Source: Bythopirellula sp.
GTDB lineage: Bacteria; Planctomycetota; Planctomycetia; Pirellulales; Lacipirellulaceae
NCBI GenBank assembly: GCA_965216565.1
Contig: OZ244170.1
Location: forward strand, 2,240,001 to 2,304,000
Direction of reading: 5' to 3'
DNA length: 64,000 nt
In this document: positions 1-64,000 of the stretch, piece by piece
Layout of the letters: the number at the start of each line of letters is the position of its first letter
Numbering within the stretch: the first letter of the stretch is position 1
Made by a program: the position numbers and the translations under genes
The notes under the pieces: model-generated
Told to the model about the DNA's origin: nothing
Seen by the model: the letters and a program-made list of their open reading frames with translations, nothing else
Database searches by the model: none

Positions 1-2
1 TG

Positions 3-131
3 TTCCGACTGCAGCAGGAGCCGCGCCGACTGTGGCGACGCTATCTGACGAACAACCCTCTCTTTCTCGCTCGCGCGGCACTGCAACTCTCTGGACTACG
101 GCGATACGAACTTCCCGATGATTTACGCTAA
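3..131 (+). CDS. WecB/TagA/CpsF family glycosyltransferase, 3' end only (truncated by window)
   Basis: Frame 3 reads [22 protein letters not shown]...*, the typical C-terminal motif of this family. Confidence 0.7.
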
Positions 132-143
132 GCCAGCGATCAT

Positions 144-170
144 CGGCGAGATCGGTTCAGCGTGCGGAGC
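144..170 (+). repeat. Degenerate third copy of the RAYT-flanking repeat
   Basis: CGGCGAGATCGGTTCAGCGTGCGGAGC vs CGGCGAACTCGCTTCAGCGTGCGGAAT at 2141. Confidence 0.5.
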
Positions 171-362
171 AGTGCCTCGGGTAATGTCCTAACCCAGTAC
201 TGCCACCACAGATTTCAGGAGATGAGGGGACATCCCCCTATCTCCTCTCCTTTCTTGACTCCTAAGTAACACGGCCCTAGGACACTATCGTGCCATGAGT
301 TCACTTTAGTGAATCAAGCTTTTCTGCTAAATTGCGTGGAGCGACTGAGAGCCTACCCCAAG

Positions 363-404
363 TCCCCCTCCACCGTTTTCGGGGGAGGGGCTAGGGGAGG
401 GGGC
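363..404. repeat. CCCCTC...GGAGGGG(C/T)TAGGGG-type palindromic repeat; related copies near 30268-30300 and 47308-47348
   Basis: TCCCCCTCCACCGTTTTCGGGGGAGGGGCTAGGGGAGGGGG hairpin with G-rich tail. Confidence 0.5.
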
Positions 405-427
405 TCTTGAACAATCTCGCCAACCAA

Positions 428-2131
428 ATGAGCGTCCCTCCGAGAAACTCGATGCCCACCCCACCTGCCACGCCCCAAGAAAAAGCTCCCACGCGGAACT
501 TTATCCAACAAATCATCGATGCCGATCTCAAGGTCGGTAAGAACCAGGGACTCGTACACACTCGATTTCCTCCAGAGCCCAACGGCTATTTGCACATTGG
601 TCATGCCAAAAGCATCTGCCTCAACGCGGGCCTGGCACGGGAATACGACGGCAAATTCAATCTCCGTTTCGACGACACCAACCCGACTAAGGAAGAGCAG
701 GAATACGTCGACTCGATCAAAGACGACGTCCGCTGGTTGGGAGCCGATTGGGAAGATCGGCTGTTCTTTGCCTCCGACTACTTCGACCAGCTTTATGCGT
801 GGGCCGTCCAACTGATCGAGGCTGGGAAAGCCTATGTTTGTGATCTGAACGCCGACGAGATGCGCGAGTACCGCGGCTCGCTCACCGAGCCGGGGAAAGA
901 CAGCCCTCATCGCGACCGGACGGTCGAGGAAAATCTTGACCTTTTCGCGAAGATGAAAGCCGGTGAATTTTCTGATGGTGCCCGTACGCTGCGGGCAAAG
1001 ATTGACATGTCCTCGCCCAATATCAATCTTCGCGATCCGGTAATGTATCGCATCAAGCACGCCCATCACCACCGCACGGGCGACGACTGGTGCATCTATC
1101 CGGCCTACGACTACACGCACGGACAAAGCGATTCGATCGAGGGCATCACCCATTCGATTTGCACGCTGGAATTCGAGCATCATCGACCCCTGTACGATTG
1201 GTTCCTCGAATCCTTGGACATTCATCACCCGCAACAAATCGAGTTTGCGCGACTCAATCTCACTTACACGGTGATGAGCAAACGCAAACTCTTGCAGCTC
1301 GTCCAAGAGAATCACGTCACAGGTTGGGACGATCCACGGATGTTAACGATCCGCGGGCTGCGGCGACGGGGATATACTTCCGAGGCTATTCGCGCCTTCT
1401 GCGAACGCATCGGCGTTGCCAAGTTCAACAGCACGATTGAGATGGCGTGGTTAGAAGATGCAGTGCGTGAGGACCTCAATGTGAAAGCACCTCGTGCCTT
1501 GGGTGTATTGCGACCGCTCAAGGTTGTCCTCACCAATCTCCCGGAGGGCGAAGTGAAGATGGTCGAAGCGCCCAACCACCCTCAAAACCCTGATCTAGGT
1601 ACTCGCCAGATTCCACTGACCCGCGAAATTTTCATCGAGCAAAGCGACTTCATGGAAGACGCTCCCAAAAAGTTCTTCCGACTCAAGCCCGGCAAAGAAG
1701 TCCGTCTTCGCTCGGCAGGAATTATCGCTTGCGACGATGTCGTGAAAGACGAAGCCGGTGAAATTGTTGAGCTACACTGCACGTTCGACCCTGACCATTC
1801 CCGCAAAGTGAAGGGTACCATTCACTGGGTAAGTGCCACCGAATCGATCGCCGCCGAGGTGAGGCTTTACGATCACCTTTTCAATTGCGAAAACCCGGAC
1901 GACGTACCTGAGGGTGGTTCGTTTTTGGACAACATCAATCCCGACTCGCTGGAAGTACTGACAAACGCCCGCCTCGAACCGTCGCTCGCCAATGCGGAAC
2001 CGGGGAGTCACTTACAATTCGAACGCACCGGTTATTTCTACATCGACCCAAAAGACTCGAAACCCGGCGCACCGGTATTCAACCGCACCGCCACCCTGCG
2101 CGACACCTGGGCCAAGCTAAAGAAAAAGTGA
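428..2131 (+). CDS. glnS: Glutamine--tRNA ligase
   Basis: [18 protein letters not shown] (HIGH), MSKRK (KMSKS-like), QFERTGYF; start may be 428 or 452. Confidence 0.97.
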
Positions 2132-2141
2132 AAGCCCCTCC

Positions 2142-2172
2142 GGCGAACTCGCTTCAGCGTGCGGAATACCTC
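2142..2172. repeat. REP-like direct repeat, copy at the 3' end of the RAYT gene
   Basis: GGCGAACTCGCTTCAGCGTGCGGAATACCTC; 28/31 identical to 2787-2817; contains the CGCT-TC-AGCG mini-hairpin and the RAYT stop codon. Confidence 0.8.
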
Positions 2173-2744
2173 TTATAAGACACCCCCTCCATAAAAGCCT
2201 CCAGCTCAAGCGAACGCCGCACCGCTGCGTCCACTTCAACAGCGATACGAGTGTGCCGATACTCCCGCCAGTCTACGCATACGCCATGACGGCCAGACTG
2301 TTTAAGCGTGTACCGATAGGCGAGCCGTGCTTGCTTCTCGTCGCGAATGCAGCCGTCGAAATACTGCTTGCCCCGCTCATCCCCCCAAAACGGTTTTAAG
2401 GGCTGATCGAGTTCGTCATTCACCAACTTGGCAACCGAACCGTGCAACCGTTGCTTGAGCTTCGATAGATTCTCCCCACGCTTCAGGTAACCCAACGTGT
2501 GGTAGTGGTTGTCCAGCAGCGAAGTGATCCAGGGAACAAATCCGAATTCACCCGTGTAGTGCTCGAAGCGTTCCCAGAATACTTGCTTGGCGGATTCGGT
2601 CGCAAACGCAGGGTAACGCCGATGGCACCGTGCGGTAATGAAGTAAACCTGATTATCGACCAGCCAATGTTCGTAGCGATGGCGACCTTGAAAGGTCTTA
2701 TTCCGGCTACGCGAGATCTTGTCGATGCGTTTTTTCATAGACAT
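2154..2744 (-). CDS. REP-associated tyrosine transposase (RAYT, IS200-like Y1 HUH family)
   Basis: YFITARC, DNHYH (HUH motif), FW...YFDGCIRDE, candidate catalytic Tyr in YRYT; start uncertain (2738-2756). Confidence 0.85.
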   Translation of the reverse strand: MSMKKRIDKISRSRNKTFQGRHRYEHWLVDNQVYFITARCHRRYPAFATESAKQVFWERFEHYTGEFGFVPWITSLLDNHYHTLGYLKRGENLSKLKQRLHGSVAKLVNDELDQPLKPFWGDERGKQYFDGCIRDEKQARLAYRYTLKQSGRHGVCVDWREYRHTRIAVEVDAAVRRSLELEAFMEGVSYKRYSAR

Positions 2745-2786
2745 TGAATGTATCACAGCGGTGTTTGCTGAAGCAAACCCGCCCCA

Positions 2787-2817
2787 GGCGAGCTCGCTTC
2801 AGCGCGCGGGATACCTC
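2787..2817. repeat. REP-like direct repeat, copy upstream of the RAYT gene
   Basis: GGCGAGCTCGCTTCAGCGCGCGGGATACCTC. Confidence 0.8.
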
Positions 2818-2911
2818 AATCCTTGACGCCCCAAGCGTTACGCCTTAGCTTGACGAGTGTGCGTCGAAACCATCCCTCGCAATCTGTTCTGAATAGAGGT
2901 AAGGCCCCACG

Positions 2912-4618
2912 ATGAGATCTCCCCTATCTACACGCCTTCCGTTCTTCCGCGCTACAACTTGGTTGACGACAACACTCATGCTCGTCGCACCTGCCCTTCC
3001 CGCGTTTGCACAAGACACCGAACGCGACACCACCTTGCTGGCCGATGTGGAACCGGTGTCTATCCCCCTGGTCTACTCTCTTCCGCAGGCATGCGCGTTA
3101 ATCTCAGCTCGACCCAAACAATTGCTGAGTGCCAAGTTCTTGCAGATGTATCCCATCGAAGTCTTACAAGCTGCTGCTATCAAGCACACGGGCCTAGATC
3201 CGTTGAAGACGGAAAGCGTATTGGTCACGATAGAACCACCAATGGTGGGGCCGCCCAATTATTTGGTCGCGGCCAAGTTTGAGGACAATTACCGGTTCGA
3301 GCTACATCCTCAATTAACGGCCCATACGGAGTCGGCAGAGATCGCGGATCAAGATTACCTTAAGAGCCAGACACCTTTGCAGCCTAGTTTTATCACGCTT
3401 ACTAATAACACACTGCTGGCTACGCCAGATCTCACTCTGCGAAAGCTCGTTAGCAATAATCCTTCCCCAGAGCCTGCTTTGCTCACGAAGAAGTTTGTCT
3501 CAGCCGGTTCCAACGATCTTTATCTGGCAGTCGACGTCCAACCGCTGCGTCCCTTGATCAACCAACTATTGATGCAACAGCGCATCCCAGATCAATTCCA
3601 ATTCGTCTACGCCTTGCCAGACTTAGTGCGGCTGGTGGAACTACGGCTCAACCTCACCGGCAACGGCCCCACAGAATTGATCGTCGAGGCAAACAACGAA
3701 TTCGATGCCACCAAGGTGCTCACGATCTTGGAGCAAGCCACACAAGTGTGGGTCGACCAGGCGCTAGCAGAAGCCAAACGGCTTCGAGCATCGGAAGATC
3801 CCATCGAAGAGGCCATGGGGCGCTACCTAGAGCGCATCTCGGGACAGGCCAGAACAGAGATCATGCCTCAACAAGAAGGCGCCAAGCTCATCCTGTTCCG
3901 CTCAGAATCATCGAGTGGCAGTAACTCAGCACTTACGATGGTGGCCACCTCAGGGGTGTTAGTGGCCTTGCTCCTACCGGCGATGCAAGCAGCACGCGAG
4001 GCGGCACGACGTGCGCAGTCGATGAACAATCTCAAGAATATCATGCTGGCCCTTCTCAATTACGAAAGCGCTAATGGGAGGTTTCCCGCCTATGCAAATT
4101 TCGACGAGGATGGAAAACCCCTGCTGAGTTGGCGTGTTCACATTTTGCCCTATCTTGATCAAGTCGCTCTCTACGATCAATTTCGCTTCGACGAACCTTG
4201 GGACAGTCCCCACAACAAACAACTCATATCCAAGATGCCCGAAGTTTATCTCGACCCAAGTTCACAGCACTCCACGACTAGGGGCCTCACGAATTACCTC
4301 GGCATCAAGGGCGAAAATATGGCCTTCGGAAATGGGCCCAAAGGAACCCAAATCAGACGATTCACAGACGGCCTCTCGAACACCCTAATGGTGCTACAAG
4401 TGAACGACCAGCGCGCCACAACCTGGACCAAACCAGACGACTGGGAACTCAACGAACAAGACCCGCTGGCGGGACTCTCGAAGAATCTCCATCCAGGTAT
4501 CTTCTTGGCAGCGTTTTGCGACGGCAGCGTGAAGGCCATCAGCGAGCAGGTTAATGTCGATACGTTCAAGCATCTTTTGACTAATAACGATGGCGAAGTA
4601 ATCAACAACCTCGATTAG
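2912..4618 (+). CDS. DUF1559 domain protein with large N-terminal extension
   Basis: Signal peptide; LVALLLPAMQAAREAARRAQSMNNLKNI, LSWRVHILPYL, HPGIFLAAFCDG (H-X9-DG). Confidence 0.9.
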   Translation: MRSPLSTRLPFFRATTWLTTTLMLVAPALPAFAQDTERDTTLLADVEPVSIPLVYSLPQACALISARPKQLLSAKFLQMYPIEVLQAAAIKHTGLDPLKTESVLVTIEPPMVGPPNYLVAAKFEDNYRFELHPQLTAHTESAEIADQDYLKSQTPLQPSFITLTNNTLLATPDLTLRKLVSNNPSPEPALLTKKFVSAGSNDLYLAVDVQPLRPLINQLLMQQRIPDQFQFVYALPDLVRLVELRLNLTGNGPTELIVEANNEFDATKVLTILEQATQVWVDQALAEAKRLRASEDPIEEAMGRYLERISGQARTEIMPQQEGAKLILFRSESSSGSNSALTMVATSGVLVALLLPAMQAAREAARRAQSMNNLKNIMLALLNYESANGRFPAYANFDEDGKPLLSWRVHILPYLDQVALYDQFRFDEPWDSPHNKQLISKMPEVYLDPSSQHSTTRGLTNYLGIKGENMAFGNGPKGTQIRRFTDGLSNTLMVLQVNDQRATTWTKPDDWELNEQDPLAGLSKNLHPGIFLAAFCDGSVKAISEQVNVDTFKHLLTNNDGEVINNLD

Positions 4619-4742
4619 TTTCACAATCGTTGGAAAGACCCAGGAATTCTAAGGTCCAGCCCTTGCGGTACGGGTGCCTGGCAACAGATAATCGCTGGCT
4701 ATTCATTTTTCTGCCACACCCTCCAGTTAGTCTGCGTCTGCC

Positions 4743-5645
4743 ATGCCTCTATTAGTCGTCGGTTCCGTTGCCATTGATCATGTCGAAACCCCTCAAGAGC
4801 TGCGTGAAAACCTGCTCGGGGGTTCTGCTACGCACTTCTCTTACGCCGCCAGTTTTTTCACCAGTGTGCGGCTCGTCGGAGTCGTGGGCGAAGATTGGCC
4901 GCCCGAGCATACAGAGCTTTTGAAAAGCCGGGGCATCGACACCACCGGCCTAGAGGTCATCGAGGGTGGTAAAACGTTTTTCTGGCGCGGTCGGTATCAC
5001 GACAACATGAACGATCGCGACTCGCTGGAAACGCAGCTCAATGTCTTTGGCGAATTCGATCCCGAACTGCCCGAGGCCTACCGACGAGCGAAGTACGTGT
5101 TCCTAGCCAACGGCGTGCCCGCTGTGCAGATGAAGGTGCTCTCGCAAGTCCCCGGTCGTCGGCTGGCCGTTGCTGACACGATGGACCTATGGATCAACAA
5201 TGCCCGCGAGGACTTGGACAACCTGCTCAACCAACTCGATGGTCTGGTGCTCAACGACAGCGAAGCCAAACTACTAACTGGAACAGAAAACCTCGTCGCA
5301 GCTGGTCACAAAGTTCGCGAGATGGGCCCCAAGTTTGTAGTGATCAAAAAAGGCGAACATGGGGCGATGTTCTTCAGCGAACACGAAACCTATGTCCTGC
5401 CCGCGTTCCCAACAGAACAGGTTATCGATCCCACCGGCGCCGGCGACAGCTTCGCCGGAGGCATGATGGGCTACCTGGCCGAGCAGGACAACTTTGATCC
5501 CGTTACGCTCAAAAAAGCACTCGCCTATGGAATCTTGGTTGCCAGTTTCAACGTCGAAGGCTTTGGCTTGGAAAGAATGCAACAGATCACACGCGAAGAC
5601 ATCGACCATCGCCTCGCGGACTACCACAAAATGCTGGACTTCTGA
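4743..5645 (+). CDS. PfkB family carbohydrate kinase
   Basis: N-terminal GGS motif; DPTGAGDSFAGG signature. Confidence 0.93.
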   Translation: MPLLVVGSVAIDHVETPQELRENLLGGSATHFSYAASFFTSVRLVGVVGEDWPPEHTELLKSRGIDTTGLEVIEGGKTFFWRGRYHDNMNDRDSLETQLNVFGEFDPELPEAYRRAKYVFLANGVPAVQMKVLSQVPGRRLAVADTMDLWINNAREDLDNLLNQLDGLVLNDSEAKLLTGTENLVAAGHKVREMGPKFVVIKKGEHGAMFFSEHETYVLPAFPTEQVIDPTGAGDSFAGGMMGYLAEQDNFDPVTLKKALAYGILVASFNVEGFGLERMQQITREDIDHRLADYHKMLDF

Positions 5646-5703
5646 CAGCTTTGAGCAAAGAGCAAAGAGCGAAAAGATAGGCAGGAGGGTTGGCACTGTA
5701 AGC

Positions 5704-6072
5704 ATGGCAAAGCAGCGCGTTAGTTTTCGATTCGAAGACTTAAAGGTATGGCAACTGTCTGCCGATATTGCGATAGATCTAGGCGATATAGCTGAGCGAT
5801 TGAAGGGTTCGCAACGGTATCGTTACGCTGAGCAACTTCGTGCCGCATCTCTTTCGATCTCCAACAATATTGCAGAAGGATCCGGAAGCAGTTCCAAAAA
5901 AGACTTTCGACATTTCTTGAATATGTCACATCGATCTGCATTCGAGTGTGCTAACATGCTAATGATTTTCACCGCCAGGGTTTTGTGACTGAAGACGAGA
6001 TACAACTTCAGCTTGTCCGGTTTGGATGAGGTTTGCCGGATGATCACCGGCTTGGCAAAATCGCTCAACTAG
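5704..6072 (+). pseudogene. Four-helix-bundle (23S rRNA IVP-like) gene with internal stop
   Basis: FEDLKVWQ...QLRAASLSISNNIAEG...FL motifs; TGA at 5986-5988; same frame resumes LDEVCRMITGLAKSLN* to 6072. Confidence 0.75.
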
Positions 6073-6099
6073 GCCCTCAAGCTACTTGCTCCAAGCTCC

Positions 6100-6672
6100 A
6101 TGGCCAAAACCCGCACCTTCATCGCCATCGAGGCTGTCGACGAAGTTCACGCTCGCGCTGTGCAGGTGATTGATCAGTTGAGTTCAGCTGCGGGGGATGT
6201 GAAGTGGGTCCCGCCTGAGAATCTGCATTGGACGATCCAATTCCTCGGCGACGTCACTGACGAAGTGATGGCCACGGTCTGTTTACTGACAAGCCGCATC
6301 GCTGCCCGGCACGAGCCATTCACGCTAGCCGCACACGGGGTGGGTGCCTTCCCCAAAGCCGAACGTCCCCGCACGCTTTGGCTGGGCGCGGGCGAAGGCA
6401 GCCAGGCATTGTGCAGTCTGCAAGATGAGCTGGAAGAGGCTCTCTGCGAACTTGGGTTTCGCCCCGAGCATCGCCGCTATGTTCCTCACCTCACCCTGGG
6501 CAGAGTCGGTCGTCATGGCCATGCAGGAGCCGCGTTGGTTGACGAACTCGCGGAGCTGAAAGATTTCGACGGCGGCACCATGGCCGTAGACGAAGTGACT
6601 GTTTACGGCAGCGAGTTGGAGCGAGGCGGGCCGGTGTATCATGTGTTGGCCCGAGCGCCGCTGGAAGGGTAA
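6100..6672 (+). CDS. thpR: RNA 2',3'-cyclic phosphodiesterase (2H phosphoesterase)
   Basis: RTFIAI, LHWTIQFLG and PHLTLGR (two HxT motifs). Confidence 0.92.
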   Translation: MAKTRTFIAIEAVDEVHARAVQVIDQLSSAAGDVKWVPPENLHWTIQFLGDVTDEVMATVCLLTSRIAARHEPFTLAAHGVGAFPKAERPRTLWLGAGEGSQALCSLQDELEEALCELGFRPEHRRYVPHLTLGRVGRHGHAGAALVDELAELKDFDGGTMAVDEVTVYGSELERGGPVYHVLARAPLEG

Positions 6673-6920
6673 GTATTGGCACTGCACGAGGTGCTTGAAT
6701 GCTGGCAATTCCCGCCTTCTGCGGACAAGTGATCCGCATTTTGTCTAACCGTCACAATCGATGCTAGCAGGATAATAGTTTCGCCGCGATTTGCGTGATA
6801 GCCTGCTAGTGGCTGACCGTAGCAACCGATTCAGTTCGATAGGGTTCGAGCCAGGGACTGGCAAAAGCCTTCTACCATTGAAATTTCAAACTTCGCGCGA
6901 ATCCAGGGAGGGAAGCGGCG

Positions 6921-8396
6921 ATGGAGCGTCTATTTCTATCAGGTGGCGTATTCTTTGCGCTCCTCGTTTGTTTAGCGAATCCCTGTGCACAAGCCGAGGA
7001 ATCCCTCGGCTCGATTGTGACCGACGTCACCGATTACTGGTCGCCGGTGATCGAAGATGCGCAGGTCGGTGAACCCTCGGAATTCTCCGACGCCATCGAA
7101 TCAAGCGTGGCGCCTGCCCAAATGCTCGCACCGCAGCGAAACACATCGGCCCGTACCGCCCAGCGTAACGACCGATCGAGTGGCGGTCGACGTTCTTCCG
7201 GCCTGTCCAACACCCCGTTCATGATAGGTGACACTGGCGCAGGAACTTGCTTTGCTTTCAACGGCCTATTGGTAGCGGAGCTTTCGCACCCCACGCTAAC
7301 CTGTAGTCGCCTGAATATCTCAGAGAACAACTCACCGCTGCCGACGGATCGTGTTTATTTCAGCTACCGACACTTTCACAACGCATCCAACCTGAAGTTT
7401 TATCAATTCGAAGAATCATTCGACGTCAATCGATTTACGCTTGGTGGCGAAAGGACTTTCTGCGATGGCATGATGTCGATGGAGCTACGCATGCCACTGG
7501 AACAGAGACTGGGTTCCAATCGAGAAAGCTACGATGTTTCCGATCCGCGTTTGAGCCTCGATCCAAACACGTTCGTCAATGGGTTCGATCCCTTTTTCGG
7601 CGGCCAGAAGACAGAGCTAGGCAACATCTCCCTGATGTTTAAGGCCTTACTCTACGAGAGCAACTCGTGTGCGGTCTCGGCGGGTGTCGGTGTCACTCTG
7701 CCTACTGCTCGGGACGTCGAATACCTGGTAACTACCGACAACCGGCTGATCTTCCCCAACGGAACGCAGGCCAATTCGAGTATCTTGCTCGACGTCTTCG
7801 GCTCAAACGAGACGGTCTACATATCGCCGTATTTGGCTTGGTTGAGCCGGCAGCCCAACTCGCGATTCTTCCATCAAGGGTTTCTGCAAATCGAAGTGGC
7901 CGCCAATCCTTCGTCGGTCGCAGTGGCAGGTGATGGCCTGACGAACTTCTTGGACGATGCCGACCCCAATGTCGTAACGGGCACCTTCGACTGGTTTACC
8001 CCGTTCCCATCCGGAAGAACAGACTTGTTTGCCCAGACGCTGATGCGATTGAATTTGGGCTTTGGATATACGATGGTGGATGACCCACGGGCAAGTTTGT
8101 TCCAAAAACTTACCGCGATGCTGGAATTTCACTACACCTCGACACTGCAGGATGCCAACATCAGCACGGTACCAATCTCGGTGGATGCCACAGGCACTTC
8201 CGGTGTAAACCCGATTCAAACAATCGAATTCGGGAACCTGCTGAACCGGGTGGACATCGTCAACATGGTTACAGGTCTTTCTGCGAATTGTGGGAACTGG
8301 GTCGTGACCAACGGTTTCACCGTCCCCATCGCTCTTAGCGAAGAGGATGGACCGTTCGACTTTGAATACAACCTCCAACTGCAGCGACCATTCTAG
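6921..8396 (+). CDS. Secreted hypothetical protein, probable outer-membrane beta-barrel
   Basis: Signal peptide, ENNSPLPTDRVYFSY motif, alternating beta-strand pattern, terminal Phe (YNLQLQRPF). Confidence 0.7.
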   Translation: MERLFLSGGVFFALLVCLANPCAQAEESLGSIVTDVTDYWSPVIEDAQVGEPSEFSDAIESSVAPAQMLAPQRNTSARTAQRNDRSSGGRRSSGLSNTPFMIGDTGAGTCFAFNGLLVAELSHPTLTCSRLNISENNSPLPTDRVYFSYRHFHNASNLKFYQFEESFDVNRFTLGGERTFCDGMMSMELRMPLEQRLGSNRESYDVSDPRLSLDPNTFVNGFDPFFGGQKTELGNISLMFKALLYESNSCAVSAGVGVTLPTARDVEYLVTTDNRLIFPNGTQANSSILLDVFGSNETVYISPYLAWLSRQPNSRFFHQGFLQIEVAANPSSVAVAGDGLTNFLDDADPNVVTGTFDWFTPFPSGRTDLFAQTLMRLNLGFGYTMVDDPRASLFQKLTAMLEFHYTSTLQDANISTVPISVDATGTSGVNPIQTIEFGNLLNRVDIVNMVTGLSANCGNWVVTNGFTVPIALSEEDGPFDFEYNLQLQRPF

Positions 8397-8432
8397 GGTC
8401 TCTGCCAACATCAATTCATTCTCCACCCCCGC

Positions 8433-8468
8433 GAAGGCCTAAGAGATCATTCTCTTAGGCCTTCTTGA
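8433..8468 (+). terminator. Intrinsic terminator hairpin
   Basis: GAAGGCCTAAGAGA-TCAT-TCTCTTAGGCCTTC perfect 14-bp stem followed by T-rich sequence. Confidence 0.75.
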
Positions 8469-8589
8469 TTTCTCTACCGGGAAGGGTCAACTGCCAAACC
8501 GGCTTTGCACGAGTCAGCAACTCTTCGTAAACTAGGATTTCGAGGAGTAAACTAGGTCCGCGCTTTCTCTGGCTGATCGAGCACACCGT

Positions 8590-11373
8590 ATGTCAACAAC
8601 TTCTGCCGATCGCAATCTGCTGTTTGGCGTTCTGGCGGTACAGCTCGACTTTGTCTCGCGCGACGATTTAGTCGCCGCGACCAATCAGTGGAAGCAAAAC
8701 AAGGACCAGCCGCTGAGCAAGGTCTTCATCTCCCAAGGCAAGCTCAACGACGAAGAGTCGAAGCTCATCGAGAGCGTGGTCCAAAAGCATCTAGAGCGCA
8801 ATGGGAAGGATGCCCGCAAGAGCCTGGAATCGATCGAAGCCTTCCAAGCCATTCGAACGACGCTCGGGGAACTGCCCGATACAGAGAATCGTAAGTCGTC
8901 TGATACCGAATTCGATACCGTTGCCGCTCCGCCCAGCGATCCCTACAGCACGCAAATGGCGACAGGGCCAGAACTATCGGGGCATAGTTCTCGTTTCTCG
9001 ATCCTGCGGTTGCACCAGCGGGGAGGATTGGGTCGAGTCTCTATCGCGCTCGATGAAGAACTAAGCCGAGAGATTGCGCTCAAAGAAATCCTCCCAGCTC
9101 ATGCGGACAACGAGGAGAATCGCACACGCTTTGTTCGCGAAGCTGAGATCACCGGCGCACTGGAGCATCCCGGCGTGGTTCCCGTGTACAGCCTGGGCCA
9201 GTTCGCCGATGGCAGGCCGTACTATGCGATGCGTTTCATTCGCGGGATGAATCTGCAGATGGCTATCGAGGATTTCTATCGTTTAGCCGATGGCTCGGCT
9301 GAATCTCAACTTCGCTTCCGCGGCCTGGTAGCGAAAATCATCCATACCTGTCAGACGATCGAGTACGCCCACAGCCGGGGCGTTATTCATCGCGACATCA
9401 AGCCAGGCAACATCATGCTTGGCGATTATGGCGAAACGTTGGTTGTCGACTGGGGTTTGGCCAAGACGCTCGACGAAGAGGCATTCTCTACGGACGTCTC
9501 CACAGCCCCCCCCGTGCAGGCCAGCAAACGGGCCTCCTCCACCAGCACCCAAGTGGGACGGGTCGTGGGTACCCCTTCTTACATGAGCCCCGAGCAGGCT
9601 GCGGGGCGCCTCGATGCTTTGGGACCCGCTAGCGATATCTACAGTCTCGGGGCCACACTTTATCAATTGCTCACCGGTAAGATAGCCTTCCGCGGCAACG
9701 AAGAAGAAGTTCTTGGCAACGTGCAGCTGGGCCGCTTTACTAAACCCCGCGAAGTGAATCCGAAAGCACCGAAGGCCCTCGAAGCCATCTGCCTCAAGGC
9801 AATGGCCCGCATGCCCGAAGATCGCTACCAATCGGCCCGCGATATGGCCGACGACCTCGAACGCTACATGGCCGACGAGCAGGTGAGGGCCTATACCGAA
9901 CCTCTCTACGCCAAAGCATGGCGCTGGACGCGAAATCACAAGGCGGTTGTCATCAGTTCGGCGGCAGCGCTTACTGTCGCGGTGGCGGCACTGACGCTCG
10001 GTATGATTCTTGTCACTGCCGCCTACGACCGGGAGCATAAGCAGCGAAGTCGAGCGGAAGAAAACTTCGGCATCGCCACCGAACAACGAAAACTGGCCGA
10101 ACGCAACTTCAAGCTCGCACGCAATGCGGTGCAAGATTACTTTATCACTATCAGTGAAGAAACCCTGCTCAAACAGCACGGCATGCAGGATCTGCGTAAG
10201 ACGCTGCTGCAACAGGCTCTCGACTACTACCAAAAATTCCTCGATCAGCGCGGCGAAGACCCGTCGTTAAAACGAGAAGTGGCAGAAGCGCATTATCTGG
10301 CGGGAAAGATTACCCAAACCATCGACTCGCCGGAACTCGCCATGGACCATTTCCTGGCGGCAGCCGACTTGCAAAAACAGCTTCTGACAGAAAATCCCAA
10401 TACTCACTCGTTAATCGGCGAGCTCGGCAATACCCTCAACGCGATTGGTGAAGCCCACATCCGCAAATTTGAACTCGAAGAAGCCAAGGAACAGTTTGAT
10501 GCTTCTTCCAAGCTGCGCGCCCAGCTTACGGAACTTAAGCCCGACGATGCAGAGGCAGCCCGCACCTTAGCCAATAGCTACATGAACATTGGTACTGTCT
10601 ACAAATATCAAGGAGAGTTTGAAGACGCGATCCAAGCCATGCAACGTGCCCAAATGATCCGCGTCTCGCAGATTGAAGAGAAAAAGTCTGAGAGTCCCAA
10701 ATTAAAACGGGACCTAGGCATGGGCTATTTCAATCTGGCGACCGTACGGCAGGAACTCGGCGACTCGGCACGGGCCGAAACGCACTACCTGCAAGCCGTG
10801 AAGGTCTTCACCGACTTGCAGGCTTCCCAGCCTAATACCATCGACTACGACCGATTTCTCGCGGCCTGTCAAAGGATGCTCGGCGATCTTCTCAAGGAGT
10901 CCGACGCGGTGAAGTCGGTCGAATTCTATCGGCGTTCTCAACAGGTCTTAGAAAATTCACGTAGCCAGAACCCTAACGTCGTTGACATCGCGGCTGATCT
11001 ATCCGGCCTGTACTTGAATCTGGGCGACTTGCTCCATTCCCAGGGCAAATTGGACGATGCGCTTGATGTACTCGATCGATCGATTAAGGTGCTCACCGAT
11101 CTTTCGGAGGATCTTTCCGATGTGCCATGGTACCGCCTAGATTTGGGCCGTGCCCAACGCAGCGTGGGACTCATCCTCGCCGAAGCAGGTAGACTCGACG
11201 AGGCCAACGTGCAACTCGAAGAATCGCGCGCCACACTTTCAAAACTTGTGAGCGAAGACCTTTCCAACGAAGAATTCACCATCGAATTGGCACTCACCAT
11301 GGATGCCATCGCTGAACTAGAATCTCTCGAAGTTAAAAGCGAGACAGACCCAACCGAAACGCCCGAGCAATAG
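8590..11373 (+). CDS. Serine/threonine protein kinase with TM segment and TPR-like repeats
   Basis: RGGLGRV, IALKE, HRDIKPGN, DWG, GTPSYMSPEQ, DIYSLG; helical C-terminal repeats. Confidence 0.95.
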   Translation: MSTTSADRNLLFGVLAVQLDFVSRDDLVAATNQWKQNKDQPLSKVFISQGKLNDEESKLIESVVQKHLERNGKDARKSLESIEAFQAIRTTLGELPDTENRKSSDTEFDTVAAPPSDPYSTQMATGPELSGHSSRFSILRLHQRGGLGRVSIALDEELSREIALKEILPAHADNEENRTRFVREAEITGALEHPGVVPVYSLGQFADGRPYYAMRFIRGMNLQMAIEDFYRLADGSAESQLRFRGLVAKIIHTCQTIEYAHSRGVIHRDIKPGNIMLGDYGETLVVDWGLAKTLDEEAFSTDVSTAPPVQASKRASSTSTQVGRVVGTPSYMSPEQAAGRLDALGPASDIYSLGATLYQLLTGKIAFRGNEEEVLGNVQLGRFTKPREVNPKAPKALEAICLKAMARMPEDRYQSARDMADDLERYMADEQVRAYTEPLYAKAWRWTRNHKAVVISSAAALTVAVAALTLGMILVTAAYDREHKQRSRAEENFGIATEQRKLAERNFKLARNAVQDYFITISEETLLKQHGMQDLRKTLLQQALDYYQKFLDQRGEDPSLKREVAEAHYLAGKITQTIDSPELAMDHFLAAADLQKQLLTENPNTHSLIGELGNTLNAIGEAHIRKFELEEAKEQFDASSKLRAQLTELKPDDAEAARTLANSYMNIGTVYKYQGEFEDAIQAMQRAQMIRVSQIEEKKSESPKLKRDLGMGYFNLATVRQELGDSARAETHYLQAVKVFTDLQASQPNTIDYDRFLAACQRMLGDLLKESDAVKSVEFYRRSQQVLENSRSQNPNVVDIAADLSGLYLNLGDLLHSQGKLDDALDVLDRSIKVLTDLSEDLSDVPWYRLDLGRAQRSVGLILAEAGRLDEANVQLEESRATLSKLVSEDLSNEEFTIELALTMDAIAELESLEVKSETDPTETPEQ

Positions 11374-11464
11374 GACTCGCCCCTAGCCACGACCAATGAC
11401 GAACTAGCTCCAGCGAGCGGCCTCCCCGTAATCCCACACTCCTCAACCAATAGGGGAACGAAAC

Positions 11465-12034
11465 ATGAGAATACTGCAAAGCCTATTCACACTGTGTCTG
11501 ATGACTTGCATGGCCAGTTTCGCTCAAGCCCAGGAAACCGAGCAACCGCTACCCGACTTCCCAAAACCCACCAAAGAGCATGAGTGGCTCAAGCAATTCG
11601 AAGGCGAGTGGGTGGCCAGTTCCAAGTCGGTAGCCACGCCCGATCAGCCCTCGTTCGAGTGCCAGGCAACGATCAGTAATCGTATGCTCGGAGGTTTCTG
11701 GATGGTAAGCGAAGCCAAGGGCGAAATCGCCGGCGAGAAGGTGCTTTCAATCCAGCAATTGGGTTACGACCCGCAGAAGAAAAAGTACGTCGGCACCTGG
11801 ATCGACAACGCGATGAACCACCTCTGGCATTATCAGGGAACCGTCGACAAGTCTGGCAAAAAGCTCAGCCTGGTAGCCGAAGGGCCCAACTTTATGGAGG
11901 GTGGAAAAATCACCAAGTTCCGCGATAGCTATGAGTTTAAGTCGCCAGACCTGATAGTTTCCACTGCCGAGATCCTCGATGGCGAGGGCAACTGGGTCAC
12001 CGTTATGACGGGTGAAACTAAACGCAAAAAATGA
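11465..12034 (+). CDS. DUF1579 domain protein
   Basis: Signal peptide; PTKEHEWLKQFEGEW, LGYDPQKKKYVGTWID. Confidence 0.85.
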   Translation: MRILQSLFTLCLMTCMASFAQAQETEQPLPDFPKPTKEHEWLKQFEGEWVASSKSVATPDQPSFECQATISNRMLGGFWMVSEAKGEIAGEKVLSIQQLGYDPQKKKYVGTWIDNAMNHLWHYQGTVDKSGKKLSLVAEGPNFMEGGKITKFRDSYEFKSPDLIVSTAEILDGEGNWVTVMTGETKRKK

Positions 12035-12133
12035 CGACCGTTGATCGTTTTCTAGGGTTTTCTATCGGGCAAAATATTCTAAACAGTCCCGTTGCAGGAG
12101 AATTGTTGTCTGACATATTACCCGAGGTCATCC

Positions 12134-13084
12134 ATGTCTACCGCTCGTCCGACCGAATCATTTTGGGATCGCCTCTGCTTCTACTCTGGCCCTTCCGACC
12201 ACGGGTCGATCCATGTGGGACTGCTTCTGCTCAGAATATTTGCCGGGGTGACGATCGCCGGGGCAGGGCTGGACAAGCTGCCTACCTCTACCTGGTTTGC
12301 CGGGCAAGTTGGTGATATTGGTTTCCCTCTTCCCAGTACGTTTGCATTCCTCGCAGCTTTCTCAGAATTTGCCGGCGGCTGGTTGATCGTAGTCGGACTG
12401 CTGGCACGGCCTAGTGCCTTTCTCATCGCGTTCACCATGGGTGTCGCCTCGATCACCATCCATGCCGAAGTGCCCTTTTTCGGACTCAACATCGCTCGTT
12501 TGTATTTCTGGGTTTTTCTGGGATTGACGTTCACCGGTGCCGGTAGGTTTTCTCTGGACCAGTTGGTGCGCACTGGTGCTCTGCCCAAGACTCTCGTCGT
12601 GATAATTCCTCTGCTGTTGCTCGGCTACGGTGGTTACCGCGAATGGGTATTCGAGCCGGAGGTCCAGGAACCCGTTGCTTTCGATCCTCAGGAAATCCAG
12701 CAAATGAGCGTTGCCGGCAGTTTCAACAACTGGGATCTAACCGCGACCCCGATGGAGCAGGACGAACAAGGAGTATGGAAAACCACGGTCGAGATCGAAG
12801 AATCGGGGCCCATTGAATTCAAGTTCGCCGCCAACGAAGACTGGGCTCTTAACACTGGCGCCCCTCCCGAGGCAAAATCGGCATTCCCATTGCAGGCCGT
12901 AGGCTTGATTTCGCTCAACGCCAACCCAGAGAATATCAAAGCCTACATCCCCAGGGCTGGCAGCTACGAGTTTACCTTCGACCCCAGCGATTTCTCGTAT
13001 TCTCTGGACGCTACTTCTCTGAACGCTACGAAGAACGCTGAAGAAGCGGGCAACGAGCGGCCAGCTTCGCCGGGGCCTCGCTGA
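12134..13084 (+). CDS. DoxX family membrane protein fused to a CBM48/SusE-like beta-sandwich domain
   Basis: LLLRIFAG...SEFAGG...GAGRFSLD (DoxX), then VAGSFNNWD...EFKFAANEDW. Confidence 0.8.
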   Translation: MSTARPTESFWDRLCFYSGPSDHGSIHVGLLLLRIFAGVTIAGAGLDKLPTSTWFAGQVGDIGFPLPSTFAFLAAFSEFAGGWLIVVGLLARPSAFLIAFTMGVASITIHAEVPFFGLNIARLYFWVFLGLTFTGAGRFSLDQLVRTGALPKTLVVIIPLLLLGYGGYREWVFEPEVQEPVAFDPQEIQQMSVAGSFNNWDLTATPMEQDEQGVWKTTVEIEESGPIEFKFAANEDWALNTGAPPEAKSAFPLQAVGLISLNANPENIKAYIPRAGSYEFTFDPSDFSYSLDATSLNATKNAEEAGNERPASPGPR

Positions 13085-13150
13085 AAAGCGCTGCTTCCCG
13101 CTCGAATGATCGCATTCTGACGGTCCTGCAAAAAACCTGCGTAAATGGTC

Positions 13151-13195
13151 TTGCACCAAATACTGAACATTTATATAGTATTCGTACGTACAGTA
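13151..13195 (+). promoter_or_regulatory. Sigma70-type recA promoter overlapped by an SOS-box-like palindrome
   Basis: TTGCAC-N17-TATAGT (13151-13179); TACTG-N10-TAGTA (13161-13180); extra CAGTA half-site at 13191. Confidence 0.65.
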
Positions 13196-13316
13196 TTTGA
13201 AGGCACGCTTCCAGTTCCTGTCTTGTCCACGCATCCTTCACTCGTATCGTTTTTGGCACGGCCACGGTGCCCTGCTACACAAACCTCAAATATGTTGTAA
13301 AAAGGGGTCAAAACCA

Positions 13317-14483
13317 ATGGTATCTGCCACTGCATCGCGAAACAGCACAACCAAGAACAACGCATCGAGTAACAAAATGGCTAAGAAGGAAAAAGGGCGC
13401 AAATCTGCCGCCAAGTCTGCAAAGAAGACCGCCGCCGACAAACTGCTAGCGGATAGCCCCGATTTGCGAAACACAGTCGCGGCCATTGAAAAGCAGTTTG
13501 GCGAAGGCTCGATCATGCCGCTGGGTTCCGAACAAACCAAGCGAATTGAAGGCATCCCTACCGGCAGCCTGTCGCTCGATATCGCCTTGGGAGGGCAGGG
13601 CATCCCCAAGGGACGCATCATCGAAGTCTACGGCCCTGAGTCCAGCGGTAAGACGACCCTGGCCTTACACGTGGTCGCCCAAGCTCAGCAAAACGGTGGC
13701 ATTGCGGCATTTATCGATGCGGAGCATGCCCTCGATCCGAGTTGGGCGAAAAAATTGGGTGTCGATCTCGAGACACTTCTCGTCAGTCAACCAGGCCACG
13801 GCGAGGAGGCCATGCATATCACCGAAATGCTGGTCAAGAGTAATGCTGTCGACATCATCGTCATCGACTCCGTAGCAGCACTCGTTCCCAAGAAAGAGCT
13901 CGATGGAGAAATCGGCGACTCGCATGTTGGCTTACAAGCCCGACTGATGAGTCAGACAATGCGTAAACTCACCGGTGCCATTAACAAGAGCAAGACGTCC
14001 GTGATTTTCATCAACCAAATCCGCGAGAAGATCGGCGTGATGTTTGGCAGTCCCGAAACCACCCCCGGCGGTCGGGCCTTGAAATTTTATTCTTCCTGCC
14101 GCATCGACGTGCGTCGCATTGGCCAACTCAAAGATGGCGAAGATGTCGTCGGTCAGCGGGTCCGTGCCAAGGTTGTGAAGAACAAAGTCGCTCCGCCTTT
14201 CCGAGCCGCTGAGTTCGACATGATGCACTCCGACGGCATCAGCTACGAAGGGGATATCCTCGACCTGGGGATGGAGCAGAAAATTGTCGCCCGCACGGGC
14301 GCCTGGTTCCGTTACGGCGAAATGCAACTCGGACAAGGCAAGGAAAAAGCTCGCACCTTCCTCCGCGAAAACCCCGAGACGGCCGAGGAAATCAAACAAA
14401 AGATCCTCGCCGCCGGAGGCTTCGAAGACCTGCTCATGGGTGGTGCCCCGGCTGAGAAAAACGGAGAAGACACCGACGAGTGA
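13317..14483 (+). CDS. recA: Recombinase RecA
   Basis: [46 protein letters not shown]; start 13317 or 13377. Confidence 0.99.
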
Positions 14484-14494
14484 CTGCTTCTGCT

Positions 14495-14534
14495 AAACGC
14501 AAAGTTCGCTGAGCTACAAGAGGGCCGCAGAGGA
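14495..14534 (+). repeat. Left inverted repeat of the GxxExxY cassette
   Basis: AAACGCAAAGTTCGCTGAGCTACAAGAGGGCCGCAGAGGA, inverted relative to 14967-15004. Confidence 0.75.
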
Positions 14535-14538
14535 TCTT

Positions 14539-14991
14539 TTGAAAGCATTGGAGTGTGGAGCGGTGCGGGAAAATCGATTATCTGAAAAAGTGATTGGCTG
14601 TGCTATCGAGGTGCATCGACAGCTTGGTCCCGGTCTGCTGGAATCGATATATGAAGAATCGCTCTGTCACGAACTTTCGCTGCAAGGCATAGGGTATCAG
14701 CGACAGCGTCTGGTCCCCATAACCTACAAGACGCAAACTCTTGCAACGCCACTGAGACTAGACCTGCTGATCGAAAACACACTAATCTTAGAAATTAAGG
14801 CTAAGGAAAATGTTCACCCAATCGACAAGCAACAGTTACTTACTTACCTACGTCTCTCAAACATGCATTTAGGCCTATTGATTAACTTCAACGTCACGAA
14901 ACTCGTCGATGGACTCTCCAGAGTAGTAAACCAACTACCCGAACGATCGCACGAGTCAGAAACTATTCTCAGCGGCCCTCCCTTTCTCTGA
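14539..14991 (+). CDS. GxxExxY protein (PD-(D/E)XK nuclease superfamily)
   Basis: VIGCAIEVHRQLGPGLLESIYEE, RLDLLIE...EIK, QLLTYL, GLLINFN; start 14539 or 14563. Confidence 0.93.
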   Translation: MKALECGAVRENRLSEKVIGCAIEVHRQLGPGLLESIYEESLCHELSLQGIGYQRQRLVPITYKTQTLATPLRLDLLIENTLILEIKAKENVHPIDKQQLLTYLRLSNMHLGLLINFNVTKLVDGLSRVVNQLPERSHESETILSGPPFL

Positions 14992-15042
14992 GCCCTCTGC
15001 GTTTCATCCACTTTTCCCCAACATCGAGAGCGGAAGCCAACA

Positions 15043-15135
15043 AAGAAATAGCGAAGACCCAAGAAATTCGATCTGATTGAAACGCATAACTCAAACTGGG
15101 AGGATCTTGCGCAAGACTGGTCTGTTAACTCTTAG
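15043..15135 (+). pseudogene. C-terminal remnant of a small GIY-YIG nuclease gene (copy 1)
   Basis: Translates KK*RRPKKFDLIETHNSNWEDLAQDW, matching the KxWxRxKKxxLIExxNPxWxDL tail of small GIY-YIG proteins. Confidence 0.7.
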
Positions 15136-15306
15136 AAGTGCACCTCTTCAGGCTAGATCCCTCGGCAGACCTCGGGATGACAGGTTTTCTCAAGCAACAC
15201 CATCAAGTCTCACAGTGGCCCTCATCAACTCTCTCAGCGGCCCTCCCTTTCTCTGAGCCCTCTGCGTTTAATCCACTTTCCCCCAACATCGAGAGCGGAA
15301 GCCAAC

Positions 15307-15399
15307 AAGAAATAGCGAAGATCCAAGGAAGTCGATCTGATTGAAACGCATAACTCAAACTGGGAGGATCTTGCGCAAGACTGGTCTGTTAACTCTTAG
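15307..15399 (+). pseudogene. C-terminal remnant of a small GIY-YIG nuclease gene (copy 2)
   Basis: Translates KK*RRSKEVDLIETHNSNWEDLAQDW. Confidence 0.7.
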
Positions 15400-15530
15400 A
15401 AGTGCACCTCTTCAGGCTAGATCCCTCGGCAGACCTCGGGATGACAGATTTTCTTAAGCAACACAATCAAGTCTCACAGTAGCCCTCATCAACTCTCTCA
15501 GCGGCCCTCCCTTTTTTGAGCCCTCTGCGT

Positions 15531-16220
15531 TTATTTCGACTGGGGAGGCAACTCAAGCTCCCGCGCCTCCCCTTGTTCATTCGCTTGCCACAGTCGACCC
15601 GCTTCTGGCTCGAGCGCCGTCAGCCAATAGCCGCCGTGGCAATAGGTGTCGATGCATACTAGGTGTCCAGCGTTGAATACTTTGCCCTGTTTGTTGGAAG
15701 TGTGACCCACGATGGCGGTCTTGCCCGAACAATGCGTCTTTGGCATCTTCGCCTTGAGAGATTCCCATCGCATCCAACTCCATGGCTGATCGGCTAGCGG
15801 TAAGCTCGGTTCGTAGTTGCCGTGGGCGAAGAAGAAACCTGGAGTTTCGTAATAGTCGCCCCAACTGCGAATAAACTCGACGTGCTCGGCAGGCACAGAG
15901 TCGAGACTACCCTCCGCTGCGTAAGACTGTAGAGTCTCTGTGCCACCGTGAATCAGCCAATCGCCCTCAGGCATTTGGCCATCGATGGCATCAAGCATCA
16001 TCTGCTCGTGATTGCCAAGAATCGGTACGAGCTGGCACTCTCCCGCGAGTCGCATCAAACGTTCAATAACGCCACGGCTATCGGGACCGCGATCAATCGC
16101 GTCGCCCAACATCACGACCACATCATCGGGCTTTAGATCCAATCTGGCGAGTAGAGTATTCAGTGCCCGTAAGCAGCCGTGAATATCTCCAATGGCGATA
16201 GTTCGAGATTCAGAATTCAT
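15531..16220 (-). CDS. Metallophosphoesterase (PPP-type Ser/Thr phosphatase family)
   Basis: GDIHG, GDAIDRG, GNHE, VGHT, IDT motifs. Confidence 0.93.
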   Translation of the reverse strand: MNSESRTIAIGDIHGCLRALNTLLARLDLKPDDVVVMLGDAIDRGPDSRGVIERLMRLAGECQLVPILGNHEQMMLDAIDGQMPEGDWLIHGGTETLQSYAAEGSLDSVPAEHVEFIRSWGDYYETPGFFFAHGNYEPSLPLADQPWSWMRWESLKAKMPKTHCSGKTAIVGHTSNKQGKVFNAGHLVCIDTYCHGGYWLTALEPEAGRLWQANEQGEARELELPPQSK

Positions 16221-16462
16221 TCAATTGAATGGCAAGGATAGGTGGGTTCATAGGACTTGGTGCCAGGACCGAAAATAGAACGAATATCCCTGTTGGATTT
16301 CAAGCCCTAATTGTCGGCAAATACCCACCTGACGTTGATTGACAATTAGCAGCCCACAGATAGGATGACTCATTGAAGTCTCTTCGATCTGTCAAGCGGT
16401 TGTGCGACCCAAGTGATGGCGCACTGCTTGGCACATCGAATATTTAGAACTAATGGCGCTAA

Positions 16463-17842
<1,380 letters not shown>

Positions 17843-17884
17843 CACCAACCAGCTTGGAACGCCTATCTAATTGGACACTAAGTT

Positions 17885-18244
17885 ATGACGAAACGATTCG
17901 CTACACTTGCGAGCTTACTTCTTTTGGCCGGCTGCTCCACTGAGAATGTCTCTCAAACAGAAGCCCCTGCCACCGAGCCTGTCGAAGTCACTGAGACAGC
18001 GTTCAACACCTCCGGTGCCCCGACGGTGAAGATCAACGTACCCGACGTGGTGTGCGAATCGTGTGTGGCCAAGGTAAAAGAAGCGCTCACCTCGCAACCT
18101 GGCGTGAAGGACGTGATGGTCAGCCTGGAGGATAAGATTGCGACGGTGGCGGTCGACAAGCAGGCTTTCGAGCCTCAAGAAGCAATCGCTTTGCTCGTGG
18201 ACTATCAATTCACAAACTCAGCAATGGCTGGCTCCAGCAAGTAA
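17885..18244 (+). CDS. Heavy-metal-associated (HMA) domain lipoprotein
   Basis: Lipobox LLAGC; VPDVVCESCV (CxxC) followed by HMA pattern PGV...VSL. Confidence 0.8.
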   Translation: MTKRFATLASLLLLAGCSTENVSQTEAPATEPVEVTETAFNTSGAPTVKINVPDVVCESCVAKVKEALTSQPGVKDVMVSLEDKIATVAVDKQAFEPQEAIALLVDYQFTNSAMAGSSK

Positions 18245-18270
18245 GCACTCTCGGCTCGAGTCTCTGACTC

Positions 18271-19659
18271 TCACTCCGATGTTTTGCCGAGCTGTTCATT
18301 CTTCGGGTGATAGAACAGTGCGATCGGCAACGTCAGAGCGGCAATGAAAAAGAACATTGCACTACGCGGCCAGTTCTGGTTCTCAATCAACTGTGTTAGC
18401 ACACCGTAGAGAACGCCAGAAATCGCAATACCCACCCAATTGGCCTGATTCATCACGGCGATCATGCGTCCCTTCTTATCACGAGGCGGGCGCGACTGCA
18501 TAAACACCTGCAGCGGCACCGCAAACATGCCAGTAAAGATGCCTAATAGCAAAAGTACGGGAAAGCTCCCCCAAAAACCGAGCCACTGACTCGACTCGCC
18601 CACGCCGGGCTTGCGGAGTAGGTTACCTTCTGCATCTTGCAACAATGAGATATCGCCATCGGCGGGCAATCCCACCAGAACCAGGCAGACGAACATGCCG
18701 ATGCTGCCAATGCGCACCAATCGAAAATCAACTTTGCCGCCGGAAACAATTCCTCCCACCACACAACCGATGGCGATGCCAACACCAATTATTGCGGCCA
18801 ACACGCTGGTCCATTGGTCACCGATTTCTAAAGCCACTTTCCCCAACACATTAACCGCCGAGGGAACCATCCCCGCCAAAAGCCAGAAAGTGCTAGAGAT
18901 CAGCAACGCGGCCAGCAGAGGTTTGTCGGCCCATAACATCTGCCTCATGTCCTTGGGAACTGCTAGAGCAGACGCGTGGAATTTTAGATCGGGATTAGCT
19001 GGTTCAATTTTCCTTACCAGTAGCGAAGAGGCAGTGCCGAGCACAGCAATTGAGACACAGGCTACAGACGCAATCCACAGCTGAGCGCGAAAGTACTCGA
19101 GTAGAATTCCTGCAACCGCCGTCCCGAAAATAATTGCGAGGAAGGTCGTCATCAGAATAAACCCGTTGGCTCGTGGCAAATCCTTGCCTCGGAGCATCTC
19201 TGGCAAAATCCCATACTTGGCTGGCCCAAAGAATCCACTTTGAGCACCCATAAAAAATAAAACCACGTACAGCAGTGTGAGGCTCTGATTGTGGGTATAC
19301 ACGGCGAAAGCCGCAGCCCCCGCGGCCATGACTAGAATTTCCAAGAATTTGCAGGCAACAATAATGCCTCGTTTTCCCAGTTTGTCTGCCAAATATCCGG
19401 CAAGACCCGTGCTGAGCAAAAACGGAATGGAAAACAGCAACATCGCTCGCCCTTGCTGATCCTCCGACTCGGCACCGGCAGCCGCAACCGTGGAAATTGA
19501 GAGCAGTAAAATCAGTTGCTTGAAGAGATTATCGTTAAACGCGCCAAAGAACTGAGTCACCGCCATGCCCCAGAAACTGCGGTCGCGGTAGAGCGTTGGC
19601 AGCGTCGACTCGTCGAAGGAGTCAGTGAGCGCTTCAGAAATGGATTCAGCGGATGCCAT
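18271..19659 (-). CDS. MFS transporter (LplT/Aas-like)
   Basis: TQFFGAFNDNLFK, FGPAKYGILPE, GRMIA; about 12 hydrophobic segments. Confidence 0.88.
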   Translation of the reverse strand: MASAESISEALTDSFDESTLPTLYRDRSFWGMAVTQFFGAFNDNLFKQLILLLSISTVAAAGAESEDQQGRAMLLFSIPFLLSTGLAGYLADKLGKRGIIVACKFLEILVMAAGAAAFAVYTHNQSLTLLYVVLFFMGAQSGFFGPAKYGILPEMLRGKDLPRANGFILMTTFLAIIFGTAVAGILLEYFRAQLWIASVACVSIAVLGTASSLLVRKIEPANPDLKFHASALAVPKDMRQMLWADKPLLAALLISSTFWLLAGMVPSAVNVLGKVALEIGDQWTSVLAAIIGVGIAIGCVVGGIVSGGKVDFRLVRIGSIGMFVCLVLVGLPADGDISLLQDAEGNLLRKPGVGESSQWLGFWGSFPVLLLLGIFTGMFAVPLQVFMQSRPPRDKKGRMIAVMNQANWVGIAISGVLYGVLTQLIENQNWPRSAMFFFIAALTLPIALFYHPKNEQLGKTSE

Positions 19660-19715
19660 GGGACAGATTATGCGGCGGGCAGCATCGGGTCACAAGGCGA
19701 GTTTCAGGAGATCTT

Positions 19716-19753
19716 AACGCAGAGGACTCGAAGGTGCCGAGGGCCGCGGAGAG
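19716..19753 (+). repeat. Left inverted repeat of the immunity-gene cassette (same family as the GxxExxY flanks)
   Basis: AACGCAGAGGACTCGAAGGTGCCGAGGGCCGCGGAGAG. Confidence 0.8.
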
Positions 19754-19787
19754 GAAGTTTCAGATTCTGCGAGCAAGCTCTTGATTG

Positions 19788-20051
19788 CTATTCGATTAAT
19801 TCTTCCAGCATGGTCCATTCCTCGGGAGAAAGCTCCATCAGTTGCCCAAGTTGCTCGATCCTGTTGTAAAGTTCGCCCTTAATTCTTACATCATATTCAT
19901 ATAGCTGTTCGCAAATTAAAGTTAATGCTAGACCCCATTCATTATGGTCCAGCAGATCCAACGCATTTGCGGTGTCTTGTGCTGGTAGAGAAGTTTCGCA
20001 ACTCTCAATGACAAAACGGACTCCTTGAGTGATCGAGCGACGACGAAACAT
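19788..20051 (-). CDS. Probable MafI-family polymorphic-toxin immunity protein (orphan)
   Basis: 87 aa, LDHNEWGLALTLICEQLYEYDVRI...YNRIEQLG pattern; visibly more AT-rich than neighbours. Confidence 0.65.
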   Translation of the reverse strand: MFRRRSITQGVRFVIESCETSLPAQDTANALDLLDHNEWGLALTLICEQLYEYDVRIKGELYNRIEQLGQLMELSPEEWTMLEELIE

Positions 20052-20098
20052 CAGATCAACGTGACCTTTCTACTTTAAGAAACAAGTGCAGTTTTGGA

Positions 20099-20135
20099 CC
20101 TCTGCGGCCCTCCGCTTCTCCGCGCCCTCTGCGTT
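20099..20135 (-). repeat. Right inverted repeat of the immunity-gene cassette
   Basis: Reverse complement AACGCAGAGGGCGCGGAGAAGCGGAGGGCCGCAGAGG. Confidence 0.8.
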
Positions 20136-20515
20136 CAATCCCCCACACCCGGCGATCGTCCGCGATGTTTTTCAATCACTTCCGGCAAAGGATAATCGAT
20201 AATTTTCAGTTCTTTCCCCGCAACTTGCTTGAGCCGCTTCCAGCCACGGGTCATGAGCCGCTCCTGAGTTTGGACAAACTCAGCGTCCAAGCCACGTTTG
20301 TCAAAAGGGCCTTCGATCGTGACGGGTTCGAAGTCGTCGTCCACGATGTACTGCGCTAGAGATTGATTGCAACGAATATGGCGTTCGGCCGTAGTGTGCA
20401 GCACCTCGGGGTCAAGCATTCCCACGATGTAGCGGAGATAGAGATCGCTTTCCGTCAGGTTAGCGACGTCCTCGCCACAAACTTCGCACAGATAACCTTC
20501 GTCGCACTTAGCCAT
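20135..20515 (-). CDS. Hypothetical protein with N-terminal Cys cluster
   Basis: MAKCDEGYLCEVCG...HIRC; follows dapB directly on the same strand. Confidence 0.8.
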   Translation of the reverse strand: MAKCDEGYLCEVCGEDVANLTESDLYLRYIVGMLDPEVLHTTAERHIRCNQSLAQYIVDDDFEPVTIEGPFDKRGLDAEFVQTQERLMTRGWKRLKQVAGKELKIIDYPLPEVIEKHRGRSPGVGD

Positions 20516-20538
20516 AGTTCATTTTGCGGCTTTAGCAA

Positions 20539-21327
20539 TTACAGTCCCAACACATCGTTCATGCTATACAGGCCTGGCTGTTTATCGACGATCCATTTCG
20601 CTGCGAGTAGCGCCCCTTGGGCATAACAATCACGATTCGAAGCAGCAACCTTCAACTCGATCGTCTCGCCAAGCATGCCAAACACGATTGTATGCTCACC
20701 TGGATTGTCGCCCGTGCGGATGGCGTGATAGCCAATCTCATTTCGCGAGCGCGGACCGGGCCGACCCGCTCGGCCATGGGTATGCTCTTCCTGCCCCATG
20801 GCCTCGGCAACAATCTCACCAAATCGCAAAGCCGTGCCGCTGGGTGCATCTTCTTTGAAACGGTGATGCCGCTCGATAATCTCGACATCAACGCCAGAGG
20901 TCAGGGGCCGAAGTGCTGCGCCGGCAATCTGCGTCAGTTTCATCAGCAAGTTGACGGCAGTGCTCATGCTCGGTGCCCAGACGATGGGGATCTTCTCGGC
21001 ACATTTGTGAATGTATTTTTCTTGCTCTGCATCAAACCCGGTGGTGGCAATAACGATGGGTTTCTCGAATTGCAGGCAATGCGCGACGGCGGCGACCGCG
21101 GCGTCGGGCACAGAGAAATCGATCACCACGTCGGCGTCAGACTCTCCGACCACCGCCAGGGGGACCCCGATTTTGCCCAATCCCGCCAAAACCCCGGCAT
21201 CGTTGCCCAAGTCTGGGTGCGTGGCAGATTCCAGCGCGGCCACAACATCGAAATCTGCATCCGCGTAGGCCAACGCCGTGACGCGTTGTCCCATCCTCCC
21301 CGCGGCCCCGTGAATTGCGATCTTCAT
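20539..21327 (-). CDS. dapB: 4-hydroxy-tetrahydrodipicolinate reductase
   Basis: GAAGRMG, IDFS, ATTG, EIIERHHRFKEDAPSGTA. Confidence 0.97.
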   Translation of the reverse strand: MKIAIHGAAGRMGQRVTALAYADADFDVVAALESATHPDLGNDAGVLAGLGKIGVPLAVVGESDADVVIDFSVPDAAVAAVAHCLQFEKPIVIATTGFDAEQEKYIHKCAEKIPIVWAPSMSTAVNLLMKLTQIAGAALRPLTSGVDVEIIERHHRFKEDAPSGTALRFGEIVAEAMGQEEHTHGRAGRPGPRSRNEIGYHAIRTGDNPGEHTIVFGMLGETIELKVAASNRDCYAQGALLAAKWIVDKQPGLYSMNDVLGL

Positions 21328-21638
21328 TTCTCTATCGTCTCCTACCTTGGCTGACTGCCTAACACCATACTGCCCAGGCAGCTACCATGCCAGCGGACCA
21401 CCCGGTTGCACGGCCTCGAGTCTCTCATGCCAGGGGTAGCGTTAATCCTCGCGAGCGTGGGCGGCCTTCTCAGACGCCAAATTGATTATTTGCCACTTCG
21501 CCATGGTTCTGCCGCACAAGCAGACGGCTGACTACGTAGAGATCATGGGACGATCGTGGCACCTAGTGTTTCCCGAACAAGAGCCCGAAACCCTTACTCA
21601 GAATAGAGTTAGGTGAGCTGACAACTGACCGCGGGCGT

Positions 21639-21667
21639 TTGACGACCGGAAAAGATACGGCTAAAAT
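21639..21667 (+). promoter_or_regulatory. Sigma70-type promoter for the dksA-like gene
   Basis: TTGACG-N17-TAAAAT about 60 bp upstream of ATG 21728. Confidence 0.6.
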
Positions 21668-21727
21668 AACGATTCTCGGCACTATTGGGCCGAGCAGAGT
21701 ACGAGGACATACGACGGAGAATCATCC

Positions 21728-22105
21728 ATGAAAAAAGCTGACATGAAAGTATACAAGGAGCGACTTCTGGGACTCAGAGCGAGGCTCCGCGGAGATGTTT
21801 CCTCAATGACAGACGCAGCTTTGCGTAAGTCGGGGAACGAAGGCTCCGAAGCCTCCCACATGCCGATCCACATGGCAGAATTGGGCAGCGATAACTACGA
21901 GCAGGAATTCACTCTGAGCCTACTGGCGACGGAAGAAGACACTCTCGCGATGATCGAAACCGCCATTCAGCGAATTGAGGATGGGACCTACGGGAAATGC
22001 CTGGAGTGCGAAGGAGCCATTCCCAAGACGCGGCTCAATGCCATTCCGCACACCACTCTGTGCGTGAAGTGTGCCTCAGAGCGAGATCAGAACATGGCGG
22101 GCTGA
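21728..22105 (+). CDS. TraR/DksA family C4 zinc-finger protein
   Basis: Coiled coil, PIHMAELGSD, YGKCLEC...RLNAIP...CVKC. Confidence 0.92.
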   Translation: MKKADMKVYKERLLGLRARLRGDVSSMTDAALRKSGNEGSEASHMPIHMAELGSDNYEQEFTLSLLATEEDTLAMIETAIQRIEDGTYGKCLECEGAIPKTRLNAIPHTTLCVKCASERDQNMAG

Positions 22106-22185
22106 ACAGGCTCAGGTCGTTTCAGAACCACTTGGGGTGACAAGGCTCGTCCTGTGCCCCTCAAAGATTACCCCCTTGGGCTCAA

Positions 22186-22220
22186 TAACGGACTCGAACC
22201 ATTTCGAGTCCGTTTTTTAT
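22186..22220 (+). terminator. Intrinsic terminator
   Basis: AACGGACTCGAA-CCAT-TTCGAGTCCGTT followed by TTTT. Confidence 0.8.
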
Positions 22221-22355
22221 TGCCTCTTATCTTCGCTGGCTGGGCCGAAACGCCACCGCTGTTGGTGGAATCTAATCGATCCAGTAAATTATCGGTTCCC
22301 GCACGATCTGCCACTGAGGCAGAACGTCTGCCTCTGCTGCCTAAATTATCGGCCC

Positions 22356-22916
22356 ATGGATCAACCCCAGCAAAACCTGACGAAACGTTTCTACTTATTC
22401 TGCGGTTTAGCAATTGCAGGTTGTGCCGCCGATTTGATCAGCAAACACTTAGTCTTCGACCATCCGCAACTCTTCCGTGGCAACGAGTGGTGGCTATGGC
22501 AGGGACATGTCGGAATTCAGAAGAGCCTCAATGAAGGGGCGCTGTTCGGCATCGGGCAGGGTGGGGTAGGCTTGTTTGCGGTAATCTCAATTGCCGCAGC
22601 GATCGCGATTCCTATTTGGCTCTTTGTTTATCGTGCCGCCGAGGATCTTTGGCTAACCGCTACGCTCGGCTGCATCCTGGGCGGTATTCTAGGAAATCTT
22701 TACGACCGTTTGGGTTGGCACGGCTTAAGCTGGGACTCGTTCGATCCTGCCCGGCAGGGGCAGTATGTCTACGCGGTTCGTGACTGGATTCTTTTTCAGT
22801 GGAACGAGCAATGGGTTTGGCCGAACTTCAACATTGCCGACGCGTTGCTTGTCGTGGGCACGATCGTTCTCTTGGTTCGGTCCTTCTACGCTCCCCCCCA
22901 GGAGAGCGAAAGCTAA
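22356..22916 (+). CDS. lspA: Lipoprotein signal peptidase II
   Basis: DLISK, NEGALFG, GILGNLYDRL, VRDWI, FNIAD. Confidence 0.93.
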   Translation: MDQPQQNLTKRFYLFCGLAIAGCAADLISKHLVFDHPQLFRGNEWWLWQGHVGIQKSLNEGALFGIGQGGVGLFAVISIAAAIAIPIWLFVYRAAEDLWLTATLGCILGGILGNLYDRLGWHGLSWDSFDPARQGQYVYAVRDWILFQWNEQWVWPNFNIADALLVVGTIVLLVRSFYAPPQESES

Positions 22917-23641
22917 GGCACTTCGGTGACGTTTGGAACCAGTCTTTGGTGATGCAGTCTTTAGAGATGAAGCGCTTAGCGATGTAGCGCTCAGAGATGC
23001 TATGCCGCTAGTTCCCTCCGAATCAGATTCTTAATCTCCCTAACAAACATTACCGCAACAAGAGTCTTAGCTTTGAGCTTGGCCAATGATTCCTAATGAA
23101 CGTCGTGAATTCAAAGTTCAGTCTTCCTATGAAATTTTGTTACATTCTGCAACGCAGCCTTAGCAGACATCAAGTTTGTTCCTGATGTGGATATCCCCGA
23201 TGGACGATGTGCACTCCTCTGCCTACTCTTCATTTGAACGGTGCGACTCGGAACACGCATCTCAAACGAAGCGACATTTTGTCACATCGTTAACGCGAAA
23301 AGTCACATCAGGAACCTCTTGTTTAGGATGCAATTGAATCGTCCGATTCTTTGTGTGTTTTCTATAGGTTCCAACTTCTACCAAGAGGTTGTACTCAACG
23401 TTATCACCAACGAATGGCATTCCATTTGCTGCTTGATGAGGAGAGTCTGCTTCGAAAGTTGTAATCGTCAGACATCCCCAGTGATTTCAAAGGTAACTGT
23501 GCCGAAGTGTCCAGCAGGAAAAATGGCAAAGTTGTATTTGTAAAAAAGCTGAAAGAAGGATTGGCATATCTGCCACTCGTTCTATAGAGCTTAGCTGGGT
23601 TGAATTTTGGGGTCGGAACACTCGTTAAGGGGAACAGAAAT

Positions 23642-24046
23642 ATGCGTCTATCTCGCGCTTCGTCGTACGCTATTAATGCAGTCATTCAATTGGCTGAGGG
23701 TCCTGACAAGGTCCCCCTTCCATGCAGTAAACTATCGCAGAATGGCGATATGCCGGAACGATTCTTGTTGCAGGTCTTGCGGAATCTTGTCAATCATGGC
23801 TTGGTGAAGTCGATCCGCGGCGTGGACGGCGGGTATTACCTGGTGAGGTCGCCCAACGAACTCAGTCTGTTGGAAGTCATTGAAGCAACCGATGGGCCAC
23901 TGGAGCCTTCGATTCCGCCACTCGATGGTCTTTCGAAGAATTCGCAGGACAAGGTCCAATCTGCCATGAACGACGTGGTTAAGGAAACCTCACGTCGCCT
24001 GTCGAGGATTAGGGTCTCCGATTTGAAATCGGCCTCTGGGCGATAG
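23642..24046 (+). CDS. Rrf2 family transcriptional regulator (no IscR-type Cys cluster)
   Basis: SYAI...FLLQVLRNLVNHGLVKSIRGVDGGYYL...LLEVIEA. Confidence 0.92.
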   Translation: MRLSRASSYAINAVIQLAEGPDKVPLPCSKLSQNGDMPERFLLQVLRNLVNHGLVKSIRGVDGGYYLVRSPNELSLLEVIEATDGPLEPSIPPLDGLSKNSQDKVQSAMNDVVKETSRRLSRIRVSDLKSASGR

Positions 24047-24098
24047 GACAGGGCTCAAGAGTAGCCCTGCGAAGTGGGTAACATCGGGAAGACGGCAC

Positions 24099-25169
24099 CT
24101 ACTGGGCTGCGCTCTTCGTACCCAGGGGGGATGCTTCAATGTGATCTCCCTGTTGCAGCGGTCGAGTGGAAATCGCAAACCCCATTTTCCACAAGGTCTT
24201 CTTCAACACTCGAAACTCGTCGAAGCTGTCAGTATAGAGCCAGACATCCACTGGCGGCGAGTCGCGGCGTTTCGCTTGCAGATAACTATGCAGGCGTTGC
24301 CCTGGGGCTAGCGCTTGTTCAACACTTTCGCCCAGCTCTTCGTCCACAGGATCAAAGCGATGAATTTGGAACATCTCGTTCACGGTTCGGGTCCCCACCG
24401 TCGAGCCACCGAGAGGACGCCGGGCCCTTTTGAGATACTTTGACTTCAAACGATATCCATCGATCGGCCCCACTGTTTCCAACACACTGCTACTCGATTG
24501 CAACCGTCTTTGGATGTCGGGCAAGCGATATCGCATCTCGTCCAGCAATTCTTCGACTGGCACGATCGAAACTAAGCCCTTGCGAAGCCGCAGGTGAATC
24601 GACGGAATATCGACCTCTTTAGCCTGCGGAGTTGGTACGACTTCGATTTCCTCGACTGTCTCTGGTGCCGAGGCCAGCACGATCCGCTGCTCGTTCAGGT
24701 CTTCGAGCTTAAGTTGCGACTCCATCAGGCTTCGCTGCACGTCAAAGTCTTTTTGCGCGCTCTCGTCGAGTTCTTCTCGTCGCTCGGCAATGTCTTGCTC
24801 GATCAAAGAGCGGTGCATCGCAAGTTCAACACGCTGCTGCTCCTGTGAAGAGAGTTCGTTATTGATGCGGGCAACCTTCGTCGCTAGTTCGACGACTTCT
24901 TTTCTAGAATCTAAGACCTCCCTCTTAGCCAACTCAACCTGTACTTTGAGTTGGGTGAGTTGCTCTTCAGAGACAAGGCTGTTTTCATGTTGTTGCTGGG
25001 CAATTTTGGCTCTGACGGCCATTGCCTCTCGCTCCTCGTCAGTGAGGCTTTGTGTAGCCTGCATGCCTACCAGCATCACCATGATGATCAGCACACCAAC
25101 TACGTTGGCCACCACATCCAGGAACGAATCTTGGCTATCTTGCTCTTCGTGGATCTTTCTAGAACCCAT
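24099..25169 (-). CDS. Single-pass membrane protein with ExbD/MotB-like TM (Asp retained) and coiled coil
   Basis: DSFLDVVANVVGVLIIMVMLV, long coiled coil, C-terminal alpha/beta domain; overlaps upstream gene. Confidence 0.75.
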   Translation of the reverse strand: MGSRKIHEEQDSQDSFLDVVANVVGVLIIMVMLVGMQATQSLTDEEREAMAVRAKIAQQQHENSLVSEEQLTQLKVQVELAKREVLDSRKEVVELATKVARINNELSSQEQQRVELAMHRSLIEQDIAERREELDESAQKDFDVQRSLMESQLKLEDLNEQRIVLASAPETVEEIEVVPTPQAKEVDIPSIHLRLRKGLVSIVPVEELLDEMRYRLPDIQRRLQSSSSVLETVGPIDGYRLKSKYLKRARRPLGGSTVGTRTVNEMFQIHRFDPVDEELGESVEQALAPGQRLHSYLQAKRRDSPPVDVWLYTDSFDEFRVLKKTLWKMGFAISTRPLQQGDHIEASPLGTKSAAQ

Positions 25170-27192
25170 GGCCACCTTCCCCCCGCTGCAAAGTGGACGA
25201 GTTTGAATTGGACGGCTTGGTATTGGACGTTTGCGAATTAGCCGTCTGTGGCAACCGAATGTCGACACCACTATTGCGAAGAAGTTTGACCAGTCGATTG
25301 GCGGTATCGCCCGCTTCGGGTCCAACATTCAGCTCCAGTACCGGACGCCAATAAAGCCCATTGCCCGCCAATCCCCAATCGTCCATGCGGGACTTGAGTG
25401 CCGCAGAAAACTGATCCGAGATCTCGTCCAAGGGTTGATCCAGAGAAATAACCGTACCCGTAGCACCGGCCCCCGCCCTAGCATGTCGACTAGGCAAGAG
25501 GGCAACTTGATCTTGGCGAACTACCACCTGAATGGGCCGCTGAATCGGAACTGCACTTCGCATGGCTTGCTGCACCGCCCAGTCGCTACCCCTCGCGTCG
25601 GCAATGCTCTGCTGCTGCGAAAGTCGCAAACTGGAACTATCGCGCGCGATGTCTTTCTGACCGAGCGCGACCGCATTGCTGGAAGGGTTATTGGAACTCG
25701 AGGAAGGCGAACCAGATCCCGCCGCACTCGACGAACCACCAGCGCTGCCCGACTGACCGCCCGGTTGTCCCGGCGAACCAGCCTGTGCGAGTCCACCCTC
25801 GGCTTGGTTAGAACCAGAGTCCCCCGCCTGACCGCCACTGTTCTGACCGCTACCGCTTTGGCCTCCGCCATTAGGCCCTCCAGCCAAAGCACCTTCGCTC
25901 GATGAGCCTGCCGAGCCGGCACCTCCCGAGAAGTCGACAGTCGAATCGAAACCCGAATCCGCTGGCCCCTCTCCGCCAGCCCAGGATTCGGCACCGCTAT
26001 TTGCATTTCCGGCGCCAGACTGCGAACCACCTCCGTTGCCATTAAAATCAAATTCGCCACCGTCCCTCTCACCGGGATTTCCGCCGCCGCCATTTCCGGT
26101 GCCGTTGGCTCCTAAGCTCTGATCGTATCTGCCGTCGTCTCCTGAGGCCAAACCATAGCCGCCACCGTAGGGCCCCACCGAGGAATTCCCTCTGCCGCTG
26201 CTCCGACCACCGCCGCCCAAGCCGCTAACACCTCGGAATTTGCTAGGGGCTGCCCTCGCCAATCGCGACAGACGTTCCCGAGCAACCATCACAGCATGCT
26301 GCTGCGTTCTGGCAAGTTGGGGATCAGGAAGATCGGGAAAGGTAAGTTTCCAGTCGGCATCGATAAACTCGTAGCCGTAGCTAGAATCCCACGACTTAAT
26401 CGCATGGCGGGCCAACTGATAGTGCTTCACGCCCTTGGGTTTCACAATGATTAGCGGATAAGGATCCAACGGCTGCTTCTCGCCGGCGAGTCTTGCATTG
26501 CGGTTCAGATACTCTCGCGAAGCACGCAAAGACGCGGCCAATGGATTACCTGGCCAGCTAGGATTGACGAAGTCGGTCTCGTTAAAACGCAACCCTTCAG
26601 GCTGCAATGTGATGCCATGCTCGTCACAGACGATGTAGATTGGCTGGGCATACGTGCCGTTCTTGCCCTTGAAGGGCACGACCGCATACGACCGCTCGTT
26701 GCTAGTCGCTTCGCGCATCGCTTCCAACTGCTCTTCAGTCTCTTCGATCAACTCTTCAAGACGGGCAAGTTCCTGCTCCGCTTGGTACTGATCGACCACT
26801 TGCTCTTCTTCGGTCGCCTTCAGACGGTCGGCAGCCAGAGAAAGCTGCGCTAGCTCGTGCTCTAGTCGGCGGATATGATCTTCCGAATGGCTAAGCTTGG
26901 CTTTATCTTGTTCGAGTCTTCGTTTGCCCTGTTGCTTCAGCTCATCGAGCTGCTGTTGGTACGCATTGACCATTGCCAGTTCAGAGCTCAATTGCTGAAC
27001 TTCATTGGGATCGGCCCCGGAGACAATCAATTCCTCCGGCGTCTGATCGCTGACCGCGATCGGATCCTTACCAATGCGCTGTGCAAGTACCACGAGTAGC
27101 ACCAGGAGTGCTCCCATCGTGCAAAGCAGGACGGCAAGAAAAGGAAACAGGCCGACCGCGCTCGAATTATCGCTGGTCGATGGTCGGCTCAT
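25159..27192 (-). CDS. Single-pass membrane protein with ExbD-like TM (no Asp), coiled coil and Gly-rich linker
   Basis: GLFPFLAVLLCTMGALLVLLVV, coiled coil, PYPLIIVKPKG domain, long Gly/Ser-rich stretch. Confidence 0.78.
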   Translation of the reverse strand: MSRPSTSDNSSAVGLFPFLAVLLCTMGALLVLLVVLAQRIGKDPIAVSDQTPEELIVSGADPNEVQQLSSELAMVNAYQQQLDELKQQGKRRLEQDKAKLSHSEDHIRRLEHELAQLSLAADRLKATEEEQVVDQYQAEQELARLEELIEETEEQLEAMREATSNERSYAVVPFKGKNGTYAQPIYIVCDEHGITLQPEGLRFNETDFVNPSWPGNPLAASLRASREYLNRNARLAGEKQPLDPYPLIIVKPKGVKHYQLARHAIKSWDSSYGYEFIDADWKLTFPDLPDPQLARTQQHAVMVARERLSRLARAAPSKFRGVSGLGGGGRSSGRGNSSVGPYGGGYGLASGDDGRYDQSLGANGTGNGGGGNPGERDGGEFDFNGNGGGSQSGAGNANSGAESWAGGEGPADSGFDSTVDFSGGAGSAGSSSEGALAGGPNGGGQSGSGQNSGGQAGDSGSNQAEGGLAQAGSPGQPGGQSGSAGGSSSAAGSGSPSSSSNNPSSNAVALGQKDIARDSSSLRLSQQQSIADARGSDWAVQQAMRSAVPIQRPIQVVVRQDQVALLPSRHARAGAGATGTVISLDQPLDEISDQFSAALKSRMDDWGLAGNGLYWRPVLELNVGPEAGDTANRLVKLLRNSGVDIRLPQTANSQTSNTKPSNSNSSTLQRGEGGHGF

Positions 27193-28730
27193 GCTGCTTT
27201 ATTCTGGGGGCGATCGTCAGTTAATTCGATTTCTTGATAGTGCGTAGGTTCGCTGAGGCGGGCTCCTAACAACTGCAAAGCGGCTGAAAGACCGGCAACG
27301 GTTTTCTCGAAGTTGTGCGCACCAGCCAGTGCATTGAGATTTCCGTTGAGCGTTTCTTCCAACTGTTTGATCTGCCCGGTGGCCTCGACAACCTTCAGCA
27401 GAATATCGCCTTGCTTGATCAGGTGTTCCTGCTGCGTGACGGTCGTCCCGGCAGCCTCGACCAGTGCCACTTGCATTTCCTTCAGCAAGTCTTCGCTTTG
27501 TCGAATCAGCTTTTCTTGACGCGTGGTGGCCACCAGCATGGCCTCGCCAACCGCGGCTTCTACGTCGGCCAAATGGCGGCGGTTTTCCTCAGCTAGTTTG
27601 GTCTCGGCTTCGGTCAACGCTGACGTGTGTTGATCGAGTCCTTCGTTTAATAGCTCGGCGTGACGCACTAGTGTGCCTTCCAGATCGGTCGCTAGCGACT
27701 TGATTCCCTGGTTGACCGCCTCACCATGTCGCGATAACCCGTCCACCACGGCACCAGACATCGCTTCGTCTAACGTGGTCGTTGTGTCTTGCAGAATTTG
27801 CGCGCACTGCTTGCCGGTGTTGGTCAATGTTTCAGCTTGGAACTCGCCCGTTTTGGCTAACAGGGCTTGCACCATACTAGTTTGTTTTACGAATCCGGAT
27901 TCCACAGTTTTCAGGAGTCGCTCGCTCATCATGCTGATCGAAGCGACACCCGGATCGCTCTCGGTGCCAAACTGCTCGAATCGACCGATCAGTTGGGCAC
28001 CAGCAGTGGCGTCGACGCTAGTGAGCAAACGCAGCTCAACACGTTCGACGCAGAACTTGGCGAAAAGCAAGATGATCGAAAGCCCCAAGGCCTGGGCTGT
28101 TGTAAAGAACGCGACACTCAATCCAGCGACCACGGCAGGCAACGATTGATCGACCGCTTGACCACCCAAATTAAGCTTGGAGATTGCCAGCGTGATACCA
28201 ATCACTGTGCCCAGGAATCCGAGAATCGGAATCGTGGAAGCAATAATACGCGTCAGGCCGTAGCTATTGTGCATGCGGGCCAGATCGGTTTCTTCCAAAT
28301 GGCGAAGTTGTTGTTCAATGTTGTCTGCTGTGCCCTTACGTTGTACGAATTCCAAGCCTTCGCGTAATCGCCGCACTAAGTAGTGGTCAGCAATCCCACT
28401 CGTGGAATCCTCCAAGCCTTTGAGCAAGCTAGGCACATCGCCCATCGTCTCGATGCCCATCGCGTCCGTCGGCAGGCGAACGGTGTTCACCATCGCGAAC
28501 TCAACCCCAAGGCTTAATGCCTTAATGATGAGACCAGCCAGACCCACGAAAAACAATGCGGTCGCTACATAGGCAGTTTCGTGACCGGCAAAGTAGCGCA
28601 TCCAAAAACTCTCTTCGCCAGAAAGCCGAAATACGGCTGCGTAGAAAGCCAGGCAGGACAAGCCTCCCCAGATGAAGGACTGACGTAACAACCATTCAGA
28701 TAATGTAGTAACGCGAGACACGGCGGGCAT
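27189..28730 (-). CDS. MotA/TolQ/ExbB proton-channel family protein with long helical C-terminal tail
   Basis: IPILGFLGTVIGI...GLSVAFFTTAQAL channel motif; about 290 aa helical tail; start 28730 or 28742. Confidence 0.88.
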   Translation of the reverse strand: MPAVSRVTTLSEWLLRQSFIWGGLSCLAFYAAVFRLSGEESFWMRYFAGHETAYVATALFFVGLAGLIIKALSLGVEFAMVNTVRLPTDAMGIETMGDVPSLLKGLEDSTSGIADHYLVRRLREGLEFVQRKGTADNIEQQLRHLEETDLARMHNSYGLTRIIASTIPILGFLGTVIGITLAISKLNLGGQAVDQSLPAVVAGLSVAFFTTAQALGLSIILLFAKFCVERVELRLLTSVDATAGAQLIGRFEQFGTESDPGVASISMMSERLLKTVESGFVKQTSMVQALLAKTGEFQAETLTNTGKQCAQILQDTTTTLDEAMSGAVVDGLSRHGEAVNQGIKSLATDLEGTLVRHAELLNEGLDQHTSALTEAETKLAEENRRHLADVEAAVGEAMLVATTRQEKLIRQSEDLLKEMQVALVEAAGTTVTQQEHLIKQGDILLKVVEATGQIKQLEETLNGNLNALAGAHNFEKTVAGLSAALQLLGARLSEPTHYQEIELTDDRPQNKAA

Positions 28731-29220
28731 CCTTTCTTCCATCGCCGGTGGGCTCCGCTCGGGCTTGCGCAGTGCGCAAACTATCCCGGGCAAAAATCCT
28801 CTATCCTCAGAATCGGCCCAACCGGCAAAGTTTGTGAATCGTTTTAGAAAAAAGGTGAGAGGAACTTTCACACCAGCCGATTCTGCTAGCACCCGGCAGA
28901 GCTTACTTATTTGACAAACTTTGCCAAAGCGGCAGACCCCTAGGGTCGATATACCAAACAGCCCAAGGCGACTCTGCCACCCTGAAGAACAAACCACCAG
29001 ACACACCACAGCAGCAATGCTGTCACCAAATTACCCAGGGGGGTCTGCAGCCCGGCGCGATTCGCTCGCCCGGGCTGCTTTTTTTGGTAGCATCCTAGGG
29101 CAATCGTCGCTGCTGAATGCTTTCAGGGCAGATAGCCGGACCGCCACGCGGTCCGAAGACTCCGGAGGCAGGTGTGCCCCCGGCTACAGGTGCGACTCTA
29201 GCAAATGCCGCGACGCTGCA

Positions 29221-29721
29221 TTAAAGAGCCTTCTTCAGATAGAGAGTCGACCCTTGACCCTCGCCGTGATGACTTTGCACATAGCCACTGGCAAGATACG
29301 TACGATGTGCCAGTTCGTTACGCTCTTCCACTTCCAGCGTCACCGCACAATAGCCTCGGTCACGAGCGAGTTTTTCCACCGCGCCTAACAACCTTCGGCC
29401 AATCCCTTGGCCACGGAATTGCTTTGAGACGGCCAAGTCGTGAATATTCATTAACGGCTTTGCTGCGAAGGTAGAAAAACCAACGAAGCAGGTCGCAATG
29501 CCAACCGGTTCCCCTTCTTGCTCTGCCAGTAGAATGAGCGTTGTGGGATGTTGCTGCAGACCGGGAATCAAGCGCTGCCTAGTGTCGTCCCCTAACGCTT
29601 TGCCGCGCCCCATGGGATCTTGCGCGTAGGCACTGATTAACGCAACGACTGAGTTCTGGTCTTGCGGATTGGCAAGATCAGCTTCTCTGATGGTAATGGT
29701 TGACTGAATAGAATCGCTCAT
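29221..29721 (-). CDS. GNAT family N-acetyltransferase
   Basis: IHDLAV...FRGQGIGRRLL, TLEV...N..A...Y. Confidence 0.92.
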   Translation of the reverse strand: MSDSIQSTITIREADLANPQDQNSVVALISAYAQDPMGRGKALGDDTRQRLIPGLQQHPTTLILLAEQEGEPVGIATCFVGFSTFAAKPLMNIHDLAVSKQFRGQGIGRRLLGAVEKLARDRGYCAVTLEVEERNELAHRTYLASGYVQSHHGEGQGSTLYLKKAL

Positions 29722-29768
29722 TGCCATTTCACCTCGCGGAAGTTTCGACTCCCGTCAATAAAACCAGC

Positions 29769-30170
29769 TCACTCAAGATAGGTCGCATAGCATCGTGGCG
29801 TCTCCCACAGACGCACCTCAACAATCGGCACGTCGAGCAATTTCGATTGCTGAAAGATAAGCTTGGCGATGTTCTCTGCGGTTGGATTCTCGTCGAGCAA
29901 GTACAGCGGTTCGCCCATCTCTTCCAAAATCGGGACTACGGGGTCCGATTTGTTCAGCAGCATCCGATGATCGAGATTGTCATCAATCCAGGTGCTGACT
30001 TTCTTCTTGATGTCCGAAAAGTCGAGCACCATCCCACGATTGTCGAGCGTCTCGCCTTCAATGGAAATCACCGCTCGACCATTGTGTCCATGCAGATGCC
30101 GACATTTGCCATCGTAGTTCAGCAGACGGTGGCCATAGCAAAAATCGATTTCTCTAGTGACTCGGAACAT
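29769..30170 (-). CDS. queD: 6-carboxy-5,6,7,8-tetrahydropterin synthase
   Basis: GHRL...GKCRHLHGHN, GMVLDF, LDH, NPTAENIA, WETP. Confidence 0.93.
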   Translation of the reverse strand: MFRVTREIDFCYGHRLLNYDGKCRHLHGHNGRAVISIEGETLDNRGMVLDFSDIKKKVSTWIDDNLDHRMLLNKSDPVVPILEEMGEPLYLLDENPTAENIAKLIFQQSKLLDVPIVEVRLWETPRCYATYLE

Positions 30171-30389
30171 AGAAATAGAAATCCTAAAAAACGGTTTAGT
30201 TACCTGGCTCAGCTCATCAAGCTATGGAGTTGAACTCCACAAGGTCTTGCGTCGAACTTAACAGCAATCCCCTTCGTCTAAAAAGGAGGGGTAAGGGGAG
30301 GATTAATCTCGCGCTGTATTCTCGCGCTGTATTATTGCTTCTTTGCCGGAAGCTTTCTTAAAGTAAGAGACCAATCAAAATAAACAGGT

Positions 30390-31076
30390 TCACCCAGTAA
30401 ACGCAGCTTCAACATAATGGGTGGGATCGCCCCCCGGCAAGCTGCGCATGGCGTTGTTGCGTTCTTCACACTTATTGCACCGGCCGCAGTGCATTCCACC
30501 GATCGGAGACAGGCAGGAAAACGTCTCTTCCATTGGCACAAGTTCGGCCCGGTCCATCAGTTGCGACTTTGTCATATCCGCCAGTGGTTGCACGATTCGT
30601 ATAGGAGCCAGCTGCCCTAGTTCCATCGCTTCAGCAAATTGCGTAAGAAATCCCTCGGAAGCGTCCGCAAACGGATTCGCAGAAAGCGTGCCCAATGCGA
30701 GTTCTTCGATCCCATGCTTTTGGCACCATAATAGTGGCTTGAGCATGAGCAACGGATTGCGGCCCCACAAATAGACTGCCTCATCGGGAGTCGAATAGCC
30801 AGGCGTCTCCACGCCCGTCATGCTCCAATGGGCTCCATACAAATCGCCGACCGGCTGAGAGAGCACCACTAGTGGATTGAGTTGCGAATCAGCCATGTTG
30901 GCAAGCAACCGATCAACAGCCTTTCGTTCGGCAGTTTCCCAGACACATCCCATCTCTACGTAAATCGGCTGGACGCGGTGCCCGCGGTGGAGCATCTCGG
31001 CAAGCAACAGGGTACTATCCGCACCGCCGCTGAATAGCACCGCAACATTCTCGGTCGTTCTGGGCTGCATATACAT
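30390..31076 (-). CDS. queC: 7-cyano-7-deazaguanine synthase-like protein
   Basis: LFSGGADS PP-loop, GRN, TFSC...HCGRCNKC. Confidence 0.85.
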   Translation of the reverse strand: MYMQPRTTENVAVLFSGGADSTLLLAEMLHRGHRVQPIYVEMGCVWETAERKAVDRLLANMADSQLNPLVVLSQPVGDLYGAHWSMTGVETPGYSTPDEAVYLWGRNPLLMLKPLLWCQKHGIEELALGTLSANPFADASEGFLTQFAEAMELGQLAPIRIVQPLADMTKSQLMDRAELVPMEETFSCLSPIGGMHCGRCNKCEERNNAMRSLPGGDPTHYVEAAFTG

Positions 31077-31290
31077 CGATGAAGTCCGCTGCTACGAAAT
31101 GGTGGCGTGAATAATTGCTGATAGATGAACGTCCGTAAGCCTATCACAACCAAGTTAACTTGCAACAATTCACCACCAATCGCTAAAGAACACGAGACAA
31201 CACAAAACTCGTCTTGTGCTTGTCTCTGAAGACATTGATATTGGGGACCTATTGAAACTACTATCCGGAGTGAGCCCCCGTTCAAACCTA

Positions 31291-32382
31291 ATGACCTACT
31301 TCGCCAAACGTCGTGACCGATTGCGCAAGAAACTTCGCAAGGATCGAGTCGACGGAATCCTGATCACCAACTACACGAACGTCAGCTACCTTTCAGGTTT
31401 CTCCGGCGAAGATAGCTATCTCCTGTTATCAGCCGATCAGGACCTGATCATCAGCGACGAACGTTTCACCACTCAGCTGGCGGAAGAATGCCCCGATGTG
31501 GAACTCTCAATTCGTGGCCCGGGCCAGAAGATGATTGACCGCCTCGGCTCTGAAATAACCAGCCACAAATTCAAGCGGCTCGGTTTCGAGTCGAATTCTG
31601 TAACGGTCGCTCATCATAGTGCCATCAGTAGTGCGGCAAAAAACTGCGAGTTGGTCTCTTGTCATGGCTGGGTCGAAGAGTTGCGTACCATCAAGGATCG
31701 ACAGGAAATTGCAAGAACTCGTATCGCCTGCGACCAGGCGCGGCGTGCTTTCGAAGTGGTACGGGCGGGGCTGACTCCCGATCAAACCGAGCTACAGGTC
31801 GCCGCTGACCTCGAATACCAGGCGCGACGCCTTGGTGGCAAATGTCTCAGCTTCCCGCCTATCGTGGCGACTGGTGCCCGGGCGGCTCTGCCTCACGCGA
31901 ACCCGACCGATCAGAAAATTGGTTCTGACGATTTCACCTTGATCGACTGGGGAGTGAACGAGTCGCTGTATGTCAGCGACTTGACGAGAATTTTGGTGAC
32001 CGGTAAAATCTCGCCCAAACTCCGCAAGATATATGGAGTTGTGTTAAAAGCGCAGCTGGCGGCAATCGATGCCATCAGGCCGGGCATCTCGTGCGAGAAA
32101 GTCGATCAGGTAGCCCGCAAGATTATCGCCAAGGCCGGATACGAAAAACAGTTTGGCCATGGGCTAGGTCACGGCACCGGATTGGATGTCCACGAAGCTC
32201 CTCGGCTGAGCAAGGGCCAGTCGGAAGAGTTGAAGGCAGGCATGATTGTGACCGTCGAACCCGGTATCTATTTACCGGGTTGGGGCGGAGTAAGAATTGA
32301 AGACGACATATTAGTCACCAAAGATGGACACGAAGTGCTGACTTCCGTGCCAAAAGAGTTAGACGAATGCATAGTTGGTTAG
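31291..32382 (+). CDS. Xaa-Pro aminopeptidase (M24 family)
   Basis: IDWG...SDLTR, HGLGHGTGLDVHE, TVEPGIY, GVRIEDD. Confidence 0.95.
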   Translation: MTYFAKRRDRLRKKLRKDRVDGILITNYTNVSYLSGFSGEDSYLLLSADQDLIISDERFTTQLAEECPDVELSIRGPGQKMIDRLGSEITSHKFKRLGFESNSVTVAHHSAISSAAKNCELVSCHGWVEELRTIKDRQEIARTRIACDQARRAFEVVRAGLTPDQTELQVAADLEYQARRLGGKCLSFPPIVATGARAALPHANPTDQKIGSDDFTLIDWGVNESLYVSDLTRILVTGKISPKLRKIYGVVLKAQLAAIDAIRPGISCEKVDQVARKIIAKAGYEKQFGHGLGHGTGLDVHEAPRLSKGQSEELKAGMIVTVEPGIYLPGWGGVRIEDDILVTKDGHEVLTSVPKELDECIVG

Positions 32383-32438
32383 CTCGCTGGCGTCCGCCAC
32401 TGCGGATAGCCCGGCAGTAAGCCAGAGGGAGATACTCA

Positions 32439-32927
32439 ATGGGTAGTGGAGGTTCAGGTTCCGGCGACGTATTCGACGTCCGTAAGGTGCGTCGTCTCGT
32501 CGAATTGATGAACGAACACGAGTTGGCCGAAGTCGATCTCCGTCAAGGGGAGCAACGCATCCGATTGCTTCGCGGACATCAGCCAATGATCGCTGCTGCC
32601 CCCGTTGCACCCGTAGCCCCACCCCCCGCTGCGGCGCCTGCTCCGGCCGCGCCTACCAGCGGATCGGACGCCCCCGCCGAGGACGATGCCGGCGCAACCT
32701 ATGTCACCAGTCCGATGGTTGGCACTTTTTACACCGCTTCGAGTCCCGAGTCACCGGCCCTGGTTAGCGTGGGTGACAAAGTCGGACCCGATACCACCAT
32801 GTGCATCATCGAGGCGATGAAAGTGTTCAACGAGATTCCTGCGGAATGCTCGGGCACTGTCGCTGCAGTGCTGGTGAACAATGGCGATTCCGTGGAGTAC
32901 GGCCAAAAGCTGTTCCAGCTGAAGTAG
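32439..32927 (+). CDS. accB: Acetyl-CoA carboxylase biotin carboxyl carrier protein
   Basis: SPMVGTFY, IIEAMKVFNEI; Ala/Pro linker. Confidence 0.97.
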   Translation: MGSGGSGSGDVFDVRKVRRLVELMNEHELAEVDLRQGEQRIRLLRGHQPMIAAAPVAPVAPPPAAAPAPAAPTSGSDAPAEDDAGATYVTSPMVGTFYTASSPESPALVSVGDKVGPDTTMCIIEAMKVFNEIPAECSGTVAAVLVNNGDSVEYGQKLFQLK

Positions 32928-33029
32928 AGCACCGGACGAGCGAGTTGCGATTATAGAAAAAAACGCAATCGCTGAACTTCGCTTTCGATGATTTTGCTCT
33001 CGGACCCACAGGCAAAAACTTACGAACCT

Positions 33030-34376
33030 ATGTATCAACGAATCTTAATAGCCAATCGGGGTGAGATCGCCCTCCGTATCATGCGAGCCTGTCGCGAGCT
33101 GGGCATCGAGACGGTGGCGATCTACAGCGAAGCCGACCGTGGTTCTCAGTATTTGGAACTTGCGGACGAGGCTTATTGTGTCGGTCCGCCACGCCCTACC
33201 GACAGCTATTTGCGAATTGCCAACGTCATTAGCGCGGCCGAAGTGGGCAACGTGCAAGCCATTCATCCAGGCTACGGATTCCTCGCTGAGAACGCCCATT
33301 TCAACGAAGTCTGCCGTAGCTGCAAGATCGACTTCATTGGGCCCTCGCCCGATTCGATGGCCAAACTGGGCGATAAGAATGCCGCCCGGGACCTCGCCAG
33401 AAAAGCCAACGTCCCCGTCGTACCTGGTAGCGAGGGCTTAATCGAAAACGTCGATGACGCGATGCGGTTCGCTCACGAGGTCGGTTTCCCCGTGCTAATC
33501 AAGGCGGTTGCCGGTGGAGGTGGCCGCGGCATGCGGGTCGCCGCCAACGACCTGGCTCTCAAGACAGCGCTGCAACAAGCGCAGCAAGAAGCAGAAGCAG
33601 CCTTTGGCAATGGAGAGGTGTACTTAGAAAAGTACGTCGAGCAACCTCGCCACGTCGAAGTCCAGGTGCTGGCCGATCATCATGGCAACGTCATTCACCT
33701 GTGGGAACGCGACTGTAGCGTCCAGCGACGCCACCAAAAGCTCATCGAAGAGAGCCCGAGCACGAGTATCGATCAGAAAACACGCGATGCCATGTGCGAA
33801 GCGGCCTGCCGCTTAATCAAGAATGCCAACTACACCAACGCCGCAACGGTGGAGTTCATCGTCGACAAGGACGGCAAGTACTATTTTATCGAAGTCAACG
33901 CGCGGATTCAGGTTGAGCATCCTGTCACTGAAATGATTACGGGGGTCGATCTGATCAAACAACAGATTTTGATCGCCAGCGGTGAACCCCTGGGCGTGAA
34001 GCAGAAGGAAATCAAGCAAACGGGCGCAGCGATCGAGTGCCGGATCAATGCCGAGAACCCGGCTAAGAACTTCCAACCTTCGCCCGGTCGCATCGATCGC
34101 TTAGTCATTCCTGGTGGTTTTGGCGTGAGGTTCGACTCGCACGCTCATAGTGGCTACACAGTTCCGCCGTATTACGATTCCATGATTGGCAAGCTCATCG
34201 TTCATCAGCCAACCCGCGAAGGGGCCATCGCCACGATGAAGCGGGCCCTGTCTGAGTTGAAAGTCGATGGCATCCACACCACGATCCCCATTCATCAAGA
34301 AGTTTTGAACCACAGTGCGTTCGTCGAGGGACGTATCGACACAACCTTTGTGGAAAGAACTTCTTCGTTTGCCTGA
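33030..34376 (+). CDS. accC: Acetyl-CoA carboxylase biotin carboxylase subunit
   Basis: [45 protein letters not shown]. Confidence 0.97.
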
Positions 34377-34547
34377 GCCGTTCTCGCCTGCTCACGCCTT
34401 TATTTGCCTGCAAAATGTCGAGGCAAATAAATCCCGTTCCGGCCGCCCGTTGCGACCGGCACCAACTGGAATACAATAGGTTTCTCGCAAACCACCTACG
34501 AATAAGCACCAAATAGAGCAGTCCTGGAAAATTAGGAAGTAGAAATC

Positions 34548-35855
34548 ATGGCTTCGACCCTCTCCCGACCTCCCCGTACCGAACACAATTTCCGTCGCGC
34601 CGCGATTCTATTTGCCGGTGGTCCCGCTCCTGGGGCAAATGCCGTCATCTCGGCAGCCGCCACATCGTTCCTCCGCAACGACATCGAGGTCGTCGGCATT
34701 AAGCACGGCTACTCGGGGCTCGTTGAATTCAACCCCGATAATCCGCTGGAAGAAGGCCGCGACTATGTGAATGTGACGCACAAGATGCTTGGCCGCACAC
34801 GGAACACCTCGGGCATCATACTCGGAACGGCCCGCACGAACCCGGGCAAGATGGTTTCCCACCCCTCGCATCTGACAGATCCTGAGAAGTCGGCTCCGCT
34901 CAAGAGTGTCTACGAATCCTTACGCTCGATCGGCGTCGATCTATTAGTTTCTATCGGCGGCGACGACACGCTGAAAACCGCCAACAAACTGAAGATGTAT
35001 CAGGAACGGCTGCCGCTGGATGCCCACCGCATTCCAATCGTGCATCTCCCCAAGACAATCGATAACGACTACCGCGGCATTGACTTTACTTTCGGTTACT
35101 TCACGGCAGTTGATTTTCTTGCCAATGAAGTGCGAAACCTGCTCGCCGATGCCGAGGCCAATCGAAATTATTTCTTGGTCGAGTCGATGGGCCGCAGTGC
35201 TGGTTGGCTAGCTTTCGGCGTAGCTATCGCTGGCGAAGCGAGTCTCGTCATCAGCGTCGAGGACATCATCGGCAAGTATCGTTCTGAAGAGGAGACAATC
35301 GACCCCAAGACGGGCGAGAAGACAACCCGACCTGTGATGAATATGGACGAGGTGATTCCCCGAATTGTCGCCACCATCACGGCCCGCGAACGCGAGGGTA
35401 AGGAATACGGAGTGATCGTAGTGGCCGAAGGGTTGGCTGAACTGCTGCCTTCCAGTTACCTAGAAGGCATCGGCCGCGACGAGCATGGCCACATTAGCAT
35501 CGCTGCCGTGAATCTGCACCTGACTTTCTCCAAGCTGGTGGCAGAAGAATACAAGAGACAAACGGGCCGTTCGAAATCTCTCAAGGCGTTGCAGCTGGGT
35601 TACGAGGCTCGCTGTGCGCGGCCGCATGCCTTCGACGTCATGCTTGGCAGTCAGCTAGGCGTTGGTGCCTATCGGGCACTGGTAGAAAAGGGACTCAATG
35701 GCGTGATGGTCTCGGTTTCTGGTCAGCTCCAACTGGAATACGTGCCGTTTGATGATTTGGTCGATCCCGAAACTCTGGTGACCGTCGTGCGTTACATCGA
35801 ACCCGATAGCGACTTCCAGAAGCTCACCCGCTTCCTGGAAACATATGTTGAGTGA
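34548..35855 (+). CDS. 6-phosphofructokinase, probably PPi-dependent
   Basis: GGPAPG, GGDDT, PKTIDND, ESMGR, LGYEARC. Confidence 0.9.
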   Translation: MASTLSRPPRTEHNFRRAAILFAGGPAPGANAVISAAATSFLRNDIEVVGIKHGYSGLVEFNPDNPLEEGRDYVNVTHKMLGRTRNTSGIILGTARTNPGKMVSHPSHLTDPEKSAPLKSVYESLRSIGVDLLVSIGGDDTLKTANKLKMYQERLPLDAHRIPIVHLPKTIDNDYRGIDFTFGYFTAVDFLANEVRNLLADAEANRNYFLVESMGRSAGWLAFGVAIAGEASLVISVEDIIGKYRSEEETIDPKTGEKTTRPVMNMDEVIPRIVATITAREREGKEYGVIVVAEGLAELLPSSYLEGIGRDEHGHISIAAVNLHLTFSKLVAEEYKRQTGRSKSLKALQLGYEARCARPHAFDVMLGSQLGVGAYRALVEKGLNGVMVSVSGQLQLEYVPFDDLVDPETLVTVVRYIEPDSDFQKLTRFLETYVE

Positions 35856-35969
35856 GCTCAGCGAGCAAAACTTAGGGAGCAAAGCCTTGCGACGAAGCTC
35901 CGCCGACCAGACCTTTCTAAGATTTAGCTTCTCCAGGATCCAACACAAACTCTCCCCCCAAGACTGTCC

Positions 35970-36581
35970 ATGACCTTTCCCTCGCCGTTCTTCCGTTGGC
36001 GTCCCCACCCTTGGCACGGACTGGAAGTCGGGCCCGATCCACCCAAAATCGTCCAGGCCTATATCGAACTCACACCCTTCGATCGGGTGAAGTACGAACT
36101 GGACAAGCAGACTGGCTACCTGCGCGTCGACCGTCCGAACCGCACGTCCTCCTTCTCGCCAACCCTGTACGGCTTCATTCCAAGAACCTATTGCGGCAAG
36201 CGTATCAAAGCCCTGATGCCGGGGGCAAAAGATGGCGATGGCGATCCGCTCGACATCTGCGTGATTAGCGAACGCCCGATTAACGTTTCGGAAGTTCTTC
36301 TTAACGCCCGAATTGTGGGTGGCTTGCCAATGCTGGACGATGGCGAGGCCGACGACAAGATTATTGCCGTACTCCACAACGACATCATCTGGAGTGAGGT
36401 CGAAGACATTTCAGAATTGCCGAAAGTCTTGATCGATCGACTGCGGCACTACTTCAGTACGTACAAGATGCTCACGGCAGACGACCCCGTCGTGCGGGTC
36501 GATGCCCCCTATGGGCGCGAGCATGCCTACGAGGTAGTGAATGCGGCATTGGCAGATTACACCGATGAGTTTGGCGAGTAA
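35970..36581 (+). CDS. ppa: Inorganic pyrophosphatase (family I)
   Basis: [29 protein letters not shown]. Confidence 0.95.
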
Positions 36582-36617
36582 CATCGCGAGAGCGGTTGCG
36601 TCCCCATTCATAGCAAA

Positions 36618-37205
36618 TCAAAGCGAACCTTTAGTACTCGGCACGCCAGTCATGCGTGGATCATCCTCGACAGCCATCCGCATCGCGCGGGCTGTCGACT
36701 TGAACACGGCCTCGGCAATGTGGTGACTGTTGCGACCATAATGTAGCAGCACGTGCAAATTGCACAGAGCATTGCTAGCCACCGCCTGCCAGAACTCTTC
36801 GAGTAGCTCGGCGTCAAAGTCGCCAATCTTTTGGCTGGGTGTTTCTGCTTGATACGCCAAAACAGCACGACCACTGAAATCAACCGCGGTGGTAACCAGC
36901 GTTTCGTCCATCGGCAGCGTGAAGTGCCCATAGCGGCGAATGCCCTTCTTGTCGCCGAGCGCCTCCTTGAGAGCAAGCCCCAGACAAATGCCGGTGTCTT
37001 CAACCGTGTGATGGGCGTCGATATGCAGATCGCCCTGAGCACGAATCTTAAGATCCATCGCGCCATGCTTCGTGAACAAGTCCAGCATGTGATCGAAAAA
37101 GCCAACGCCCGTCTGAATATCTGCATTGCCACTACCGTCGAGCTGCAGTTCCAGTTCGATCTGAGTCTCGTTGGTATTCCGAAGTATCTTGGCTGTTCGG
37201 CTCAT
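36618..37205 (-). CDS. hisB: Imidazoleglycerol-phosphate dehydratase
   Basis: [35 protein letters not shown]. Confidence 0.98.
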
Positions 37206-37424
37206 ATTAGATCTATAACGCTAAGTGGCTACCATGCAGAGCGAACCTGCCGCTCCCGCTTTCCAAACACTCTATCGTATCACGGACACGATTGCCCCCA
37301 GACCGGTTCTACCTTGAAATACAGGGCGATTCCGCCTCGATTTTGCTCTGTAGCCGGCCTGTTTGATATAATCGTTGCGGACGAAGCTTTTTTCGCACAT
37401 GCTGCGCTTAGGAGGGTACAGACC

Positions 37425-37640
37425 ATGTCCCCAATGAAGAGTCCTGTTCACCACTCGTTTGGCGGAATTTCAGAAGAGAATTTCTCGCTCACCCATCTCT
37501 CTAGACGTTGGGACATGTCGCGTCGCGAGTTACGGCACTTGCTCCAGAGTCGGCAACTTCAGTTCGTTCAAATACGAGGGCAATTCCGCGTGCCGCGCTC
37601 TGCAGTTTTGAAATTTGAGCGAGAACGTTCAAGATCGTAA
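37425..37640 (+). CDS. Small helix-turn-helix (excisionase-like) protein
   Basis: GGAGG RBS; FSLTHLSRRWDMSRRELRHLL...VQIRGQFRVP pattern. Confidence 0.7.
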   Translation: MSPMKSPVHHSFGGISEENFSLTHLSRRWDMSRRELRHLLQSRQLQFVQIRGQFRVPRSAVLKFERERSRS

Positions 37641-37676
37641 CAAAAAACTATTGAGCTACGAAGAACCCACAAGAGA

Positions 37677-37949
37677 CTGACGATCCGTTTTTCGCTACGC
37701 ACTCTCCTGATTGTCACAACATTGATTGCCCTGGATCTTGCCAGTTGGCAGGTAAGTCGTGAGCTGGGATTGTTTGCCAACTGCACGCTCCTGGCCGTTG
37801 TGATTGTCTGGGTCGTCCGTCCCTATCGCTTTGGACGATTGGAACCACCCGTGCTCACGGTTCGCAAGCTGGAAAGAGTGGGGGTGTTGAAAGACGGTAA
37901 ATCTAGGGGCAACCCGCGGCTAGCGGTGTCGGCTCAGTCGAACTCCTGA
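37677..37949 (+). CDS. Small membrane protein with RFSLRTLL motif; start unclear, possibly frameshifted
   Basis: Frame reads LTIRFSLRTLLIVTTLIAL... with two hydrophobic segments; no canonical in-frame start before the motif. Confidence 0.45.
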   Translation: MTIRFSLRTLLIVTTLIALDLASWQVSRELGLFANCTLLAVVIVWVVRPYRFGRLEPPVLTVRKLERVGVLKDGKSRGNPRLAVSAQSNS

Positions 37950-37960
37950 TTCGTTTTTCC

Positions 37961-39652
37961 TCACTCATCCGTCACGCAACCTTCGCTTGCGCTTTTGACG
38001 TTTTTGATGTACTTGTAGAGTGTGCCGCGAGTTGCTTTGTACTTGGGGGCTTTCCAAGCATCGCGACGCTTTTGAAACTCGTCGTCCGAGATCTGCACGT
38101 CGATTGTATTTTTCTCAGCATCAATAACGATTTCGTCGCCCGTCTGCACGAGTGCCAGCGGTCCGCCAACCTGCGCCTCGGGCGTGATATGCCCCACAAT
38201 GAATCCGTGCGAACCTCCGCTAAATCGACCATCGGTCATCAGGGCGACATCGCTGCCCAAACCGGCACCCATGATGGCGCTGGTGGGCGTGAGCATCTCT
38301 GGCATGCCAGGGCCACCCTGGGGACCTTCGTAACGGATAATTACCACGTCGCCCTTATTGATTTTCTTCTGCTCCAAGGCCGCCAGCATGTCCTCTTCAG
38401 AATCGTAGACGTTCGCTTTGCCGGTAAACTGCAGACCTTCTTTGCCAGTGATCTTCGCCACGGCCCCATCGGGGCACAGATTGCCCCGCATGATGCGAAT
38501 ATGCCCTGTGGCCTTGATCGGATCGGAAGTCGGATGCACGATCTCCTGGCCTTCCTTGAGAGCCGGCAACTCCGCCAGATTCTCCGCCATGGTTTTTCCG
38601 GTGATCGTCAGGCAATCGCCTGTGATCAGGCCCTCATCGAGCAGCAGTTTTAGAACTGCTGGCGTACCGCCCACCGAATGCAAATCTTCCTGCACAAACC
38701 GGCCACTCGGTTTCAAGTCGGCCAGCAGCGGCACGCGGTCGCTAACCGATTGGAAGTCGTCAATCGTTAGCTTCACGTCCACACTACGGGCCATGGCCAA
38801 GAGATGGAGCACGGCGTTTGTCGATCCACCGACGGCCATGATCAGGACCATCGCGTTCTCGAACGCTTCGCGCGTCATCACATCGCGGGGCTTGATGTCT
38901 TTTTCCAAACAAACCTTGATTGCCTCCCCGGCGTCGAGGCATTCTTGCAGCTTGTCGGGATCTTCTGCGGGGATCGAAGAACTGTAGGGCAACGTCATTC
39001 CCATGGCTTCGATGGCCGAGGCCATGGTGTTGGCGGTGTACATCCCACCGCAGGCACCCGCCCCGGGGCAACTAACCCGCACGATTTGTTTGCGTTCTTC
39101 CTCAGTGATCTTACCCGCGAGGAATTCGCCATAGCATTGGAAGGCACTGACGATATCGCGCTTCTCGGCAGCGCCATCAAACTTCGTCATTCCTGGCTTA
39201 ATCGTACCGCCATACACCATCAAACTGGGACGATTCACTCGCCCCATGGCCATGAGGCAGCCGGGCATGTTCTTATCGCAACCAGGCAGGGTAACGCAGG
39301 CGTCATACCATTGAGCGCCCATAACGGTTTCGATGGAATCAGCGATGAGGTCGCGGGACTGCAACGAAAAACTCATGCCGCTGGTGCCCATTGAGATGCC
39401 GTCCGAGACACCGACGGTATTGAACCGCATCCCAACGAGTCCTGCCTTTTGAACGCCTTCCTTCACTTTGGCAGCCAGATCCATCAGGTGCATGTTGCAC
39501 GTATTGCCTTCGTACCAAACGCTGGCGATGCCGATCTGTGGCTTCTGCAAATCTTCGTCGGTGAGGCCTGTCCCGTAGAGCATTGCCTGAGAAGCACCCT
39601 GGGACTTGGGCTGAGTGATGTGTTGGCTGTATTTGTTCAGTGGCTCAGACAA
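37961..39652 (-). CDS. ilvD: Dihydroxy-acid dehydratase
   Basis: [54 protein letters not shown] before TTG start. Confidence 0.97.
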
Positions 39653-39902
39653 CTTGGAACTCCTCAATTTGATGGGTTTGCTGCGAGCGATCGGGGTGTG
39701 CTGTAAGCACCCAGAGAGCAAGGGGATATTGTACTAGCCCCCGTCGGGTGGGGCAGGGGTGAGCAAAAAGTTTGCCAACCCCCTGGCATATTCCGCATAA
39801 CCGGTCCGCCCCCCAGGACGGCCACCGCCACGGTGCGGTTCGCGTAGTAGAGTTGAATTGGGGAATCCCCCACTTATTGAAGACCTCCTTGGACCACTTA
39901 CC

Positions 39903-40853
39903 ATGCCTCCCACCGCTACGCTCTCGCCACCTGACGTCGACACTCAGCCTTCCGAAGTCATGCTTGCCGACGGAAATCGGATGTCGCTGGAAGGCTTGAG
40001 CTTCCACGACTTGAAACAACTGCAGTGGGTCCAAGAGCAGAAATTCGCTCGGGCAATGACCGCTTGCGAAAAGGGCTCTCGAGAACGGGCCTTGGTCACC
40101 GGCCAGGCTTACGACACCATCTGCACGATTCTCGCCGCCCAGCAATCGGACGACAAACCATTAGATATGGGCATCGATCCGCGTTACGCACGCCTGGTAC
40201 TCGACCTGCTAAACCAACAAATCAAACGAGGATTGGGGCAGCCCTCGTTTTTTGAAATTGGTTACGGTAGTGGTTCGCTTCTGAAAGAGGTCAGCGACCA
40301 TGGCTACCGCGTCTCGGGGATCGAAGTCTCGCAGACGATGCAGGAACAAGCCGTGGACGTGCTAGGGGATCGGTTTGCGGATCAACTGCTCGTGGGAGAA
40401 GTCTTAAAGCTAGATCGCGAGTCGCTCCCCGAGCGGCCATCAATGATCTATTGGAACGATGTGTTCGAGCACATTTGTCCTGACGAAATTGAAGACTATC
40501 TCCAGAAAATTCATAGCCTGCTCTTACGCGGCGGAACCCTAGTGACCATCACGCCCAACTGGTTGTTGCGACCTTCGGACGTCACTGGAGATTTCTGCCC
40601 ACCTCGCACAGACGCTTGTGGTCTGCACCTGAAGGAATATCGGTTGGCAGAAGTATCGCGACTACTGAAGAGAGCTGGTTTTCGGCAGGTTGCCACGCCA
40701 CTGGTTGTGAGCCGACGTCGCATCTACCTGTTAGGGAGTGGGCTCCGTTTGCTTAAGCAATGGAGCGAGCTACTCCTCGACCGCCTTCCGGTGAATTACT
40801 CGGATCTCATGTGCCGAGGATTCGGAATGTCGATCACCATCGCGACCAAATAG
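39903..40853 (+). CDS. Class I SAM-dependent methyltransferase
   Basis: FEIGYGSG, GIEVS, DVFEHI, GGTLVTITPN. Confidence 0.88.
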   Translation: MPPTATLSPPDVDTQPSEVMLADGNRMSLEGLSFHDLKQLQWVQEQKFARAMTACEKGSRERALVTGQAYDTICTILAAQQSDDKPLDMGIDPRYARLVLDLLNQQIKRGLGQPSFFEIGYGSGSLLKEVSDHGYRVSGIEVSQTMQEQAVDVLGDRFADQLLVGEVLKLDRESLPERPSMIYWNDVFEHICPDEIEDYLQKIHSLLLRGGTLVTITPNWLLRPSDVTGDFCPPRTDACGLHLKEYRLAEVSRLLKRAGFRQVATPLVVSRRRIYLLGSGLRLLKQWSELLLDRLPVNYSDLMCRGFGMSITIATK

Positions 40854-40886
40854 GGTCGGGTTCTGCTAGAACATCTTTTCTCTCGG

Positions 40887-40950
40887 GTGCCACTGGCTAT
40901 GCCAGTGCTTACCCGTTACCCCAATCAGACACTGGCAAGGCCAGTAGCAC
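40887..40950. repeat. REP doublet (inverted pair)
   Basis: GTGCCACTGGCTATGCCAGTG ... CACTGGCAAGGCCAGTAGCAC between convergent genes. Confidence 0.7.
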
Positions 40951-41001
40951 GCTTGGCGTTTGTGATCTTCGAATCGAATTCCCGGACACCCTCAATTAAT
41001 T

Positions 41002-41790
41002 CTACGCCGCACGGGCACGCCGTGGTGCCTTGGCAACATTGCCATCCAGGTCGGTCAATCGTTCCAGCCCCATCTTGGCCACCGCCAGGCTCATTCGATT
41101 GCCTTGTCCCAGTTGATCGCCGGTATTCGCTTTCTCCGGCCACTGCCAAACGTTGACGTCGGGCGCCAATCCAACCCGCAGACCTTGGCGATGAGCGCGG
41201 ACAAAGAACTCTTCGCGCTGATCGTCGTGCAGCTCAGCATCCCAACCGCCTAGATTCCGAACTTTGCTGGTCCGAGCGACGAAGAAGTTGCCCACGATGT
41301 CGCACCAGGCATACCCTTCGCCCCGGGTGCGGGTTCCCGGTCGTATTTTCAAACTCGATCCTGCGAATTCACACAGCCCATGCTGCGGTGAGGGTCGACG
41401 TTGGGTGAAAAGTACGAGTCGTTTGTTGCAACGGGTGACGTCTCCACCGGCAATGTCCAATTTGTCGTCGATGACAAGTTGCAGAAGTTCTTCGATCTCG
41501 GTGCCCCGATGCAGTTCGGCAATATCGTTCAACAGCAAGAAGTAAGGAGTACGAACTCGTGCGAGCAACGCGTTCTGGCAGGCCCCCAACCCAGAGTCGG
41601 CCGGTAGCCTGAGCACATCGATCCCCTGGAGCTTCTGCGGCTCGTGACTATCGTCGGCCACTAACAGTCGGAGCTGCGGATAGAACTTGCGGACGCTCTT
41701 CACCAGTCGGCGAACAGCCTGGGGACGGTCGAAGGTGCGGACGATTGCAGTGAGTTTTTTCAAATCAACGGTAGGCACGGCTGCCCCCAC
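41002..41790 (-). CDS. GT-A fold glycosyltransferase (GT2/GT12-like)
   Basis: RTFDRP...YPQLRLLVADDS, NFFVART, GGWDAEL. Confidence 0.82.
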   Translation of the reverse strand: MGAAVPTVDLKKLTAIVRTFDRPQAVRRLVKSVRKFYPQLRLLVADDSHEPQKLQGIDVLRLPADSGLGACQNALLARVRTPYFLLLNDIAELHRGTEIEELLQLVIDDKLDIAGGDVTRCNKRLVLFTQRRPSPQHGLCEFAGSSLKIRPGTRTRGEGYAWCDIVGNFFVARTSKVRNLGGWDAELHDDQREEFFVRAHRQGLRVGLAPDVNVWQWPEKANTGDQLGQGNRMSLAVAKMGLERLTDLDGNVAKAPRRARAA

Positions 41791-42075
41791 AGTGCGGGTC
41801 GAAAGACGTAATAGCGCTTAGCTTTTACATCGCCGCGCTTCGCCTCAAACATCAGAAAAACCCGCACTGACGTTCGCCTCACGCTACTTCCGCTATTCTA
41901 CCAAACCGCTAAACTGGATCCGCCGATCTCGCTCTCGACAAGTCCGTGCTAGCACTTCGCCTAGGCCGCGTTGCTGCTATCTGAAACGGCAGCTATACTT
42001 CGCCTCTTCCCGCAAGCAGCCCCGACGATTTTCTGCACTGAATTGCTTGCGATCCAGCCCTGCCAAGGAGTGGCA

Positions 42076-43125
42076 ATGCGTATCGGAGTCTTTCTACCCA
42101 ACTGGATCGGCGATGTGGTCATGTGCACGCCGACACTTCGGGCGCTACGCAAGTATGTCGGCAAATCGGGCCGCCTCGTGGGGGTGATGAGGCCCTATGT
42201 GAAAGAGGTGCTGGCTGGCAATTCCTGGATCGATCAGGATGTTTGCTACAAGAAACGGGATCGGCATTCCGTCAAATCAGCCCTAGAGCAAATTCGCGCC
42301 GAAAACCTCGACGCGGTCGTGCTACTTACGAATTCGCTCAGCACGGCTTGGATAGCTCGTAGAACTCGCGTCCCGCAGCGCATTGGCTACGCCCGAGATG
42401 GACGCGGATTCCTGCTCACCACTAAGCTGTACGAACCGGTGGAAAAGGGGCGGCTATCGCCGTTGCCGCAGATTGATTCCTATCTCAACCTGGCTTATGC
42501 AACCGGGTGCGACTGGGAATCGCCGCAGCTCGAACTCGGCACGTCGGATGAAGACGAACTGCTAGCCGACACGGTTTGGCAGGAGTTGGGCCTGCAAGGT
42601 CGCGCCGTGGCCGTGCTGAATTCCGGAGGTGCATTCGGTGCCGCCAAAGATTGGCCCGCGGAGCACTTCGCAACTCTCGCAAGTCGACTGGCCGCCCAGC
42701 GCGATCTGCACGTGCTGGTCAATTGTGGTCCGAAAGAGCGTGAGACAGCCCGCGATATTGTTCGACAAGCGGGAGATCCACGCGTTGTTAGTCTGGCCGA
42801 TCAGCCGGAATTGCCGATTGGATTGACGAAGGCGGTCATCCGACGTTCAAAATTGCTAGTGACCACCGACAGCGGGCCGCGATTTTTTGGAGTAGCTTTC
42901 CAGGTGCCAACCGTCTCGTTATTCGGCCCAACCAGTACGCGGTGGACCAATACGCACAGCAAGTTTGAAACGCGCGTTTCGCTGGATCTCGATTGCGCGC
43001 CCTGCATGGAACGCACCTGCCCCTTGAAGCATCACCGCTGCATGCAAGACCTGTCGGTCGATCTGGTGATGTCCCGCATCCAGCTTCTTTTGGATGAACA
43101 AAGCAACAGCTATCAAGCCGCTTAG
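42076..43125 (+). CDS. waaF: Lipopolysaccharide heptosyltransferase II (GT9)
   Basis: PNWIGDVVM, GAFGAAKDWP, TTDSG, LFGPT, CAPC...CPLKHHRCM. Confidence 0.88.
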   Translation: MRIGVFLPNWIGDVVMCTPTLRALRKYVGKSGRLVGVMRPYVKEVLAGNSWIDQDVCYKKRDRHSVKSALEQIRAENLDAVVLLTNSLSTAWIARRTRVPQRIGYARDGRGFLLTTKLYEPVEKGRLSPLPQIDSYLNLAYATGCDWESPQLELGTSDEDELLADTVWQELGLQGRAVAVLNSGGAFGAAKDWPAEHFATLASRLAAQRDLHVLVNCGPKERETARDIVRQAGDPRVVSLADQPELPIGLTKAVIRRSKLLVTTDSGPRFFGVAFQVPTVSLFGPTSTRWTNTHSKFETRVSLDLDCAPCMERTCPLKHHRCMQDLSVDLVMSRIQLLLDEQSNSYQAA

Positions 43126-43545
43126 CAATTTCCGCAGCGAGAGGCCGATTGTACGGTACTTCACACAGGTAGCACTTTCTGCCTCTTGGCTGGATAGAAA
43201 CAATTGCGTAGTTGCAATTCACCCAGGTGGTTAAACGCCTTCTGTTCCGCAGAATGTCGCTAACTACGCAACTATCTGCGTAATCAGTATTAACGTTTGT
43301 TCGGGCCGGTCGGGTTCTATCACATTAGGCCCTAAGAACTGAGCAAAACCTCCCTCTGAGGTAGGCCTGGGAGTCTTACCAACAGGAGGTTGTGCCAAGC
43401 CGAATGATGGACATAGCCCCGAAATTGTCTAAAATGGACACTAATCGAATTCAGTTGGCTTAAGGCGGTTTGCGCCCTCTTTTCATTCGATATGCCATTG
43501 AAATTCTCGAACAGACCCAGGCAAACGGAACAAAAGAAAATCGGC

Positions 43546-44607
43546 ATGCGATTACGACTATTCGTCGCGCTATCTTTGATCTTTCTCATCGCGGGCGAGA
43601 GCGCTTGGTCAGCGACGCCTACGCATCGGGTTCGGATGTATTTTAATCTGGGCACGGTCGATATCGATCTCTACGGAAACGAATCGCCACTGCATGTCGC
43701 CAACTTTCTCGAATACGTAAACAATCGTGCCTACGATCGCACACACATCCACCGCACCAACTGTTGCAATGGTGCCTTTACCTTCGTGCAGGGTGGAGAA
43801 TACTACGTTCCCGAGCCCGGTGAATTTCTGGATCAGAATACCGTCCAAAGCACGGGCCCGGTCGTCAATGAATTCGACCCAAACAATGGACTCAGCAATA
43901 CGCCAGGCACATTGGCCGCTGCAAGAACCACCGATCCCGATAGCGCAGATAACGGTTGGTTTATCAATGCCACCGACAATGCCGCCGCATTCGACCCAGG
44001 GCCGTACACGGTCTATGGACAAGTAACAAGCGGCCTGGAAATTATCCAGCTCATTCCCACACTGCCTAAATCTGGGGGCCTCCAAGGGACGCCATTTTCG
44101 ACATTGCCTGTCTATGAAGGATGGTTCGTTTATCTGCACCAAGTCGTGGAAAGATCACTTGTCGATGGCGACTACGATCAGAACGGAGTGGCCGGCTCTG
44201 CTGATCTCGCTCTTTGGGAAAAAGATTACGGGAGGCTATCTCTAGAGGGCCCCGACTTCAACAATGACCTGCAGGTCGGATCAGGAGACCTTTCGAATTG
44301 GGAAGCTGGCTACGGCAATTACAACGGTGTGAGCACTCTAGCCCATTTCGAAGATGGAGATGCGAACCGGGACCGAGTCGTTGACGGGCTGGATTTTCTT
44401 GAGTGGCAACAACGATCTGGAACTACCAGAAACGTCTCTGCCGATGGTGATGGAGATGGACTTGTCACAGGCCTCGATTTTCTGTTGTGGCAGCAGGGGC
44501 AATCGGCATCGGGTCCCCCCGCTCTCAACAGCGTCCCCGAGCCATCGACTCTATTCCTGCTGACTCTGGGACTGATGGCCTGGCGACCTTGTAGATCGCG
44601 GACCTAG
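43546..44607 (+). CDS. Cyclophilin-like PPIase with dockerin-like repeats and PEP-CTERM
   Basis: Signal peptide, ANFLEYV, FVQGG, YTVYGQV; GDxDxDGxVDGxDFLxWQ repeats; VPEPST-TM-basic tail. Confidence 0.88.
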
Positions 44608-44704
44608 AGTATTGCAATTCTATGTGATCCGGGCGCTGACGCTTGCGGCTGGCCCAATTTCCGACCTATCGGCGCGCACAGCGCGATTGCTCATAATAGA
44701 GCGT

Positions 44705-45559
44705 ATGGACTCCGAGCTTTCTCCACCACCAACCGCCCAGGTCGTCAACATCGCGGCCTACAAGTTCGCCACGCTCACGGATTTACCCGCGCGACGCGAA
44801 TCGCTGCGCGAGCTATGCTTCGAGCTGGAGCTCAAAGGGACGATACTCTTGAGCCCTGAGGGCATTAACCTCTTTTTGGCTGGTCGTCGAGAAGCGACTA
44901 ACCAACTGCTGCGTCAACTCACTGCCGACCCGGAGATTGGCCCACTCGAAGTCAAAGAGAGTTTTAGCGATCATCAACCTTTCAGCCGGATGTTGGTTCG
45001 GCTGAAGCAGGAGATTATCGCCTTTGGTGTGGAAGGCATCGCTCCGGCCCAGCAAACTGCCCCCAAACTTTCGGCGCAGGAGCTTAAGCAATGGCTGGAC
45101 GAAGGACGATCGGTGAAGCTGCTGGATGTCCGTAACGATTACGAGGTGGACCTCGGTTCGTTTGCCGGTGCCGAAGCGATTGGTGTGGATCATTTCCGCA
45201 ACTTTCCAGCTGCCGCGCAACAGCTTCCTGAGGACCTCAAGGACGAAACGATTGTGATGTTCTGCACGGGCGGTATTCGCTGCGAGAAAGCAGGGCCCTA
45301 TATGGAGCGGCTCGGTTTTCAGAAAGTGCTGCAACTGGAAGGCGGAATCCTCAAATATTTTGAGGAGTGTGGTCAAGAACACTACGAGGGCGAGTGCTTT
45401 GTGTTCGACAAACGAGTAGCCCTAGATGGCAATCTAGAGGAAACCGACACAGCGCTCTGCTTTGCCTGCCAAAGCACGTTAACGCTCGAAGAGCAACAAT
45501 CGCCTCACTACATCCCCGGCGACAGTTGCCCTTATTGTTACCAGGCGATTGGTGATTAG
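44705..45559 (+). CDS. Rhodanese-related sulfurtransferase (TrhO-like)
   Basis: [38 protein letters not shown]. Confidence 0.9.
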
Positions 45560-45735
45560 CTGTCCATCTCTAGCTTTTCGCCTCCTAGCATCACATCCCC
45601 ATTGGTCATTCGGCGCTTGGTCATTGGTGAATTTGATCTCTCCGACTGCTAGTGTCAAAATTCTGGCGAGCGATTATACTGCCGCTCATCCAGCCTTATC
45701 TATTCCGACAACTAGCTAGTTTGCAAGTGAACTCT

Positions 45736-47166
45736 ATGAGCACCGACACGCCAACTGCCTCCTCCGGCAAGCCCTATCTCACATCGCCCGTCCCTTCGGA
45801 AAAAATGCCCGGAGGGATTCCGTACATCGTGGGAAACGAGGTAGCCGAACGCTTTAGCTTTTACGGCATGCGCGCTATTCTAGCTATTTTTCTGACCGAC
45901 TATCTACTCAACGCCTCAGGCGAACATGCTGGCTTGGACGAAACCAAGGCCGCCGAGCTGCAGCATCATTTCGTGGCTGCCGTCTATTTTGTCCCCATCC
46001 TGGGCGCGATACTGAGCGATTGGTTACTGGGAAAATACCACACGATTCTCTGGCTCTCGCTGTTTTACTGCGCGGGACATGCCGTCATGGCGCTGGTCGA
46101 TTTTCCGTTATTAACAGGTATCAGCCCGTATACATTGCTGATCGTTGCGCTGACACTCATTGCGCTCGGTGCGGGAGGCATCAAGCCGTGCGTCTCGGCC
46201 CATGTGGGCGACCAATTTGGGACGAAGAACCAACACCTGCTCTCGAAAGTTTATGGGTGGTTTTACTTTGCCATTAATCTTGGCTCGACTGTCTCCACAT
46301 TGCTCACACCTTGGCTCCTGAAAAACTATGGCCCTGGCTTGGCTTTTGGCGTGCCGGGCGTCTTGATGGCGATAGCCACCTTTGTGTTCTGGCTGGGCCG
46401 GCACAAGTTTGTCCATGTTCCTGCTGGGGGCAATAAGTTCTTCTCCGAAACCTTTAGCCGCAATGGGCTCCGAGCCATCGGCAACCTTGCCCCACTGTAT
46501 CTGTTGCTTGCTCCCTTCTGGGCATTGTTCGATCAAACCCAGTCGACCTGGGTCTATCAGGCAAAGGAGTTGGATTGTGTGGTGCTCGGCTACGAGATTC
46601 TGCCGTCCCAAATTCAGGCGGCTAACCCAATTCTTGTGATGATCTTGATACCTCTGTTCTCTTACTTAATCTATCCAGCGATCGATTCCATTTGGAAATT
46701 AACACCGCTCAGGAAAATTGGCCTGGGATTGGCCATCACCGCCCCCGCCTTTGCCATCGTGGCATGGACGCAAATGCGCATTGATGATGGCGAAACTCCC
46801 CATCTTGTTTGGCAGTTGTTGGCCTACGTGGTAATGACCGCTGCTGAAGTGATGGTCTCTATCACCGCGCTGGAGTTCTCTTACACCCAGGCCCCTAAGA
46901 AGATGAAATCTTTTATCATGGGCGTCTACTTCCTCTCCATCACACTCGGCAATGAGTTCATTTCTTTGGTGAACTCCTACAAAAGCAGCCAGGAAGAACA
47001 GGGCAACAACGTTCTCGAAGGTGCCAGCTATTTCTGGTTCTTCACTTGGGCGATGGTCATTACGACTGCGATCTATTTGGTCTGGTCGCAGTTCTATCGC
47101 GGCCAAACTTTCATCCAAGGTGACGAGAAATTAGAAGCAGAATCGCAGGCCGAAGGCACCGAATAG
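45736..47166 (+). CDS. POT family proton-dependent oligopeptide transporter
   Basis: [10 protein letters not shown] (ExxERF), [16 protein letters not shown]. Confidence 0.95.
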
Positions 47167-47214
47167 AGCGGACGATTGCCTAGCACTTGTTTAAAAACCG
47201 AAAACAGTTTTATG

Positions 47215-47293
47215 TGAGCCGACGGCGCTAGCCGCGGGTAGTATCGGGGCAACCTCGAAATCGAAGGTACCCGCGGCTAGCGCCGTCGGCTCA
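47215..47293. repeat. 79-bp REPIN/MITE-like element, copy 1
   Basis: TGAGCCGACGGCGCTAGCCGCGGGTA ... TACCCGCGGCTAGCGCCGTCGGCTCA perfect terminal inverted repeat. Confidence 0.92.
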
Positions 47294-47358
47294 TTAGGAC
47301 TTTTAGCCTATCCCTGATCCCCCTCCTTCGTTTTTCAGGGAAGGGCGGCTTTTGACTG

Positions 47359-48498
47359 CTAAGCCAGCACGCCTTCTAGCGGTCGCAGATTCCGGCCGTA
47401 CTCGATGGGGGCTTGGCCCTCCGCTTCGCGGTTAGGCTCAAACAAGTGTACGTCCCCGGGCGACACTTCGGCGACCACTCGTTTACCTTCTTCCAACACC
47501 TCCGCCTCCGTTCGGCAAACCAGTCGTTGTCCCGAATCGGTGTTTAGAAACACGTCCATCGTGCTGCCCAACGGCTCGGTGACTTGGACCGTAGCGGGAA
47601 TGCCGTGCTGCGTGTTGGCGTCGACTAACCGGATCGATTCAGGTCGAATCCCCGCCACCACCGGTCGGCGTGATTCCCCTTGCAGCCATTCGACGGGGGC
47701 ATCGACTCGCACCCGGGCGTCTTCTCCCACGAACCACATTTGATCGTCCGCGTGTTCCAACGTGCCATCGAAAAAGTTCATCGGCGGCATGCCTAAGAAT
47801 CCTGCCACAAACAAGTCGGACGGGTGCTGATAGGTTTCCAGTGGCGAAGCCGCCTGCCGAAGCAGACCGTCGCACATCACCACGACGCGGTCGCCCAAGG
47901 TCATTGCTTCCTCTTGGTCGTGAGTGACGTAGATTGTGGTGGTCTTAAGTTGACGGTGCAGCCGTTTAATTTCGGCCCGCGTCTGGACTCGTAATTTAGC
48001 GTCGAGATTCGAGAGCGGCTCGTCAAACAAAAATACAGCAGGTTGCCGCACGATCGCACGCCCCAAGGCGACCCGCTGACGCTGCCCGCCGGAAAGTGCT
48101 TTCGGCTTCCGCTGCAGCAACGCTTCCAAACCCAACAGTCCCGCCGCCCACTGCACCCGCTCAGCAATTTCGGCTTTGGGCGTTTTCCGCATGCGCAAAG
48201 CGAACGACATGTTATCGTAAACAGTCATGTGCGGATAAAGCGCGTAATTCTGAAACACCATCGCAATGTCGCGGTCGCGTGGATGGACATCGTTGACTAC
48301 GCGGTCGCCAATTTTGAGCGTTCCGGAGGAAATGGTTTCCAGCCCCGCCACCATCCGCAGCGTGGTGCTCTTGCCGCAACCGGACGGCCCGACCAACACC
48401 AGAAACTCGCCATCTTCGATTTCCAGGTTGAAATCATTCACGGCGTACACGTCGCCGGGATAAACCTTGGAGATGTGCTCAAGCGTCACCGATGCCAT
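47359..48498 (-). CDS. Sugar ABC transporter ATP-binding protein (MalK/MsmX/UgpC-like)
   Basis: GPSGCGKS, VFQNYALYPH, LSGGQRQR, DEPLSNLD, TOBE-like C-terminus. Confidence 0.95.
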   Translation of the reverse strand: MASVTLEHISKVYPGDVYAVNDFNLEIEDGEFLVLVGPSGCGKSTTLRMVAGLETISSGTLKIGDRVVNDVHPRDRDIAMVFQNYALYPHMTVYDNMSFALRMRKTPKAEIAERVQWAAGLLGLEALLQRKPKALSGGQRQRVALGRAIVRQPAVFLFDEPLSNLDAKLRVQTRAEIKRLHRQLKTTTIYVTHDQEEAMTLGDRVVVMCDGLLRQAASPLETYQHPSDLFVAGFLGMPPMNFFDGTLEHADDQMWFVGEDARVRVDAPVEWLQGESRRPVVAGIRPESIRLVDANTQHGIPATVQVTEPLGSTMDVFLNTDSGQRLVCRTEAEVLEEGKRVVAEVSPGDVHLFEPNREAEGQAPIEYGRNLRPLEGVLA

Positions 48499-48686
48499 CT
48501 GAATTTCCCTAGGGTGAGAGGGTAGGGGCCAAGTTGAATTCGAAGCCCGGCCGATGGTGGTGGGCTTTCGATCAGGTCTCAAAAATTATACCATCTATTA
48601 GCTCCCATTTCTGCTGCTCGCGTTTGCAAAACTTGAGTCACGATTAAAACAACAAGGCCTAGTCTTCGATTCATTCAGTTTACCCT

Positions 48687-48765
48687 TGAGCCGACGGCGC
48701 TAGCCGCGGGTAGTATCGGGGCAACCTCGAAATCGAAGGTACCCGCGACTAGCGCCGTCGGCTCA
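48687..48765. repeat. 79-bp REPIN/MITE-like element, copy 2
   Basis: Identical to 47215-47293 except one substitution; same orientation. Confidence 0.92.
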
Positions 48766-48816
48766 CGATTATTAACGCAAAGACTGGTGGCTCCCTTAGA
48801 GACCAGAAAAACTACA

Positions 48817-49401
48817 ATGTCACAACAAAAATCGAGCAAACTTGATCCTGCCGAGTGGCTCGACGTGCACGGCGATTATCTCTTCGCCTACGCCATGCGA
48901 CGTATGCACGACGCAGAGGGAGCCGAAGAGGTGGTGCAGGAAACCTTTGTAGCGGGTCTGCGAGCCCAGGAACAATACGCCGGCACTGGCAACGAACGGG
49001 CCTGGCTGCTGGGTATCTTGAAGCGAAAAATTATCGATGTTTATCGCGCCCGGCAAAGACAGACGGCCCTGGCCGACGATTCGGAAACGGGCGACCCGTC
49101 GACTCTGCTATTCGACCAACGCGGGCATTGGCGGAGCGATACCCGACTTTTAGGCGCTGTTACCCAAGACTCGTTGCAAAGCGGTGAATTCTGGGAGGCG
49201 TTTAAGAACTGCCTCTCCAACCTGCCCCCCAAGCAAGCCGCTGTTTTTGCGATGCGTGAAATCGACGATGTCAAATCAGAGAAAATCTGTAAGGAATTGG
49301 AGATCTCCTCGTCGAACCTGTGGGTCTTGCTGCATCGTGCCCGATTAGGGCTAGCCAAATGCTTGGGGACGCGCTGGAATCCTGAGGGAACGTCCCCATG
49401 A
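48817..49401 (+). CDS. ECF RNA polymerase sigma-70 factor
   Basis: AEEVVQETF, WLLGILKRKIID, EICKEL...NLWVLLHRAR. Confidence 0.93.
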   Translation: MSQQKSSKLDPAEWLDVHGDYLFAYAMRRMHDAEGAEEVVQETFVAGLRAQEQYAGTGNERAWLLGILKRKIIDVYRARQRQTALADDSETGDPSTLLFDQRGHWRSDTRLLGAVTQDSLQSGEFWEAFKNCLSNLPPKQAAVFAMREIDDVKSEKICKELEISSSNLWVLLHRARLGLAKCLGTRWNPEGTSP

Positions 49402-49655
49402 TGATCAATTGCAACAAAGCGACGAAACTGGTTTCCGAAAGCCAGGAACGGCCGCTGACATTCGGTGAACGATTTTCGCTGAAATTTCATCTACTGATGT
49501 GCAGCATCTGCGCGCAGTTCCAAAAAACCGTCGAGCTTCTCGGCCTCCAGGCAAGCGAATACGGCACGGAGGAACTTGACGCCGACGATTCTGCATGTCT
49601 TTCTGACGATGCCAAACAGCGAATCCAGCGGGCGCTCGAAGACTCTCAAGGCTAA
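49398..49655 (+). CDS. zf-HC2 zinc-finger anti-sigma factor
   Basis: C...HLLMCSIC (HxxxCxxC); ATGA overlap with sigma gene. Confidence 0.9.
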   Translation: MMINCNKATKLVSESQERPLTFGERFSLKFHLLMCSICAQFQKTVELLGLQASEYGTEELDADDSACLSDDAKQRIQRALEDSQG

Positions 49656-49836
49656 GTGTGAACTAACACACGTATCCGAGCGGCAGATTCCTAGCGTGTT
49701 CTCAAGATTGGGGTGTAAGGATACGCCCGCGACTGCGACACTTTGGCAGCGAAAGGAACTAACGTTCCAAGAGTGGCTCGACAGAAGATATTCTCAGTGC
49801 CACCGACTAAGATATTTGAAACGTTGGAAGCAAAAA

Positions 49837-50613
49837 ATGAGCGAAGACCACGACACCACCGAAGATGCGGGCCAAGACCAACAGAAAGGTCTCTCATTCA
49901 AAACCAAGCTGGCGGTTCTCGTAGCCCTAGCCGCGGTGGTTGGAGGGTTGTATTGGAAATTCGGCGGCACGCTTTCACTCGACTATCTGGCAACGAAGGA
50001 AGAGCAACTCAAACAGTTTCAGGTCGAGCGGCCAATCTTGGTCTATGGCATCGCCTTTGCTATCTACGTAACAATCACCGGCTTGTCACTACCCGGAGCA
50101 ACGGCACTAACCTTGCTCGTGGGTTGGTATTTCGGGTTCCTGCGCGGACTGGTGCTTGTCAGTTTTGCCTCCACGCTGGGTGCGACGCTCGCTTTTTTAA
50201 TGAGTCGCTACTTTTTTCGTGACGCGATTCAAACCAAATTCAAGGATCGGCTGACAACTTTTAATGAAGCCCTCGAAAAAGATGGGGCGTTCTATCTGTT
50301 CACTTTACGATTAATTCCGTTAGTGCCATTCTTTGTGATCAACGCAGTGATGGGACTCACGCCTATTCGAGTCTGGACATACTGGTGGGTCAGCCAAGTT
50401 GGCATGCTCGCCGGCACGATGGTCTATGTGTACGCCGGCTCAAGTGTTCCCGACTTGATGACCCTTTCCGAAGAAGGCATTCGCGCAGTTTTTTCGCCTC
50501 AGCGACTTAAACACATCTTCATCGCGTTCGGATTACTAGGGATATTCCCATTGGTGATCAAATTTGTAATGAAACAGTTCGCCCCCAAATCCATTGAACT
50601 CGACAACGAGTAA
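49837..50613 (+). CDS. TVP38/TMEM64 (DedA-like) membrane protein
   Basis: LSLPGA, ASTLGA, LRLIPLVPFFVIN. Confidence 0.92.
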   Translation: MSEDHDTTEDAGQDQQKGLSFKTKLAVLVALAAVVGGLYWKFGGTLSLDYLATKEEQLKQFQVERPILVYGIAFAIYVTITGLSLPGATALTLLVGWYFGFLRGLVLVSFASTLGATLAFLMSRYFFRDAIQTKFKDRLTTFNEALEKDGAFYLFTLRLIPLVPFFVINAVMGLTPIRVWTYWWVSQVGMLAGTMVYVYAGSSVPDLMTLSEEGIRAVFSPQRLKHIFIAFGLLGIFPLVIKFVMKQFAPKSIELDNE

Positions 50614-50626
50614 CGAGGAAGCACCC

Positions 50627-52150
50627 ATGTCGACACTTGCACCACTGCAACCGTTTGACGAACACAATCGCGAATTGGAAGCCAACGTCCATCCGCCAGA
50701 TTGGACGAATCCCAAGCCCTCGGGACGCTACAACCTGGTAGTGATTGGCGCTGGCACCGCGGGTTTGGTCGCTGCAGCAGGCGCCGCTGGCATGGGTGCG
50801 AAAGTTGCTCTGATCGAACGCGAACTTATGGGGGGCGACTGTCTCAACGTCGGTTGCGTGCCCTCCAAGGGACTGCTCAGCGCTGCGCGGGTAGCGCGTT
50901 CGGTACGTTATGCCGATGACTTTGGTGTCCACGTGAAAGACGGATTTTCCGTCGACTTCCCGCAAGTGATGGAACGGATGAGAAAATTACGTGCCGACAT
51001 CAGTCCGGCCGATTCCGCAAAGCGATTTCGGAATCTGGGGGTAGATGTATTCCTGGGGCAGGGCACTTTCACTGGCTCCAATTCCATCCAGGTGGGCGAT
51101 CAAACGCTGGATTTTAAACGTGCCGTCATCGCCACCGGTGCTCGAGCCCAGGCTCCACCCATCCCCGGTCTCGAAGAGATAGATTATCTGACGAACGAAA
51201 CGATCTTCTCACTCACCCAGCTCCCTCAGCGTCTCGGCATTATCGGAGCCGGTCCGATTGGCTGCGAGATGGCGCAAGCGTTTGCCCACTTCGGCTCAGA
51301 AGTGTTTCTCATCGAGGCCACTCACGGAATCATGCCACGCGAGGACCAAGAGGCGGCAAACATCGTCAAGGAATCGATGATTCGCGATGGCGTAAAACTT
51401 CTTTGCTGCGGCAAAGAGACAAAACTGATTCCGGCAGACGATGGACGCGTGCGGCTGACACTTACTTCGCACGACCAACATTACGACGAAGTCGTCGACA
51501 AACTGCTGGTCGCCGTAGGCCGGGCCCCGAACGTCGATAATCTCGGCCTAGACACCGTCGGCGTTGCCTATGATTCTCGCGAAGGCGTCCAGGTGAACGA
51601 TCGCTTGCAAACCACCAACCCGAACATTTACGCAGCCGGAGACATTTGCTCGCCCTACAAGTTCACGCACGCCGCAGACTTTATGGCTCGAATCGTGATT
51701 CAAAACGCACTGTTCTTTGGGCGTGCCAAATCGAGCAGTTTGATAATCCCCTGGGCAACCTACACTTCGCCGGAACTCGCCCACGTGGGCGTCACGCCAC
51801 AAGAGGCCGAGGACCAGGGACTGGCAATCGACACCTATACGCAAGATCTGGCGCACGTCGACCGAGCGATTCTCGAAGGCGAAACCGAAGGCTTCGTTCG
51901 CGTTCATACGAAGCAAGGCTCAGAAGAAATCGTGGGCGCCACCATCGTTGCTACCAATGCGGGCGACATGATCGGCGAGATTTCTCTGGCCATGACGCAC
52001 GGCTTGGGCCTGGGGAAAATTGCTTCTGCGATTCACCCCTATCCAACCCAGGCCGAGGCGATACGCAAGTTGGGCGATCAGTATAACAAGACGCGGCTCA
52101 CACCACTGGTCAAGGGATTGTCGGAAAAATGGCTCTCCTGGACGCGATAA
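50627..52150 (+). CDS. Pyridine nucleotide-disulfide oxidoreductase (mercuric-reductase-like)
   Basis: GAGTAG, GGDCLNVGCVPSK, GAGPIG, HPYPT; no C-terminal Cys pair. Confidence 0.9.
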   Translation: MSTLAPLQPFDEHNRELEANVHPPDWTNPKPSGRYNLVVIGAGTAGLVAAAGAAGMGAKVALIERELMGGDCLNVGCVPSKGLLSAARVARSVRYADDFGVHVKDGFSVDFPQVMERMRKLRADISPADSAKRFRNLGVDVFLGQGTFTGSNSIQVGDQTLDFKRAVIATGARAQAPPIPGLEEIDYLTNETIFSLTQLPQRLGIIGAGPIGCEMAQAFAHFGSEVFLIEATHGIMPREDQEAANIVKESMIRDGVKLLCCGKETKLIPADDGRVRLTLTSHDQHYDEVVDKLLVAVGRAPNVDNLGLDTVGVAYDSREGVQVNDRLQTTNPNIYAAGDICSPYKFTHAADFMARIVIQNALFFGRAKSSSLIIPWATYTSPELAHVGVTPQEAEDQGLAIDTYTQDLAHVDRAILEGETEGFVRVHTKQGSEEIVGATIVATNAGDMIGEISLAMTHGLGLGKIASAIHPYPTQAEAIRKLGDQYNKTRLTPLVKGLSEKWLSWTR

Positions 52151-52231
52151 CGGTCTCTATGTGCCGAATTGTCGCAGTGCCCTTGGCGAACAACGCCCTA
52201 CGCGTTTCAATGTGTACGTAAGGAGTACCCC

Positions 52232-53872
52232 ATGAAAGCATCCGATCTATTTGTCGCGGCACTGGAACAAGAAGAAGTTGAGTACATTTTTGGAATCCCT
52301 GGGGAAGAGAATCTCGATCTGCTCGATTCGCTTTCGGATTCGAAGATCAAGCTCATTCTCACACGTCACGAACAAGCTGCCGGTTTTATGGCGGCCACGT
52401 ATGGACGTCTCACCGGCAAAGCGGGCGTCTGTCTTTCGACCCTGGGGCCCGGTGCAACCAATCTGGTGACCGCAGCCGCCTATGCCCAACTCGGGGGCAT
52501 GCCGATGCTGATGATCACAGGGCAAAAGCCAATCAAGAGCAGCAAGCAGGGTCAGTTTCAAATTGTCGAGATCGTCGACATGATGCACCCGCTCACAAAG
52601 TATACGCACCAAATCGTCAGCGGCTCGAACATCCCCTGGCGTGTGCGCGAAGCGATGCGACTAGCTGAGGAAGAACGCCCCGGTGCCACGCACCTGGAAT
52701 TACCTGAAGACATTGCGCAAGAAGAAACAGACGAACATCCCCAGGAACCCAGCTATGCGCGCCGCCCAACCGCCGAAGCAAAATCGATACGCGCAGCCGT
52801 GGAGAAGATTCACGCCGCGAAGCATCCACTGTTAGTTGTCGGTGCCGCTGCCAATCGGCGTCTTACTTGTCGCATGTTGCGCCGATTTGTCGAAGAAACT
52901 GGCATCCCGTTTGTCACCACGCAAATGGGTAAGGGCGTTGTCAACGAAGACGATCCACGCTTCCTGGGAACCGCCGCACTTTCAGACGGCGACTTTGTCC
53001 ATCGTGCCCTCGATCAGGCAGATCTGATTATCAATGTCGGTCACGATGTGATCGAAAAGCCGCCGTTCTTCATGCATCAAAACGGCAGAGAAGTTATCCA
53101 CATCAACTTTTTTTCAGCTGAGGTCGATCCCGTCTACTTCCCCCAAATTGAGGTGATCGGCGATATCGCGAACAGCATTTGGCAGCTGACAGAGGGAATC
53201 ACTCCGCAGGATAGCTGGGATTTTTCGTACTTCAACAAGGTCCGCGAGGCGGGCGAAGCGCATTTGCAAGTGGGCACCGACGACGATCGCTTTCCCGTCT
53301 ACCCGCAGCGGCTCGTGGCTGACGTTCGCCAGGTGATGCCCGGCAAAGGGATCATTGCGCTAGATAATGGCGTCTACAAGATTTGGTTTGCCCGTAATTA
53401 CAAGGCATTCTCCCCCAACACAGTTCTGCTCGACAATGCTCTGGCAACGATGGGCGCTGGTTTGCCGTCGGCCATGGCAGCGCGGCTCGTGCATCCCGAC
53501 CGCAAAGTGATGGCTATTTGCGGGGACGGAGGATTCATGATGAATTCTCAAGAACTAGAGACTGCTGTGCGGCTCGAGATGGATCTCGTCGTACTCATCC
53601 TCCGCGACGATGCCTATGGCATGATCAAATGGAAGCAGTCTCACATGGGCTTCGAAAACTATGGGCTGGATTACGGCAATCCCGACTTCGTCAAATACGC
53701 CGAGAGCTACGGCGCCCACGGACATCGGGTTGAGTCTGCCGCTGACTTAGTTCCCAAACTGGAAGAATGCCATAGCACGCCCGGAGTCCATGTGGTTGAC
53801 TTGCCGGTAGACTACTCCGAAAACGACCGCATCCTGAATCACGAAATCCAAAAACTAAGCGCTGCTATATGA
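52232..53872 (+). CDS. Acetolactate synthase large subunit-like TPP enzyme
   Basis: FGIPGEEN, RHEQAAGFMA, GPGATN, GDGGFMM. Confidence 0.93.
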   Translation: MKASDLFVAALEQEEVEYIFGIPGEENLDLLDSLSDSKIKLILTRHEQAAGFMAATYGRLTGKAGVCLSTLGPGATNLVTAAAYAQLGGMPMLMITGQKPIKSSKQGQFQIVEIVDMMHPLTKYTHQIVSGSNIPWRVREAMRLAEEERPGATHLELPEDIAQEETDEHPQEPSYARRPTAEAKSIRAAVEKIHAAKHPLLVVGAAANRRLTCRMLRRFVEETGIPFVTTQMGKGVVNEDDPRFLGTAALSDGDFVHRALDQADLIINVGHDVIEKPPFFMHQNGREVIHINFFSAEVDPVYFPQIEVIGDIANSIWQLTEGITPQDSWDFSYFNKVREAGEAHLQVGTDDDRFPVYPQRLVADVRQVMPGKGIIALDNGVYKIWFARNYKAFSPNTVLLDNALATMGAGLPSAMAARLVHPDRKVMAICGDGGFMMNSQELETAVRLEMDLVVLILRDDAYGMIKWKQSHMGFENYGLDYGNPDFVKYAESYGAHGHRVESAADLVPKLEECHSTPGVHVVDLPVDYSENDRILNHEIQKLSAAI

Positions 53873-53935
53873 GGCGTGAAGCTTGCCATGCAAGCCATCG
53901 AAACGCTACGCAGCATTCGCATCGTTCACAGGTTA

Positions 53936-54093
53936 TTTGAACAGGAGGGAACAGAGAAAACGGAGATAATTGGTGAGTCTTTTACTTCTTTCAACGAGAC
54001 GACCGTGATCGGATCGTGATGGATGTTTGATATAGGTAGCAAGAAACTTCCCGATTCCCTATTCTCCGTTTCCTCTGTTCCCTCCTGTTCAAA
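53936..54093. repeat. Non-autonomous element with 31-bp terminal inverted repeats
   Basis: TTTGAACAGGAGGGAACAGAGAAAACGGAGA ... TCTCCGTTTCCTCTGTTCCCTCCTGTTCAAA (one mismatch). Confidence 0.88.
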
Positions 54094-54126
54094 ACAAAAA
54101 ACGAAAATTGCCCCGGGAGCGAGACA

Positions 54127-55554
54127 ATGCTTCAAGATTCCTATCCCTATTACTTGGCAAACAAGCCGCAGAGCCCCAATACCGATTTGGAGGTCACCGA
54201 CAAGTACACCGGCGAAGTAGCGACGCGTGTGGCCCTTGCCGATCCCGCGGCCATCGATCAAGCAATCGCTGCGACCGTCAAGGCGAGCGAGCCGATGCGC
54301 AAGCTTCCGCCCTACGAACGGCAAGCTGTGTTGCAGCATTGTGTCGACCGCTTCACCGAGCGATTCGACGAACTAGCGATGTCGCTGTGTATCGAAGCCG
54401 GCAAGCCAATCAAGGACAGTCGCGGAGAAGTCTCGCGACTAATTGATACCTTCCGCGTTGCTGCCGAGGAGTCGGTCCGCATCGAAGGGGACGTGCTGAA
54501 TTTAGAAATCTCCGAGCGTGCCAAGGGATACCGAGGTATGACGCAGCAGGTACCGGTGGGCCCTTGCTCATTTATCTCGCCATTCAATTTCCCGCTGAAT
54601 CTGGCGGCCCATAAAATTGCCCCGGCCATTGCCGCGGGATGTCCGTTCGTCCTCAAGCCCGCCAGCCGCACCCCGATCGGGGCGATCATCATCGGCGAAA
54701 TCCTGGCCGAAACCGATCTTCCCCCCGGCGCGTTTTCCATTCTTCCCTGTCGCCGCGACGGTGCCGATTTGTTCACCGTAGACGACCGACTGAAACTGCT
54801 CAGCTTTACCGGCTCCCCCGGCGTCGGGTGGGATCTCAAGGCCAAGGCCGGCAAAAAGAAGGTTGTCTTGGAACTGGGTGGCAATGCCGCATGTGTTGTC
54901 GACCAGGATGTCGACTTGGAAGATGCAGTGCAACGTCTCGTCGTGGGTGCCTTCTATCAATCTGGCCAAAGTTGTATTGGTGTTCAGCGGATTCTCATCC
55001 ACGAATCTATTTACGACGAACTGAAAGAACGACTTGTAGCGGCGAGTTCCAAACTGATTGCCGGCGATCCCAAGAATGACGATACCTTCATCGGTCCGAT
55101 GATTGCCGAATCGGAAGCAGAGCGATTGAAGAATTGGATCGATGCCGCAGTGGACGCCGGCGGCAAGGTCTTGTGCGGCGGCAAACGTGACGGGGCCATG
55201 CTCGAGGCAACGTTGCTAGAGGACGTGCCCCGCGACATGAAAATCTGCACCGAAGAAGCGTTCGGCCCGGTCGCTGTGCTGAGCCGCTTTTCAGATTTCG
55301 ACCAGGCACTAGTGGACGTCAACGATAGTGATTTCGGCTTACAAGCCGGCATCTTCACCCGCGACGTATACAAAATGTTGCGCGCGTGGGACGAACTCGA
55401 AGTTGGCGGTGTCGTCATCGGCGACGTCCCCTCCTGGCGCGTCGACAACATGCCCTACGGCGGCGTAAAGGACAGCGGCTTAGGCCGCGAAGGTATTCGT
55501 TACGCCATCGAAGACATGACCGAAGAGCGACTACTCGTCATCCGCACGCCGTAA
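54127..55554 (+). CDS. Aldehyde dehydrogenase family protein
   Basis: PFNFP, FTGS, LELGGN, GQSC, EAFGP, PYGGVKDSG. Confidence 0.96.
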   Translation: MLQDSYPYYLANKPQSPNTDLEVTDKYTGEVATRVALADPAAIDQAIAATVKASEPMRKLPPYERQAVLQHCVDRFTERFDELAMSLCIEAGKPIKDSRGEVSRLIDTFRVAAEESVRIEGDVLNLEISERAKGYRGMTQQVPVGPCSFISPFNFPLNLAAHKIAPAIAAGCPFVLKPASRTPIGAIIIGEILAETDLPPGAFSILPCRRDGADLFTVDDRLKLLSFTGSPGVGWDLKAKAGKKKVVLELGGNAACVVDQDVDLEDAVQRLVVGAFYQSGQSCIGVQRILIHESIYDELKERLVAASSKLIAGDPKNDDTFIGPMIAESEAERLKNWIDAAVDAGGKVLCGGKRDGAMLEATLLEDVPRDMKICTEEAFGPVAVLSRFSDFDQALVDVNDSDFGLQAGIFTRDVYKMLRAWDELEVGGVVIGDVPSWRVDNMPYGGVKDSGLGREGIRYAIEDMTEERLLVIRTP

Positions 55555-55645
55555 CCTCCCCGCAAATCGATCCGAACCGCAACCATCCCTCAATATTCAC
55601 TCGAGAGCCTCACCCCTACTTGAACACTCTGGTAGACTCTTCGTT

Positions 55646-56152
55646 ATGGAAAACTCTCCTCAACGTAGCACTTGGCGATTCTCTCTTCGCGAAATGCTTC
55701 TTTCAATGGCAGCCATCGCAGCAGTCTTGGCCTTGTTAGTAACAAACAAACCGTATTCGTCGACATCATTCCCAACCGCACTTGATGAAAAGGCGATTCT
55801 GAGCCAGATAGCCACTGATTTGGGACTTTCGATTGAGTATGAAACAGGCTCCGGCACTGGCGCTGTTGACTGGAGCGAAGGTTGGCGAGATGCAAACTTG
55901 CTTGTTACCACCCCAGACGTCGAAGCTTTCCAAAAACGTGTCATGCCAGAATTCCAGAATCGCATAAGGGACATTATTGATAATGCGGGCGGTACGTCCG
56001 AGATCATCTTAGAAAAACCCTCTGGCAATTCGAAGTTGAAGGCTTTCACAATGCAGTACCACATTCGAGGGACAACTGGAAGAGTTCGGGTGATTTCTAT
56101 CAAGCAAGAGGACAACAAGTTCCGGATTCTTTTTTTTGTGGATGAATGGTGA
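55646..56152 (+). CDS. Hypothetical membrane-anchored protein with RFSLREML motif
   Basis: 168-aa ORF, WRFSLREMLL followed by hydrophobic helix. Confidence 0.7.
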   Translation: MENSPQRSTWRFSLREMLLSMAAIAAVLALLVTNKPYSSTSFPTALDEKAILSQIATDLGLSIEYETGSGTGAVDWSEGWRDANLLVTTPDVEAFQKRVMPEFQNRIRDIIDNAGGTSEIILEKPSGNSKLKAFTMQYHIRGTTGRVRVISIKQEDNKFRILFFVDEW

Positions 56153-56450
56153 AACGCCTCACAATGTTTAACAAGAGTCCAATCCCGCACACAGGCTCTT
56201 CTTACTTGGCATATAGAAGTAACATTCCGTAAAACAAGCCTCGCCGAAGATCGTCTATTCCGGCCTTGATAACATTTAGTTAGTCATTCTGTTGTTGGGT
56301 ATTGCTAAATAGAAGTCCCTGCGCTCTTCATCGAGCGATCCACTCTCTTCACCTTGCGCAGAACTCATTTGGTTCTCTTGACAGCGATGCTATGCTGATC
56401 GGAAGATCAGTGCATGTCACATTCTTCTCCATAGTAACGGTGAACAAACT

Positions 56451-58100
56451 ATGTACTGCTCCACGCTCTCGAACGTCGGCTTAACAATCGTTCTCGTTGG
56501 GGCCCACATCATGGGTGTCTCCAGTTTCGCGCTGGGCGAAGATACGATTGATGCCGATGTCTTGCTTGTCGGGGGCACCATTTTCGATGGCACCGGTGCG
56601 ACGCCCATCGAGGGTGATGTGGCAATAGCCGAGGGCCGCATCGTTGCCGTGGGTGAGTTTGAAACTGGAACCGTTGGCAGAAAGATTCCCTGTGCTGGCC
56701 TGATGATTGCCCCCGGCTTTATCGATCTGCACAACCATAGCGACTTCAGCGTCACCAACATCAACAAAGGCGAGGGCGACCCCAACAAAGTCCCGCGCAT
56801 TTTGATGGATCAGACCCGCGAGTCGGCTTGCTATCTGACGCAGGGTTGCACGACGATCGTCACCGGCAATTGCGGGGGTGGAGCGGTTGATGTCGCAGCC
56901 TATTACCAGGCGCTGGACGAAAACAACCCTGGCGTGAACGTAGCGCATTTGTTGCCGCATGGTTCGTTGCGGGCGAAAGTCATCGGCGAAACGCGTCGTG
57001 CGCCCTCAGATGCCGAGCTGGCTGAAATGAAGCTACTCGCTCAGCGGGCAATGGACGAGGGGGCCTGGGGGATGTCCACCGGTTTGCAGTACGTGCCAGG
57101 ATCGTTTGCCGAGACCGATGAGTTGGCCGAGATCGCCGGCGTAGTTGGCAAAAACGGCGGCATTTATGCCAGTCACATGCGCGACGAAGGCGACGAGCTC
57201 ATCGAAGCGATTGAAGAAACCATCGAGATCGGTCGTCGCGGCAATCTGCCCGTGCATATCTCGCACCTGAAATCGAGCCGACGTCGTAACTGGGGCAAGG
57301 TCCGTGTGGCGGCGACGGTCGTCAACAAAGCACGCGAGGAAGGCCACCGCGTCACCGCGGATCAATACCCCTACGATGCCAGCAGCACGTCGATCACCGC
57401 GATGCTCCTTCCCGATGAGGAGCGCGAAGGTGGCAGGGATGCAACCGTGGCCCGCTTGAACGATCCCAACCAAATCCCGCGGCTCAAAGCGCTCGTCGAA
57501 GAAAACCTGGAAGCCCGGGGCGGGATCATGGTGGCTGGCTGTCCCAAACATCCAAAGTGGATTGGGCGAATGATCCGCGAGATCGCCGAGGCCGAAGATC
57601 GACCTGCCGCAGAGATTGCCTTGGACATTCTCCGCACCGGAGACGAGTCGGGCGTCAGCTTTAGCATGGACGAACGTGACGTGCGGTTCGTGATGACACT
57701 TCCCTGGGCCGCGACCGCTTCGGACGGCAGTGTGAAAATCGCCGACGACACGAAACCCCATCCCCGCAGTTTCGGCACATTCCCCCGTCGCATTGGCCGC
57801 TTTGCCATTGAAGAAGGCGTCGTCCCCGTGGAAAAAGCGATCCGCAGCGCTTCCGGACTTCCCGCTGATATTATAGGTCTCCAGGACCGAGGCTATCTCA
57901 AACCCGGCTACGTGGCCGATGTGGTGGTATTCGATCCAGAAACCTTCCGCGACCATGCCACCTTTCAATCGCCGTTCGAATTCTCGACCGGCGTGAAGTG
58001 GGTACTGCTTGGAGGAAACTTCGCCATCGAAGATGGCAACCTCACCCAGCCCGATGCGGGGCAGCCACTACGCAAGTCGACCGCCAAATCACTCGACTAA
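56451..58100 (+). CDS. N-acyl-D-amino-acid deacylase (amidohydrolase)
   Basis: PGFIDLHNH, GNCG, STGLQYVPG, SHMRDE, SDG, HPRSFGTFPR; start could be 56511. Confidence 0.93.
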   Translation: MYCSTLSNVGLTIVLVGAHIMGVSSFALGEDTIDADVLLVGGTIFDGTGATPIEGDVAIAEGRIVAVGEFETGTVGRKIPCAGLMIAPGFIDLHNHSDFSVTNINKGEGDPNKVPRILMDQTRESACYLTQGCTTIVTGNCGGGAVDVAAYYQALDENNPGVNVAHLLPHGSLRAKVIGETRRAPSDAELAEMKLLAQRAMDEGAWGMSTGLQYVPGSFAETDELAEIAGVVGKNGGIYASHMRDEGDELIEAIEETIEIGRRGNLPVHISHLKSSRRRNWGKVRVAATVVNKAREEGHRVTADQYPYDASSTSITAMLLPDEEREGGRDATVARLNDPNQIPRLKALVEENLEARGGIMVAGCPKHPKWIGRMIREIAEAEDRPAAEIALDILRTGDESGVSFSMDERDVRFVMTLPWAATASDGSVKIADDTKPHPRSFGTFPRRIGRFAIEEGVVPVEKAIRSASGLPADIIGLQDRGYLKPGYVADVVVFDPETFRDHATFQSPFEFSTGVKWVLLGGNFAIEDGNLTQPDAGQPLRKSTAKSLD

Positions 58101-58297
58101 TAGACTCGTTAAACCTAGATCCGTCACCAACTCGCACGCAGGAACCGAACTACGGAGTACCAATCGATTGCATGTCGCCCGTTGGCAATGGAGACACATT
58201 CAAGGAACTATGGAGACACAATCAATAAACATAGCCCAGCAGCCGCACCCTGCTGCTGCAGCCATTCTCTATCGTAAGAAACTACCGACCTGAGAGC

Positions 58298-58492
58298 CTA
58301 TTGATCTTCGTCGGCGTCCATCTCCGACTCTTCTCCCTCCTCATAGGCACTTTCAACTTGGTCGCTGGGCAGATAGTCGAGATCCCAGTGCGACGTATGA
58401 TCAGTCTTCACTTTCTCCGAATGAATCTTATCCTCTTCGTCGCCGTTATCTTTTGGATCTTCTTGGTCCGGGATTTCGTCAGGTTCGCTCAT
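58298..58492 (-). CDS. Small acidic hypothetical protein
   Basis: 64-aa D/E-rich ORF with GGAGA RBS upstream. Confidence 0.55.
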   Translation of the reverse strand: MSEPDEIPDQEDPKDNGDEEDKIHSEKVKTDHTSHWDLDYLPSDQVESAYEEGEESEMDADEDQ

Positions 58493-58812
58493 CGTGGTCT
58501 CCGTATGGTGATTCAGCCGTACCTTGTTAATACTAGACCCTAATTGAATCTAGCAAAGGGCCTAAGTAAGCCAAGCACGGTTGAATCCCATTAGACCTGA
58601 TAAACTTTTTCATGTTGGTACAGCAACTTCTGCTGAAAGTAGCGATCGTAAACTCTTTAAATGCTCGACCCCACCGACTTCGTCGGCCAAGTCGGCCAAG
58701 TAACGGCGCGATTGGCCAACAAATTCGCACTCGGCAGCCTATTTCGCTACAATTTGGGTCTGCTTGTCTCTCTCCTTCGACATGCTCGCCATGGTCTCGG
58801 AAAGCCGGTGCG

Positions 58813-59970
58813 ATGAAACAATCGAAATCAGGAATCTCTCTGCTGGAACTGCTGATCGTAATGATCACGGTCGGATTACTTGGCGTTTTCTCAGTAAGTG
58901 GCATCCTGAAAGCCCGGGAAAAGACTCGGCAATCGCGGTGTGCTCTCAAATTGAAGAAGATCCTCCGTGGCGTGCAGCAATACGAAAATACCCAAGGCTG
59001 CTATCCCCCGGGACGGCTCTTTCCCGACTTCGCAAAGAACGGACAAATCAAACGAGGGTATACCAATTACCAGAGCATTCCTCAGACTGAAGAATATAGT
59101 ACTGGGTTCTACTCTGTTCATACCTGGATTCTTCCCTACGTCCGAGCGAGTCATATCTTTGACATGATCGATTTCTCCCGCGCTCAAGGGAAGAAGATGG
59201 AGAATCCCCGCAATATCAATTTCGACGCCTATGTCAAACCGATGCCACTGTTCAGATGTCCGGCAGATGTTAGCACTGAAAAAAGACCCACTGAAAACAA
59301 CTATCGCTACAACTTCGGCGGAGACACTCCAGGTGCCGGAATAAAGACTTGGGATGGGCTTGACAGCAAACCGAGCCGCTTCGATCAATGGTTCGTTGGA
59401 GGCACAGGAGCATTCACGATTGGTCTCAAAGGCCTAGAGACCGGTGAATTTGAGGATGGTTTGACTCACACAGTCTTCTTCTCGGAGAGAACAAGGGGAG
59501 AAAATGGGGATCCAAATCTCCCACCCAGCCAAACCGACATGGTGCGATGTCGGTCGGTTCCCAATCCCCTAGGTTCTGTTGAATTTCTATTTGAGTTGCT
59601 TGATGGTATGGAGAATAGAGATACTGGCTTCATTTTTCGTGCTGCTGGGAGCTGGCCAAAGGAAAATGCTTTCTCTGATGGCTGGCCTTTTGGCATGTAC
59701 ACTGCGACTCAATATAATCACGTCTCTCCACCTAACTGGAGAAGGACGGATTGCGGCGTCAGCTTCGTTTCCGATACACCTCTAGAACACGCCATTGTCG
59801 CCGCCCGCAGCCGACACCCCAACTCCGTAAACGTCGCCTATGGCGATGGCAGGGTGAAAAACATCAAAGACGATATCGACCTCACCATCTGGCGAGCCTT
59901 AGGTTCTCGCAACGGCGGGGAACTCATTCCTCAAAAACGATCTCGCCGTCCCCGTCGTCGACCATTTTAG
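58813..59970 (+). CDS. DUF1559 domain protein with prepilin-like N-terminus
   Basis: GISLLELLIV, FRCPAD, FEDGLTHT..FSE, RSRHPNSVNVAYGDG. Confidence 0.9.
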   Translation: MKQSKSGISLLELLIVMITVGLLGVFSVSGILKAREKTRQSRCALKLKKILRGVQQYENTQGCYPPGRLFPDFAKNGQIKRGYTNYQSIPQTEEYSTGFYSVHTWILPYVRASHIFDMIDFSRAQGKKMENPRNINFDAYVKPMPLFRCPADVSTEKRPTENNYRYNFGGDTPGAGIKTWDGLDSKPSRFDQWFVGGTGAFTIGLKGLETGEFEDGLTHTVFFSERTRGENGDPNLPPSQTDMVRCRSVPNPLGSVEFLFELLDGMENRDTGFIFRAAGSWPKENAFSDGWPFGMYTATQYNHVSPPNWRRTDCGVSFVSDTPLEHAIVAARSRHPNSVNVAYGDGRVKNIKDDIDLTIWRALGSRNGGELIPQKRSRRPRRRPF

Positions 59971-59986
59971 ATCGGAGCTTCTGAAC

Positions 59987-60694
59987 GTGTCGAACCACTC
60001 AACTACCACTAAATTTACATCTGGGTTCCCACTTCTATTGCTATGTCTCTGCGGCGGAGTACTCGCAGGAGTCGTCTATTCTCAGGATACTCCAGAAAAA
60101 TCTAGAGTGGCCGATACGGGGGGATTAATGAACAGCCATCGCCTAGGCAAACTGCTCAAACAGCATTTCCCCGCAGCTCCCTTTCAACACAATGGCGCTG
60201 GTATGTGGATGATACAAGTCGACGCTGACCCGGATGAGAAAGCAGTCTCAGAAAACGAAGAAAATTCTACTACTGAGAAAAACGGTGCGGTAACCGATGA
60301 AGGGGAGGAAGGGGCAGCACCAGATATCATGAACGGCATGATGCTGGTGATGACCGACGAGCAGGCCAACCGTATGCGAATCATGATGCCCATCAAGACT
60401 TTCGATCCTGGTAATGCAGAAGACCTGAAGACAGCGCTAATCGCCCTACATGCCAACTACGACCGTGCTCTCGATGCTCGCTACGCTGTAAGTGAGGGTA
60501 TTCTGTGGTCTGCCTTCATCCATCCCTTGGGTTCGCTCACCGAAGATGATCTCGACAGTGCGATCGAGCAAGTTCGCACACTACGCAAAAACACCGGCAC
60601 AAGCTACAGTAGCGGCGCTCTGCAATTCGCCCCCCGACCCGCCGAGCAGCCCGACGAAGATGCGGACGAGCCGCCCGGTGATCCTACCGTGTGA
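59987..60694 (+). CDS. Hypothetical protein, possible CesT/YbjN-like chaperone fold
   Basis: ANRMRIMMPI, ANYDRALDARYA, LWSAFIHPL, GTSYSSG. Confidence 0.65.
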   Translation: MSNHSTTTKFTSGFPLLLLCLCGGVLAGVVYSQDTPEKSRVADTGGLMNSHRLGKLLKQHFPAAPFQHNGAGMWMIQVDADPDEKAVSENEENSTTEKNGAVTDEGEEGAAPDIMNGMMLVMTDEQANRMRIMMPIKTFDPGNAEDLKTALIALHANYDRALDARYAVSEGILWSAFIHPLGSLTEDDLDSAIEQVRTLRKNTGTSYSSGALQFAPRPAEQPDEDADEPPGDPTV

Positions 60695-60744
60695 GTCTTT
60701 TTTCGCGAACCAACCTGGCGATATCGCCCTCTCGGATCGTTGCT

Positions 60745-62127
60745 ATGAATCGCTTTCTACTTGTCGTTATGTTGTTCAGTCTCGGTACGATTAGCGTTGT
60801 CGCAGGAGAAACCGAGTTCAACAGTCCACCTGTAGCTGTCCGATTTTGGGGCCAGGGAATGATCTCCATCGAGACTTGGTGGAATCTAACCGTGGTGATC
60901 GACCCTTACGATGAAAGAATTGGATACGACCGGCTCGGTTACGAGGAGATTGACTATCAAGGCCCCAAACTCACCGCGGACTTGGTACTAATCACGAAAG
61001 AGCAGTCCGACTACAACAAGCCCAATGCCGTGAAAGGAAAACCTGTTATCGTGCAGGGGCTCGACCCGCAGGGTAGGGTGCAAATGACCTGGGGTGCACT
61101 CGATCGACCAGCCAATGCCAAATCACCCACCTGGCAACAGGGAACCAGCGACGAGCCACGTCCAAAAAATCTATCCCCTCACGCCGTGGTGGTCGAAACC
61201 CTCGCCGCCAAGCGGTACAAGTCGACGGGCGACGCCGGAGAGGCTGTGGCAATTTTTGTCGTCGAAGTCGGTGGCGTCCGCATCGCGCACTTGGGTGAAT
61301 TTTGGCCGGCGCGGCTCACTGACATTCAGCTCAAGTCTCTTGGAAGCATCGATGTCCTTTGCGTTCCTCAGGGAGAGGGCAGCACGGTTGATGCTGAACA
61401 CGCTTGGACCATGGTTGAACAAATTCGCCCGCGGTTCCTAGTATCTCTCGATTACAAGCGAGATTGGCAAGCCAAAGCAGGAGCAGTCGGCACGGCGATT
61501 CTTGAAAAATACCCGGGAGCTATGATTCGCGACGGTAATACGTTGGCTGTCTCCGCCGCCGAAGCCGTGGAAGATCAGGATCCTCTCCATGTGATTCTCA
61601 TGTTCAAGCCCTGGCAGCCCGACGGAGAGCTAGAAGCCCTGATGAAAAAGATGGACGAGTCGTGTCACGCAGCGCAAGAAGTATTCGCCCCTCTCTCAGC
61701 CAACCAAATGAATTGGAAACCGCCCAACGGCACCCACACGCCGCGCTGGAATACCGAACATATGATGGGAAGACAACTTGGCTTTTTCTCTCAAATTTTC
61801 GCGGCCGCCAATCATCAGCTCTTCTCAGAGATCGACCCCAAATGGTCGATGATGTCGCCCATTGATTTGAATCCAAAGCAAATGCCCGCCGATTACCAAC
61901 CTGCACATCCCGATTGGAACGGAGCCGAAGAAGCCCGGCAAATGCAACGGGCAAATTCTTACGTCCGGCGGTTTGCCTATCTGCTGGATGACGTCGAGCT
62001 TGATGAACAGGCTCCCGGCAGTCGGTGGACGCTCCGTGGCTTACTTAAACAAATGGATCGCCACTTCACAGAACATACCGCGAACGTGCAGAAAAAATTT
62101 GAACTAGAGGGTTGGCCGGAGAAGTAG
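60745..62127 (+). CDS. MBL-fold domain (degenerate) fused to DinB-like domain
   Basis: VVIDPY, ADLVLIT, RIAHLG, IDVL; C-terminal HTPRWNTEH...HFTEH. Confidence 0.8.
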   Translation: MNRFLLVVMLFSLGTISVVAGETEFNSPPVAVRFWGQGMISIETWWNLTVVIDPYDERIGYDRLGYEEIDYQGPKLTADLVLITKEQSDYNKPNAVKGKPVIVQGLDPQGRVQMTWGALDRPANAKSPTWQQGTSDEPRPKNLSPHAVVVETLAAKRYKSTGDAGEAVAIFVVEVGGVRIAHLGEFWPARLTDIQLKSLGSIDVLCVPQGEGSTVDAEHAWTMVEQIRPRFLVSLDYKRDWQAKAGAVGTAILEKYPGAMIRDGNTLAVSAAEAVEDQDPLHVILMFKPWQPDGELEALMKKMDESCHAAQEVFAPLSANQMNWKPPNGTHTPRWNTEHMMGRQLGFFSQIFAAANHQLFSEIDPKWSMMSPIDLNPKQMPADYQPAHPDWNGAEEARQMQRANSYVRRFAYLLDDVELDEQAPGSRWTLRGLLKQMDRHFTEHTANVQKKFELEGWPEK

Positions 62128-62250
62128 CGATTGCTTAGCCCGGCCGGTACTGCACGACCATTAGGCTGGTTGCCCCTTGGCCCTAAGTCAACCAGTGGCC
62201 ACAAGGCAATCGGTGACCCAAAGGCAAACTGGGCGAAATCAAGAAGTAAG

Positions 62251-62322
62251 CTAGCCCGCCAGGACTTGAACCTGGAATGAGGGAATCAGAATCCCTAGTG
62301 TTACCAATTACACTACGGGCCA
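62251..62322 (-). tRNA. tRNA-Gln (anticodon CTG), CCA not encoded
   Basis: Reverse complement TGGCCCGTAGTGTAATTGGTAACACTAGGGATT-CTG-ATTCCCTCATTCCAGGTTCAAGTCCTGGCGGGCTAG folds as a cloverleaf. Confidence 0.97.
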
Positions 62323-62637
62323 ATGTGGGGTCGCTACCTGTGGGGAACGAACCTGCCGCAACTCGATACCCTACGTCTGACGCGGGCCAGCGTCAAGATC
62401 GTCGCCGGAGGGCGGGTGGCTGGGGTCGAACAAAGTGAGCCCCCAGTCGGAGCGGTTTGGGAGCTCGTTACACTCGATCTCAGCCTCCTGAAATTCGAAG
62501 TGAACCACTACCCGATCACCCAACAGTTGACGGCGCAGTCGGTACAACTTTAGAATCGCAGGGTTGTCTCCCATTGATTCTCCAGGCGTTCCCCGATTGC
62601 GACGCACCCTGGATCCCGCCAACCCCATGCGACTGCT

Positions 62638-64000
62638 ATGGCAAGTTTGAAGGTGCTCGAAGGGCTCGAGCCTGGTAAACAATTTCCACTTGATGGGTCT
62701 GAATGGGTGATCGGCCGCAGCCCCGACTGCGACGTGATTCTGGAGGTGGCCGCCGTCAGCCGTAAGCACCTCGTCCTGCGCAAGCAAAACGGTCAATTCG
62801 TGGTCGAGGACCTGGGCAGCCGCAATGGCACCTATATCAATGGGACGCGCGTCAACGAAAACGCAGTTCTCCGGCATCGCGACCAAATGCTGATTTGCGA
62901 TATCCTCTTTCAGTTTGAAGGCGACGAACCTGCCAGCGACTTGTCGGGTGCCGGGCCAAGTGGCGGCTCGTCACTCATTGCCTCCGATCCTGGCGAATCT
63001 GGAATCAACCTGGACGGTGTCGCCAATGTCGCGGATTCCGAGCCAGGTAGCATCATGGCCACGCTCGATGTCGGCACGAGTCCGCTCAGTTCTTGGTCAA
63101 CGACTGCCAAGCCCGAAGCCCAACTCGAAGCCATGGTCGAAATCTCAAACAGCCTGGCCAATACCCTCTCGATGAAAGAAATCTTACCTAAGATTCTGGA
63201 GAGCTTATTTAAGATCTTTGTCCAAGCAGATCGCGGCTTCGTCATGATGCGGCCCAAGCCAGAAGCCGATATCGTCCCGGTAGCCGTCAAAGCACGCCGC
63301 GATGAAGACAAACAATCGATGCGGGTCAGCCGCACAATTGTTACACAGGCCTTGGAAGACCAGCAGGCCATTCTCTCAGCCGATGCGTCGACCGACGAAC
63401 GATTTAGCCAGGCCCAGAGCATTGCCGACTTTGAGATCCGTTCCCTGATCTGTGCTCCTATGATCTCCAACGATGGCGAGTCGCTGGGTGTCATTCAAAT
63501 TGACACGAACAATCAGCGCAGTCGATTTACCGATCAAGATTTACAGATTCTGGCAGGCGTGGCGAGCCAGGCTTCCATCGCCCTCGATAACGCTCGCATG
63601 TTAGAAGCGGCAGTGCAGCAGCGCGCCCTGCAGCGTGACCTAGAAGTCGCCCATCAGATGCAACATGCCCTGTTGCCGAACAGTTCGCCCCAGGTGCCGG
63701 GATACCACTTTTTTGAATTCTACGAAGCGGCCAGCCAGGTTGGCGGCGATTACTACGACTATGTGATGTTGCCCGACGATCGCTTTGCCGCGGTGGTGGG
63801 CGATGTGGCAGGCAAAGGCGTTTCGGCAGCGATCTTGATGGCAAAGCTCTCCAGCGACGTGCGATTCTGGCTAGCGCGCGAGCCCGACGCCGCAAAAGCT
63901 CTGGGACATATCAATAACGCATTCTCGCAACACGGCTGGGACGATCGCTTCGTTACGATGGTGGTGGCAGTCGTCGACCCGAACAAGAACGAGCTGACGC
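62638..64000 (+). CDS. FHA-GAF-SpoIIE (PP2C) phosphatase, truncated by window end
   Basis: IGRSPDC...VSRKH...DLGSRNGT (FHA), SLICAPM (GAF), VGGDYYD and GDVAGKG (SpoIIE); absent from the ORF track because no stop falls in the window. Confidence 0.93.
   Translation, partial: MASLKVLEGLEPGKQFPLDGSEWVIGRSPDCDVILEVAAVSRKHLVLRKQNGQFVVEDLGSRNGTYINGTRVNENAVLRHRDQMLICDILFQFEGDEPASDLSGAGPSGGSSLIASDPGESGINLDGVANVADSEPGSIMATLDVGTSPLSSWSTTAKPEAQLEAMVEISNSLANTLSMKEILPKILESLFKIFVQADRGFVMMRPKPEADIVPVAVKARRDEDKQSMRVSRTIVTQALEDQQAILSADASTDERFSQAQSIADFEIRSLICAPMISNDGESLGVIQIDTNNQRSRFTDQDLQILAGVASQASIALDNARMLEAAVQQRALQRDLEVAHQMQHALLPNSSPQVPGYHFFEFYEAASQVGGDYYDYVMLPDDRFAAVVGDVAGKGVSAAILMAKLSSDVRFWLAREPDAAKALGHINNAFSQHGWDDRFVTMVVAVVDPNKNELT

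Follow-up and report, generated by a model that had tools for sequence, protein, structure and literature searches.

Lineage-specific inverted repeats flank GxxExxY genes and frame variable DNA at gene ends in Bythopirellula

In a 64,000-nt window of a Bythopirellula sp. genome (GCA_965216565.1, contig OZ244170.1, positions 2,240,001–2,304,000 of the forward strand), to which all coordinates below refer, one type of inverted repeat, 36 bases long, frames both a gene of the GxxExxY family and a MafI-family immunity gene. The repeats are coupled to the GxxExxY genes by protein lineage, the genes with their repeats occupy varied sites at which relatives carry empty alleles, and inward-facing repeat pairs that lack the gene are dispersed in the genome. 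Moreover, repeat arms have been kept at orthologous sites while the DNA between them was replaced, and one replacement is seen between near-identical strains. The reading that we hold, with somewhat better than even confidence, is that the repeats are the cognate ends of a Cas4/RecB-like nuclease, the interiors between the arms being exchanged through cutting and repair.

Results

The nuclease cassette lies between two host genes, recA (13317–14483, plus strand) and a metallophosphoesterase gene (15531–16220, minus strand). In relatives these two genes adjoin directly and the junction is empty, which answers the locus comparison that the sequence-only reading had proposed as a check. The left arm (14495–14533, plus strand), of type A and built from four phased units, begins 11 nt after the recA stop codon (TGA, 14481–14483). 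It is followed by the GxxExxY gene (14563–14991, plus strand), whose GTG start at 14563 was chosen from the starts of homologs, the longest open reading frame beginning at 14539. The gene crosses right arm 1 (14967–15003, minus strand) and ends inside it; the homologs in G010 and G012 terminate ahead of the arm. Right arm 2 (15232–15268, minus strand) and right arm 3 (15496–15531, minus strand) follow, the latter abutting the metallophosphoesterase stop codon (TAA, 15531–15533), of which the final base is the first A of the arm. Two tandem arm-plus-spacer units of 265 and 264 nt (14967–15495) are identical at 255 of 265 nt and, judged from the sequence, the extra right arms result from a recent tandem duplication of this unit. 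An unrelated dispersed repeat with 51 matches genome-wide is nested at 15152–15183 and again at 15416–15447, and a GIY-YIG motif scan found no nuclease gene beside it.

The reading frame at 14539–14991 was assigned to the GxxExxY family by TIGR04256 (139.3 bits, cut-off 35) and PF13366 (PDDEXK_3; 130.7 bits, cut-off 22). Its structure was predicted with a pLDDT of 94, and the top matches of the model were mostly restriction-like, Cas4 or exonuclease folds; the modeled fold resembles those of Cas4, lambda-exonuclease, RecB/AdnAB and restriction nucleases, with no strong match among them (best Z 8.0, best Foldseek E 1.1e-3). No solved structure of a homolog was found by sequence. Family scores and model together support the PD-(D/E)XK fold proposed earlier for this protein. 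The putative catalytic residues E26, D66 and K78 are conserved in at least 90% of the homologs, and in nine comparisons pN was 0.22–0.27 and pS 0.74–0.91. The function of GxxExxY proteins is entered as 'Unknown' in PMC3424549.

All six arms read from the window, on the plus strand at 14495 and 19716 and on the minus strand at 14967, 15232, 15496 and 20099, were recovered at these positions, and they form the inverted pairs claimed around the GxxExxY gene and the MafI-like gene. The internal design of the repeat had to be revised, as phased units were found where two boxes with a random spacer of 14 or 15 nt had been assumed. The arm is a series of four purine-rich units in phase, each of about 9 bases: AA-CGCAGAG-nn-CGC(A/G/T)GAG-n(2-4)-GCAGAG-GGC-CGC(A/G/T)GAG. 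The arm to the left of the nuclease gene departs from this pattern (ACGCAAAG). The arms carry no GTAG/CGTC tag, and an Rfam search returned a single chance match (E 1.7). When four individual arms were folded as hairpins, three folded no better than shuffled sequences (z 1.55, −0.60 and −0.06), and the fourth gave a z of −2.31.

A profile made from the genome's own repeats identified 27 arm copies in the genome at E<0.01; the reversed genome, used as control, gave 0 at E≤5. Eight pairs face inward and none outward, nine of the 27 copies are single, and 18 have a host stop codon no more than 20 nt from their start (5% in controls). Most copies are paired, and most lie near gene ends. Arms are more similar within a pair than across pairs (30.5 versus 28.2 of 36, p=0.008). 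The genome contains four GxxExxY paralogs, each with a separate repeat family. The family profile matched just these four intact genes and no decayed remnants within the gene-less pairs, so that a path in which the gene was deleted and a relic left behind is not visible in this genome.

Across the genus, inverted repeats bracket 100 of the 104 GxxExxY loci analysed, compared with 23 of 104 for the direct-repeat control; the assignment of the repeat to GxxExxY genes, read from a single locus, is supported. The repeat type tracks the protein tree and neither the host genome nor the host gene. A Mantel test related protein identity to arm similarity (rho 0.42, p=0.001, n=100). In 85% of cases the closest protein from another genome has the same arm type, as against 3% of 203 same-genome paralog pairs. 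In total, about 18 sequence-distinct arm types occur in the genus, each following one protein clade, and across phyla AACGCxGAG is found on both sides of 17 of the 19 closest homologs versus 9 of 60 others. As gene and flanking arms are physically linked, co-inheritance alone would suffice to produce this congruence.

The genomes contain between 0 and 10 GxxExxY matches, and close homologs sit behind at least nine different host gene families in addition to recA. Insertion sites of one clade lie after recA, fabH, the glutamate synthase and transketolase genes, kaiB and others. The clade of the window's nuclease is found after fabH in G010 and G012, and the corresponding gap in the window's genome is empty and 66 nt long. 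The proposed insertion at gene ends is borne out in this form: the gene plus its ends occurs as a unit at many unrelated gene 3' ends, and relatives carry empty alleles. In the window's genome, 51 dispersed sites of seven repeat types are without a matching nuclease, and G017 (400 contigs, 93% complete) carries at least 18 type A copies, with no type A nuclease found among its six GxxExxY genes, indicating that dispersed repeats need no present cognate gene. The strict repeat pattern was present in three of four genomes with a gene of the type A clade and in four of 23 without one, counts in which kin are not independent; the genome-level association of the repeat with its cognate nuclease is weak.

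The second pair of the window encloses a MafI-family immunity gene (19788–20051, minus strand; NF033691, 63.1 bits, cut-off 31), an orphan cargo with no adjoining toxin gene. Its left arm (19716–19752, plus strand) follows the gene of an MFS transporter (18271–19659, minus strand), and its right arm (20099–20135, minus strand) abuts the stop codon of hyp126 (20135–20515, minus strand), a conserved 126-aa hypothetical host gene. The last base of this stop codon (TGA, 20135–20137) is the first A of the arm. The three contacts of arms with gene ends reported in the sequence-only reading, abutting stops at 15531 and 20135 and the recA stop 11 nt away, were correct; the neighbor at 20135, taken there for dapB, is hyp126, which lies downstream of dapB. 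In most relatives showing both genes, the MFS gene comes immediately after hyp126 and the junction is empty.

In a strain that is 99.6% identical (run X5, one contig), the 403 nt from 19704 to 20106, which include the MafI gene, are replaced by 692 other bases. This replacement is known by its length and its breakpoint, which lies precisely at the boundary of units 3 and 4 in the right arm; the right arm is visible there. In runs X6 and X7 the region is fragmented, and neither run bears on the presence or absence of the cassettes. The X5 allele was not found among the metagenome relatives of hyp126. The arms of the MafI site hold different DNA in G017 and L282. In general, orthologous pairs retain their arms while their interiors are unalignable: between G000 and G017 orthologous arms are 80% identical and the fourfold sites of a flanking gene 40% (18 of 45). 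A count for recA (72 of 145) was distorted by alignment gaps and was discarded. The eight interiors in the genome are all different, and what content they share consists of nested repeats of other families.

Discussion

In the mechanism that we favor, the GxxExxY enzyme would recognise its own repeat type by sequence-specific binding to the phased units and cleave at or slightly inside the arms. Repair would then copy from another pair or capture foreign DNA, so that the interior is exchanged, and new sites at gene 3' ends would be seeded rarely. The host gene would be spared, since the arm often provides or abuts its stop codon. The enzyme likely cuts at its own repeats and so drives mobile DNA of a kind not described before, gene-less pairs likely persist in place and serve as landing pads with exchanged interiors, and the MafI gene likely reached the second pair through such an exchange. 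We put forward tentatively, at rather less than even confidence, a wider proposal, in which a new class of prokaryotic mobile DNA has GxxExxY proteins as its site-specific enzymes. Nucleases of about 125 residues with a Cas4/RecB-like fold would have diversified into many orthogonal protein–repeat pairs; they would seed landing pads of inverted repeats at gene ends and then drive the capture and exchange of whole genes with neither transposase nor integrase.

Alternatively, the arms could work as RNA in the manner of intervening sequences, pairing in the transcript so that the host processes out or tolerates the insert. The nuclease would then have another job, for example in defence, the pairs would be relics under selection for mRNA structure, and cargo would reflect permissive intergenic sites that gather insertions. 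The inward orientation of all eight pairs at gene ends would fit this explanation, as would the conservation of arms at orthologous sites lacking the cognate gene, and relatives without these arms gather other inserts at the same junctions. MafI homologs, too, occur in other settings, presumably between attC-like sites (L275), within ends of the RAYT type and next to the ends of toxin-like genes. However, a structural role needs no set of about 18 arm types each tracking one protein clade, and a third of the copies are unpaired. Furthermore, recA and the phosphoesterase gene are convergent, so no operon transcript there needs rescue, and we regard the RNA explanation as unlikely.

We consider it improbable that, as the sequence-only reading had it, the nuclease excises and inserts the MafI gene with its two arms as one non-autonomous unit. 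Pairs with cargo do exist at gene ends that are empty in most relatives, and one MafI homolog (L273) lies inside a pair whose repeats belong to another GxxExxY type. Against this, no interior is repeated in the genome, and the arms of the MafI site predate the cargo, enclosing other DNA in G017 and L282. Among 10 MafI homologs and 18 homolog loci of a second cargo, not one is enclosed by type A repeats, and no circular or precisely excised form was present among the joints listed from contigs. Least probable of all is that ordinary insertion sequences or MITEs carry the cassettes and pairs along, with no part for the nuclease in their movement: eight inspected type A copies in G002 do share identical outer flanks within a transposase-less unit of about 270 nt that has landed inside other repeats, but each site in G000 and G017 has different outer flanks, which run directly into host gene ends, no shared IS end is visible nor, by eye, a direct target duplication, and the co-variation of protein and repeat across phyla is left unexplained. 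The G002 unit, which carries a type A pair, indicates that further routes of spread exist beside the exchange by a cognate nuclease that we prefer.

GxxExxY/PDDEXK_3 proteins are widespread and lack an assigned function. Our data supply a specific predicted substrate, the protein's own flanking repeat, and the approximately 18 other repeat types of one genus are ready negative controls, which makes the function directly testable. If the enzyme drives the exchange, genes could be acquired by a route that requires none of the known transposases or integrases, and the family would be a source of sequence-specific nucleases of very small size. Even with a passive enzyme, fixed pairs with contents that vary from one near-identical strain to another constitute a type of variable site not reported before. 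A literature search, which excluded most subscription journals and bioRxiv supplements, found no published account of a GxxExxY repeat-pair system.

According to PMC8049555 and PMC3733652, the enzyme gene of REPIN/RAYT systems (REPtrons) and of TIRtrons is flanked by its own type of repeat; these systems also contain gene-less inverted doublets with highly variable spacers, intergenic and mostly downstream of genes, and single arms are regarded as decay products. The GxxExxY system shares these traits. The two differ in other respects: the RAYT enzyme is an HUH/Y1 tyrosine transposase, in contrast to the PD-(D/E)XK fold of GxxExxY (PF13366/TIGR04256), and the REP is a tagged self-folding palindrome, whereas GxxExxY arms lack a GTAG/CGTC tag and are built from phased tandem units, not palindromes. 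RAYT genes are single-copy, vertically inherited and fixed in site, whereas GxxExxY genes reach 10 matches per genome at varied sites in several phyla, and unlike those of REPINs the GxxExxY-type spacers extend to 657 nt and contain whole genes exchanged in place. MITEs and mobile insertion cassettes (PMC3733652) are likewise transposase-less DNA with inverted ends of 30–40 nt. MITE copies share internal sequence, whereas here the eight interiors are unique (sharing was seen in G002 only, within the larger unit), and the enzyme matching GxxExxY-type pairs belongs to no known transposase family. By eye, no direct target duplication was found in the outer flanks, at junctions that were defined without a close empty allele. 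The Rpn/YhgA-like proteins (PMC5350276, PMC10400941) are stand-alone endonucleases tied to RecA-independent DNA exchange or defence; they belong to another Pfam family (PF04754).

Free-standing homing endonucleases are also encoded by single small genes set between host genes, and relatives carry empty alleles. A homing endonuclease, however, keeps one host site per lineage, whereas GxxExxY clades follow the repeat type behind at least nine upstream host families. Integron cassettes likewise consist of exchangeable small orphan genes. No integron integrase scored above the cut-off in the genome (best match TIGR02249, 82.5 bits, cut-off 265), and while integrons form direct arrays, sites of the GxxExxY type are scattered over gene ends as inverted pairs, each with a single interior.

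Type A Repeats Form Inward-Facing Pairs at Host Gene Ends

The six repeats reported by the sequence-only reading were all found in place, and the two gene identities that it proposed were upheld: a GxxExxY/PDDEXK_3 protein gene at 14539-14991 and a MafI-family immunity protein gene at 19788-20051. Over the 5.2 Mb, a profile made from the genome's own copies of the 36-base arm (type A) scored 27 hits at E < 0.01, and the reversed genome yielded none. Sixteen copies make up eight inward-facing pairs, while outward-facing pairs are absent, and two are extra right arms from a recent 264-nt tandem duplication at the nuclease cassette (255/265 nt identical). The other nine of the 27 copies are single. 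With ORFs of 100 aa or more standing in for genes, six copies abut a host stop codon, compared with 0.2% of random intergenic positions, and 18 start within 20 nt of one, compared with 5%.

The arm is built of four phased purine-rich units in a row. Folding of individual arms led us to reject a self-folding hairpin, and no Rfam family matched the arm. In the outer flanks of the 27 arms, bases -16 to -7 (10 bases) are 45% G as a raw frequency, and these G-rich flanks often coincide with the final host-gene codons.

Each Nuclease Lineage Has Its Own Repeat Type

Four GxxExxY genes are present in the genome, and the inverted repeat that flanks them on both sides differs from gene to gene. Of 27 genomes searched in the genus, 25 had matches, 144 in all; 113 were fetched and nine without a clean motif dropped, leaving 104 for analysis. 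Inverted arms were present at 100 of these 104 loci, versus 23 for the direct-repeat control. The protein tree rests on few columns and leaves many forks open; its clades correspond to repeat types, and the protein of the window clusters (98/97) with genes bearing AACGCAGAG arms in the genomes G002, G010, and G012, the G002 gene being cut by a contig end so that its right arm alone is visible. In a label-free test, the more identical two proteins were, the more similar were their arms (Mantel rho 0.42, p = 0.001). The nearest protein in another genome had matching arms in 85% of cases, and same-genome paralogs had them in 3% of 203 pairs.

Among the GTDB homologs that could be scored (79 of 80), AACGCxGAG stood on both sides in 17 of the 19 closest versus 9 of the 60 others, the close carriers spanning Planctomycetota, Verrucomicrobiota, and Nitrospiraceae. 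The direct-repeat control is weaker in this set because 33 direct scores passed the threshold alongside 65 inverted ones. The genes preceding the AACGCxGAG cassettes belong to nine or more host families (of 12 upstream ORFs, nine could be named), and the GxxExxY protein is under purifying selection. Since linkage alone could yield congruence between protein and repeat, these comparisons show a co-inherited unit, not recognition. At 53936-54093, two inward-facing arms of a second GxxExxY type (GAACAGGAG) enclose no gene; this type is cognate to the paralog at G000:832316-832663 of the same genome.

Empty and Filled Junctions

In 11 of 19 relatives recA is followed by the phosphoesterase gene, and none of the 11 carries the nuclease at this junction; the gap is 5-215 nt in nine relatives versus 1047 nt in the window's genome. 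After fabH, G010 and G012 hold the GxxExxY clade of the window, where the window's own genome has a 66-nt gap. At the junction downstream of dapB, between hyp126 (a 126-aa hypothetical gene) and the MFS transporter gene, MafI was absent from all nine genus relatives and all 36 metagenome loci in which both genes occur. Such empty and filled junctions indicate that the nuclease-plus-arms unit relocates, or once relocated, from one gene end to another.

The region downstream of recA is likely a hotspot for repeat pairs. Gene-less pairs of other repeat families occur there at L008 (G015), L010 (G009), L020 (G003), and L006 (G017), and L006 also has a short type A remnant directly at the recA stop. 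The gene preceding recA has, close to its 3' end (13021), a 30-nt tandem insertion in contigs of two sequencing runs, X5 and X6.

Cargo and Arms Probably Have Separate Histories

The interiors of the eight type A pairs are GC-poor (0.36-0.49 versus an intergenic mean of 0.50) and, nested repeats of other families aside, each is unique. Among their genes are the nuclease, MafI, and two orphans, one of 197 aa and the other a putative membrane protein of 155 aa; no nuclease remnants were found in the eight. Of the 15 type A sites in the closest relative, G017, 13 could be compared with the window's genome: five are shared, and eight are armless there. Arms at the shared sites reach 80% identity and the 4-fold sites of the flanking gene 40%, while the interiors are unalignable. 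In G017 and at the metagenome locus L282, the stop-codon junction of the MafI site bears these arms too, with a nested pair of a different repeat type between them instead of MafI. Nesting of another GxxExxY type inside type A at this junction (L282; L036/L093 in G017) recurs in similar form at L313 and several sites of the window's genome.

An X5 contig from another study, with 12 differences over 3169 aligned bases, departs from the window at 19703 and rejoins it at 20107, with 692 other bases between, known by their length and junctions. In this one contig the rejoining point coincides exactly with the boundary of units 3 and 4 in the right arm. The nuclease cassette is kept in X5 (14222-14996, 2 differences).

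Type A arms surround none of ten MafI homologs, and arms of another GxxExxY type surround one (L273 in G230, enclosed by a type E pair). We take L275 (G181) to lie between attC-like sites and L279 (G158) in RAYT-type terminal repeats, and two of the ten presumably come after toxin-like gene ends. For the second cargo, 0 of 18 homolog loci are in such a repeat pair. An RNA-level role of the arms with passive capture of cargo appears unlikely. Movement of cargo plus arms as one unit, proposed earlier for the cargo cassette, is quite improbable, as the interiors are all unique and the cargo homologs lie outside type A; cargo therefore does not appear to travel together with the arms.

Fold and Proposed Mechanism

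The GxxExxY protein is predicted to adopt a minimal PD-(D/E)XK fold (pLDDT 94), with Cas4, lambda-type exonucleases, AdnAB/AddAB, and restriction-like nucleases as the best matches, none of them strong. Its near-invariant residues are E26, D66, K78, and Y94, which we read as the catalytic set plus a RecB-type QxxxY motif. A gene called cas4 by one annotation tool is given a GxxExxY domain by another in a section of 10.1101/2021.01.26.428298.

We somewhat favor a mechanism, drawn from genome comparison, in which the protein would bind its own phased units and cut at or inside the arms; repair would then swap the interior between the arms, keep the arms alike within a pair, and occasionally give rise to a further pair at the end of a gene. 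In the window's genome, the two arms of one pair resemble each other more than arms from different pairs do (p = 0.008). Weighing against a nuclease-driven mechanism, 51 sites of seven non-cognate repeat types persist in this genome without their nuclease, type A repeats persist in G017, where no cognate nuclease was found, and in G002 a type A pair is carried inside a larger unit without transposase. Hitch-hiking of the pairs on insertion sequences is a quite improbable explanation.

Relation to Known Systems and Other Repeats

Closest in working to the GxxExxY-repeat system are REPIN/RAYT and TIRtron systems, as portrayed in portions of PMC8049555 and PMC3733652. Unlike these, it is without an HUH enzyme, its arms are neither palindromic nor tagged, and its gene is not fixed in single copy; both identities were rejected on enzyme, arms, and copy state, and a MITE (judged on interior sequence), integron, or homing-endonuclease identity was rejected as well. 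An excerpt of PMC3424549 gives the function of the family as unknown, with multiple transfers. No description of GxxExxY-flanking repeats was found in the searched literature, outside which lie most subscription journals and bioRxiv supplements. We conclude that the system is real and outside known families; its mechanism we infer.

Another dispersed repeat, at 15152-15183 and 15416-15447, has 51 matches genome-wide and no partner gene by a simple motif scan. A dispersed family with perfect 26-nt palindromic arms (47215-47293, 48687-48765, and also 37912-37936) presumably resembles REP/RAYT. In G002 (L180-L187), a gene-less type A pair lies within a transposase-less unit of approximately 270 nt having its own ends, several copies of which have inserted into GxxExxY-type repeats belonging to other families.
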